Source of the DNA: Sminthopsis crassicaudata
Lineage: Eukaryota
Assembly: GCF_048593235.1 (NCBI RefSeq)
Contig: NC_133620.1
Location: 28,987,772-29,051,771, forward strand
Length of the DNA: 64,000 nucleotides
Direction: 5' to 3'
Part shown: in pieces, positions 1-64,000 of the stretch
How positions within the stretch are numbered: position 1 is the stretch's first letter
Layout: each line of letters begins with the position of its first letter
Position numbers and translations under genes: made by a program
The notes under the pieces: generated by a model
What the model saw: the letters and a program-made list of their open reading frames with translations, nothing else
The model's database searches: none
What the model was told of the DNA's origin: nothing

Positions 1-3000
1 TTTTTGAGGGGTTGGCCCGTCCCCAGGCCCAGGCCGGCCTGGCTGTCCCTTCCACCGTTTTCTCCTCCGGTTTCCCCGCCTCTTTCTCCTGTCCTCCATG
101 GCCTCGTCTGTGCTGATGATGAGGTCGACATCATGGGACTGAGGGCACTGAAGCCCCAGGGGACACCAGCCATAAGCCTGAAAGATGAGAGGAGGTGAGA
201 AGAAAGGGGACTCTCAGCCCCCTTCCCCCCCACACCCCCCAGGAAGACACTCACAGAGAAGGTGTCACAGATGCTGGTGGTAGAGAGACTGGGGCTCAAT
301 GAGGGCTGGGCCTCGGGCACAGGGCAGCAGCGGTAGTCAATGTGGGCATCCATGCTGGAAGGATAGCTGCAGAACTCCAGGACCAAGTGGGGGGCTCCGG
401 CGGCCCGCTGCTTCCCGTTCTCCCGTTCACTGCAATCAGCACATGGTGGGTTTGCTGGGGCCTTCACAGCCCCCCCCCCCAGCCAGACCCCCCCATTTCC
501 CAGGCAGGATTGGGCTCCCTCACCACTTCCTGTAGGCATACTCCAAGTAGGAGGCCACAAAGCGGGCGTGAAACTCAGCAGCGTACTTGGTATCATAGAT
601 ACCGGCCGGGAACATCTCAAAGAGGTCGGCAGTGAACGTGACCAGTTTATCGGGCAGGTGGGCATAGAAGCTCTGGTAGAGGAAGGCCAGGTCGATCAGT
701 CCGTTGTGCAGCACCAGCGGCCGGCGGGCGCGGATCAGCTCCAGGAACAGCATCCGCACCCCCTGGTTGTGGCTCTCATCCCCCTGCAGGCCACGGAAGA
801 AAGGGGTAGGTAGTTCCACTGCCAGTGGCCGCTCTGCCTTGGCTCCCCCCATGGACCCAGCCCCACTACCTTGCCACAGAGAACCCAGCCAGGCCTGGGA
901 GGCGAAGCCTCTGGCCAGCACAGCCATGCGCGCCTCCTACCTTGTCATCCCCTTTGTGGTAAGGGATGCCCTGCGTGTATTGGCGGTTGAAGTCAAAGCC
1001 GTGCTGCACCAGGAACTGGACCGACTGCGGCTCAATGACATACTCTTGCATGCACAGCAGAGTGAGGTTAAACACTTGCACGAGGTAACTGTGCTCAGCC
1101 TGGAGTGGGCCAGAGATGGAAGAGAGGCCTTAGGCCTAGGCCTGGCCCCGACCCCGACCCCCCTCCCCCAGTCCCCAGCTGGCTTCATGCAGCCCCGCTA
1201 CCTTGCACCTCTGCCTCTTGAAACAGGCCAGGCCCAGAGAGAGGACAGAACGTGTTCGGGCTGCACGGGACACGGCTTTATATCGCTCTTCGATGCAACT
1301 GAGGGCAGAGAAGATGCCCCCAAGTGGGGTAAGGAAAGCCTAGCCCCCATTCAGAACCCTGCAGCCCCCTGCTCTGAGCCCCAGCCCCCATTTGGAACCC
1401 TGCAGCCTCCTGCCCAGGGGCCCAGAACCCTGCTGCCCTCTGGATGGATCCCTGCAGGATCCCTCCCAGAGCTCTGAGCTGAAGCCCCTGCACACCCGGG
1501 GCAAAGGCACAGACTTGACTCACTGATTCAGCAAATTCCTCCTCTCCCCAAGGCCGCTCAGCTCCTGCGGGAAGCAGAGGAGACCGTGAATGGGGGCAGG
1601 CAGGCAGGCCCTGCCCCAGCCCAGCGCGGCGGCACCCCCCGGCCCTCACCGTGTCCACAGCTACAAAGCTGGCCGTCTTGATTGCCAGGAGGATGGAAGG
1701 CCACATGTCCTTGAAGTTGTCCACCTGCACGTCCACCACAGGCACCCGAACACGAGGCGCCGCGAGTTCCATTCCACCACCTGAGGGAGGAATGGGAACC
1801 ATGGAGGCCAGAGCTGCAGCCAGGAGTCAGCCCTGACCAGGCCCGATGCCAGCAAAACCCGCGATGGTCGTGAGAACGCCAGCTCGGGAGTCTCCGAAGA
1901 AGGGCCCGGTGGCCACAATGCCCCTGTGAGGCCCAGAGCCCATGCGCCAGGGAGAGCGTGGCTGCCGAAGGCCACTCCCAGGCCGGGACGCTGGGTCATC
2001 TGCGAGGGGCCTGGACGTAGAGCCTCAGCTCCACCCCTGCATAAAAGAGGGGGCCCGGCAGGGCAAACTCCTGGGGGTGCCCATCTTGTCAGACGCCCCC
2101 TGAGGCACCGCAGATGAAAGTGTCTAGAGGATGCAGGAAGGGCTGGCAATAAAGAGGACTCCGAGTTTCTAGACACCTGACCACCCCCATTTTACAAGGG
2201 AGGAAACTGAGGCAGAAAGGTTAAGTGCCTTGTCTGGGCCATGTCTGAGGCCAGGTGCACTACCTGCTGTACCTGGAGTTTGCCTCATGTTACAGAGCCG
2301 GAAGCAGCGACCGCCCTTCCTACGTGCCCATCACCATCTTCGGGCATGGCGCCTACCTGCCACCCCTGTGGACTAAGCCCTAAGCCAGGGCACGCTGGCT
2401 TCCGCTCTGATGACCGAACTGCCACCAAGCCACACGCTGTCATCCTATGTGATGTATGGAAACCCTTCTGGGCATAGGCATCCCCGGGCTCAGTTACCCC
2501 AGGCCTGGCAGTGGGGGCTCTTGGGCGATCCAGGCCATGTCCCTCTGCCCCTCATCCTTGGGGCAAAGGCTGGCATCACCAGCGACCCCAGAGGCGACCC
2601 CAACCTGCCCGGCCTCCCCCTAGGCCCCATCTGCCTCTCCTCTGGTCACCTTCCCTGCCCCTTCTGGTCTTTTGTCCCTCTCCTGGGGTCCTCATCATCT
2701 CCCATGCCAGTCCACTCTGCCAACAAGTCTGACCCGTCACCACTCAGACACCTACAACCTCCCGAGTCCTTCCCTACCCAGGTCCAGCCTACCTTCTAGC
2801 ATACAGTAGGCACTTAATAAAAGCAGAACATAAAGCAGACATTACTCCCCTCGTGCGCTCTTTGGTCCCCCCACATTGGCCTGGCTGGCTGCCTTGCCAC
2901 CTCTGACATCTACCCGTCTCCTGCTCTCCCTGGGCTGGTCCCGGTCTCCCTTGCTTTGCCCAGGCAGTGCATCCCCGTGCCTGGATGCCCACCTCCCCCA

Positions 3001-3939
3001 TGGCACCTCCTTTGCTAGACCCCCCTTCTGTGACCTCACACTTGAATGCCATCTCCCCTGACAGGGGCAGCTGTGGTGCTTAATAAATGTTTAGTGACTA
3101 AATCCTCTGACCTAAGCCCTGGAGGGAAAAGGGCTTGTTCCCCCCCAACCGTCCATGGAGATGACGCTCCCCTGCCTGGCCACAGGCCTCGTCCAAATTA
3201 AACCCCTCATTTTACAGACTGGGAAACTGAGGTCCGGGTCCAGTCTAGCCCACACAAGTAGTGGAGCAGCCCTGCTTGCGGAACCTCAGAGAGGGGGTGC
3301 CCTACCACCTGCCAAGGATGCCCCTTCCACGCTGGGCTCCTTCCTCTCCCTGGGCCTCGTTCTCATCTGTAAAATGGGCAGAGAGGGAACTTCATTGCTC
3401 AAAGGACCTTCCAGTTCAGGCTAAAAGAAGCCCCAGGCATCCAGTTCCTGCCTTCACCTAGTTCTCAGGAAGTCTACCTGCCCTGCCTGCCCCCACCTCG
3501 AGGACTACAGCTCCCGGCATGCCTCGTTGGCTCCAAGGCCACAGCTCCCGGCATGCTCCGAAGCGCCCACAGCTAAGGGAAACTGCGGTGTACGCTGGGC
3601 CTTGTCACTATCCCGCCTCCAAAGCCATAGGGTCGCTGACCCTGCCCTCGGGGTCACAGCCGCCGCCAAGCTTCGAAGCGCCCCACTGCTTAGCAACCCC
3701 ACAGGCCGAAGAATCTGCGGTGCGCGCTGGGAATTGTAGTCACCCCTGCCCCAAGGCATCCCTGCCAGCATCTGCGTGCTCCAGACCGGCCGCGTTCCCT
3801 CCCGGCCCTTCCCCCTCCCGCTCGTGTCCTCACCTTTGTGGCTCTTTCGCTTGATCCCTGTAGTTCCGCTGGTGTATTGCGGGGCCTCGGCATCGGCCTC
3901 CGTCTCCGTCTCCGTCTCCGTCTCCGCGCCAGCGGCCAT
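1..3939 (-). CDS. TOE1: Target of EGR1 protein 1 (DEDD deadenylase/snRNA 3' exonuclease with CCCH finger); 8 coding exons, last exon runs off the window start
   Basis: Exons (minus): 3939-3834, 1780-1650, 1564-1524, 1298-1202, 1099-941, 783-524, 429-255, 177-<1. All introns GT-AG with consistent phases. Peptides [101 protein letters not shown] and [20 protein letters not shown] match human TOE1 as I recall it. DEDD residues, CCCH finger and basic NLS are visible. Confidence 0.96.
3503..3741. promoter_or_regulatory. Three ZNF143/THAP11-type (ACTACA..TCCCAGCATGC) motifs
   Basis: GACTACAGCTCCCGGCATGC at 3503-3522, a related copy GCCACAGCTCCCGGCATGC at 3538-3556, and GACTACAATTCCCAGCGC on the minus strand at 3724-3741. 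This motif class is typical of bidirectional promoters. Confidence 0.65.
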
Positions 3940-4330
3940 AACGCCTCAGCGGCCCAGGGCGGGGACTTGGTTTCCTCCAGGAGGTGCAGCTGCTCCGCCT
4001 GAGCGCCGCCCCACACTTCCTGATGCTCAGGGCCTTGATAAGTGCAGAAGGCGCGCAGAGGGGCAGGCTGGGACCTCGAGACCCTAATGCGGGACTGGCG
4101 TGCGCTGGGCGCCCATTGGCTCCCGCATCGAAACCCCGCCCCGAGCTCCCAGTCAGGCTGTGATTGGCCAGAGCTCCCCGCCTCCCCCAGGCTTTCCGCG
4201 GGAACCGGGAACCGGGAACCGTGAATAAGGTTTGTCCAGAGCCCAAGTGCTCTCCCCTGTGACTCGTCCCGCGGCCCCCTTCCCCCCCGCGCCTCATCCA
4301 TCCCCCCCAAGCTAGATGAATCTACCGTAG
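3940..4330. promoter_or_regulatory. CpG-island bidirectional promoter shared by TOE1 and MUTYH
   Basis: CpG-dense region between the divergent starts, with two ATTGG (CCAAT) boxes near 4115 and 4163 and GC boxes. The head-to-head arrangement is as in human. Confidence 0.7.
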
Positions 4331-4989
4331 CTCACGCTGGTCCTCCCCACACTGCTCCCCCCCTTGCTAGTCCATCACTTCACACAGGCGCCCAAAGCGT
4401 CCTTCCTGGAGGAGCCACCAGCGCCTTCCCTTGTCCAGAAAGCTGGGGGGACTGCTGCCCCGGAGCTTCCGCAGGAAGGGTGGCCGGGAGTCACACGCGC
4501 GGGTGGGTGGGCCGCGCCACGTGCTGTGGATGCCCGGAAGAACCGCAGCGGGGGAGGGGGGGAAGGGGGGGAAGGGGGGGAGGGGGGAAGGGGGGGAGGT
4601 GGAACCAATCCCACTCCTGGGCTTGGAAGAGCCCGGGAGCTTCCAGGGCAGGAGCCCCAAGGTGGCTTTGGCCGCGGTCACACCTGGCGAGGACCAGAGA
4701 GGGCGGCCTGGGCCCAGAGATGAGAAGTGACGCTTCCGATCCTGGGGGGGGAGGAGCACAACCCTCCAGCCCCAGCCAAGGGAGGGGGGCGGTGCCGCCC
4801 CGTGCCGGCTTCCAGCTTGGATCCGGTACCGCATCCAGCAGAGGCTCAGGGGGTCCCGAGCCCGGGCTGTCCTGGAGGTGGGACAAGGGCCAGGCCAGAG
4901 CCGGGCCCCAGCTCCTGGTGGGGGGAGGGGGCCCCCAGTCTGAGCCGAGCTGTCGGTCATGGTTACCTCACACGCCCGCTGTCAGTACT

Positions 4990-5268
4990 GGCCGCCCCTG
5001 GGAGGGAGGGGTCCCTGGCCCAGGGCGGCGCGAGCCGAGGCCGCCCCTGGGGACGAGGGGTCCCTGGCCCAGGGCGGCGCGAGCCAAGGCCGCCCCTGGG
5101 GACGAGGGGTCCCTGGCCCAGGGCGGCGCCCGAGGCCGCCCCTGGGGACGAGGGGTCCCTGGCCCAGGGCGGCGCGAGCCGAGGCCGCCCCTGGGGACGA
5201 GGGGTCCCTGGCCCAGGGCGGCGCGAGCCGAGGCCGCCCCTGGGGACGAGGGGTCCCTGGCCCAGGCC
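4990..5268. repeat. 49-bp GC-rich minisatellite, about 6 units, upstream of MUTYH coding exon
   Basis: Unit GGCCGCCCCTGGGGACGAGGGGTCCCTGGCCCAGGGCGGCGCGAGCCGA starts at 4990, 5039, 5088, 5134 (after a 46-bp variant), 5183 and 5232 (partial). Confidence 0.95.
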
Positions 5269-5388
5269 GAGGCCGGCCCGGGCCGGGCTCCCAGGTGATG
5301 GCCCAGGGCGCCTTCCCTGACTGACCTCGGTCCTGACCCAGGTCGGAGCTGCCTCCGCGAGGCCCAGGGACTGACTCCAGAGCTGGCC

Positions 5389-8894
<3,506 letters not shown>

Positions 8895-8984
8895 TTGTAC
8901 TGACCCGACAATGGGGCAGCTGCCCCTTCCCCGGCCTCCCTCCTTAACCTGGCTGCAGGTCAGCAGTGAGCCTCCTTTTGTATA

Positions 8985-8990
8985 AATAAA
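8985..8990 (+). terminator. MUTYH polyadenylation signal
   Basis: AATAAA about 90 nt after the stop codon, followed by a T-rich tract. Confidence 0.75.
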
Positions 8991-9199
8991 GGATTTTTTT
9001 TTTACGTCTCTCCAGCCCCTTCTTGCCACTTTCTCTTTCCAAGAGGGCAAGCAGAAGGTGCCCGGGGACAGCTGTTGGGGACAGCAGCCTGGCTATGCAG
9101 CCTCCAGAGCTGTTCCCTTAGTTAATTCCTGATGAGCACCATTTTTAAGTAGCCAGCTTAATCTTCTCTGGTTGCTGAAACTGGTTCTTTTTCTTTCTT

Positions 9200-9660
9200 T
9201 ATTTTTTTTATTAAAGCTTATTATTTACAAAACACATGCGGGGGTAATTTTTCAACACTGACTTTTGCAAAGCCTTCTGTTCCAACTTTTCCCCTCCTTT
9301 TCCCCACCCCTTCCCTAGATGGCAGGTAGCCCCATGCATGTTAAATCTCTTAAAATATATGTTAAATCCCACATATTTTCACACATACTGGACTGCCTGC
9401 CATCTGGGGGAGGAGGTGGGGGAAGGAGCGGATAATTTAGAACAGAAAGCTTTGCAAGGATCACTGTTGAAAAAAGTGCCCATGTATGTTTTTGTAAACA
9501 AAAAGCTTTAATAAAAAAAATTAAGTTAATCACTAATTTCAAAAACTATCCATGTTAAATCCCATGTGTATATCCATATTTATACAGTTATCTCACGATA
9601 CAAGAAAAATCAGATCAAAAGGGAAAAAAATGAGAAAATAAAATGCAAACAGTAGACATG
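9200..9660. mobile_element. Two L1 3'-end fragments in opposite orientation
   Basis: 9204-9340 is the approximate reverse complement of about 9385-9520. Both resemble the L1 3'UTR/tail seen at 22100-22240 and 62050-62200. Confidence 0.65.
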
Positions 9661-10920
9661 CTGTGTGAAACCAGTTTGCAAAGGGCGGGGATAGGGCATG
9701 AATTCATGCCAAACACATCCCTCCTTTCAGTAAGAAAGAAGGCTTTTGCAATGGGCACAGGGTGAGTTTGCCACAGGGCACAGGGGTTTTGCAGTGCTAG
9801 CCGGGGCTCAGTGGCTCACCTCGCCTTTGCTTCAGGTGGAGGGAAGCCCGGCCTCCAACCTTGGTCCGGCCTCCCTCACCAGTGGGCAGCAGTGGGCACA
9901 GCTGGGAAGAATCTTGCCTTTCTCCCCATCTTGAACTCTGCCCCCATTCTCCCTAACCCAGTGCTGCCAGACCTCCTCCTGTTCTGGGCCTGAGGTTCTC
10001 GGGCTGCAAAGGCTTCTGGAAACCTCCAAGGAACTGCGTCCTCTTAGCCAGGGGGACAGCAGAAGCTCACTTAAGATCTGCAATGGTCCCGGCTAGCTCC
10101 TCTGAAGGGCTCAGAATAAGTCCTTAAATGCGAAGGTCTGGGCTAGCTCCTCTGAGTGATAATATCTCATTATCTCATTAGCACTTAGTAAGAACCTAAC
10201 AAAGATCCCCTGGGAAAACGATGTCATTGCTGCCTTCTGGCTTTGTAGCAGTTGTTCCCCAGCCCGCCATGGAGCTCTTCCTTATGGTAAAAGCCAAAAT
10301 AGCCGCCACAGAAAGTTCATCCAACAGTATGTGCAGGATTGCTCCCCGCTGGCCCCCCACCTCTGCAGTGAGAAAGGAAGGCTATCCCTAGCTCTCCTCT
10401 GGAACCTTCAACTACTACGCCCAGCTCCAGGCCCCAGTGACCTTTCCCAGAGGCCTCTGAGTGGTGCTATAGTGCACTCAAATGTGGCTCCAGACACTGA
10501 TTAGCAGTGGAAGGAGAAGGGCAGCCAGTGGGGAGGGCTTGGCAGGTTTTCCAGCCTGGATGAGCCTCCTCTGCTTTGTTCAGGTTCCTGCTACACGGTC
10601 CTAGCCAGCCCTTTCATTCCCGCAGGGAGCCTCCCAGCGGGACAAATCCCCCCAGCCCACCCCGGTGGAAACCTCTGCTGGGGCAGGGAGAGGGAAAGGT
10701 GCTGGCCCAGAGCCTCATTTGGGTTTTGAGCCCAGGACTTCCATGTTACTGCCTGCAGGCCGTGCACCCAAGTGCCGGAAAATAGGAGGTGTGTCCCAGC
10801 GGGCTGGACTCAATGGGATTTCCCGGGAGATTCTGAATTGGTCAGGAGCGCTTCTCTGTGGTCTTTACTAGTGGACAATTCTTATGAAATTGAAATTGGG
10901 GCAAGTCGGTGCCCGGGAAT

Positions 10921-11100
10921 AGAGCACCAGTCCTGGGGGCAGGAAGACCGAGTTCATTCAAATCTGGCCTCAGACACTTCCTATCTGTGTGACCCTAGCT
11001 AAGTCACCAAAATTCTGTCTCATCTGTAAATGAGCTGGAGAAGGAAGTGATAAATCACATGGCTTTGCCAAGAAAACTCCAAATGGGCTCACAAATCAGA
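10921..11100 (+). mobile_element. MIR/MAR1-type CORE-SINE
   Basis: GTTCAAATC-like B-box region, core TGTGTGACC..CTCATCTGTAAA, and tail GGAGAAGGAA..TTTGCCAAGAAAACTCCAAATGGG. Confidence 0.65.
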
Positions 11101-11134
11101 CTCTTAGGCTGTATATATGTCTATTCCTCTATTA

Positions 11135-11278
11135 TTTTTGTACTGAGGCAACTGGGGTTAAGTGACTTGCCCAGGGTCACACAGCTAGGAAATATTAAGT
11201 GTCTTAGGCTGGATTTGAACTCGAGTTCTCCTAACTTCAGGGTGTGATGCTCCATCCACTGTGCCACCTAACTGCCCC
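11135..11278 (-). mobile_element. Marsupial CORE-SINE (WSINE/MAR-like)
   Basis: GAGGCAACTGGGGTTAAGTGACTTGCCCAGGGTCACACAGCTAG..GGATTTGAACTC..CCACTGTGCCACCTAACTGCCCC. A near-identical core recurs at about 12490-12600 and 28230-28270. Confidence 0.75.
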
Positions 11279-12644
11279 TTGTCAAAGAAAATGCCATTGT
11301 GAAACAGACTGTCGCACGATTGAACCTCCACATCTGGTGCCAATGGCTCTCATCATTTGGTGTGCTGACAGTAAAACTCATCACTCTAGATAATAATTCA
11401 CTATAGCAGATAATGAACTTGATATATCCTAGATCAAAGAATAATCCTTTAAAATAATAATTAGGGACAGTTGGCTGTGTGACCCTGGGTAAGTCACTTA
11501 ACTCCAATTTTCTCGGCAAAAACAAACAAAAAAAGGTAGTTTATATAGAAGTTACAGACAAAATAAAAAGGTAAAATAGGCACCAGGAGAGGTAAAGATG
11601 AAAGAGCTGGGAGAGCTGGGAGTTAACAAGAAAAGTGTTTTTCACAATTAAGAGTGGGAGTCAAGTTCCCTAGTGCACGGCACAATGACTCAGGAGAAAG
11701 GGAATACTCGGAGCTGGAGTGTGGCATTGATTGGCTATAGGAAGGCGAAAGATCCCTAGAGGCGTGGGGGCGGAGGAGAGGAGTGAAAGGACAACTGGAG
11801 GTGGGGTGAGAGAAAGATACCCTGGGGCCTGGGATGGATTTATGGGGCAACTTTAACTTTGCATCTGATTGAATACAGTTAAAGTGAGATTAGCCAAGAC
11901 CTCTCCCTGGGGGTGGGACTGGAAGATTATGCTAATCCCCAGTGCCCTTCCCTGCTTGCCTTGGGGAGTAATCTCTGCAGTCCTGGCTTTCCCACTGAGA
12001 GGCCAGGACCTCCGGGAACAGTTGGAACTCTGGGAACATCCACAGGCTCGTGCATCTTGCCTAATTTGGCCACCACCCTCCTCTTTTAGTTTCCCCAAAG
12101 AGTGCGCGTGTCCTTCTCTAACTTGGGGTTGCCAAGTCCATAAGCCCACTTTAGTCACTTTCTAATTGCCAGCTGCCACCCAGAAAAGAAGGTCGTTCAT
12201 GCAGCAGGAGAGCTGGCTTCCCACAGGCCTTCAGCACGGACTGGCTCTCACCATCCCTGCCCACTTGCACGGAAGTGAAACCGAAGGGGCTTTCATTTGC
12301 CCTTCTCTTCCCATAGCCATCTGGGCCTTGGCGGCAAAACCGTTATTTTGTCCCTTTTGATTAAGGGTCCCTTCGTGTTGACAGCCCTAAGTATGAGGGG
12401 AGCCAGACTTTTATCAGTGACATCAGGTGCAAGTTTTTTTCTGTTCCATTCAGAATTATCAGTGACTAAATTAGCTTTTCTTTCTCCTGATGCAATTGGG
12501 GTTAAGTGACTTGCCCAGGGTCACATAGCTAGGAAGTTTTAAGTGTCTGAGGTCAAATTTGAACTCAGATCCTCCCGACTTCAGGGCTGTCCACTGCGCT
12601 TTTCTAATGTCTAGACACCATTTAGGCGAAACCTATTAGTTTTA

Positions 12645-13255
12645 TGTGGGGAACTGTATATTAGTCATATTGTCTCCCTGCCCGGGGGTCCGGGTCTCCC
12701 ACTCTGATGGCCTCTGCCCAGGGCCCCCAGGGCACATGACCCCATAGTAACCCACATTTCCCCAGGGGTACAAGTTTGCCAGTTACTTCCCCCAAAAGGG
12801 CAAATGTAAACACTTGGCCGAGGTGTGGTCCAGGTGAATGAGATGAGATCTTTCAAGACAGTTGTGAAAATCAAGTAAAGCTTCATCTACTTCAGTATTT
12901 GAGTAGGCCTGAAGGACAGTGAACATAGAGTCAAGGGAATAATTGCGTTCCCCTCTCATACCTCCTCCCCATGTCAGCCAAATATGGGCAACTATGTACT
13001 TATTGGTCAAGTTCAATTTCATGGGCAGATCTCGATTTTAGAATGTAAGACTCTCAGCCAATGAGGATGAGGGTCAATGGTGGGAGGGGGTGTTTGCATT
13101 AGGGATTAAAGGTGCTGTCCTGCCCACCGGAGGTGCTTCCTCTCTTGATTGTCTACTCCCAGTGGGAAGCTCTTCTCGGATTTTCTCTAGTGCTCTCTCC
13201 AGCTTTTTATTAAGTGGTGACCCCCTCACCATTTCCGTACCACACAAGGGTGACA
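12645..13255 (+). mobile_element. Possible degenerate solo LTR
   Basis: Begins TGTGGGGA, contains CCAAT (CAGCCAATGAG near 13056) then a TATA-like GATTAAA, and ends near CCACA/GTGACA. No TSD found, so support is weak. Confidence 0.25.
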
Positions 13256-13554
13256 AATGGAGGGGCGGATCTCACCAGGATCTCTTGAGCCGCCTCAGGC
13301 GGGATTTGGCCTAGAGCCCGGGAAGGGGCGGCGCCCTGGCACACCTGCTCCTACCTCGGTAGCCCAGCCTTCGGTCCACTTTCTGCTATCAGACTAGCCT
13401 GGGTCTCGAGTGTCTCGACAGCCTTCCCCAGGAAGCTCCAGCCTGGGACACCTCAGCCCCGGGTGAGGAGATGCCTCCCTGTCCCCTTTGCCCACGCCAC
13501 CCCCACCCCAGCCCAGGGGTAGTTAGAGACAGAAAATGGGGAGCTTTGGGAGGC

Positions 13555-13560
13555 TTTATT
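13555..13560 (-). terminator. HPDL polyadenylation signal
   Basis: TTTATT on plus (AATAAA on minus), about 570 nt past the HPDL stop. Confidence 0.6.
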
Positions 13561-14131
13561 AGCAGGGGACGGAAGATAAGGGGCCGAAACGGGAACCCCA
13601 AGAAAGTGCCTTCCCTTCCCCAGGGTCCCTCCCACTCAGCCTTCAAGAGTTCCCAGTTGCGGGTCGCCACTCCCATGGCTTAGGGCCCCGGGCCAGCTCC
13701 TGGCACCAGCCTGTGCCAATCATCACCCCGGGCCGGGGAGAAGGCCCTGCGCCCCTCAGGCTAGGGAGTCAGGAACTAACCGCAAAGGGCACTGGGGCCA
13801 AGGTTAGGAGGCGGCCGGACTCTGGGGGGAGGGCCTCGGGAAGCAATTATCCCAGAGAAACCGCCAAGGGCCAAGTCCAAAGTCAGAGGAAGCTACAGGC
13901 AGAAACCAGGTCTGATGAGAAGGAAGGCAGCGGCGGCGTGGCGCCCGTTTCTGGCAGAATTTCGGCCATGGCCCTGTCTCTTCAGGTAGGCAAAGGCAGC
14001 CGGGCTGCGCCCTTGGATAGAAGAGGGGGCAAGGCTGTGCCCACAGGCCGGAGGGGGTTGGGCTGCGGGGGGAGGGCTCCGGCGGCTGAGGGTGGGTGGC
14101 ACCGAAGCGGGGCGGCGAGGTCCGGCTTTCC

Positions 14132-15307
14132 TCAGCGGGGCTGGCGGGCCCCCTGCAAGTCGGCCAGGTGCTTCTCCAGGGCCTCCCACAGGGCTCGGAT
14201 GTTGCCTTGGCCAAAGCCCGTGGCCCCCCGCCGCTGGATCAGCTCCAGGAAGAAGGTCTCCTCGGAGAAGAGCGGTTTGGTGAAAACCTGCAGCAGGTAG
14301 CGGGCGCCGTCCCCGCCCGGGCCGCCGTCCCTGTCCAGCAGGATGCCCAGCTCGGCCAGCTTCGCCACCTCTTGGCCGGCCGCCAGGATCTGCTCCACTT
14401 TGCCGGCCTGCCGGTAGTAGGCGTCGGGAGGGGTCACCAGGCTGCCGCCGGCCTCCGCCACCCGACGGGCCGAGTCCAGGACGTCCCCGGTGTAGAGGCC
14501 CACGTGCTGCAGGCCCGGGGCCCCGTGCTGCGCCAGGAAGACCTCGACCTGGTCCCGGGCCCCTGACGGGCCGGGCAGGGACTCGCCCAGCACCAGCAGC
14601 GGGGCCTGGCTGCCCGGGGGCGCCTGCAGGGAAGTCAGCCGCAGGCCCCCGGCCCGGCCGGCCCGGATCTCCAAGCCGCGCTCGGGGTGGTCATCGGCGG
14701 GGTCTAGGCTGAAGCGGCGGAAGCCCAGACACTCCTGGTACCAGCGCCGCCACGAGCTCGAGCTGCCCCGGGGGCAGGCCAGCGCGATGTGGTCCACGTG
14801 ACTGAACCAGTGGCCCGGGCCGGGGTCGGGGCCGTCGGGGCCGCCGCAGCCCTGGAAGCCCGGCAGGAAGGGCCCCCGGTAGGCGCCCCGCTCCAGCAGC
14901 GTGTGACTCAGGTTGCCCACCGGGGAGCGCACCACGGCGTAGGTGACGGCGCCCTGGGCGTCGGCCACGGCCCGCGGCGGCACCGCCACCTGGCAGCCCA
15001 GCTCCCGCAGCGCCCCGACGGCCCCCCGCACGTCCGCCACTTCGAAGCACACGTTGGAGGCGGTGGGCACGGCGTGCGCGGGGTCCACGTCGTAGAGGGG
15101 CCCCTCGCGGCCGGCCCGCGAGCCGGGCGCGCTCTCGTTCACCAGAAACACGGCGTCCCCGCTGCGCAGGGCCAGCTGCCGCCAGCCGCCCGCCTCCCGC
15201 ACGGCCACGGGCCGGAAGCCGAAACAGCGCTGCAGGTCCCGCGCCAGGGGCTGGCCGCGGGGGACGTGCAAGGAGATGTGGCACAGGCGGCCCACGGGGG
15301 CGGCCAT
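14132..15307 (-). CDS. HPDL: 4-hydroxyphenylpyruvate dioxygenase-like protein, single exon, 391 aa
   Basis: gccgccATGG Kozak start. [66 protein letters not shown] and [23 protein letters not shown] match human HPDL as I recall it. Fe-binding His/His/Glu triad present; intronless as in human. Confidence 0.96.
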
Positions 15308-17129
15308 GGCGGCAAAGGCGGGAGTGGGCTGCAAGCTCTCAGCGCGAGAGGCTCCGTCTGCCGGGGGTCCGGCCTCCCGAGTGCCTTTGAAGCATCGGGA
15401 GGGGACTGAGGGCGGCGTGTGGGCGGAGGTGGGGCCCGAGGAGTGGGGAGAGGGCGGGCCGAGGGCTGCCCGGGGAGGGGGGGGTGAGGGCAGTGCAGGT
15501 GGCACGCAAAGGAAGGGGGGAGGAGGTGGCGCGGGGGGGGGGGGGGGGAGGGGGGAGGCACCGGGAGAGGAAGCCCCGCCTGCCCCCCCTGAGCCCGCCC
15601 CGGGTCCGCCCCGCTCTAAGCACCGAAGAGGATGGGGGCCCGGGGAACTGGGGGCCGCCAATCCACGCGGCTGGGGCGGGGGCTCGGGGACGGCCCGCAC
15701 GTGCTCCGCCCGGAGTGTTCCCCGCCCTCCTCTCCTCCGCTGGAAACTTTCCGAGTCGGGGCTGGAAGACCCGAATGCAGGCTCGAGCCCACCTCCTCCC
15801 GCTCCCGCGCTCCCTCCTCCGCGGGCCGAGCACGTGTCCCACGCATTAACTACCTCGTCACGATCCCCGAGGCCTCCGTTTCCCGAGCGCGAGCCCGCGC
15901 TCCCCCCTTTCCACCCTCGCCCCCAGGTCCTCCGTCCCCCCGGTGTGCCTGGCACTGTGCTGAGCTCTGAGGGCGCTCGGACCAGACCCGGAGTTCTCTG
16001 AGCACCCAGCAAGCCCAGCTGTAGGCTGACAGCAGACTCCTCGCTGTGGCCCCCAGAGAGCCGGTGCAGGGCCGGACCCCTGCCCGCGCATCTGAGTGCC
16101 GCTCCCGCCCTCTCGCCTCCCTCGGCGGGCTCCCCACACCGCTGCCTTGTGCAGAAGCCCAGCCCAGAACCCCTGTCCCAGCTCGCCCCCCTCCCGTGCC
16201 GAATGAACTTCTGGGTCCCAGGATTTCCCCTTAACCCCCCCTGCGTTTCCTCCGCCGGGGATTTCTTACTGAGCTGCTAATGTGAGGCCGCCCAGCCCCT
16301 GGAGCCCGGACTGCTGGGAGCTGAGGCCGCCCCAAGGCCGCTTACCCGGAAAAAGCAGCCGTCGGAGCCTAGAGGGAGGCGGGTATCCTGGAAGGGAGAA
16401 GGGGGCTTTCCATCAGGAGGGTCGCTGGGAAGCTCTGAAAGCTGCCCTTCTTGGACCCCAATCACCTGGAGGGGGAGGCAAACTTCAGGCCACAGACCCC
16501 AGTACAGATGGACACTTCCCTGCTGGTTTTAGGGGACTGTAAGGAGTTAATTCTCTCTAAACCGTCCCCGGCATAAGCCACCCTGGCTACTCTCAGCGCT
16601 TCCCCCTCGGGCTCCTTGCCTCAGCTCCCCCCCCCCCCCCCATTCAGCTGCCGAAGTGATTTTTCTTACTCAGGGCTGACGGGATCACTCACTTCTCCAT
16701 GAACCCGTGAGGATCCCTGTTACTTCCAGGATCAAACACGGCATCCTTTGAACGAAAGCATCCTCGGAGCTCTCCCCAGGGTGGTGAACAGAGGAGCTCT
16801 TCCCAGAGCAGCTGGGCCTGGATCCCCGGAGAAAGGAGATGAAAGGTCCAGCTCTGCCGGGCACAGCCCGAGCCCTGGTTGTGTCAGGCGAGTGCTCTCA
16901 GGGTTCCAGATCTTTGCCTTTCCCGGTGGGCGAGAGGGCAGAGAACTAAGGGGAGCCCAAACGGAGCCCGTGTTCATGAACTGCAGACTCCGTGGATCCC
17001 GTATTTTAATATTTTGAGGACTTTGTCTCATCCCTCCTGCAGCATTTGATGGATGAAAAAAATGCCGTGTGGTTTACAACAGCTCCAATCTCCTGCCCAT
17101 CTTTGACAAGACATGTAACCCTAGGCAAG

Positions 17130-17260
17130 GCAAGTTGTCAGCAAGCATTTATTAAGTGCTTAGTGTATGCCAGGCTCTGCACTGAGCATTGAGCATACAA
17201 AGAAAGGCAGACAGTCCCTACTCTCAGAGAGTTCACAATAATGAAGGGCAAGGCACAAGC
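17130..17260 (-). mobile_element. L2 3'-end remnant
   Basis: CAAGCATTTATTAAGTGCTTAGTGTATGCCAGGCTCTGCACTGAGC..ACAGTCCCTACTCTCAGAGAG is a typical L2 tail. A sense-oriented piece lies at about 17470-17540. Confidence 0.6.
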
Positions 17261-19582
17261 TCTTTGAGAATCAGTTTCCTCATCTGTAAATTAGGAGGTT
17301 GGTTGGCTGTTAATGTCCCCTCCAGATAGAATTCTTTTCTTACTTTCCTCCCTCCTTTTTTTTCCTCCTTCCCTCCCTCCCTCTCTCTCCTTTTCTTCTT
17401 CTCTCCCTTCCTCCCTCTCTCTGTGTGTCTCTCAATAAAGTTCCTGAAGAGTGACTTTTTTTTTTTCTTTTCTTTGTATTGCCAGTACTTAGCAGAGTGC
17501 CTGGTACATAGTAAGTGCTTAATAAATGCTTGTTGCTTGACTCCCCCCCCCAAAAAAAAAGAAAAAGTGACACCATTCAGTTCTCCCTGCAATAAAGGGA
17601 CCTACCACCTCCTTGAGCAGTCCAGGCTGCTCTGGGACTAACTCATGGCTGGAAAGTTCTTCCTGATAGATAGCCTGAATCTGCTTTTTTTTTCCAACAC
17701 TCCCCATTGATCTTGGTCCTCCCCATAGGACTGCACAGAACCAGGCTGATTGCTCCTTCCCAGGACAACTTGTCCTTTCTGAGGCTTCTTTTCTGTAACC
17801 AAGCTAAGCATGCCCAGTCCTTTCCATATGCACCCAGGCTCTTCCCAGTTCTAATTGCAGCCCCTCAACATCCTGACCACTGCCTCTCGAGGGATTCCAA
17901 TACCTTAGTCTCCTTCGATGACAATGGCAAATGAGCCCAGTATTCCTGGTATGACCTGACCAGGATCCAGGGCTGGAGAACCAGCTTCTCTTGGGGCCTG
18001 GGGGAAGCGGCTCCTGCACGGCCCTCCAACAAGCATGTGGCCAACTTCTTGTTTTTTACAGGCGAGGCACCTGGATGCCAGAGACCAGAAAGCCCAGCTT
18101 GTCCCTTGGCTCCGAGCTGTCTCACGAAGCCAGACTTTGATTTCAATTTCCAGGAACAGTTTTTCTAGGGTTATCACTCATCCCCACAGGTCTTGGCCAG
18201 GTTCTCTATCCAGATGATTCCTCGGGTGTCTCTCTACGTGCTATTCCTCTTTTCCTGCCCAAAGCCTCCGAGTCCTCCAACAGCCTTTGGCCCAGTGCCC
18301 GGAGAAGGAAGGCCTCTGCTCACCTGCGCCTCCTGATCCGGAGCACTTAGCTAACTGGCCACACAGGTCCAGTCTGGGCCAGACAGATAAGCACCACCGG
18401 GTGAACATTAACCAAGATGGGGGAGGAAGAAGGGCAGGCGCTAGTATTTCTTCTCAACCCCACAGAGTATTTCAGACTGTAAGGAAATCCTCATCCAGCC
18501 TGTATTTGAACAGGAATCCCCTCTAGTGACCATCCAGGCCGCCCATGAGGGCGATCTTAGTATGTCAACAGGAAGCCTGTTTAAGGACGGGATAGCGCTC
18601 TTTGCAAGGAAATTTGTCCTGCCCGTGAGTCACAGTCTGCCTCTTTGCAATTGACCCCGTGCTGGAGAGGAGACTTTTCCCATCAACTGGGTACCTGGAA
18701 TTGTCAGCATCCTTCTAAGGGCCAAGTTATCACTGGCTGAGCTTTTCTGCATTCAAATCTGAGCAAGGCTCTCCCTGGGATGGGAGGCAGAAATATTTGC
18801 ATATGTATATACACTTTAAAAAACAAACAAACAAACAAAAAACATTTCCTTCTTTTTTCCCCTTTTTGAAGATTGAATATTTTTATTTTTCCCAATTACA
18901 TGTAAAACAATTTTTTTTACATTCATTTTTAAAACTTTGAGTTCCAGATTCTCTCCCTTCCTCCTCACCCCCACCTTCCTTTAAGAAGGCCCAAGAAATG
19001 CACCCCCTTTTCCTGGCTTTAGAGGTCAATGAATATTGTTAGTTACACCATTGCCACAGCAGAGAGCGCAGTTGCCTTTTAAAAATTCACTTTTATTTTG
19101 AGTTCTGAATTTTCTTGCGACTGTGAAAGCAAGAAAACCAAAACTTGTTACCAAAAATGTATTGCCATTCAAAATAAATTACATTCAAAAAGAAAATTTT
19201 CTCCCATCTGCATGTGGAATCCATCAGCTGTCCATCTGGAAGTGGACAGCACGTTCATCACGAGTCCCCTGCAATTGGGACTGATCGGCACAGCCAGCAG
19301 GGTTCCCAAGTCTTTCAAAGTTGACTATCCATAATTATTGCTGCTGGACAATCAAGGTGAAAGTTCAGAGGTCATTTCACTGAACTCCTCTTGTTATATA
19401 TTATGTTCTTCCTCCTCCTTCTTTTGTAATACATGATGTTCTTTCTGAGCTCTCCAGGCAGCAACAGTTTCTTAGTTTCTTTTAAAGAGGAGTTGACGTT
19501 TGGAAACCCAAAGTATTTTACTTTTGAAATTTAGAATACAGAATGCTCAAAAGAAAGAAGCTCTTTTAAAAATGTTTAATCT

Positions 19583-22243
19583 ACTGATACCTAAACCTGG
19601 TAGATCGAAAACTGAGAAAGAAAATTATAGACCAATCTCCTTAATGAATATTGATGCTAAAATCTTAAATAAGATATTAGCAAAAAGACTTCAGAAAATC
19701 ATCTCCAAGATAATACACTATGATCAAGTAGGATTTATTCCAGGAATGCAGGGCTGGTTTAATATTAGGAAAACTATTAATATAATTGACCATATTAATA
19801 ATCAAATTAATAAGAACCATATGATCATCTCAATAGATGCAGAAAAAGCATTTGACAAAATCCAACATCCATTCCTACTAAAAACTCTTGAGAGTATAGG
19901 AATAAATGGATTATTCCTTAGAATAATCAGGAGTATATATTTAAGACCGTCAGTAAGCATAATATGCAATAGAAATAAACTGCAACCTTTCCCAGTAAGA
20001 TCAGGAGTGAAACAAGGTTGCCCACTATCACCATTACTATTCAATATAGTACTAGAAACGCTAGCCTCGGCAATAAGAGCCGAGAAAGAGATTCAAGGAA
20101 TTAGAGTAGGAAATGAGGAAATTAAACTATCACTTTTTGCAGATGACATGATGGTATACTTAGAGAACCCCAAAGACTCTGCTAAAAAGCTACTAGAAAT
20201 AATTCAAAATTTCAGCAAAGTGGCAGGATACAAAATAAATCCACATAAATCCTCGTCATTTTTATATATCACTAACAAAATGCAACAGCAAGAGATACAA
20301 AGAGAAATTCCATTCCAAACAAATGTTGAGAGTATAAAATATTTGGGAATCCATCTACCAAAGAAAAGTCAGGAATTATATGAGAAAAATTACAAAACAC
20401 TTGCCACAAAAATAAAATCAGATTTAAATAATTGGAAAGACATTCAGTGCTCTTGGATAGGCCGAGCGAATATAATAAAGATGACAATACTCCCCAAACT
20501 AATCTATTTATTTAGTGCTATACCAATCAGACTCCCAAGAAACTATTTTAATGACCTAGAAAAAATAACAACAAAATTCATATGGAAGAATAAAAGGTCA
20601 AGAATTGCAAGGGAACTAATGAAAAAAAACTCAGAGGAAGGTGGTCTAAGTGTACCTGATCTAAAGCTATATTATATAGCAGCAGTCACCAAAACCATTT
20701 GGTATTGGCTACGAAATAGACCGGTAGATCAGTGGAACAGATTAGATACAAAGGACAAAAAAGGGTACATCTATAGCAATCTGATCTTTGACAAACCCAA
20801 AGATTCCAACATTAGGGATAAAAATTCATTATTCGGAAAAAACTGTTGGGAAAACTGGAAATTAGTATGGCAGAAATTAGATATGGATCCACACTTAACA
20901 CCAAATACCAAGATAAAATCAAAATGGGTCCATGATTTAGGCATAAAGAGGGAGATAATAAATAGATTAGAGGAACAGAGGATAATCTACCTCTCAGACT
21001 TGTGGAGGAGGAAGGAATTTATGACCAGAGGAGAACTAGAGATCATTATTGATCACAAAATAGAAGATTTTGATTACATCAAACTAAAAAGTTTCTGTAC
21101 AAATAATACTAATGCAAACAAGATTAGAAGGGAAGTAACAAATTGGGAAAATATTTTTAAAAACAAAGGTTCTGACAAAGGTCTCATTTCCAAAATATAT
21201 AGAGAACTGACCCTAATTTATAAGAAACCGAACCATTCTCCAATTGATAAATGGTCAAAGGATATGAACAGACAATTCTCAGAGGAAGAAATTGAAACTA
21301 TATCCACTCACATGAAAGTGTGTTCCAAATCACTACTGATCAGAGAAATGCAAATTAAGACCACTCTGAGATACCACTACACACCTGTCAGATTGGCTAA
21401 GATGACAGGAACAAATAATGACAAATGTTGGAGGGGATGTGGGGAAACTGGGACACTAATACATTGTTGGTGGAGCTGTGAAAGAATCTGGCCATTCTGG
21501 AGAGCAATCTGGAATTATGCCCAAAAAGTTATCAAACTGTGCATACCCTTTGACCCAGCAGTGCTACTACTGGGATTATATCCCAAAGAAATACTAAAGA
21601 GCGGAGAGAGACATATATGTGCCAAAATGTTTGTGGCAGCTCTTTTTGTTGTAGCTAGAAACTGGAAGATGAATGGATGTCCATCAGTTGGAGAATGGTT
21701 GGGTAAATTGTGGTATATGAAGATTATGGAATATTATTGTTCTGTAAGAAATGACCAGCAGGAGGAATACAGAGAGGCCTGGAGAGACTTAAATCAACTG
21801 ATGCTGAGTGAAATGAGCAGAACCAGAAGATCACTGTACACTTCAACAACAATACTGTATGAGGATGTATTCTGATGGAAGTGGAAATCTTCAACATAAA
21901 GAAGATCCAACTCACTTCCAGTTGATCAATGATGGACAGGGGTAGCTGCACCCAGAGAAGAAACACTGGGAGGGGAATGAAAATTGTTAGCACTAATATC
22001 TGTCTGCCCAGGTTGCATGTACCTTCGGATTCTAATGTTTATTGTGCAACAAGAAAATGATATTCGCACACATGTTTTGTACCTAGACTATATTGTAACA
22101 CATGTAAAATGTATGGTATTGCCTGTCGTCGGGGGGAGGGAATAGAGGGAGGGGGGGTAATTTGGAAAAATGAATACAAGGGATAATATTATAAAATATA
22201 TATATATATATAATAAAAAAAATTAAAAAATAAAATAAAAAAT
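19583..22243 (+). mobile_element. Young 5'-truncated LINE-1 (RT + C-terminal ORF2, 3'UTR, A-rich tail) with perfect TSD
   Basis: Uninterrupted ORF2 from [16 protein letters not shown] to the stop at 21875, with SLFADDM RT motif and [18 protein letters not shown] knuckle. TSD AAAAATGTTTAATCT at 19568-19582 and 22244-22258. The 5' flank TTTT/AAAAA is the canonical L1 endonuclease site. Confidence 0.97.
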
Positions 22244-22289
22244 AAAAATGTTTAATCTTCATAAATGGCACTTTCTCTTGAAGGCTAGA

Positions 22290-22760
22290 CAATAAAGCAA
22301 CAATAAATCAGGACCAGATTTGTAGCAGCTGTTGATTTTTTACATTATCCCTTGTACTCACTTCTGTTCTGAATTTTCCCCTTCTTCACCCCCTCTCCTA
22401 GTTGGCAGGCATTCCCATACATATTAAAAATGTTATAATATATCCTAGGTACAATATATGTGTGCAGAACCGAACAGTTCTCTTGTTGCACAGGAAGAAT
22501 TGGATTCAGAATGTAAAAATAACCTGGGAAGAAAAAAATGCAAACAGTTTACATTCATTTCCCAGTGTTCCTTCTCTGGGTGTAGCTGATTCTGTCCATC
22601 ATTGATCAATTGGATCTGAATTAGATCTTCTCTATGTTGAAGATATCCACTTCCATCAGAAAATGTCCTCATACAGTATCTCGCTGCCGTGTATAATGAT
22701 CTCCTGGTTCTGCTCATTTCACTCAGCATCAGTTCGTGTAAGTCTCTCCAGGCCTCTCTT
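22290..22760 (-). mobile_element. Older L1 3' fragment
   Basis: Minus-strand translation [23 protein letters not shown] matches the ORF2 C-terminus of the adjacent L1, followed by a diverged 3'UTR. Confidence 0.85.
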
Positions 22761-23984
22761 AAGCTGCCCACAGAAGAGGAGAAAGCATCCTGTCTCTAAG
22801 CGGCTTAATGGTCGCCCACACCACCTGGAGACAGGACCAGGGCTTTCCTGGCTCAGTGCCATAGAAAACACTTGAAGTTCTAAGAGTCTGAAGTTATAGA
22901 AATAACATTGTTGGGAATGAGGCTAGAAAGGGCCAGCACCCAGACACCCGCGTGCAGCCTGGGCCGGTTCTGAGCTGTCCACCGACCTCGTGCTGAAGAG
23001 GACCCTCGGGGGTGATGGAGAAGAAGAACTTCCCATGAAGAGAAAGCAGGCCTCAGAGCACAGAGCTCGCGGTGGGGCAGAGAGGCCCCTGCCCCCCTGG
23101 GCTGGCCCGGGAGCACCAGCTCCCAAGCCTGGTCTGGAATCCCACTTCCTTTGGGGCCAAGGTCTTAGAAGATCACCAAGGTCCAAGGAGCAGTCCGAGG
23201 GGAAGAAGACAGCCCCGAACCACAACGAGCTTGAGCCAGGCCAGCAGCCAGCAGTAAGAGCCCTTTCAGGTCAGTACATTTGCACACACGTGAAGGCAAA
23301 CAAAGATGACCCCGGCAGCAGCAAGGCCTGTCCGAGCCAGTGGAACCGGACCGCATGGCAAGGCTCAGCCCCAGAATGTTTGTCTTCCCCATTGTTTATT
23401 AACTGCCAAGGCCCGTGCTTGAGCCCAGGCAGATGGCCATGGGCGACCAGGGTTCTCTTTCCTTGCGTGGGGAGCAGGGTTCCCTTCTTGTTCCTGTTCA
23501 TGCTGGGGGATGGATTTTAAGACAAAACGTTAATTTAAAAAAAAAAAAAGTCTCATGTTCACAGTAATGGGGCTGGCGCCCCTGGTTCCCACAGGCCAGC
23601 TCGGACCATGGCCTGTGTTCAGATGTCACTAACTCTTGTCTGTGTGATCTTGGACAAGTTCCTTGGCCTCTGAACTCACTTTTCTGCCAAATCAAAGCGT
23701 TGTCCGTAGTCACGTCCCCAGAATCAACTGGAGCATCAAAAGGTGGGAAATTCCCCGGCCCCGAAAGTGAGACAGGCTGACCGGGGTGAGCGAGTGCCCG
23801 GCTGTCCTCTGGGGCCCCATGGGGCAGTGCCAGTCTGTGGGTACCTGAGGGCTGGAGGCTAGCCAGGGGTTGAATTAAAAAGCACTTCTTGGGTGCCAAG
23901 GTGTCTGGAGCCCTTCAAAAGGTAGAAAGGTACAGTGGGAGGAGAATTCAGTCTGCCAGGGGAGACAGCGAGCAGTTTACCGAC

Positions 23985-24180
23985 ACACCCGTACACACAC
24001 ACACACATACATATGTGCACACACATGGACACACACCTATACATGCATATGTGCATAAACACAAGACAATGCACCCACAGACACACACATACAGATATGG
24101 TCTTGTGTGTTTATACATGCACATAAACATGAACACACAAGGCCATACACACATGCACACACACACATCATGCACACAAA
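23985..24180. repeat. Degenerate (CA)n microsatellite
   Basis: Interrupted ACACAC/ACAT tract. Confidence 0.85.
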
Positions 24181-26459
24181 TGGCCTCTAGAGCCCAGGGG
24201 GGCTGAGCTCCGACCTGGATCCCGGTCTGCACCCTTCATCCGGACCCCTCCTCCTGGGTGGAGCTGCCGGACACAGATAAAGCCTGGCGAGCAAAGGTCA
24301 GTGCTGGGGACCTCCGGCTGGGCATCTGCTCCAAGGGACAGCGGCTGCAGAAAGGAGACCACAACCTCAGGTGCAGTATCTGCCCTTTGGGGAGACTGGC
24401 TGGGACGCGAGGAGAGCAAGTTAAGGAACTGATGTGTCAAGGTTCACAAACTCCCCTAAATCTCAGTGGGCCTTGGGAAGACCCAGAACCTCAGGTTTCC
24501 AGCCCCGAGGGTTTGGGAGACCTTTCAGACCACCCTGTTTGTTTTGCAGAGGAAACATGAGGGCCAAGGTCACATCGGAAGTAGAAGTGAGATTGGAACC
24601 CTGGGACTTGCACCCCAAATCCAGACCTCTCTACAGTTAGATCTGGAGCGACTGCAATTGTGTTAGGCTTCTGAGAGGAGCCAGGGGAAAAGCCAAAAAG
24701 TGTGGGTCGGAATAAGTGAGATTGAATCTCTTTTAGGTGATGAAGTCTATTTTTAAGTGAGAAAAGCCATTGCAGCTATTAAGCATCACTGACATGTACA
24801 CAAGTGAACACTGAGTGCTTCAAGGGGGCCTGCTGTCCATTCTGGGACGCCCCCGCATCTGGGGGGGCATTGGGTCAATGTCCACATGGACCTGGGCCAC
24901 GGGGCTGGGTCCCAGCTGCCACAAGGGCTGCTTCAGGTCCAGGAAGCTCCTTTCTTGGCTTTGCTCAGGCCCTAGGAACTTCCAGAGGTTGGGTGGGTGT
25001 CAGAGCTGGGAGGGGGAGGGGGCCTGCCCAGCCACCACAGAGGCCGCCCCCACAGAGAGGCCTGCTCTGTAGCATCCCTATTGGGTGCCCATGATGCTGG
25101 CCCGGGCCTTGGCCAGGACGAGGGCCGGGATGTGGGGGATGGAGGCCCCAAAGACGTTGAGGGCGGGAGTGAGAGGGAGAGGGGAGGAGGGCCTCCGCCT
25201 GAGGCTGCTTTTCTGTTTGTCCGGAACCAGCTGGGGACGGTCTGTACAAAGTCCTCTGTGGGGGCAGCTTTCCCTGCCAAGGACATCGGACACAGCATCT
25301 CTGGGGGGCCGGGTTGTGCTAACCTGGGTGTGGACACTCCCACCCCTCGTCCTGCCCACTCGCCGAGCCCAGGAGGTGGGAGAACAAGCTGTCTGAGCTC
25401 CCGCTTTCTGTCCGGTGAATGAGGCTCTCCCACACACTGCCCATTCCTAGCTCGGCTCTTCCCAGCTTCCCAGAGGCCGGCCCCTCTGTAACCAGCCTTT
25501 GCCCTATCAATCTCTGTTGACTGGGAAGCTTCCCAGTGCTCAGAAGCCAAAGTGGGTCCCACAGAACAAAACAAAGAAGCAGTAGAAGGAAGAAGGTAGA
25601 TCAGAAGGGACCGAGCTCAGACTAGCTGCGGGACCCTGGGCAAGTCACTTCACCGTTTGCTGCTTCTTCCCCATCTGTCAAATAAGCTGGAAAAGGGCAT
25701 CGAGCTCTCCGGTATCTCCGCCAGGGAGACCCTGAGTGGAGTTACAACTGACCAGCAACATATGGGGTTCATGCATCGTCCTGTGTCCTCACAGCCACCC
25801 TGGGAAGGAGATGTGATCGTGAACCCATTTCACAGATGAGAAAACAATGAAGCCGACAAGGGGGAATAATGTACCCAGGATTACTGGTGAGTCTCTGAGG
25901 GGACCCAGACTCGGCCTGCCCAGCGGCCCGGCTGTGTCGCATTCCACAAGGAACCTGGAGAAGCCCAAATTCCACAAACATCCGGGTTGAGATGACAAAG
26001 CCCCGAAGGAGCTGCCATTCTCCCGGGGCTCGGAGCGGGTGCCCAGCACAAGTAAACAGAGAATTGTTGGAAGAGAGAGAGGAGACCAGGAACTGACGGG
26101 CCAGGACAAGTTCTGCCAGGAAGGCTCAGCCGGCCTCAGCCGGTCAGGGGCCTCTGTGCAGTCTCCTCACCCATAAAGTGGGGATAATGGCAACGGCCCG
26201 ACCCAATGAGAACATTTTGCAAAGAGTCACGCAGACTTAGGAAGTCTTAGGAATCTTGACGATGACGTAGCCGGTCGGAGAGTCCAGAACCCATGGGGCC
26301 GTCAGCAGGCGGGCCCAGCAGAGAAGCAGGCGCTCACGCAGGAGGAAGCGAGGCCTGGTGGTGTCAGACACAGAGTGACCAGAACGAGGGGCGCCGGAGG
26401 GGAGGCCGGGCGGCTGCTCTGGGCCCCAGGACTACGGCTCCTCACTTGCTTCTCTCTCC

Positions 26460-26790
26460 AACCCATCCTGCGCTCAATGGTCAAGGGGATCTTCCTAAAG
26501 CCCTGCTATTATTGTCAGTCCCTGCCCATCCCAGAACTCCGGGGGCTGCTGGGAGCTCCTGGGATCAAATGTAGCCCCTGCCTTCTGCAGCCCTGACACC
26601 CTGGCCCCTCCCTCCCTCCGACTTGAATCAGCTTATTCCTATGGAACAAAACGGCCCGGCCAGACAGGCTCCTTCCTGCTTCCCCACCTGCCCCCCTCGC
26701 CTTCGCCCTGGCTGACCCCTGCCTGGAAAGCTTTCCCTCCTCTCATTCTCATTCTCCCCTACTCACTCATTCCCTGTAAGCTCAACTCGA
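26460..26790 (+). mobile_element. L2 3'-region remnant
   Basis: GATCTTCCTAAA..GGATCAAATGTAG..CCCTGCCTGGAAAGCTTTCCCTCCTC..AAGCTCAACTC resembles the L2 3' end. Confidence 0.55.
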
Positions 26791-27379
26791 TTCAACTCAA
26801 ACGCAGGCTTCTCTCCCCTTCCTCATCCCCTTCTCTTTCCTCATCCCCCTCCCCTTTCTCATCCCCCTGCCTTCCTCCTCCCCCCTTCTCCTTCTCTCCC
26901 AGCCTCCAAACTCCCCCCCTTTTTCCTGCCCCCCCTCTTCCCCTTCACCGAGTTCAGAGGCAGTTGGGATTTTCCTCTTCAGGGCTAGAAAGGACAAAGT
27001 CACTCGGGAAGGCCTGAGAAGCTGACCTGGCCTAGGGACAGAGAGACCTTTGGGCTCCTCCCCCAGCCTCACATTGTGAGTCCCGGGAGCCTGCCCTGGT
27101 GCCAGGGAAGGGGATCAGAAGCCAATTCTTCTCGGAGCTTGGCGGGCATCTGTGCCAGGCTTCCAGGGATTCCTCCTCTCTCCCCACTGCTCCCCATGAC
27201 CCACAGACGGAGGGGCTGAGAGCTCCCCGGACTGAGGCAGAGCCAGCGGGGGAGGCAGCCCCAGAGCCGGCTCGGGTCAGCCCTGTTGTCCAAGGCCGCC
27301 ATTGCAGAGATGAGTCAGTGCTGTCCAGGGGGCAAAGGGCCTGGTTTTATGACATTTATCTCTTATACAATCTTAGGTC

Positions 27380-27610
27380 CCTTTTTTTTTGTTCTTATTC
27401 AGTCATGTTGGACTCTTTGGGACCCCATTTGGGGTTTTGTGGGCGGAAATCCTGGCATGGTTGGCGTTTCCTTCTCTAGCCCATTTTACAGATGAGGAAA
27501 CTGAGGCACACAGGGTGCCGTGACTTGCTCTGGGTCACACAGCTAGGAAGAGTCTGAGGATGCAGCAAGCTCCCCTGACTCCAGCTCTGGCGCTGCAGCC
27601 TGCACCACCC
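27380..27610 (-). mobile_element. MAR1/MIR-type SINE
   Basis: TCAGTCATGTTGGACTCTTTGGGACCCCATTTGGGGTTTT..CCATTTTACAGATGAGGAAACTGAGGCA..GTGACTTGC..GGGTCACACAGCTAG. Confidence 0.75.
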
Positions 27611-28531
27611 AGCCTCCTTGGCCTCACTTTCCGCTTCACTCCAGCACCTCTGAGCAGGTGTGTTTGGAACCAAAGCCAGCGCCCTCATTTTACAGATGAG
27701 AACACTGAGGCTCAGAACAGGAGGGCCTCTCTGGGCTCCCGGGGGAAGGCCTAGGGCCTGTGGCTCTGCAGTCTCACCAGGCGGCCCTCCCAGAGCCGGG
27801 CTCAGAAGCTGGGGCCGGAATGGAAGCTTCTCAAGGGCAAGCCCGAGTTCCTTTTCTTTGTTTTATTTTCCCTGGTGACATGGGAAAACATCTCTCTTTT
27901 GTTATAATGTACATTTATCTTTTAAAAAATTGTATTTTCCTATGATTCACGTTGGGAGAAAAAAATCAGCACAAAAGGAAAAACCCAGAAGAAAACGGCG
28001 AATATCGCGTGTGTGATTCACGGTCAGTCTCTGTAGTTCTCCCTCTGGATGCAGACGGCCCTTCCCTCCAAAAGGCAGGGGGATGGCCTGGCTCACTCAC
28101 CCGCCGGGGAGAAGCAAGTCTGTCTTAGCTGGCTATCCCACAGGCCGGCTGCGGCGGACCATGAGATGCTTTCCTGCCGGTTTTGTTCAGCATTTCAGCA
28201 TTAGTTCATGTAAATCTTTTTTTCCCTGAGGCAATTGGGGTTAAGTGACTTGCCCAGGGTCACACAGCCAGGAGTCTGGCTTTTCTAAAATCAGCCCACC
28301 CATAATTTTTTATAGAAGAATGAGATTCCATCACTTTCATATTCAGCCATTCCCCAATTGATGGGCGTCTGTGAGCCATTTCTTAGTGTTTACCTCTTTA
28401 AGGTCTTAACACGGGTAGTGCCTTGTACCCAGTAAGTGTCTAATTAGTGCTTATTGAATGAATGGGAGTAGAGGGGGGCTCTCTCTCTCCCAGCCCCCCT
28501 AAGACCTGTCACCTCTGTTCTCCAGGCAGGG

Positions 28532-31500
28532 ATGGGGGCCCGAGGCCTTGCCGTGGCCATCCTGCTGGGGCTGGCGGGGGCCACCCTGGCCTCCAAGAAT
28601 GGCTCGTGGATCTGCCAGCCGGCCCCAAAGTGGCAAGTGGACGGGGGCGTCTCCCCCATGGAGGAAGCCCTGGGCAATGTGACGGTGGTGGCCCTTCTGA
28701 AGGCCAGCTGACACTTCTGCCTCCTGCAGGCTGCCAGGTGACAGGCCTCAGAGGGAGGGTCTCGAGGAGGAGGGGCGAGGGTGTGCGAGGGCACAGCGCC
28801 AGTCCTGGACTGGGGGGGGGGGGGGGAGACAGAGGTCCCGGCTGGCTGACTCCGGGCAAGTCATTTTGCCCTATTTGCCTTGGTTTCCTTCTCTGTAAAA
28901 TGGGCCAGAGGAGGAAATGGCCAGGGATCTGCTGGCAGAAACAAGGGGTCCGGGAGGAAGAGGCGAAGGAGCCAAACTTCAGGCCCAACCGGGACTTCTC
29001 GCCGCGGGGTTACGTCCGGGCATTCTCAATTCTGAGACTCAGTTTCCCCGTGTCACAAAATCTCATCATCGGAAGGGAGCTCGGTGGGAGTAAGAGCAGC
29101 CTTCTCCATCCCAGAAACAGGTGGCTCTACTTGCATCCTCTGAGGACGGGGAGATCACCACCCCGGGGGCGGCCTGGTGGGAAACTTCCAGGCCTCCAGG
29201 CTCAGTCAGGCCGTAGCGGCCCCTCCATGACAGCCTCTCCAGCTCTTGGAGCGGGCAGCCCCTGCCTCCCCGTCCTAAATTGGTACTTGATGCCCGCAGG
29301 AGGCCCCTGGCAGCCACTGGGCACGGCGGGAATGGCGGACACGGGGTCTCCTGGCCCTTCCGAGCTGAGCTGCCCCCAGCACCCCCTTCCTAGGCCAGCC
29401 CCATGAATGCCCCTTTCTGCATGTGTCCCTTGCCTGTTCCCAGGCCCAAGCAACAGAGGCTTTATTCATTGAGGAAAGGGGGAGGGACAAGAAGGGGCAG
29501 AGACAACTGACCCAGAAATGGGATCTCACTGGAAAGTGAGTCCTCCCCTGACTGGGGGCCAGACTGACCTGGGGAGGTTCCACCCAGGGGCTCCTCTGCC
29601 TCCCTCCTCCTCAGCAGCCCCAAAGCCCCCAGGGGTTTATCTGCCCTGACACATCCGTGGGAGCAAGGTGCTGGTCCACTAGGACCACCAGAAATTCCTG
29701 TGGCACTCCTACTATTCAAGACCATTTTACAGAGGAGGAAACTGAGGCTGAAGGGAGGTGGCTTTTAGCTCAAGGTCTCAAAGTTAAAGGCAGGGCTGGG
29801 AACAGCCCCCTCTGACTGCCCTGCTCCATTATCTCAAGGTCAAGGCCCCTGGCAGCAGAGGCTCCGAGGGCCCGAGGGATGGAGGAAGAGCCACCAAGGC
29901 CCCACTAACGGTGCCCTTTCTCGTCCTCAGGATAGGCAACCTGCAGGGGCGCCTGGCGCGCGCGGGCGCTGCTGGGGTCCGCTTCATCATAGTCAATCAC
30001 AAGTCGGCCGCATCCCAGGTCCTGCACGGGGAGCTGGAGCTCCAGGCCCCCCGCGGTGTCCCCGTCTACAACCAGCGCGGGCCTGGCCCCGACATCTGGG
30101 GCCTCCTTGGAGGGGCCAAGGACGACTTTCTGGTTTATGACAGGTGGGCCCCGGGCCGGGCGTGCTGGGGAAGGGGGGTGGGCAGCACTGCTGACTGTTC
30201 TGGGCCACAGGCCGGGACCTTCCCAAACCTAGGGTAGCTGGGGATGCCCTTTGCCCCCAGGGCCGACTGCCACGCCAGCCCTCCCCCGCTTTTCTTGACT
30301 TGGTGGAGCAGCCCTGAACCCCTAGATACCTCATGAGTGTGAGTGGGCGGTGGGCACAGCCTCCTGACCTGCTGGGCGGGTGCCCTGCCCCCTCGACCCA
30401 ATTCCTGCATTCGTGGCCGGGGAAACTGAGGCCCGGAGAAGGCCGGGGACAGGCAGCAGACCTGGGGCCGCAAGCAGAATCTGCACCCAAGCCCCGAGAG
30501 TCGGGCCCCCTTCCCCCAACTGTCTGGCCCTGTCCCCCCAGGTGCGGCCGTCTGACCTTCCACATCCAGCTGCCCTTTAGCTCCCTGAGCTTCCCTTTTG
30601 TGGAGGCGGCCATTCGTTTCAGTCACCACAAGGATCACTGCGGGAACTGCTCTTTCTACCCCGCCCAGGTGAGATGAGGGCAGCCCGAGCTCAGGAGAGA
30701 GTTCAGAGCCCGTCCACGCGGCTTCCAGAGACATCAGGTCTCGCTCCAGTGGGACAGACTCGGGGGCCCCCCGCCCCTCGCCACCTCCCTCCGGGAGACC
30801 CCATGCAAGGCCAGGACTCCCACTGCGCCTCGGGGGGCTGTGAAGGGAGGTACATATTTACATACACGCTCAGTCTGGGGCAGGAAAAGGTGCCCAGTGC
30901 CAGTAACAAAGCCTCCGTGCCCGGGGCTGCTCAGAGCTGGTTTGGTCACTTTGCCCCGGTCCAAACTATCTACGCCAGCTGGAGCGTTCATTCCCAGGGC
31001 CGGGCCTGGTGCAGGGGAAGGGCTGAGTGGGTGACCCCCGATGGGGATCCCAGGCAGGACCGGGTGGGCCAAGGAGGCTCGTTCCTTGTCCTGGCAGAGG
31101 GGCAGAGGCCCCCGGCTCACCTAGGCCAGCCTCGCCTCAGACGCTGAGCAGCTTGCCTGAAAATTCTCTCTACAAAAAGCTGAATGGGGGTGAGTCTCCC
31201 CCCCCCAGCTGGACTGAAGCTTCTCCAGATGGGAGCTCTAGAGTGGCCCGGGAGGCTCACTCCCCCAGTTCTGGGGCTGCCTTTCTGGCCCCTCGGCCCA
31301 GCCCCACAGACCCCCCCAAGCTGGCGAGCGTGTGCCCAGTGGTCATGAGGGTGACGTGGCTCTCATTTCCTCTCCAGGTGAACGGCACGGACCAGGCTGA
31401 GTCAGCAGTCCCATCCCCTACCCCAGAAGGAGGGCAGAGGCCCCCACATGCAGGGCCCAGCACCCACTGGCCAACTCTGCCGTCTGGCTCCCCTCCCCCA

Positions 31501-31602
31501 GCTCAGGCCCCTGGGCCTGACCACAGCCCCAGCAAGCTGCCACCTCCCAGCCAACCTCCCTACAACCTGGAGCAGCTTCCCCATGAGCCAGCCATTCCTT
31601 AA
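28532..31602 (+). CDS. SELENOP2: Selenoprotein P paralog (SelPb), 256 aa, one selenocysteine encoded by in-frame TGA at 28709-28711
   Basis: Exons 28532-28737, 29931-30143, 30542-30668, 31378-31602 (771 nt, phases 2,2,0, all GT-AG; CACTAAC branch point at 29903). Protein: signal peptide MGARGLAVAILLGLAGATLA, CQPAPKWQV, VTVVALLKAS-U-HFCLLQAAR, FIIVNHK, VPVYNQ, DIWGLLGGAKDDFLVYDRCGRLTFHIQLPFSSLSFPFVEAAI, CGNCS. This matches the SELENOP N-terminal thioredoxin-like domain (human VTVVALLQASUYLC..KDDFLIYDRCGRL as I recall it). SECIS and polyA signal lie downstream. Confidence 0.93.
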
Positions 31603-31740
31603 CCTCACAGGGGGCACGGCCAGGCCCCCCGGCCCATTCCAGAGAGACAGACAAGTGAGGTGTCCCTGGTGTCGCGGTCACCACGGAGGTCTGCGTCCAT
31701 CAAGGCCGGGCCTTGCCTAGCCCCGGACCTCATCCAACCC

Positions 31741-31820
31741 CCTCCTTCCCTCAATTAATGATGCCCATGGTGCAACCCCGAGCAGCGGCCACAGTGGGCT
31801 GACTCCACGTAGGGAGGAGG
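31741..31820 (+). promoter_or_regulatory. SECIS element (selenocysteine insertion sequence) in the SELENOP2 3'UTR
   Basis: ATGA at 31758-31761, 12 nt, AA at 31774-31775, 25 nt, then GA of TGAC at 31800-31803. Helix II: GCCCA/TGGGC + TGGT/GCCA + GC/GC. Helix I: CCTCCTTCCCT/AGGGAGGAGG. Confidence 0.88.
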
Positions 31821-31901
31821 AACGAAGAAGAGTCCATCGTCCCCCCGGGGTGACCACAAGCCAGTGGGGCCCAACCAGTGCCAGGGGCTGGGGAAATGGC
31901 C

Positions 31902-31907
31902 AATAAA
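31902..31907 (+). terminator. SELENOP2 polyadenylation signal
   Basis: AATAAA about 80 nt 3' of the SECIS. Confidence 0.75.
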
Positions 31908-33452
31908 CTCGGCTGCCTACAGCTGCCTCACGGTCCGCTTGGGGGCTTTCAGGGGGCTGAGGGGGACCCCCACTGCAAGTGGGGCTGGGAGGGAGGCAGG
32001 TGTCCTGGGACGTGTGGGGGGGAATGTATGTGGGGCAGTGCGAGTGGGAGAACGGGAGGGGCCATACCCATAGGGGATCAGAGGGAGGCTGGGGGGGGGG
32101 CTTCCTGGAGGAGGCAGCCTGAGGGCCCCTGAGAGGGTTGGGAGGAGCCCAAGGTCATGGGTGACTGAGGACCCAGCCCTCTCCTCCCCCGACTTGCAGC
32201 AGTGGGGCTGTCCCCTAACCAGGGGCCCCTTTGGTGACTTTCTGGGGAGAAATAGGTCCTGCCCCTTAGGGAACCCCCCGCAGCCCCAGCCTGGCTCCCC
32301 CGCCCCAAGCCCTCCCGGGGTGGTCCCTCTGGGACAGAAGACTGGCCTAGAGCTCCGAGGGCCACGCTCGGGTCTCACCATGGGGCTCAGGCTCTCAGCC
32401 CTGATGTTTTAAGGCTTGCTCTGCCCTCAGCCACAGGTGGGAGATGGGGAGGACCAGTATGCCATGAGAAGACTGTGGGGGCTCTCGGCGGGAGCAGGAA
32501 TGCCACAGCAACATCCCTGACAAGCCTCCCCTTGAATACCTCTAGGGACAGGGAGCTCACTACCTCACCTCAAGGTAGCCCAATAGCTGGGGGTCAGCTC
32601 TCATTGCCAGGAAGCTGCCTGTGTACTCTTCCCCCCCCCCCCGGGGGGTTCCCTGGGGCCAAGTAGACGGGGCTAGACCGCCTCCTGGCGAGGACCCTTT
32701 GTGACCCTTGAAGGCGGATCTCAGGGTGTGAAAGAGACTGGTTTTGCACAGATGGCCAGGGTTCGAATCCTGCCTGACTCCTGGGTGCTCCTTCCCGGCC
32801 CAATTTCCTCTGCAGAATGAGCCGGGTTGGGTTCAGCGGGCTCCCGAGCTCTGAACCTCTCCAGGGGCAGCCCCTGCCCTTGAGCCCAGGCTTGGTCCCA
32901 GGCCCTAAAAACCCTCCATTCACTTCAACAAGCTTGTGCTCGCCGGCACCACCTTGTGGCCAAACATGCATCCTCAACAAAGGCAGGGGAATAGGCATTT
33001 ATTAAGCACCTACTGTGTACCAGACTCTGTCCCGAGCCCTCCTGGCCCAGGAAGCAGGTGCTCTGATTATCCCCATTCTACAGATGAGGAAACTGAGGTA
33101 GCAGAGGTGGAGGAGCTTGCCCAAGCAGGCCTCCCTGACTCCCAGGCCAGCTTAGGGGCTTTGGGGAGGGGCCTTTCCCACAACTTCCCTGAGAGAGACC
33201 TCTCAGACCCAACCTCGAGGCCCCACAAGGGGGCCCTCTCCCAGACATGCTCCCCCTCCCTTCTCTAATCTTCCTCCCCCAGACACCCACCACCCTGCCC
33301 CCACCCAGCCTCCTCCCTCTGTCTGCAGGGGACCCCCAGTGAGTCGGCTCTGGGTGGGGAGCCCCCCTGCTGAGCTCAGGCCTCTGGAGGTGGGGGGGAG
33401 GTGGGGTTGATGGGGCTTCCAAGTGAGGGGGGGCCGGGCCAGGCTTCTAGAC

Positions 33453-33458
33453 TTTATT
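33453..33458 (-). terminator. UROD polyadenylation signal
   Basis: TTTATT on plus, about 95 nt beyond the UROD stop. Confidence 0.75.
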
Positions 33459-33552
33459 CTCTTAAAAACAGATTTTCTCGCAGACATTCTCTGGTCGGGG
33501 GCGGGCGGGGGGGGACACCTGAGACCAGTCCTGGGGGGCGGCAGGGGCAGGG

Positions 33553-36489
33553 TCACTTGCGCCGGAGCTGGCGGGAGTGCCGGTGCACGGCCTCCACGAA
33601 GGCCCCGACATGGGCAGGGTCCATGTCCGGGTAGATCCCGTGGCCGAGGTTGGCGATGTGGGGCTGGGGCCCGAAGGCGTCCAGCATGCGTTCCACCAGC
33701 TGCCCGATCCGGTCCTGGGGGGGGAGTGAGGGAGGTCAGGCGGGCTCGGGGGCCAGGCGGCCCACTGTGGTCAGTCCCCCCCTCCCTTGTTTCTCCTACC
33801 TCGGAGGCGTAGAGGGCGCAGGGGTCCAGGTTGCCCTGCAGGGTCACTGACTTTCCAACACGTTCCCTGAAAGGAGCCCTCAGTCAATAACGTTTACCAC
33901 AAGTCCATTCCCGGGGTCCCCCCCCATCCACCCTGCAGGGGCCTCCCACTCAGGAAGCCTCAGGAAGTCCCTGGAAGATAGCACCCATGTTACCCATGGA
34001 GGGACCTGGTGGGGGTCCCGCTGTCCATCTGGGGCCTTGCACCTGGCCCCGGGCTCCCCACTCACCGGGCCAGTGCAGGGTCCACTTTCCAGTCGATTCC
34101 AACCACTTCATACCCAGACTGGGCCAACTCCTCCAGGGCATAGTGGCCGTCCTTGGCAAAGATGATCTGGGCGGGCGTGGGGGCGGCAGTCAGTCTCTGT
34201 GGTCGGCCCCCACCTTCCCTGCCTACCCCTCCCCCACCTGTCCTCCCCCCCCCCCCCTCAGTGTTTCGTTCACATGGGACCTTACCAAGGGCACTGGCGC
34301 CAAGCCCGCCTCCCGCAGACCAGCCTTGACCCTCTTGGCCACGTCACGGATGTAAGGCAGCGCAAACTCAGAGAAGAGCTCGGGACCCAGGTGGCCGGCA
34401 TGAGACTCAAACACCTGCAGGGCCTGAGGGGGGACAGGAGTCGAAGGTTAGAGGTCAGAAGTTGGGGGGTGCCCAGAGCCACGAGCCTCCTTTCCTGGCC
34501 CTCACCTGTGCCCCTGCGGCCACCTGGCCCACAAGGTAGGGGACGAGGACATCGGTCAGCAGGCCCAGCAGCCGGTGACTGGCCTTGGGCCACTGGTAGA
34601 GCCAGCGCTTGGCCTGGGCCATGGTGGGGGAGCCGCCGCCCTCCACCATGTAGGACATCAGCGTCCAGGGGGCTCCTGAGAAGCCGATGAGGGGCACGCG
34701 CCCCTCCAGCCGCTGGCGCGTCAGCGTGATGGCCTGGAACACGTAGCCCAACTCTTGGTCCACGTCCACGGGGGTCTGGAGGCGGTCCAGGTCCTGCTCC
34801 TCCCGCAGGGGTGCCGAGAAGGTGGGCCCCTTGCCAGGGACCATGGTCACCTGCAGGCCCAGAGCCTGGGGGACGGGGGGGCCTGAGTCTGAGGCCAGGG
34901 GCCCTTCCTCCGGTGTCCCCCCAGGACCCAGTAGCCAAGGACCCTCCCCCTCCCCCCCAGCAGACCCTGCAGCCAGGGGACCCTCCCTCCTGTCCCCTCC
35001 TCCCCCCGGCTCCTCCATACCTGAGGCACCACCAGAATGTCAGAGAAGATGATAGCAGCATCGAGGGGGAAGCGCCGGAGTGGCTGTGGGAGGACACGGG
35101 GCGTGAGCGTCTCCAGGCCTGGGCAAGGGGTCCAGGCCACCCCTGCTGAGCCCGGCTCCTGGTCCTGCCTCCTCCCCCGGCCCCCACAGGCCCAGGTTAA
35201 ACGCAGCAACGGGGAGCCCCTGGGCTCTAGGGCTCGGCCAGGCCTCCTTTATAGGAGGGGCTTTGGGGCCAGGCCTGGAGCCCTGAGCCGGCTCCTCCCG
35301 AAGCCCCCCCAGACTCCCCGGAATTCCGCCTCTGAGCCCCGCAGCCCGGGGCCTCCTCGCACTCAGAAGCTGCTTCCTCCAGGTGAGGCCCCAAGTCCTG
35401 CCACGACTCTCCCCTTTTAGAGACATAGAAACTGAGGCTGGAGGAAGAAGAGCAGGCTCTAGGGGCCTGACTCGGGTCTGAGTTCGAGTCACTCTGGGCA
35501 GGCTGGCGGACCGCAGGGCCTCAGCACGGAAGGTTGGGCCTGCGGAGCGGGGGCCGGATCCGGGAGGAGTCGGGGACTTCTGCGGGTCTGGCCTCTGTGG
35601 GCCCCTCACCTGCAGGGTCAGCTCGCAGCAGGCCTCGGGGGAGCGGCAGGTGCTGAAGAAGTCCTGGCCGGCCCTGGTATCCAAGAACTCTGGGGAGGGG
35701 AGGGCGTTAGGGGGGCTCCTGCCCCCCCCCTCCCCCACTCTCCCCCCCCCCACTCGGCCCCCCCTTGCCCGGGCCCCTTACCCTTCAGGTAGCGGCCGGC
35801 CTGGCGCATGCACCACACGGGCGTGTAGTCGGTGGCCTCCCCCCAGGCCGCCCGCAGGAAGGTGTCGTTCTGCAGCTTGGGGAAGGCCTGGCCTCGGTCC
35901 CCGCCTGGGCCGCCATCAGGGCTCCTGGGGCTGCTGCTGCTGCTGGGGGCGGGGGGGAAGCGGGAGGGCCTCAGGCGGGGCGCCCCACCCCCCTTATCAG
36001 CCCTGGCCAGGCCCTGTCTCAGCCTCCCCCCCCCAGCCAGGAGGCCCGGCCCTGACCCCCCACCCCATCCAACCCCTGCTTGGACGGGCCCTGGGGGCCA
36101 GGATAGAAGAGGCTTGGGGGGGAGGGCAGGGGCCCTGAGTACTGAGCCCAAAGGGGGGCTATCCTGGGGGAGGGGAACAGGGCCAAGTGCCAAGGCCAGG
36201 ACCAAGGTGGGGGGGCTCTCCTGGGGAAAGGGGAGGGGGGCCCTGAGTGCCACAGCCGGCGCCATGGGGGTGTCCTGGGGGTGGGATGAGTGCCAAGACC
36301 AGGACCAAGTGAGGGAGCTATCCTGGGGGAGGGGGCCCCGAGTGCCGAGCCAAAGTTTGAGGGGTTCCGGGGAGGACAGGGGGAAGCCAGGGCCAAGGGG
36401 GGTGTCCTGGGGGGAGCCCAAGGGGCTCTGAGTGCCGGAGCCGGGACGAGGGGCAGCGACTGGACTCACCTCAGGCTGGCCTCCTCCAT
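33553..36489 (-). CDS. UROD: Uroporphyrinogen decarboxylase, 9 coding exons (about 383 aa)
   Basis: Exons (minus): 36489-36470, 35942-35782 (acceptor ambiguous among tandem CAGs), 35689-35610, 35083-35021, 34865-34506, 34423-34286, 34166-34066, 33866-33800, 33714-33553. Motifs: [87 protein letters not shown]. Confidence 0.97.
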
Positions 36490-36640
36490 CGCGTGGACCC
36501 CACTTACTTCTGAGGAGTCTAGAGCAGCCCCGGCCTCCTCCGGAAGCCCTGCCTCCGGCTTTGTCCCCGCCCCGGTCCCGCCCCCGCACCGCCCCGGTCC
36601 CGCCCCACGCCGCTGCTGGGCGTCGCCATGTTGATATCAC
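36490..36640 (-). promoter_or_regulatory. UROD proximal promoter (GC boxes, YY1-like motif)
   Basis: Duplicated GGGGCGGGACCGGGGCGG GC-box array at about 36560-36606, and CAACATGGCG (YY1-like) around 36629 on the minus strand. Confidence 0.55.
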
Positions 36641-37699
36641 ATGACAGGCCGGGCTTAGGCTCTCGGGAGCCGGGACTGCCCGGCTCGGTGCCTGCAGGAC
36701 CCCTGTGCTACCGTAAAGTGCAGAGCAGAGACGCAGTGTAAGATCCCAGGGGAGGAGGGGCGAGGTCCCCCATCACCCGGGACCGGAGTTGGCCGAGACT
36801 CAGGAGACGGCCTGCTTAGCGCCTCCCAGCGAAGCAGCCTCGGAGCGCCATCGTTACCGCCCCGGGATCTCAGTTTCCTCATCTGTAAAATGGGGCTCAT
36901 GGGTCGCGTCTTGCCTCTGGCCGCATTTGCAGCTGTTGGCCGGGTTCTTCCCCCGCTCATTTTAACTGAGACAGACCGTGACTGGCCCAGGGGCCCCGGC
37001 AGCGTCGAGGCCGAATCTGAACTCGGGCCTCCCGACGTTAGCAGCGGTGTCCCGCCGGCTCCCCCTCCACTTCGCCGGGCCTGGGAGCCGCTGTTCTCGG
37101 CGGGAGACCCTTGCAGCCGGGCCCCGTGGGAGTCTCCCGGCCCTCTCTTTGGTCATCCGCTTCCTGCTAAGGGCAGGGAAGGCTGCAGGAAGAAAGAGCC
37201 GGGAGTGGGAAGGGACCGAGCGCGGAGGCTCCCGGGAAACCCAGTAGTAGCTGCGGCCCGCAGGGCCAACGAACATTTACTGCGCGCTCACAGCCGGCCG
37301 GGGCCGGCCCGCAGCGGGGAACGCAGAAACGAGCGAAAACAACCGCCCGGCCCTCGAGAGGCTTACATTCTAATGGGGGAGGGGAGATAACCCCGCCCAA
37401 TGGGGCTGTTGAGGGGTGGGGGAGGGGAGAACCGGAGCGATGTCCAGGGAAGAAGGCCCTGGTGAGCAATGAGGAGGGGCTGCCCAGGCCCCTCCTGGAG
37501 TGAAGAGGGCAGACGCTGATGAAACCTGGGGCAGAAGCGACCTGGCACCCCGAAAAGCTTTCTGGGGCAGAAGAGGGCCTCCTGCAGGGGACAGAGGGGG
37601 CCTGGAGCAGACCAGTCCCGGAGGAGCCAGTGCCAGGGTGGAGATGGGAGCCATGCAGTGGGTCCGAGGCAGTCCTGAACCCCAAGTGTCTCTTTTTTA

Positions 37700-38225
37700 A
37701 ATTTGTAAAAAGCTTTTTATTTTTAAAACACAAGCATAGTTTTCAACACTGACCCTTGCAAAAACTTGTGTTCAAATTCCCTCCCCTCCCCTAGAAGACA
37801 AGTGATCCAATATATGTTCAACATGTGTGATTCTTCTATACACATTTCCACAATTGTTGTGCTGCACCAAAAAATCAGATCAAAAAGGAAAAAAAGCAAG
37901 AAAATAACAAAAGTGAAAACACTGTGCTGTGGTCCACTCTCAGTTCCCATAATCCTCTCTGGGTGCAGACGGGTTTTGCAAGGGCTAATGTTGAAGAATT
38001 ATCCATGCTTATGTTTTGAAAATAAGACGTGTTATATAAAATGTATGGGATTGCCTGTCATCTAGGGGAGGGAGTAGAGGGAGGGAGGGGATAATTTGGA
38101 AAAATGATTACAAGGGATAATGTTATAAAAAAAAAAATTACCCATGCATATATACTGTCAAAAAAATTTTATAATTATAAAATTAAAAAAATAAAATAAA
38201 TAAAAAAAAAAACAAGAAGTGTTAA
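37700..38225. mobile_element. Cluster of L1 3'-end fragments (minus copy, plus copy, and a nested young 190-bp tail)
   Basis: 38035-38210 matches the 3' tail of the young L1 family and is flanked by near-duplicated AAAA(T/C)AAGA(C/A)GTGTT. Older fragments lie on both strands at 37700-38025. Confidence 0.7.
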
Positions 38226-40779
38226 TAAAATGAAATTAAAAAACCAAACACCTCACCTCTCTTAGCTCAGCCTGAAGTCATCCAGGGAGGGAGGGTACTG
38301 TACAGACTTCTCATTTGGAAACTGAGGAGAAGTGGTGGGGCTGGCCCTCAGTCCCAAAGACAGTAAGTTGCAAGGCTGTCTGAATCCAAAGTCAGATTCT
38401 GTCTGTGTCCTTTCTCATGTAGGGATGCTGATAAATGAGCACTTATTTATATTTATCTCATCGGATCCTCTAGTGTCACCTCTTTGCCCAGCTTTGACTC
38501 TTTACTTTCAATTTTCAATTAAATCTTCAATAATTCACTCTAGACTTCTTTGTTCTCTGTTGCTCCAGGTCATCTCTGGGATATATGTATTAATAGCTAA
38601 TCAAGGATCACAGTGGACTGAATCAAGTCTTTTTTATATCACTCTTGAGTCTGCGCCCACTTTGCTCCTCAACAATCAAGCATTGCCCTGGCACAGAGCC
38701 TGCTACATCTCCTTTCCCTCACCCACTTCCCCTCCTCAGGATTAAGACCACCCTTGGGCCATGAAGTCAATTCAGTAACCCTTCTCCTTGTCTTTTCTCT
38801 TATAAAGTGTGGGTTACTTGATCAAGTCATCAAATCAAGGGGAAATCCTTGAAATAATGAGTCCATTGATGAAAGGTCTTAAATGGTCTTTAATCCATTT
38901 GGAAGAAATGAAAGCCAGTGGATGAAATAAAATAAATCTCCACAAGAAGAGAGGTGGGATTGATTAAGGAGCCTGGTGCCCCCAGGGAGCTCCTCTGAAA
39001 TTCAGACCCACAAGTGGTAGGGCAGCTCAATAGTGGAAGTAGCTCTGGCCAAATTCTCGAAAGGGAATCATATTTGCTCTGTAAGCTTGATCCTGCCCTC
39101 CCCTGGCCTCTGTGATTGCTTGTGGGAAAGTGTAAACTGCTAAGTATACACTGTTAGGTACTTACTGCTCTTTCTGTGTCATCCAAATAAACATATTTCT
39201 CAGAGCTAGTGAGGGCCTACTCATTGCTATCCAGAGATAACACATTGGGGAAGCACACTGGGTGGGCCTCATAAGCTATTAAAAAACCATTCCCCAAGGC
39301 CTCAGATTTACCCCTAGGACACTAAGGGTGGCCAATAGCAGCCACCCTCCAGGATCCTCATCTATTGGGGGGATCTGAACACCACAGATGATTGTTTCTT
39401 CTTGCATTCCAGAGGGTTGAGATGGCATTTTCTCCCCTTTCTCCACCAGAGCCCTTCTCAGATATCATGCCCTCAGTCTCTGGCAGCTTCTGCTTGGTCC
39501 CATTTCCTTGCTGCCCACAAAGGGTCACTTTAACCCCTGGGCCTTCCACCTGGGCTGCTACTGGTCCATCTGTCCTCTCTTTCACATGGTCTCCATCCAC
39601 TGCTTGGATGTCCACTCTTCCACCTCTGGGAACAGGACTGTCCCTGAGCCTGTGCTGAGCACTACAGATACACCCTTTACCCTTGAGGAGCTTTCAATCA
39701 ACTGGGGAAGACCACACAAAAATAAGTATGTGTAGAATAAGCTTTTAAGTGACCATTACCTTGTGCTAGCACTTTACAAATGTTTGGAAAGGGAGGATAT
39801 AGGAGGAAAGCTGAGGGGTTCGGTCTGGGACATGCTGAGTTCAGGACGGCTCCAGAAGTCGTCCAACTGGCCACGTAAGACTGGCCCTAGGAAGAGATGT
39901 AGGCTCTTTTGCGTAGAGATGATCATTGAACCCAAGGTAGCCGATGAGATCCCTAAGGAGGTGATAGTGAGGAAGAAGTCGGGCTGCCGGGGACGCTGGC
40001 CAACGTAACCTGGAAGGAGCGCAGGAGGCTCCGAGAGGTGGGGGAGAAGCAGGGCAGAGCGGGGTCTCCCAAACTAAGCGTATCTGGATTTCTTTGGCAA
40101 TGTCCCTTCATTCACAGAGGAAGAAGTCTGGGCCTTGTGCTTGGTCCCCGAGAAGATAAATGGGAGAGAGGGATGGAGGGTCATCCGTCACCTTGGAGAG
40201 TGTTCTGAGTGGAGGGATGGCGTCTGAAGCCAGACGGCAAAAGGTGGAGGAAGACTGGTGAGGGAAGAGGAAGTGGCCGGTGCTCCTCAGATCTTTGCTT
40301 GAAAAAGGGAGAGCAGTCTGGGACACAGCTGGGGGGCAAGGGTGGCTAGGGCCTAAGGAAGGGGACCTGTACCTTCTGGCTCCCCAGCTCAGAGAACAGT
40401 GTTCCAGGGTAACTCTGAGTGGGCTGCGTCTCTTTTTGCTTCAAGCCCCCCGAGTGGTATTCCCCTCCATTTGTTGGGAGCCTGCGAGGAGCACCCCAGT
40501 CCTGCCGGACAACAATATCATTTAGGAAAACCTACAGCAAAAACAAACGGGCAGCCCCCCCTCAGCCCCCCAGGGGCGCTTCCTTGAGGCAAGGGTGAGT
40601 ACCAGAGGGGATCACGTGTGACTGAAGAAGATGGGAAAGGATGGAATCGAGGGGGGGGATTGGCCGGGACAAGGAGAAGGAGGAGCACTCTTTGTTGGGG
40701 GGATTGCAGGAAGTTTGGGGGGAGGACAGAAGTGGGAACTAAGTGTGTGGCTTCTAGTTTCTTTTTCTTTTTTTTTTTT

Positions 40780-41100
40780 TAAATTAAAGCTTTTTATTTA
40801 CAAACCATAAGCATGGGATCATTTTCCAACATTGACTCTCGCAAAACCTTCTGTCCCAACTTTCCCCCTCCTTCCCCCACCCCCTCCCCCCATGGCAGGC
40901 AGTCCCATACAAGTTAACTATGTTAAAGTATATGTTAAATACGACGTACGTGCACACATTTATAGTTACCTTGCTGCGCAAGAAAAATCAGATCTACAAA
41001 GAAACAAACCCAAGGAGGAAAACAAAAATGCCCGCGGAGATGCCAGAGCGCGAGGACGCTGTTCGGGTCCACACTCGGTTCCGCGGTTCTCTCCGGCACA
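40780..41100 (-). mobile_element. L1 3'-end fragment abutting the HECTD3 CpG island
   Basis: TTAAAGCTTTTTATTTACAAACCATAAGCATGGG..CAACATTGAC..GCAAAACCTTCTG is homologous to the copies at 9204 and 37715. Confidence 0.7.
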
Positions 41101-42079
41101 AGACACTGGCGCGGCTCGGAATCCCGGTGGGAGAGCCGCGAGGGTCGGAGCGGATCTTTGAGGGTCTTAGTGAAACGGGAGTTTCCTTCGGAGAGAGGAG
41201 AGAACAGCTCCGGGCGGCCTCCGCGGGAGGCCGGAGCACCCCTCGCTGCGGGGAGGGCCGGTGGAAGCAGGACGCCGCCCTCTGCTCCGCCGGCTCCGGG
41301 AGCAGGAGCTCGGGGTCCGCGGGAGGCAGTCGTGCTGGAGAGGGCGGGAGGCCCGGGGGGAGCCCTGGGCCCCAAAGCTCTTCGGGCAGGGAGCGGCCCT
41401 CCTTTGCGGCCCGCCCCCGCCCCGCACACAGTAGGCACTTAAAGACCAGAGTTCTGCGCGGCAGGACGTGAGGAGTGGAAGCGGGGGAAGTCTCAGGGAG
41501 ATGAGCGGGGCTGAAGCCGCTCAGAGCCCGATACACGCGGAGGGCTGACGAGGAGCTCCCGGGGCAGGAACGGGGGCCGCGCTGAGGCCCTGGTGATGGG
41601 GGGCGGGGGGGACTTAAGGAGGCTGCGGGGGGGGGGGCCGAGGCCGGGGGAGGGGGGTCCCGGGACAGCGCCCGGATCTATGTGAAGGGGGAGATCAGAG
41701 TGGAGGACGAGGGGCTGCTGGGTGATGAGAGAGGAATAGGAGACAAAGGGGTTCGGCGGGGGGGTGTCCCAGGACGGGCTCCCCGGCAGAGCCCCGACTT
41801 GTGGGGGCGGGGCCGCTTCTCCAGCTGCACAGCGTCCCGCCCACGAGGGGCGGAGGGACGGAGGAGCCGGGTTCAAGAGCGCTCGCGGCCAGGGGGCGGG
41901 GCCCGCTTTGGAGGCTGCGGGACTACGCGGGGCAATACGGCCGCGCCGCGGAACTAGGCGGGTCATTACGGGCTGGCCTCCGAGGTCGCCGGCTCTGCGC
42001 TGCTGCGGGCGCCCGTCAGAGGTTCGAGTCCCGCCTCCGCGCTCTTGCCCCGGCCGGCTCCCCCTCCCCGCGCCGGGCC
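41100..42079 (+). promoter_or_regulatory. HECTD3 CpG-island promoter
   Basis: CpG-dense region with GC boxes (GGGGCGGGG near 41806 and 41892) directly upstream of the HECTD3 ATG, divergent from UROD. Confidence 0.65.
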
Positions 42080-53252
<11,173 letters not shown>

Positions 53253-53421
53253 GCGCCCCGGCTTGGCAGAGCCCCCGGCAGCGTGGCACGGGGCTCTGGC
53301 CTTCGGAGTGCCTCAGGACAGCAGTGAGTGCCTTCTCTATCGTGCCTCCGCCGGGGCCGATGCCCTCCCCGTCCTTCTGAGGCTGGGCCGCTCCAGGGGC
53401 GCTGGGAGGCGGCTCCCACCC

Positions 53422-53427
53422 AATAAA
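53422..53427 (+). terminator. HECTD3 polyadenylation signal
   Basis: AATAAA 170 nt after the stop; a second AATAAA lies at about 53493. Confidence 0.65.
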
Positions 53428-53889
53428 CCCCTTCATCCCTCTCTTGGGTCAGCTGTGGTTTCTTGGAGTCGTGTTAAAAACAAATGAAACAAAAATAAAC
53501 TTATGGACCCGAGTTAAGAACCCTGCCTTAAGAGACTGTCCACTTGGGGCTTTCGGATTCTTTCCTGAGAGCAGAGATTGGGGAGAGTTGTTCTCACAGC
53601 CGGGTCATCCTCCCTTTGTCCAAAGGACACTAGAAAAGAGAGGGCCTTGGCCATACCTCAGAGGTGTGAGGGGGGTGGCTAACCTTGCTCTGGATAAGCT
53701 CCAGATTTTCCACGTCCTTCCTAAATGCAGCCCCCGGATCTGAGCAGACCCCAGCTGGGTATGGTCCAACTAAGGTTGGGGAAGGCAGGAATGATCACTT
53801 CTTCCCCTGTTTCTTGGAGCTTGGCTTCTTATCACAGGCTTTTTTTTGGCCATCCCATCATGCTGCTCGTCAGGAGCTTGTGTTGAGCC

Positions 53890-54360
53890 ACTAAACACCC
53901 CCCCCCTATCTTTTCCCCCATAAACTGCCGTCTCACTACACCTCCCTGATCCTATGCTCGTAACGCTGATTGTTCGGGCCCAAGTGTAAAACTTTACATT
54001 TATTCCTGCTGCGTTTAGTCTCTTAAGGCTTTCATATCACATTTTTTGGGGTCTTCTCCCATTCGATTATATATTCCTAAAGGGCAGGAACTCACTGTTT
54101 AATATGATGGGGATCTTTACCTTATATGAGGCTGATAGATCATATCCCCAGGGACGGGCTCTCCCATTTACAGCCTCAGTCCTTGGGGGAAAGGGGGGTT
54201 TACAACAAAAGCCAGAAAATGCTCCAATTAGAGCACTTGGGTTCAGGTCTGGGCTTGACCATTTACTACCAGATCACCTTTCTAGACCTCAGTTATATAA
54301 TGAAAGGGTCGCAACTACATGACTTTCAACATCTCTTTTCAACTCTAAATCTATGATCTC
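53890..54360. mobile_element. CR1/L3 and MIR3-like remnants
   Basis: CCCAAGTGTAAAACTTTACATTTATTCCTG (L3-like, minus) and tail TTCAACTCTAAATCTATGATC. Confidence 0.45.
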
Positions 54361-54779
54361 CCTGACCTCCTGCCTTTGGGGAGAGGCTGAAGGGAGATAG
54401 CTCCTTGTGGGAGTCAACCTTTTCTCATCCATTTTTACTGTGGTCAATAAATGGTGGCCATCATATGTTGACTGAGTTCCGTGACTAAAGGGGTTGTGAC
54501 TTACAAAGACAAGGTTCTAGGTGTAGGATAGGGATATCAGAGCAATTTTCCACAGCCCCTGGTGATTTCTTAACCTGTTACCTTTCTTGAAGTTTTTTCA
54601 GCAGTGATTTCATTCCCTCGGACTCTGTTCGGGGTCTTAGTTAAATGAGGTTTTCAAGGGAAACTAACTGGGAGAGCTCAAGCAGCTTCTTGATTTTACT
54701 CCGCTGCTCCCATTACAGTGCTTGGAGCTTTGTTCTGTAGATTGGAATAAACGAGATAGTTGGAGGCTGAGCATCCTCT

Positions 54780-55010
54780 CGTGGCCAAAGGAGATCTCTC
54801 ATGTGTCCTAGTCTTTGGGACCTCTTTTAGGGTTTTCTCTACAATTACTGGAGTGGCTTGCCATTTCCTTCTCCAGTTCCTTTCACAGCTGAGGAAACTG
54901 AGGCAAATGGGTGAGTGACTTTCTAGGGCTCACCTGACCTGAGATGGCTGTTAACTTAGGACTTCCTGATTACGTGCCCTCTGCACTGTGCTATCTAGCA
55001 GCATAGCCGA
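54780..55010 (-). mobile_element. MAR1/MIR-type SINE
   Basis: GGAGTGGCTTGCCATTTCCTTCTCCAG..GAGGAAACTGAGGCAAA..GTGACTT..CACTGTGC. Confidence 0.65.
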
Positions 55011-57083
55011 GGGGACACTGTGGCACTTTGGAATTTAATTCCACTCAGGCAACAGCAAAGGTATGTGGTGATTAACTTCGCTGGTGGCTCAAGGAGAGCT
55101 CTGGGACCTGCTAGACAGCTGTTTGCTGGATGATTAATGCAGTGACATGCTTCCATCGTATAGATGTAAGGAAGGCTGTCACGGAGCCAGTTTGTATTGT
55201 CTACACTAGTGTCACTGTAGCGTCTCAGTGTCACATGAGAGACACAAAAGATATCATGAGGTTTGTAGACAGTAAGTCATCAAAAACAGTTTATGCCCTT
55301 GAGCCAAGTGCTGACCAGCTCTCAGCCCCATGTTCCTCTCCGCCACCCCCACAGTAGAATGCGAGTTTGAGGGCAGGATCCATGGCTTTGCTCTTTTTTT
55401 GTATCTAGCCAGTAAGAGCTTAACAGATGCTTGTTGTCTGCCCGCCCGCCTGATTAGTTGTCCTCCAGCATCTGGTTTGACTTACAGGTTGGCTCACACT
55501 ACGACTTCCAGCCTGGCTGACACATGCAGCAGACACACAGCTGGGAAAAGTCCCTGAGTTCATGAGCTTGCTCCATTCAGGACAGTTTTGCCATTCTGAT
55601 GACAGCAGGGGAAACCACCAACATCAGATGCACATGTGTTTACAGATCATTCCGCACCCTGTTAAAGAAGGCATTTTCCTTTAATTCTCTTGGAAACATT
55701 AAGCAAATACCAGGAAACTATGTCAAAGCTTGGGATAACCCCATTAGGCCATTCCTGGGCTGGGGAACAAAATTAACGAAACACCCATGTTTGAGGGCTG
55801 AATTTTGGTTGATAAATTGGGCTCGCTGTCATCTCCCCCTTTTATCTTTGATCCAACAATTTGAAAGCAATGATTCCTTTCCCAGTGGCTAGTCCTCAAC
55901 CAACAAGTGGTTAGGGGGCAAGGATCCTGCAGTGAGACGATGGGGTAGGCTCAAGCAAACAGCCAAGGACCTTAGGTCTGTGAGAACTTTCTGGCTTCCC
56001 ACGGAATCCCCTTCCCAGCATCCTGTGGGAATAAGGAATGGGAAATAATCGTGTAAGCAGAAACCTATGGAGTCATTTCATTAATTGCCTGGAATAGCTA
56101 ATGGTTTTCATAGTCATGTTGGCAGAAGACTGGAACAGAGGCCAGGCTCAGCGTTGGTCTCATCTGCAGGGCCAGCCAGGTGTACACGCAGCTAGGGACC
56201 CTTTGGGGGGACATTGACACCACAATTTTGGGGTTTGTAATGTTGAAAATCAAAGCACAGAATCATGGAGAAAATTCCCCAAACTGGACTCCTATTATTT
56301 CTTAAACATATATAATATTTCTTAGGCAGGAGTGCTAAAGAGTTGGGCTTGAGTCTACCCTCCCTAGCACCAAAAGCTTGATTGAGCTGGGCCTCCTGTT
56401 TTCCTCCCTGTTCTCTGCTGTCATTTTTTTCTTTCTTTGATTTTTTTTTTTTTTTTTTTTTTTGTCAACTCTCCTCCCTTGCTTAAAAATCCCTCACATA
56501 ACATAAAGAACCAACAAAAAAGTAGAGCACACCAGGATTTGTTGGGTGGGAAGTTTACTAACCACCAAACGTCATTTTCACATCATCTTATTTTAAGATT
56601 ATGAAATAAGAATCACATCTAATATGACTCAAGATTAAGAAATAAAAGCGCCTGAGGACTTGTAGAAAAAAAATTGAAGCCTCAATATTTAATACCAGGA
56701 ACAATTTATTTAAGAAGAAAATCCAGGGATGCTAGACAAAAGAGAATCTCCAGATAATATGAAATTACTATTTCTTTACAAAAAAAGGAAACAGCTATTT
56801 CCCAGTATAGAAATATTCCAAATCTGCTATTTGTGTACAATCAGACTAGCCACTTGTTAACACCAATCTAGAAGAATAAAAAGATACAACGTGCTCCAAA
56901 ACAGCCCCAACCTGACCTGTTTGAATAAACATTGAAAAATGAGAAAGAAATAAAGGAACAGAAATTGACATAGACAATCGGTGTTTCCTAAGGAAGTTTA
57001 ATTGATTTATTTAAATCAATTTTCACAATTAAGAGGCTCAATGATTTGCCTCAGGAAATAAACATTTGATCTTGTCCGTCTAC

Positions 57084-57312
57084 AGGGGGCAGCTCAGTGG
57101 CACAGTAGACAGAGCAATGATACCGAACTTAGGAAAAGCTGCGTTCAAATTTGATCTCAGACACTTACTAGCTATTACCTCGGGCAAATCACTTCATCCA
57201 GTTTGCCTCAATTTCCTTATCTGTAAAATGAGCTGGAGAAGGAAATGTCAAGTCTCTCCAGCATCTTTACCAAGAACACCCCAAATGAGATCTGAATAAG
57301 ACACAACTGAAG
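57084..57312 (+). mobile_element. Near full-length MAR1-type CORE-SINE
   Basis: GGGGCAGCTCAGTGGCACAGTAGACAGAGCA (A box), GTTCAAAT (B box), core, then GGAGAAGGAAATG..CCAAGAACACCCCAAATG..ACACAACTGAA. Confidence 0.8.
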
Positions 57313-57659
57313 AAAAATGGCAGAACACACTTTTCTTTCTTTTTTTTAATAATTATTTTTAATAATTTTGATTTACCAGATATATGCATGGGTAATTTTA
57401 CAACATTGACAATTGCCAAACCTTTTGCAGAACGCACTTTCCAAGAAAATCTGGCATACAAGGATAAAGGGATTAGAATAAAAGCACATTTCTATAATCT
57501 AACAGGAAAATAGATTGTGAATCTCATCACCTAACAAAATAGTGAGAAGAGATGGAGGGGAAACAAATGAGTTTTCAGCAAGCTTAGGAAGTGACCCAGT
57601 GGGACCAGACTTAAGAACTTTTGAAAACTAGAGAAGACCCGTCTATGTTACTATAAGAA

Positions 57660-58020
57660 GCTTCTCTTTGCCAGAGATTGGGGAGCTACCGCGTTCGGAC
57701 TCTGACAGTCCTTGGGGTGCCTCCTACACAAAGAAGCAGAAGGAGCGCCATCAGACGGATTCTCTAGAGAAATTACCGAAGAAAACGATGGATAAATACC
57801 AGCCATTTATATTGGCCCTTTTTGTGGTGGCGAAAAGCTGGAATCTGAGGGGCTGCCTGTCAATTAGGGATAGAGGAAAAAGTTACGGGATGTGAACGGG
57901 ATAGAGCGTGGCTTTGCCAGGAGAGACAGTGAAGGGGTGGGTCTCAGAGAAGCCTCGAAGGACCTGTATAAATGGCGCCAGAGGGAAGGGAGCAGAAGCG
58001 GAGGATTTATTTGCTAATGA
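57660..58020 (+). mobile_element. Old L1 ORF2 C-terminal fragment
   Basis: FILALFVVAKSWNLRGCLSI resembles [20 protein letters not shown] of the young L1. Confidence 0.6.
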
Positions 58021-58899
58021 CATTTGAGGAAAAACTACTTTGAAGGACTTCAGAGCCGGCCCCCCTGCCCATCACAGCTCCAGAGGTCGGAAGGTGAAGT
58101 CCTGACCGAGGGGATGGATCCTAGGCAGAACTGGGGCAGGTCCTGCGGAGCTCTGCGCGGGCGGAGGGCGAGAGGGTGGACGAGGTGGCGCGGGGCTCCG
58201 CACTGGCCCCATGGAGAATGAATGAGCAGGGACGGAGATGGCTTCTAGTTGCTAGGAGACCTCAGCCTGGGGAGATGCCGGCCCGACATTTAGGGCCCTC
58301 TGGTGGGCAGTGGGAGGACCGGAGCACGTGGGGAAGCCCAGACCAGGAGCTGGATGTACAGGAGGGCCCACTTGGCTGGAGGATTGAACGTGTTGCCCCC
58401 TGGTGGATAAATTGGTCAATTCCTGGTAAAGTGACGTCTGGCACTTGCGTGTAGCCTCGCTTACACTAGGGCAGTGCCCCGAGGGTCCCGGGGACAGTGC
58501 CCACCCAACGTGTCACACTTGTGCTTGCACAATATGTGCTTGCCTTAGGGGGCTGCGGCTTGTTGGAGACAGTGCGAAGGGGGGCGCTCTGGGAGCCAGG
58601 GACAGGACGGAGCAAAGGTTTGGAAGGTCCTGGAGTCCAGTGCCAGCACAAAGTGGGTGCTCGGGGGAGGCCGGAGGGCAAGAAGGGAGAAGGGGGGGGA
58701 GGGGGAAGAAATCCACCTCTGGCTGCTCCTCTCCCTCCTCCTTCCATCACTTCCACCTCCTCCTCCTTTCCCTCCTCTTCCTCCTTTCCCTCCTCCTCCC
58801 CTCCTCCTCCCCCCGGAACGGGCCAGCCTGAAACCCGCCCCCTCCCTGGGGTTTCCTCTGGACCATCCACAGCTCGGCAGCTGCCCCTGCAGTAATGAG

Positions 58900-59600
58900 C
58901 CCCATGACAGCAACCTGGGATGGGGCGAGGGGCAGGCGGCCGGATGGGGGCGACGGAGCCCTGGGGAAGTCGTGAGCTCCCCGGGCCAGGAGAGCGCGGA
59001 GGACGGGTCCGCACAGCCGCCTTCCCCGCTGTCCCGCAGGCTGCCCTCCCCAGTCTCCTCCGGCCTCCGTTTCGTCCCTAGCCTCCGAGCTCGGAGAATC
59101 CTTTGCTCGGCGCTCGTTTAGTTCTGCTCGGTCCTGGATCTTGGCTCCGCCCCGGCCGATTGATATGCGCGGACATCTCTGCGCAAGCGCAGAAACCGCG
59201 TGGCCGCCATTGGGCTGTCAGTCTGGCATGCGACTGAGCACTGAAGCCGAGGTAGGACTTGGGCGAGCGAGGGGGCGGTGTGTATGGGAGAGCCCGGCGT
59301 CTGTGCTCCGGAGGGAGGGTCCGTCCGTAGGGGTCTCTGACGTGGGGGAGGGTCCGTGTGTGGGAGCCCCAGGGTCTCAGACGGGGTCCGCTGTAAGGAG
59401 GCTCGGGTCTCTGGGGGACGCGGGGTGTAACATCTGTGCGGTGAGTGAGAGGCTTTGGCGGTCGCAGCTCCCGAGCTTCGGGCCTGGCTGGGCTCTGAGT
59501 GCCCGCCCGGCCCCCGTGTGGCGCTGAGGCGGATGAGACAGCCAGGGGGCGGCCACCGGCCTTGCAGAGAAGCGGGCGCTGAGAGAGTCGTCAGGAAACC
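58900..59600 (+). promoter_or_regulatory. CpG-island promoter and non-coding first exon, by synteny EIF2B3
   Basis: CpG island with GC box, ATTGG, NRF1-like TGCGCAAGCGCA (59180-59191) and a donor GAG|GTAGGA at 59251/59252. No coding exon is in the window; identity rests on EIF2B3 following HECTD3 in this orientation in human. Confidence 0.55.
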
Positions 59601-60555
59601 CCCCCTCGGGCAAAGGGCTTCTTGTCTGCTTAAGGCTTAAACCGCGCGGTGAGACCCCGTCTCGTGGGGCTTCTGTTAGCGGAGTTAACTTTGGGGCAAA
59701 ACCTAAAACTGAGAGGGATCCGAAGTGGCGTTTAGCCGAGATCTGAGGGAAGCCAGGGGCGGAGATGAGGGGGGAGGGGCGCCAGGGAAAATGGAGCATC
59801 TTGTGGGAGAAACAGCCGGGGGCCGGTGGTGCCACAGGGGAGGGAGGGGTGATGCAGGTGTAAGAACTGGGGGGATGGGCAGACTGTGAGGGGCTTGAAA
59901 AGCCAAACGGGACTTTGTTATCTGAGCTTGGAGGTGCCGGGGAAGATGCGCATGCTAGTGGGACACACTTAGACTTGTGCCTTGGAAAGATGCCCTGGAA
60001 ATGTGGCAGGGAAACCCCCCGGACCATTGCGGAGCAGGAGCCTGTGATGTTCTTCTCTAAAGTGTCATCTTCTCCGGGAGCAGGGGTCTTGGGGGCTTCT
60101 GGGAGAAATGCAGCCGGGAGTTAAGTCCAGGTCCTTTATCGTCTCCTTCTTGGGGCCGGGTTAGCTTTCTTAGAGGCCCCTCTGTCTCCTGAAACTAGCC
60201 ACAAACCAAGCTTCAGAAAACAAACAAAAGCCAATTGGACTGAAGGCCGGCAAGAATCACTGGAAGAGTTAAAGAAATAGATGAGTGATAGATAAAAACC
60301 GGGAAAAGAAGTGAGAGTGAAGTGAGAAAAGTATGAAGGTGAAGAGGCACACACACAAATGCTATGGGCAAAAATACTTTTAAAAACAGAACTGGCCCAA
60401 AAACTCACTGAAGAAAAGAACTCCTTTAAAAGCAGAATGGGCCAAATCGAAAAAGAGATACAGACTCATTGAGAGAAATCATTTCTTAAAAATTAGAATT
60501 GGGCAAAAGGAAGCTAATGGGTCCCAAGACTTCAGGAAACAAAACAAAATTAAAA

Positions 60556-60557
<2 letters not shown>

Positions 60558-60635
<78 letters not shown>

Positions 60636-60642
60636 TTATATA
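60558..60642. repeat. (TA)n microsatellite, about 35 pure units plus degenerate end
   Basis: Pure AT run 60558-60627. Confidence 0.95.
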
Positions 60643-62025
60643 GTAAAATGCTTCATTGGAAAAATGGTGGGGAAGAGATCAAAGAGATAAGATTGTTGAA
60701 CAACTCAAAAACCATGATTAAAAAAAAAAAAGCTAGACAGCATATTTCAAAAAATTATCAAGGAAAACTGCCTTGATTTCTTAAATCCAGAGAATAAAAT
60801 AGAAATTGAAAGAATCCAATAATCATTCCTAATTCTAGAGTTTCCATGTCAAGGAGAAAATTTTGCAAGCAGCCAGAAAGAACAATTCAAGTATTGTGGA
60901 GCCACAGTTGGGAATGAGACAAAATTTAACAGCTTCCATGTTAGAAGAACAGAGGGCTTAGAATATATCCCAGAAGGCAAAGGACCCAGCATTACAAGTA
61001 AGAATACTACCCAGGAAAACTGAAAACTGAAAAACCCATCTTTGGATGGGTGAGGGGTGGGGAAAGAACATTTTTTTGACCTAGAGAACTTCTAAGCATT
61101 TCTGATGAAAAGCCCCAAGCTGAATGGAAAATTCGATATTCAAGCAGAAGACTCAAGAAAAGCATAAAAAGGTTAACATGGAAGAATAACCATAAATTGT
61201 TATATCATGGGAAGATGTGTAACTCCTAAGACTCTTATTATTAGAGCAGTTTGATAGTCTATAGAAATCAAGGACATGGTTGTTAATTAATTGTGTTGGG
61301 ATGATCTCCCCCAAAAATTCAGGAATAAGACAAAGGGTTGCCTTGGGGAAAAGAGCAAGGGAAAGATAGAATACGGACATTTTTCTCACATAAAAGAGGC
61401 TTGCAAGGAAGAGCTTTTATAGCTGTGGGCTGGTGTGGGAGCAGTGCTTGAATCTTACTCATCAGAATTAGTTCAAAGAGGGAAGCAAATGTATGCACAC
61501 TCAGACATCTATCTTAGCTAATAGGGAAATAAGAGGAGAAGGGAAATAAGGGGTGAGGAGATGATAAAAAAGGAAGAATAGATTAAGGGAGGCAGCCAGA
61601 AGCAAAACAGACTTTTGAAGAAGGAAAGAATAAAAAGATAGAGAAGGATAAATAGAAGAAAATAGAATGGGGGGAAATGTACAGTAATCATAATCATGAA
61701 TGTGAATGGAATGAGCCAACCCATAAACTGGAAGCAAATACAAGAATGGATTAATAAACTAAATCCAATGATATGTTGTGTACAAGAGACACACTTGAAA
61801 CAGAAAGTCACAGGTAGAGTTAAAATAAAGGGTTGTAATAGAATTTAATATGCTTCAGCTGAAGTAAAAAAGCAGGGATAGTAATCATGACCTCAGACAA
61901 ATCAAAATAAAAACAGACCTAATTAAAAGACCTAATCAGGGAAACTACATTTTTCTAGAAAGTACTATAGACAGTGAAATAATATTAAACATTTTCACAG
62001 TAAATTTCATTAAGGCCTCATTTCT

Positions 62026-63422
62026 TTCTCTCTTTTTTTTTCTCTCTTTTTAAAATTAAGTTTAAAATTATACATTTTTTTGACAGTATATATGCATGAG
62101 TAACTTTTTTATAACATTATCCCTTGTATTCATTTTTCCAGATTTTCCCCTCCCTCCCTTTACTCCCTTCCCTAGATGACAGGCAATCCCATACATTTTA
62201 CATATGTTACAGTATAACCTAGATACAATATATGTGTGTAAATCCCATTTTCTTGTTGCACGTTAAGTATTAGGTTCTGAAGGTATAAGTGACCTGGGTA
62301 GATAGACCAGTAGTGCTAACAATTTACATTCACTTCCCAGTGTTCCTTCTCTGGGTGTAGTTATTTCTGTCCATCATTGATCAGCTGGAAGTGAGTTGGA
62401 TCTTCTTTATGTTGAAGATTTCCACTTCCATCAGAATACATCTTCATACAGCATTGAAGTGTACAATGATCTTCTGGTTCTGCTCATTTCACTCAGCATC
62501 AGTTCATGTAAGTCTCTCCAAGCCTCTCTGTATTCCTCCTGCTGGTCATTTCTTACAGAGCAATAATATTCCATAACATTCATATACCATAATTTACCCA
62601 ACCATTCTCCAATTGATGGACATCCATTCACCTTCCAGTTTCTAGCCACTATGACAAGGGCTGCCACAAACATTTTGGCACATACAGGTCCCTTTCCCCT
62701 CTTTAGTATTTCTTTGGGATATAATCCCAATAGCAGCAATGCTGGATCAAAGGGTATGCACAGTTTGTAACTTTTTGGGCATAATTCCAAATTGCTCTCC
62801 AGAATGGCCGGATTCCTTCACAACTCCACCAACAATGCATTAGTGTCCCAGTTTTCCCACATCTCCTCCAACATTCATCATTATTTGTTCCTGTCATCTT
62901 AGCCAATCTGACAGGTGTGTAGTGATATCTCAGAGTTGTCTTAATTTGCATTGCTCTGATCAGTAGTGATTTGGAACACTTTCATATGAGTGGCTATAGT
63001 TTCGATTTCATTATCTGAGAATTGTCTGTTCATATCCTTTGACCATCTATCAATTGGAGAATGGTTTGACTTCTTATAAATTAGAGTCAGTTCTCTATAT
63101 ATTTTGGAAATGAGGCCTTTATCAGAACCTTTAACTGTAAAAATATTTTCCCAATTTGTTACTTCCCTTCTAATCTTGTTTGCATTAGTATTGTTTGTAC
63201 AGAAACTTTTTAGTTTGATGTAATCAAAATCTTCTATTTTGTGATCAATAATGATCTCTAGTTCTCCTCTGGTCATAAATTCCTCCTCCACAGGTCTGAG
63301 AGGTAGACTATCCTCTGTTCCTCTAATCTATATATGATCTCATTCTTTATGCCTAAATCATGGACCCATTTTGAGCTTATCTTGGTATATGGTGTTAAGT
63401 GTGGATCCATATCTAATTTCTG
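62026..63422 (-). mobile_element. 5'-truncated L1 of the same family as 19583-22243, with frameshifts and a 14-bp TSD
   Basis: Minus-strand ORF2 C-terminus ([31 protein letters not shown].., [22 protein letters not shown]) split over three frames. TSD AAGGCCTCATTTCT at 62012-62025 and 63423-63436. Confidence 0.93.
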
Positions 63423-64000
63423 AAGGCCTCATTTCTCAAACACATAAGGAACTGAGTCAGAGTTATAAAAAATAAGAGCCATTCCCCAATTAATAAATTA
63501 TTAAAGGATATGAACAACCAATTTTCAGAAGAGATCAAAATTGTAGTCATGTGGAAAAAAATGCTCTAAATTGAAGAAAGGCAAATTAAAACAGTTCTGA
63601 GATGCCAGCTCACTCTTATCACCAGAAATGACATACCTTTTGATTCAGCCATACCCACTACCACTGTATCCCAAAGGAGAGCAAAGAAAAAAGAAGGACC
63701 TATAATGTATAAAAATATTTATAGCATCTCTTTTTTGTGGTAGAAAAGGATTGAATATCAAGAATTGATTCTCTTTTGGGGAATGGCTGAACATAGCATG
63801 TAATGGTGATGGAATAGTCTAAGAAATGGCAAGGGGGGAGAGTGATTTCATAAAAACCTGTCAAGATCCATATCAACTAATGCAATGTGAAGAAACTATA
63901 CACAGTAACAGCAGTGCTGAAATGATGACCAAATGTTTGAAAGTCTTGGTTTCTCTGCTCAATACAGTGATCCAAGACAATTTCAAAAGAATCATGATAA

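Follow-up and report, generated by a model that had tools for sequence, protein, structure and literature searches.

An apparently intact SELENOP2 gene with a most likely recoded UGA codon in the marsupial Sminthopsis crassicaudata

The locus examined here lies within 64,000 nucleotides of contig NC_133620.1 of Sminthopsis crassicaudata (assembly GCF_048593235.1), a stretch referred to below as the window. It holds four exons whose joined reading frame is interrupted by a TGA. Two questions follow: is this codon read as selenocysteine (Sec), and to which member of the selenoprotein P family would the product belong? Taken together, the evidence makes it very probable that the locus is an intact marsupial SELENOP2 gene. 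Its UGA is most likely recoded, and the product would be a secreted single-Sec protein of thioredoxin fold, with redox catalysis as its likeliest role.

Gene structure and reading frame

A four-exon frame of 256 codons, with a TGA in the motif KAS-U-HFC as its only internal stop, had been proposed at this locus in the original prediction. Joining the coding exons (Table 1) bore this out. On the plus strand of the window they amount to 771 nt, that is, 256 codons and a TAA; the sole internal stop is the TGA at codon 60, and all introns follow the GT...AG rule. The motif places Sec at residue 60 (U60) and a cysteine at residue 63 (C63). The exons were searched one by one, and they were joined in scripts only, with X at the Sec position.

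The predicted SELENOP-type domain is present in exons 1, 2 and 3, which match the Pfam profile SelP_N (PF04592) in order, with E-values of 1e-8, 4e-16 and 1e-14, respectively. Exon 1 covers profile positions 2-36, and the two following exons continue the profile as listed in Table 1. Exon 4 gave no match in a Pfam search, and the tail that it encodes contains neither Sec nor Cys. On reading of the sequence, the N-terminus (MGARGLAVAILLGLAGATLA/SK) resembles a signal peptide, in which a charged start is followed by a 15-residue hydrophobic core and a T-L-A/S site.

The true 5' end of exon 1 can be placed only by candidate acceptor-like AGs, found at 28524-25 and 28528-29. The upstream edge first set at 28526 corresponds to nothing more than an acceptor-like AG, and the AG common to four marsupials (gcag/gg) lies 3-4 nt downstream of it.

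Table 1. Positions of the SELENOP2 features in the window
Feature	Position	Strand	Description
Coding exon 1	28532..28737	+	Start codon, signal-peptide-like N-terminus, start of SelP_N, Sec codon
In-frame TGA, codon 60	28709..28711	+	Most likely read as selenocysteine in U-H-F-C
Coding exon 2	29931..30143	+	SelP_N profile positions 48-116
Coding exon 3	30542..30668	+	SelP_N profile positions 118-155; contains conserved C-G-N-C
Coding exon 4	31378..31602	+	74-residue Pro/Ser-rich tail; TAA at 31600-31602
SECIS (candidate)	31734..31822	+	Helix I, AUGA 31758-31761, helix II, AA 31774-31775, GA 31801-31802
AATAAA polyadenylation signal	31902..31907	+	Common to all four marsupial loci

SECIS element and selective constraint

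Both 3' elements of the original prediction, a SECIS and an AATAAA, were recovered. The SECIS hairpin is located 155 nt 3' of the TAA stop and has a small stem within its apical loop. A pattern scan, whose thresholds were fixed after the candidate had been seen, returned a single site across 128 kb, where shuffled sequence would be expected to give 0.03. This ratio and the ordered SelP_N matches of three exons place the gene and its SECIS beyond chance. A covariance model trained on bird and fish SELENOP2 SECIS elements only ranked the hairpin as the top match in the window, with 32 bits (E about 1.6e-7) and a runner-up at 17. The same layout was predicted independently by RNAalifold, with nine pairs kept via changes on both sides. 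In the consensus structure, 82% of cells are paired, compared with 43-61% in slid controls. The element is 87.5% identical to that of Antechinus, and an A-U pair of helix II is changed to G-C. These comparisons argue that the gene carries a eukaryotic SECIS in its 3' UTR.

With the Rfam model SECIS_1 this element went unmatched, although the E-value limit was relaxed to 10, both when positions 27000-33500 were searched and when the search was confined to the 3' UTR. Calibration on related loci showed that the model likewise fails on the SELENOP2 elements of the bird and Dromiciops, and that it finds an aligned fish SELENOP2 element at 30.5 bits, below its cut-off. Hence, the negative result at the window says little. 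The Rfam searches returned only chance matches (mir-25 and HOTTIP_3). In the snakes Ophiophagus and Crotalus, the pattern scan found no SECIS 3' of the gene.

The four exon lengths, the 771-nt frame, the TGA at codon 60 and the GT-AG boundaries of all introns are identical in Antechinus and Sarcophilus, and the SECIS is intact in both. Dromiciops keeps the TGA as well, and the codon aligns with Cys in frog and shark orthologues. In pairwise comparison with Antechinus, exons are 80-94% identical (exon 1, 93% without gaps) and introns 56-72%. The dN/dS ratio is 0.19 across exons 1-3, which encode the domain, a pairwise value that is also compatible with very recent inactivation in the window lineage. 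Such comparisons between sequences indicate that the gene is under purifying selection. Exon 4 encodes a weakly constrained tail whose sequence changes more quickly than that of the domain (dN/dS 0.50, with 68% of amino acids shared with Antechinus). The window protein and its Antechinus counterpart agree at 82% of 190 residues; against the proteins of koala, wombat and possum, identity is 66-69%. Overall, the gene is nearer to Antechinus and Sarcophilus than to koala, wombat, possum, opossum or Dromiciops.

Frameshifts in orthologues of close relatives, which had been named beforehand as a sign against the gene, are absent from Antechinus and Sarcophilus. The Dromiciops assembly contains one extra base in exon 2, which may mean that some marsupials can do without the gene, or may reflect an error of assembly. 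The extra base would suit a decaying or silent relic in which the TGA is a plain stop and the product a 59-residue peptide or nothing, as would the automatic gene models of relatives, all of which avoid the TGA. Such a relic is distinctly improbable, and a pseudogene was judged unlikely, given that the frame after the TGA is intact in three species with no change in length. The dN/dS ratio above was obtained jointly over three exons and includes the stretch after the TGA, and both the SECIS and the AATAAA exceed the flanking 3' UTR in conservation relative to Antechinus. Moreover, the extra base of Dromiciops belongs to a stretch of seven consecutive G, and conservation of the frames continues beyond it.

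Predicted product and role

As an intact SELENOP2, the gene would give rise to an mRNA with four coding exons, in which codon 60, a UGA, is most likely translated as Sec by means of the single 3' UTR SECIS. The encoded protein would be secreted, probably N-glycosylated and about 236 residues long after removal of the signal peptide. Its U-x-x-C motif would occupy the place of C-x-x-C in thiol-disulfide oxidoreductases, ahead of the short, fast-evolving Pro/Ser-rich tail. The likeliest role is extracellular redox catalysis, by thiol-disulfide exchange or peroxide reduction, as for the N-terminal domain of SELENOP. That the gene is transcribed, and that its product receives Sec, is secreted and acts as an enzyme, is inferred from features of the sequence.

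The fold was assessed by proxy, using the AlphaFold model of P0008, a frog orthologue with Cys that is 43% identical to the window protein. In this model, pLDDT exceeds 90 across the domain, and the motif C59-G-F-C62 lies at a strand-to-helix junction, between strand 49-55 and helix 60-78. The best Foldseek matches are DsbE/ResA/thioredoxin-like proteins, with TM scores of 0.65-0.74. By this proxy, the window protein is predicted to adopt a thioredoxin-like fold with its motif at the same junction. The likeness to bacterial TlpA/DsbE/ResA-type thiol-disulfide oxidoreductases, which covers the predicted fold and the position of C/U-x-x-C, is a resemblance of fold and not membership. Sequence identity is 11-19%, and the bacterial enzymes use Cys and are not secreted animal proteins.

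Membership of the SELENOP family and apparent secretion could also fit a protein that is expressed with Sec but serves mainly in selenium delivery or storage, as SELENOP does. We consider this highly improbable. With one Sec per molecule and no Sec- or Cys-rich tail, the protein cannot carry much selenium, and the TAA that ends it is conserved in four marsupials. The Sec is predicted to sit at the catalytic position of the thioredoxin fold. In addition, a selenium carrier would have no reason to be retained with Cys at the Sec position, as this gene is in frogs and sharks; Cys in frog copies has been reported (bioRxiv 10.1101/2025.05.29.656587), and the frog sequences examined here agree. A redox enzyme rather than a selenium carrier, as originally proposed, is thus a reasonable reading of a protein with one Sec and a predicted thioredoxin fold.

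Orthology and annotation

The closest proteins, from Antechinus, Sarcophilus, Trichosurus, Dromiciops and koala, are named "selenoprotein Pb-like". A phylogeny of the protein with SELENOP and SELENOP2 sequences, suggested in the original prediction, paired the window gene with Antechinus (100/98) within a marsupial clade (100/98). This clade is nested in a SELENOP2 clade (95/88) that includes shark, frog and caecilian Pb-like proteins, and the gene falls outside SELENOP1, among marsupial, bird, frog and shark "selenoprotein Pb" sequences. In the window, an ORF with an HPDL-like glyoxalase domain lies upstream of SELENOP2 and UROD lies downstream. UROD also follows the gene in Antechinus, Trichosurus and Dromiciops, and an HPDL-like gene is upstream of it in the bird Chionis. 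Domain matches, named relatives, tree topology, the conserved TGA and SECIS, and these neighbours support orthology of the window gene with vertebrate single-Sec SELENOP2 (SelPb), the identity first proposed. The SelP_N domain and the position of U-x-x-C would also be found in a copy of canonical SELENOP (SELENOP1) that had arisen by recent duplication and been truncated, with loss of the Sec-rich tail, but the chance of this is negligible. The AU test rejected a grouping of the gene with tetrapod SELENOP1 (lnL difference 68.9, p 0.0002), and with it such a copy. In the tree the gene sits with shark, frog and bird proteins, the bird has the same HPDL neighbour, and homology links the SECIS to the SELENOP2 elements of birds and fish.

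From SELENOP2/SelPb as known in zebrafish (sepp1b), birds (SELPB) and marsupials, the window gene shows no difference of kind. Common to both are SelP_N, four coding exons, one SECIS, the HPDL neighbour, a single Sec in U-x-x-C roughly 60 residues into the protein and a short Sec-free tail, whose sequence is lineage-specific. SELENOP1, the plasma selenium carrier, has a second SECIS and His-rich stretches. The window gene resembles it in the N-terminal thioredoxin-like domain with U-x-x-C and in the signal-peptide-like start. The exon boundary after the motif is apparently the same, since the first residue of truncated SELENOP1 models aligns with exon 2. Unlike SELENOP1, it belongs to a separate clade and has no Sec-rich C-terminal domain with two SECIS elements; one TGA in the frame and one SECIS-like site were found in the whole window.

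Although the gene had been described as hidden, Mariotti et al. 2012 (PMC3316567, Table 1) already recorded SelPb in marsupials and platypus and its loss in placentals. A 2026 preprint again reports SelPb in marsupials and its placental loss, and a paper of 2026 describes the flaw in annotation as a general one. Marsupial presence and habitual mis-annotation are already published, novelty is low, and the picture of selenoprotein evolution, known in these respects since 2012, is unchanged. The initial account of a single-Sec paralogue in fish, amphibians and birds that was lost in placentals holds for the loss and fails for the frog copies examined, which carry Cys. It is conceivable, though doubtful, that purifying selection maintains SELENOP2 in marsupials for a job that placentals lost or passed to another protein, and that the placental loss accompanied a rearrangement of the older HPDL-SELENOP2-UROD arrangement. 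In that case, only marsupials among mammals would allow the enzymatic role of a SELENOP-type thioredoxin domain to be studied apart from selenium transport.

A literature search found no tested SELENOP2 function in any mammal, which makes a clean gene model a starting point for studies of expression and activity. The main import of the locus lies in annotation. Mis-annotation by standard pipelines had been anticipated, and among relatives, to which this result applies, every public marsupial SELENOP2 model recovered avoids the UGA. These models are wrong, and the correct one has 256 codons with Sec, most likely, at codon 60.

Gene structure and family assignment

The candidate SELENOP2 (SelPb) gene comprises four coding exons on the forward strand. 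Joined from a reading of 28000-33000, these yield a spliced frame of 771 nt (256 codons plus a TAA stop), whose sole internal stop is a TGA at codon 60, within the peptide K-A-S-U-H-F-C. All introns are GT...AG, each AG is preceded by a pyrimidine tract, and the window sequence contains no N. The original prediction had described the same four-exon frame with its single TGA, SECIS and AATAAA, and both coordinates and description are correct apart from the 5' edge. It placed that edge at 28526, where there is just an acceptor-like AG; the one that all four marsupials share is in gcag/gg, immediately before the ATG. An upstream non-coding first exon is probably present. As far as sequence can indicate, residues 1-20 of the spliced protein, MGARGLAVAILLGLAGATLA, resemble a signal peptide, and N-x-S/T sites occur at residues 23, 49, 175, and 184.

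Features of the SELENOP2 locus and its neighbourhood (window positions)
Feature	Position	Strand	Remark
Glyoxalase-domain ORF	14132-16009	-	fits HPDL; upstream of SELENOP2
LINE reverse transcriptase ORF	19500-21872	+	791 codons; RVT_1 E 7.5e-50
Coding exon 1	28532-28737	+	206 nt
In-frame TGA	28709-28711	+	codon 60
Coding exon 2	29931-30143	+	213 nt
Coding exon 3	30542-30668	+	127 nt
Coding exon 4	31378-31602	+	225 nt
Candidate SECIS	31734-31822	+	top covariance-model match
SECIS helix II	31764-31797	+	
AATAAA	31902-31907	+	sequence reading
UROD start	within 35618-36637	-	downstream of SELENOP2
Long GC-rich open frame	43777-45393	-	weak, sub-cut-off match to EBNA2_Core

When the exons were searched against Pfam one by one, exons 1, 2 and 3 matched SelP_N at profile positions 2-36, 48-116 and 118-155, with E-values from 1e-8 to 4e-16, all surpassing the curated cut-off. 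The matches run in profile order, and the TGA sits in the gap past position 36. Exon 4, which encodes a Pro/Ser-rich tail without Cys or Sec, had no family match in this search.

Searching exon 2 against 1.8 billion representative proteins returned 114 matches. The best-matching relatives are marsupial proteins named selenoprotein Pb-like from Antechinus flavipes (XP_051852828.1), koala (XP_020843605.1), and, in RefSeq, Sarcophilus harrisii, Trichosurus vulpecula and Dromiciops gliroides, together with unnamed SelP_N proteins of wombat and opossum in UniProt. With X at the Sec position, the spliced protein is 82% identical to the Antechinus protein over 190 residues; identity is 66-69% with the koala, wombat and possum proteins and, over the full length, 43% with the frog orthologue. 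These values place the window in a marsupial nearer to dasyurids than to diprotodonts, and distinct from both Antechinus and Sarcophilus. Three public records of the SELENOP2 clade, P0021 (Geotrypetes seraphini), P0113 and P0027, carry R or W rather than U or C at the Sec-aligned position (KAS-R-HFC, AS-W-HFC, KAS-W-QFC); this looks like differing handling of UGA by the sources rather than true substitution.

In a maximum-likelihood tree of 60 domain sequences, the window gene pairs with Antechinus (support 100/98) inside a marsupial clade (100/98). The latter is nested in a 30-member clade (95/88) that takes in birds, teleosts, and proteins of shark, frog and caecilian carrying the name "selenoprotein Pb-like". 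A separate tetrapod clade holds Arctic fox selenoprotein P with a whale and a lizard protein. The alternative raised with the original prediction, a recent truncated copy that groups with canonical SELENOP, fails: placing the marsupial genes in a single clade with the Arctic fox group lowers the log-likelihood by 68.9 units (AU p 0.0002).

The fold was modelled on the frog orthologue, which carries Cys at the Sec position, from an alignment of 43 sequences. The model reaches pLDDT >90 over approximately residues 30-150 and places C59-G-F-C62 between a strand (49-55) and a helix (60-78). Among solved structures, Foldseek ranked DsbE, ResA, CcmG and thioredoxin-like proteins highest, at a TM by target of 0.65-0.74, with glutathione peroxidases and peroxiredoxins next. 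Given this motif location and these matches, the Sec of the window protein would occupy the position of the attacking cysteine of thiol-disulfide oxidoreductases.

Candidate SECIS element

Rfam returned no SECIS match in the window, nor in a search confined to 328 nt with E allowed to reach 10. In calibration, SECIS_1 matched the fish SELENOP2 element aligned with the window site at 30.5 bits, short of the 35 bits set as its cut-off, and missed the bird and Dromiciops elements. The model is weak on SELENOP2 SECIS sequences. A covariance model trained on two bird and two fish SELENOP2 elements, with marsupial sequences excluded, gave its top window match at the candidate site (32 bits, E ~1.6e-7), with the runner-up at 17 bits. 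A pattern scan based on the general SECIS consensus, with thresholds fixed after the site was known, found this single site in 128 kb (both strands) versus 0.03 per shuffled window.

The single-sequence fold contains helix I, an internal loop carrying 5' AUGA and 3' UGA, a helix II of 10 pairs with one purine-purine mismatch, and an apical loop opening with C-A-A and holding a small additional stem. RNAalifold independently recovered this layout from a six-species alignment (A1: four marsupials, a bird and a fish), in which 9 pairs survive two-sided changes; 82% of cells are paired, compared with 43-61% in controls whose partners were shifted by one to three columns, these counts being only indicative at n=6. 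The helix II mismatch recurs at the same position (A1 columns 36/64) in all four marsupials, as G.A, A.G, G.G and A.G, and neighbouring pairs show compensating changes. On homology and structure, the candidate SECIS is taken as established.

Selection, annotation and proposed function

Loci of Antechinus, Sarcophilus and Dromiciops were compared with the window. The first two retain all four exon lengths, the 771-nt frame, the TGA at codon 60 and GT-AG at every intron. Relative to Antechinus, exons are 80-94% identical without gaps and introns 56-72% identical with numerous gaps; the 80-nt SECIS stretch reaches 87.5%, and the 3' UTR ahead of it 66%. Judged by dN/dS against Antechinus, 0.19 across exons 1-3 and 0.50 in the tail, the gene is under purifying selection, the part after the TGA included. 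In Dromiciops, a run of seven G in exon 2 (L003:7906-8119) has one additional base that shifts the frame, representing either an assembly error or very recent inactivation. The remainder of exon 2, like exons 3 and 4, keeps a conserved frame; the public model has been cut short to 157 residues.

None of the recovered public marsupial gene models includes the UGA, which fits the mis-annotation by standard pipelines that had been guessed. The Sarcophilus model splices out approximately 15 codons around it; those of Antechinus, koala and possum swap exon 1 for a start within intron 1; the wombat model starts directly after the Sec; the opossum model, and an older one most similar to Sarcophilus, run through other sequence; and the Dromiciops model avoids the UGA by truncation. 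Such models fit the "skipped" and "downstream" classes of PMC12822975. The protein collection searched contains no U residue, so correctly curated entries may be missing from it.

The original observation is confirmed, and its SELENOP2 interpretation draws support from the SelP_N order, the tree with its AU test, and the conserved TGA and SECIS. The best reading is an intact SELENOP2 under selection, in which UGA codon 60 would be recoded through a single SECIS. Its product may be a secreted selenoenzyme that combines a thioredoxin fold with a disordered tail. A role as selenium carrier is argued against by the presence of just one Sec, the conserved TAA stop, and the fact that frogs and sharks have kept the gene in a Cys form. 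SELENOP2 has been reported as turned into a Cys form in Anura and sharks (10.1101/2025.05.29.656587), and the recovered frog and shark sequences agree.

SelPb is known from fish, birds, platypus and marsupials and is absent from placentals, its loss being dated before the placental split (Mariotti et al. 2012, PMC3316567); loss of the single-Sec SELENOP2 in Eutheria is also reported elsewhere (preprint 10.1101/2025.05.29.656587; BMC Genomics 2026). The window gene is an ordinary member of this published family, in a lineage already reported to have it, and the practical value of the finding is a corrected gene model. Our literature search turned up no paper dealing with what marsupial SELENOP2 does or where it is expressed.

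Genomic neighbourhood

The gene order is HPDL-like (-), SELENOP2 (+) and UROD (-). UROD also lies downstream of SELENOP2 in Antechinus, Trichosurus and Dromiciops, and in the bird Chionis minor SELENOP2 is immediately preceded by an HPDL-like gene on the other strand (L004:1-946, -), the two forming a head-to-head pair. Since the bird shares HPDL-SELENOP2 and three other marsupials share SELENOP2-UROD, the interval is ancestral and no marsupial novelty. The AT-rich stretch separating HPDL from SELENOP2 holds the LINE ORF, probably a young copy. The match of the long GC-rich frame to EBNA2_Core, a Pro-rich viral domain, probably reflects composition in the CpG-rich region on the HECTD3 side.

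Follow-up and report, generated by a model that had tools for sequence, protein, structure and literature searches.

A probable single SECIS element of the marsupial SELENOP2 (selenoprotein Pb) mRNA

We consider the segment at 31741-31820 on the plus strand of the window, that is, of the whole stretch of DNA analysed here (64,000 nucleotides). With high confidence, this segment is the genuine and single SECIS of the marsupial SELENOP2 (selenoprotein Pb) mRNA, an element that folds with an AUGA/GA quartet and directs the decoding of UGA. It has the anatomy of a SECIS, is orthologous to elements in birds and fish, covaries in all of its helices, occurs once in the window, and belongs to a gene that is under purifying selection past its UGA.

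The three sequence motifs of the element follow the spacing ATGA-N12-AA-N25-GA exactly as an earlier note on this DNA had given it: the ATGA is at 31758-31761, the AA at 31774-31775 (12 nt past the ATGA) and the GA at 31801-31802 (25 nt past the AA). Folding either of 31725-31835 or of the 89-nt core gives two helices and, between them, an internal loop with about 11 nt on either strand, which bears the AUGA and the GA. Helix I, whose 5' strand (31741-31751) and 3' strand (31811-31820) are found by the minimum free energy (MFE) folds, by RNAalifold and by covariation, contains 10 pairs and one bulged U (31747) in the MFE fold, in agreement with the roughly 10 bp described before. The SECIS core is formed by AUGA and the following U on the 5' side (31758-31762) and by U-GA-C on the 3' side (31800-31803). 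This non-Watson-Crick quartet reads as U.C/G.A/A.G/U.U, also as proposed. In helix II (31763-31772 paired with 31790-31799; RNAalifold, covariation, folding), the structure departs from the earlier description of about 11 bp with a 3-nt bulge, and consists instead of 9 standard pairs and a single G.A mismatch. Above it lies an apical region of 17 nt. The folding z-score for the stretch as a whole is modest (-1.83). Structural features required of a SECIS are found here, namely an (A/G)UGA/GA quartet, an unpaired AA (AA or CC being required) some 9-13 nt past the core and two helices that have been kept in evolution.

We turn to the gene that precedes the element. As read from the sequence, SELENOP2 (also SelPb) is an intact four-exon gene on the plus strand with canonical AG/GT borders; it has kept its frame, with TGA and stop, and every splice site. 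The predicted product has about 256 residues, with Sec at position 60. Coding exon A (28532-28737) starts with the ATG at 28532 and is followed by a GT donor at 28738; exons B (29931-30143) and C (30542-30668) come next, and exon D (31378-31602) encodes a Pro-rich tail that ends in the TAA at 31600-31602. The Pfam search, done exon by exon, gives collinear SelP_N matches to exon A (profile positions 2-36, up to the TGA), exon B (48-116, E 4.3e-16) and exon C (118-155, E 1.1e-14). The in-frame TGA, the Sec codon (28709-28711, between ...VTVVALLKAS and HFCLLQAA), falls in the gap where the Sec of the family sits, and it is present in identical context at four other marsupial loci. Exon D can be aligned to the last exon of Antechinus and Sarcophilus; it has no Pfam match (SelP_C included) and contains no further TGA.

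Where exon A ends, a GTGA...GA stem-loop pattern (28680-28741) covers the Sec TGA, and all four of the other marsupial loci have it as well. Since this pattern is located within coding sequence, conservation is expected there. Structures adjacent to a UGA that act in its redefinition are described for SELENOP, and the pattern at 28680-28741 could be related to them.

According to the gene model, the element is in the 3'UTR, with the stop codon before it and a conserved AATAAA after it. Its first base is 138 nt past the TAA, close to the 140 nt given in the earlier note, and the AUGA starts 155 nt past the TAA. In the spliced mRNA, about 746 nt would separate the core from the UGA, so that the model places the element where a SECIS is required to be, in the 3'UTR and far enough past the in-frame UGA. 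The AATAAA (31902-31907), about 100 nt past the GA of the SECIS, does not vary among five marsupials and aligns at one place in all of them; it is a predicted poly(A) signal and would probably be used as such. Directly past it, 31911-31957 (CTGCC..., GGGCTTTC-GGG) is well conserved in the five marsupials, possibly as cleavage site and downstream element. Some 50 nt before the SECIS, a short block at about 31697-31708 (TCCATCAAGGC) has hardly changed among the same species, and its flanks are poorly conserved. Transcription, splicing and the 3' end of the mRNA are predictions from the sequence and its conservation. Among the public sequencing runs that share words with the stretch, several reach 0.2-0.31 in word share, which is near its exon share. 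In Antechinus, UROD follows SELENOP2 at a distance of about 2 kb and lies on the other strand (8771-10825, minus strand, of the locus L001).

The next question is whether the same element follows the same gene in other species. Queried with the frame of exon B under a length limit, a word search leads to one protein (P0001), and an exhaustive search with P0001 together with a word search with the koala protein P0152 brings up proteins named SELENOP2 in marsupials, birds, frogs and fish. Eight loci are compared: those of the marsupials Antechinus flavipes (L001), Trichosurus vulpecula (L002), Sarcophilus harrisii (L003) and Dromiciops gliroides (L004), of the birds Columba livia (L005) and Nothocercus nigrocapillus (L006), and of the fish Umbra pygmaea (L007) and Tachysurus vachellii (L008). 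In each of the eight there is one ATGA...AA...GA stem-loop shortly past SELENOP2. Identity over the last exon and the 3'UTR is about 80% to the two dasyurids (Antechinus and Sarcophilus) and 66-70% to Trichosurus and Dromiciops, so that the window belongs to a marsupial whose nearest relatives in this comparison are the dasyurids. The SECIS core is the best-conserved part of the 3'UTR, with 73% of positions invariant in the five marsupials vs 32% in the UTR upstream.

In the alignment of all nine species (92 columns), the ATGA, the AA and the GA are invariant. The RNAalifold consensus of this alignment takes the shape of a SECIS unaided, with helix I, the internal loop, a helix II that leaves one column unpaired, and the apical mini-stem, and each orthologue folds alone into the same shape. 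Paired cells amount to 86.9% over the nine species; shifting the partners by 1-3 columns lowers this to 46-57%. Cross-species covariation, which the earlier note had put forward as a check, comes out in favor of the structure: 13 of the 22 pairs show compensatory changes on both sides, and none of 500 shuffles reaches any of the five observed measures. Helix I has 84% of its cells paired and both-side changes in six of nine pairs, while in helix II 92.6% of cells are paired and five pairs carry a compensatory change. The seventh position of helix II (31769 with 31793, columns 34/61) is non-standard in the five marsupials (G.A, A.G, G.G, A.G, A.G) and in pigeon (U.U), while tinamou and the two fish have a standard pair there.

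How far can the element be told apart from chance? A loose SECIS-like pattern occurs at about 7 sites in the 64-kb window, so the pattern alone is little proof. The best look-alike elsewhere, at 50320-50365 on the plus strand, has an ATGA, an AA, a GA and a 9-bp lower helix; we reject it as a chance occurrence, as neither SECIS_1, scanned in the same way as for the element, nor the model described below matches it. In the 2 kb that follow the stop, no other [AG]TGA...GA stem-loop is found.

To score the window, we use a covariance model (R1) built from the SELENOP2 SECIS elements of two birds and two fish (teleosts), which contains no marsupial sequence. Run over the whole 64-kb window on both strands with filters off, R1 gives a single match at 31736-31824 on the plus strand (48.1 bits, E 2.8e-12), and the next-best match in these 128 kb of sequence stays at 10.9 bits (E 1.3). 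This unique match establishes the element as the orthologue of the SELENOP2 SECIS and speaks for its being the only one. Applied to the Antechinus, Sarcophilus, Trichosurus and Dromiciops loci, R1 finds exactly one significant site in each, with 39.4-51.9 bits. The claim of only one SECIS is thus borne out in the searches past the stop, in the R1 scan of the window and in the four marsupial loci.

The Rfam searches give a different outcome. No SECIS match is obtained in the whole window at the gathering threshold, nor in 701 nt at E up to 10. When a 121-nt stretch is scanned, the only setting in which the SECIS_1 match clears the filters, SECIS_1 (RF00031) is the top family. It is matched at full length to 31748-31814 (model positions 1-64), with the AUGA, helix II, the AA, the mini-stem and the GA correctly assigned, but it scores 17.2 bits, below the cut-off of 35. 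Controls scanned in the same way score alike, with 17.5 bits for the pigeon SELENOP2 element and 19.6 bits for that of the brushtail possum, and none of the eight orthologous SELENOP2 loci reaches the SECIS_1 cut-off. Because the orthologues score alike, the low score is a property of the SELENOP2 class of SECIS and not of the copy here; and because bona fide orthologues also stay below 35 bits, this cut-off does not discriminate for the class. A poor covariance-model score, which the earlier note had named as a refutation, is on its face what SECIS_1 gives, and the orthologue controls neutralise it.

These results bear directly on a reading in which 31741-31820 is only a GC-rich hairpin with ATGA, AA and GA suitably spaced by chance, or a hairpin that serves some other purpose, for instance as the precursor of a microRNA. 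The frequency of loose patterns in the window and the sub-threshold SECIS_1 score can be cited for the chance origin, and weak matches to miRNA families (e.g., mir-4477 at 12.5 bits) for the other role. The independent R1 model, however, gives its E of 2.8e-12 here and nothing else near it, the same element is located at the same place past the same gene in eight other vertebrates, and the covariation fits the helices of a SECIS. The miRNA reading is rejected, as 12.5 bits compares with a cut-off of 74 and only a CCUCC/GGAGG stem is matched. Taken together, we give a chance hairpin or another role almost no credence. A second reading accepts the SECIS as true by descent and considers it a relic, with SELENOP2 silent or decaying in this genome, as happened before the placental radiation. 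Such a decay could be read from the C-terminal exon, which is almost neutral (dN/dS 0.55-1.09), and from the mini-stem, which is weaker here than in other marsupials and birds. It does not agree with the frame, splice sites, TGA and stop, all of which are intact, nor with dN/dS of 0.11-0.36 in exons A-C. At the level of the RNA, all the core bases that are invariant in the nine species are kept here, and the changes in helix II relative to the dasyurids keep the pairing (e.g., A-U vs G-C at columns 32/63). We regard the relic reading as improbable, and a functional SECIS remains the preferred reading.

The selection on the coding exons supplies support of a separate kind. Computed exon by exon against the four marsupials, dN/dS is 0.21-0.36 for exon A, 0.14-0.26 for exon B, 0.11-0.20 for exon C and 0.55-1.09 for exon D. 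Purifying selection on exons B and C means that translation continues past the TGA, and this supports the decoding of the TGA as Sec separately from the SECIS itself. The interpretation in the earlier note, that the TGA is decoded as Sec, is supported on two grounds, one being orthology with covariation and the other the dN/dS of 0.11-0.26 over exons B and C. The exon D tail (31378-31599) is Pro-rich and is without the His-rich stretch of the bird and fish SELENOP2 proteins (P0005, P0014, P0162); among marsupials this exon evolves almost neutrally.

We now examine the apical region, where a 3-bp CCG/CGG mini-stem with a 5-nt loop is possible at 31778-31788 (Rfam alignment, folding). An extra mini-stem of this kind above the AA bulge is a type 2 feature, and it is clear in Trichosurus, Dromiciops, birds and fish. 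Here it is weak, with 3 bp and -2.0 kcal/mol, and has no counterpart in the centroid fold; it has 4 bp and -5.4 kcal/mol in Trichosurus and Dromiciops, and 5-6 bp and -5.8 to -10.9 kcal/mol in birds. Two substitutions, G to C in column 44 and C to G in column 53, turn the 4-bp mini-stem into one of at most 3 bp in a shifted register. The weakened form is common to the genome here and the two dasyurids and is the only local peculiarity of the element. This collapse by two substitutions raises the possibility that the SELENOP2 SECIS of the genome here and of the dasyurids is in drift, away from type 2 and closer to an open apical loop of the type 1 kind. A change from type 2 to type 1 has been reported for SECIS 2 of tetrapod SELENOP and would be a parallel. 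We nevertheless consider the drift doubtful, at perhaps one chance among several. If it is true, it might alter the efficiency of Sec insertion.

Among known systems, the closest is the SECIS of vertebrate SELENOP2/Sepp1b/SelPb, which shares with the element here the gene, the single copy, the 3'UTR location, the AUGA/AA/GA core and the two helices. The SELENOP2 elements of pigeon, tinamou, mudminnow and catfish align with it column for column. The last pair of the quartet is U.U in Trichosurus, Dromiciops and fish, while in the element here it is U.C. SELENOP (SELENOP1) is a paralogous gene with the same intron positions; unlike the gene here, which has one SECIS for one UGA and no Sec-rich C-terminal domain, it has two SECIS for many UGAs. 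That one SECIS suits a single-Sec protein, as proposed earlier, matches the description of Sepp1b mRNA as having one Sec UGA and one type 2 SECIS (PMC5133445, Open Biol 2016, section 4.4). The presumed source of all three groups of SECIS is the ancestral Sepp1b element (PMC5133445). SelPb has been retained by fish and birds as well as by platypus and opossum, and its loss in placentals predates their radiation (PMC2397514, PMC3316567; also bioRxiv 10.1101/2025.05.29.656587). Both the single type 2 SECIS of the single-Sec SELENOP2 and the retention of the gene in non-placental mammals are therefore already published, and the element here is one more marsupial case. The arrangement of the SECIS is conserved from fish through birds to marsupials, which is expected and ordinary.

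Insertion of Sec in eukaryotes proceeds by an established pathway of SECISBP2, eEFSec and Sec-tRNA[Ser]Sec. By analogy with it, the AUGA/GA quartet of the element would form a kink-turn and be bound by SECISBP2 (SBP2), which would recruit eEFSec with Sec-tRNA[Ser]Sec. The ribosome would then decode the single UGA, located in a thioredoxin-like UxxC redox motif, as selenocysteine and would not stop there. On the workings of Sec insertion the element teaches nothing new.

The main value of the finding is for annotation. Public "selenoprotein Pb-like" models exist for Antechinus (P0002), Sarcophilus (P0156), Trichosurus (P0154), koala (P0152) and Dromiciops (P0158), and all of them avoid the Sec codon. 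They do so by false first exons, made of sequence from intron 1 or from upstream, by an artificial splice right before the TGA (Sarcophilus) or by truncation (Dromiciops). Upstream in the Antechinus, Trichosurus, Sarcophilus and Dromiciops loci, the genuine exon that carries the Sec TGA is nonetheless present. ORF-based or standard pipelines miss or mis-model a selenoprotein gene of this kind, and it is the SECIS that marks the TGA at 28709-28711 as a Sec codon and the gene as a complete selenoprotein gene.

What the first reader, a model, noticed from the sequence alone, without database searches (positions are those of the whole stretch)
34506..34865. UROD exons 5 and 6 are precisely fused (intron absent)
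Seen: one 360-nt exon reads ..[14 protein letters not shown].. with no intron. Established (from memory): human UROD has exon 5 (198 nt, ending GAP) and exon 6 (162 nt, starting WTL); 198+162=360. Every other internal exon downstream of exon 2 here matches the human length I recall (80, 63, 138, 101, 67, 162). Precise intron loss is rare in mammals and suggests recombination with a reverse-transcribed cDNA.
Basis: partly seen in the sequence, partly recalled or inferred. Interest (0 to 1): 0.7.

Follow-up and report, generated by a model that had tools for sequence, protein, structure and literature searches.

The report
Old marsupial UROD intron loss
The fat-tailed dunnart's haem-synthesis gene UROD really lacks one short intron that platypus, deer and alligator keep, but devil, koala and monito del monte lack it too, so it is an old, ordinary intron loss in marsupials.

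Summary
Window 34506-34865 (minus strand) is one 360-nt exon with AG/GT borders. It encodes residues 93-212 of human UROD without a gap.

The window is Sminthopsis crassicaudata. RefSeq UROD isoforms X1 and X2 map onto it residue for residue, with 9 coding exons.

Polarity is settled:
- Platypus, Reeves' muntjac and American alligator all have 10 coding exons (20-23/113/80/63/198/162/138/101/67/162).
- Each has a phase-0 intron exactly at GAP|WTL, of 97, 102 and 589 bp.
- The absence is therefore a loss, not a placental gain.

The loss is exact to the base. It is not special to the dunnart or to dasyurids. Tasmanian devil, koala and Dromiciops carry the same fused exon. It therefore predates the common ancestor of Australidelphia.

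Opossum DNA could not be fetched. Marsupial stem versus Australidelphian stem stays open.

The mechanism is not shown:
- Exactness, a roughly 100-bp ancestral intron and a housekeeping gene fit cDNA-mediated loss.
- The loss is single and mid-gene, so two classical predictions of that model are not met.

No paper on this loss was found, although public gene models already show it. The raw-read check was not possible. Interest is low.

The parts
34506..34865 (-). Fused UROD coding exon (360 nt), equal to exons 5 (198 nt) and 6 (162 nt) of other amniotes. Phase 0 at both ends.
   Evidence: RefSeq XP_074122186/XP_074122185 map onto it exactly.
34667..34668 (-). Site of the lost intron, between codons CCC (Pro) and TGG (Trp) of ..GGA GCC CCC|TGG ACG CTG.. 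. No base is added or missing.
   Evidence: junction compared with platypus, alligator and muntjac exon ends; intron at GAP|WTL, phase 0.
34866..35020 (-). Retained intron 4 (155 nt, gtatgg...ccccag).
34424..34505 (-). Retained intron downstream of the fused exon (82 nt, gtgagg...cctcag), orthologous to intron 6 of other amniotes.
36470..36489 (-). UROD coding exon 1 (20 nt, MEEASL + 2 nt).
35782..35942 (-). Coding exon 2 (161 or 158 nt through a NAGNAG acceptor at 35942/35939). About 45 nt longer at its 5' end than the 113-nt exon 2 of non-marsupials.
35610..35689 (-). Coding exon 3 (80 nt).
35021..35083 (-). Coding exon 4 (63 nt).
34286..34423 (-). Coding exon of 138 nt (exon 7 in the 10-exon numbering).
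34066..34166 (-). Coding exon of 101 nt (exon 8).
33800..33866 (-). Coding exon of 67 nt (exon 9).
33553..33714 (-). Last coding exon (159 nt plus stop TGA; exon 10).

Best explanation
This is the functional, orthologous UROD (uroporphyrinogen decarboxylase) gene of the fat-tailed dunnart. Intron 5 of the ancestral amniote gene lay between the codons for Pro158 and Trp159 in human numbering. It was in phase 0 and was probably about 100 bp long in early mammals. It was deleted exactly, leaving one 360-nt exon.

The deletion happened once. It came after the marsupial lineage split from placentals and before the last common ancestor of Australidelphia. It was then inherited by dasyurids, koala and Dromiciops.

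Shown here: the absence of the intron, the exactness of the loss, the polarity (a loss) and the sharing among four Australidelphian species.

Inferred: a single event, by parsimony. The most likely mechanism is gene conversion of a short tract, with both end points inside the 198-nt and 162-nt exons, by a reverse-transcribed spliced UROD mRNA in the germ line. I put this at about 55% given that the loss is real. Exact genomic deletion or double-strand-break repair makes up the rest. The protein is unchanged by the event, so no functional consequence is expected beyond one splice fewer.
For: - Exon and borders.
- Identity as UROD residues 93-212, without a gap.
- RefSeq S. crassicaudata proteins map 100% onto the window with 9 coding exons.
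- Intron present at the same codon boundary and phase in platypus (97 bp), alligator (589 bp) and muntjac (102 bp), with all other exon lengths identical.
- Same fused exon in devil (359 nt, with a 1-nt homopolymer gap in that assembly), koala (360 or 378 nt) and Dromiciops (360 nt).
- Junction identical codon for codon, and at most 1 nt of microhomology between intron ends and exon ends in the outgroups.
- Flanks of devil, koala and Dromiciops are colinear with the window on both sides of the gene.
- Models of intron loss and their predictions: PMC3652778.
Against: - Absence of the intron rests on assemblies and RefSeq models.
- For the cDNA mechanism, only one intron is lost, both neighbours are retained, and the site is mid-gene (474 of 1104 coding nt from the start in the 10-exon form). 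Neither adjacent loss nor 3' bias is seen.
- An event more than 60 million years old leaves no trace that could separate the mechanisms.
- Didelphid genomes were not readable, so the branch is bracketed, not fixed.
Confidence: 0.92

Rival explanations
1. The intron was gained in other lineages (for example placentals), and its absence in marsupials is the ancestral state.
For: Kordis 2011 (PMC3257199) argues for intron gain in the placental ancestor, but in domesticated genes. UROD is not mentioned there.
Against: A monotreme, a placental and a crocodilian have the intron at the identical codon boundary and phase, with identical flanking exon lengths of 198 and 162. Gain would need three independent insertions at one site.
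Confidence: 0.01
2. It is an assembly or annotation artefact, for example cDNA contamination or a collapsed region in the dunnart assembly.
For: No read-level check was possible. The devil assembly does carry a 1-nt error in this very exon.
Against: Four independent assemblies of four species show the same fused exon. All eight other introns are retained at orthologous positions, and the flanks are colinear.
Confidence: 0.01
3. The marsupial gene is a semi-processed retrocopy that replaced the original UROD at a new locus.
For: One intron is missing exactly, as in retrocopies.
Against: Eight of nine ancestral introns are kept in the same positions and phases. Marsupial loci are colinear with one another. 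I did not verify the outgroup neighbour (the HECT-domain gene seen next to alligator UROD) in the window.
Confidence: 0.01
4. The loss is real but arose by exact genomic deletion or end-joining repair of a double-strand break, not through cDNA.
For: - The loss is single and mid-gene, with both neighbouring introns kept.
- PMC3652778 notes that end-joining repair can delete introns precisely and would also favour germline-transcribed genes.
- The intron was short, about 100 bp in platypus and muntjac.
Against: Only 0-1 nt of microhomology exists between the intron ends and the exon ends in the outgroups. Simple deletions are more often inexact (PMC3652778). An exact, in-frame removal of a whole intron is the signature expected of a spliced template.
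Confidence: 0.4

Closest known systems
Lineage-specific precise intron losses in mammalian housekeeping genes (surveys by Roy et al. 2003 and Coulombe-Huntington & Majewski 2007, as cited in PMC3257199; Zhu & Niu 2013, PMC3652778)
   Same: Exact removal of one short intron from a broadly expressed, conserved gene. The protein is unchanged, the neighbouring introns are retained, and the loss is shared by a clade.
   Different: - It lies on the marsupial branch, which those surveys used at most as an outgroup (opossum in PMC3652778).
- It is mid-gene rather than 3'-biased.
- This particular gene and intron were not found in the papers searched.
UROD of placentals, monotremes and sauropsids (10 coding exons)
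   Same: Same exon borders and phases everywhere else: 80, 63, 138, 101, 67 and 162 nt. The protein is 79-83% identical over the fused exon.
   Different: Exons 5 and 6 are one exon. Coding exon 2 is 45-60 nt longer in marsupials, which adds a Ser/Pro-rich N-terminal stretch.
Processed or semi-processed retrogenes
   Same: They lack introns exactly at the splice junctions.
   Different: Here only one of nine introns is missing, and the gene sits in its colinear marsupial locus.

Membership tests
Precise evolutionary intron loss | An orthologous intron is present at the same position and phase in outgroups that bracket the lineage. | tested here: met
   Platypus 97 bp, muntjac 102 bp and alligator 589 bp, all phase 0 at GAP|WTL.
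Precise evolutionary intron loss | Removal is exact, with no coding bases gained or lost. | tested here: met
   360 = 198 + 162. The protein alignment has no gap and the junction codons are identical.
Precise evolutionary intron loss | The gene is the orthologue, is intact, and keeps its other introns. | tested here: met
   Eight other introns are at conserved positions. The reading frame is complete and equals the RefSeq protein. Marsupial flanks are colinear. Expression was not tested.
Precise evolutionary intron loss | The absence is real in the genome (read-level support). | tested here: inconclusive
Four independent assemblies agree.
Reverse-transcriptase (cDNA recombination) model of intron loss | Exact deletion at the splice junctions. 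| tested here: met
Reverse-transcriptase (cDNA recombination) model of intron loss | Adjacent introns are lost together. | tested here: not met
   Introns 4 and 6 are retained (155 and 82 nt).
Reverse-transcriptase (cDNA recombination) model of intron loss | Bias towards the 3' side of the gene. | tested here: not met
   The lost intron lay after coding nt 474 of 1104 in the platypus and muntjac structure.
Reverse-transcriptase (cDNA recombination) model of intron loss | Germline or housekeeping expression of the gene. | not testable with these tools
   UROD is a haem-biosynthesis enzyme needed in all cells (established knowledge). No expression data were laid here.
Reverse-transcriptase (cDNA recombination) model of intron loss | The parent gene also spawns processed pseudogenes in the same lineage (PMC3652778). 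| not tested
   Whole marsupial genomes cannot be searched with these tools.
Processed or semi-processed retrogene | Most or all introns are absent, the locus is new, and there is a poly-A remnant. | tested here: not met
   Eight of nine introns are retained and the flanks are colinear among marsupials.

The most novel reading that the evidence does not exclude
American opossums (Didelphimorphia), and perhaps shrew opossums, may still keep intron 5. The loss would then be a clean rare genomic change that marks Australidelphia alone. It would be an independent, homoplasy-poor character for the grouping of South American Dromiciops with the Australian marsupials. By branch length, the marsupial stem is several times longer than the Australidelphian stem, so this is the less likely placement.
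Probability: 0.15. Interest if true: 0.3.

Novelty: new member of a known kind. Interest (0 to 1): 0.2.

Why it matters
It adds one well-polarised, exact intron loss to the short list known in mammals, on the little-surveyed marsupial branch. It could serve as a presence/absence character for marsupial systematics once opossums are checked. It changes nothing about the enzyme, and the phenomenon is well known. RefSeq gene models of these marsupials already show nine coding exons, so the value is that of a documented example and not of a discovery.

Tried and rejected
- The look-up of encoding contigs gave no DNA for opossum, wombat and Gracilinanus because the assembly files are too large.
- The look-up of encoding contigs found no record for non-longest isoforms: sugar glider X3, bilby X2 and Pteropus alecto X2.
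- The third word search, with the 120-residue exon, aimed at open-frame fragments from short marsupial DNA contigs. It returned only distant eukaryotic and microbial UROD fragments, at most 73% identical.
- Paper searches for UROD with 'intron loss', 'exon 6' or '10 exons' gave nothing relevant. Coulombe-Huntington & Majewski 2007 is not held.
- A tblastx check for the HECT-domain neighbour of alligator UROD in the window gave no clear hit. I did not pursue it.
- Rejected readings: placental gain, assembly artefact and retrocopy (see the rival explanations).

Full report
**Observation.** The gene lies on the minus strand. Window 34506-34865 is a 360-nt open stretch. It is preceded by ...cccccag (AG at 34867-34866 on the minus strand) and followed by gtgagg (GT at 34505-34504). 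It translates to 120 residues that include ..[16 protein letters not shown]... These residues align end to end, without a gap, to residues 93-212 of human uroporphyrinogen decarboxylase chains in the Protein Data Bank (E 8.5e-60). They also match positions 80-200 of Pfam URO-D (E 2.2e-42).

**Whose gene it is.** The exon translation is 100% identical to RefSeq UROD isoform X2 of Sminthopsis crassicaudata (P0272). I mapped the two RefSeq isoforms (382 and 383 residues) onto the window with a small exact-match and GT/AG script. Every residue is accounted for by nine coding exons:

| Coding exon | Window coordinates | Length (nt) |
|---|---|---|
| 1 | 36489-36470 | 20 |
| 2 | 35942 or 35939 to 35782 | 161 or 158 |
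| 3 | 35689-35610 | 80 |
| 4 | 35083-35021 | 63 |
| 5+6 fused | 34865-34506 | 360 |
| 7 | 34423-34286 | 138 |
| 8 | 34166-34066 | 101 |
| 9 | 33866-33800 | 67 |
| 10 | 33714-33553 | 159 + stop |

The window is thus the fat-tailed dunnart, and the public gene model has the same fused exon.

Searches used the single exon by reference or database proteins. Exon borders were checked only inside the script, by translating across one junction at a time against the database protein.

**Polarity.** The same script was run on loci fetched for three outgroups.

| Species | Locus | Coding exons (nt) | Intron at GAP\|WTL |
|---|---|---|---|
| Platypus | L001 | 20/113/80/63/198/162/138/101/67/162 | phase 0, 97 bp |
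| American alligator | L002 | 23/113/80/63/198/162/138/101/67/162 | phase 0, 589 bp |
| Reeves' muntjac (a placental) | L006 | 20/113/80/63/198/162/138/101/67/159 + stop | phase 0, 102 bp |

A monotreme, a placental and a sauropsid thus share the intron at the same codon boundary. The intron is ancestral for amniotes, and its absence here is a loss.

**Exactness.** At the junction the dunnart reads GGA GCC CCC|TGG ACG CTG. The outgroups read GGN GCN CCN|gt...ag|TGG ACN CTN. No base is added or missing. In the outgroups the intron ends and exon ends share at most one base of microhomology (a final G).

**Age.**

| Species | Locus | Fused exon |
|---|---|---|
| Tasmanian devil | L003 | 359 nt |
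| Koala | L004 | 360 nt, or 378 nt with an alternative acceptor |
| Dromiciops gliroides | L005 | 360 nt |

- In all three, the other eight introns are in place.
- The devil assembly lacks one G of a five-G run 8 nt upstream of the old junction. The annotation patches this with a 2-nt pseudo-intron and flags the product as a low-quality protein.
- The flanks of these three loci align colinearly with the window on both sides of the gene.
- The loss is therefore shared by Dasyuromorphia, Diprotodontia and Microbiotheria.
- By parsimony it happened once, before the crown of Australidelphia and after the split from placentals. In round figures from general knowledge, that is between about 160 and about 65 million years ago.
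- Opossum, Gracilinanus and wombat DNA could not be fetched because their files are too large. Whether didelphids share the loss is unresolved.
- By branch length, the marsupial stem is the likelier place.

**Artefact and retrocopy.** Four independent assemblies agree. Eight of nine introns are retained and the loci are colinear. This excludes cDNA contamination, a collapsed assembly or a retrocopy for practical purposes.

**Mechanism.** PMC3652778 sets out three models:
- Recombination with a reverse-transcribed spliced mRNA. This gives precise loss and predicts adjacent losses, 3' bias, and germline or housekeeping expression.
- Simple genomic deletion, which is usually inexact.
- End-joining repair of double-strand breaks, which can be exact.

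The evidence here divides as follows:
- The loss is exact. The ancestral intron was short, about 100 bp in both platypus and muntjac. The gene is a housekeeping haem-synthesis enzyme (established knowledge). All of this fits the cDNA route.
- Only one intron is gone. It lies after coding nt 474 of 1104, and both neighbours remain. Any conversion tract must therefore have ended inside the 198-nt and 162-nt exons.
- Two classical predictions of the cDNA route are thus not met.

I rate the cDNA route at about 55% and exact deletion or repair at about 40%. An event this old cannot be resolved from sequence.

**Comparison with what is known, and novelty.** Precise losses of short introns in conserved mammalian genes are a described phenomenon. 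Papers found here cite surveys of it (PMC3257199, PMC3652778). No paper found here mentions UROD. The marsupial RefSeq models, however, already show nine coding exons. It has no expected effect on the protein. It could serve as a rare genomic character for marsupial systematics once didelphids are examined.

**Verdict.**
- Observation: confirmed.
- Interpretation as a loss: supported.
- Mechanism: unproven.
- Interest: low (0.2).

Noticed in passing
window 35895-35942 (minus strand); L003-L005 exon 2: All marsupial UROD proteins seen, including opossum, carry a 15-21-residue Ser/Pro-rich insertion after residue 6. Platypus, muntjac and alligator lack it. It is encoded by a 5' extension of coding exon 2 (158-173 nt against 113 nt). 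Unlike the intron loss, this is shown to be shared with didelphids. Its function is unknown.
   Followed up: partly
window 35939-35942: A tandem (NAGNAG) acceptor at coding exon 2 accounts for RefSeq isoforms X1 and X2, which differ by one serine. Similar one-residue isoform pairs are listed for several other marsupials.
   Followed up: partly
L003 about 2765 (Tasmanian devil, GCA_048593225.1): One G of a five-G run is missing 8 nt upstream of the old exon 5/6 junction. The annotation bridges it with a 2-nt pseudo-intron and flags a low-quality protein. This is most likely a homopolymer error of the assembly.
   Followed up: partly
window 32000-37500; L003-L006: G+C of the UROD locus is very high in dasyurids (devil 0.73; dunnart 0.60-0.74 in 500-nt bins). 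It is 0.61 in koala, 0.58 in Dromiciops and 0.51 in muntjac. All dunnart UROD introns are short (82-530 nt).
   Followed up: no
window 27392-27559, 57103-57287, 10919-11093, 11132-11261, 12476-12589, 28217-28273, 54812-54933: The upstream flanks of koala and Dromiciops UROD hit a dispersed repeat at many places in the window, at 75-92% identity. It is presumably a marsupial SINE.
   Followed up: no
L002 1-1571 (alligator): A gene with ANAPC10 and HECT domains lies head to head with alligator UROD. A quick tblastx did not find its counterpart next to UROD in the window, so synteny on that side was not established.
   Followed up: partly
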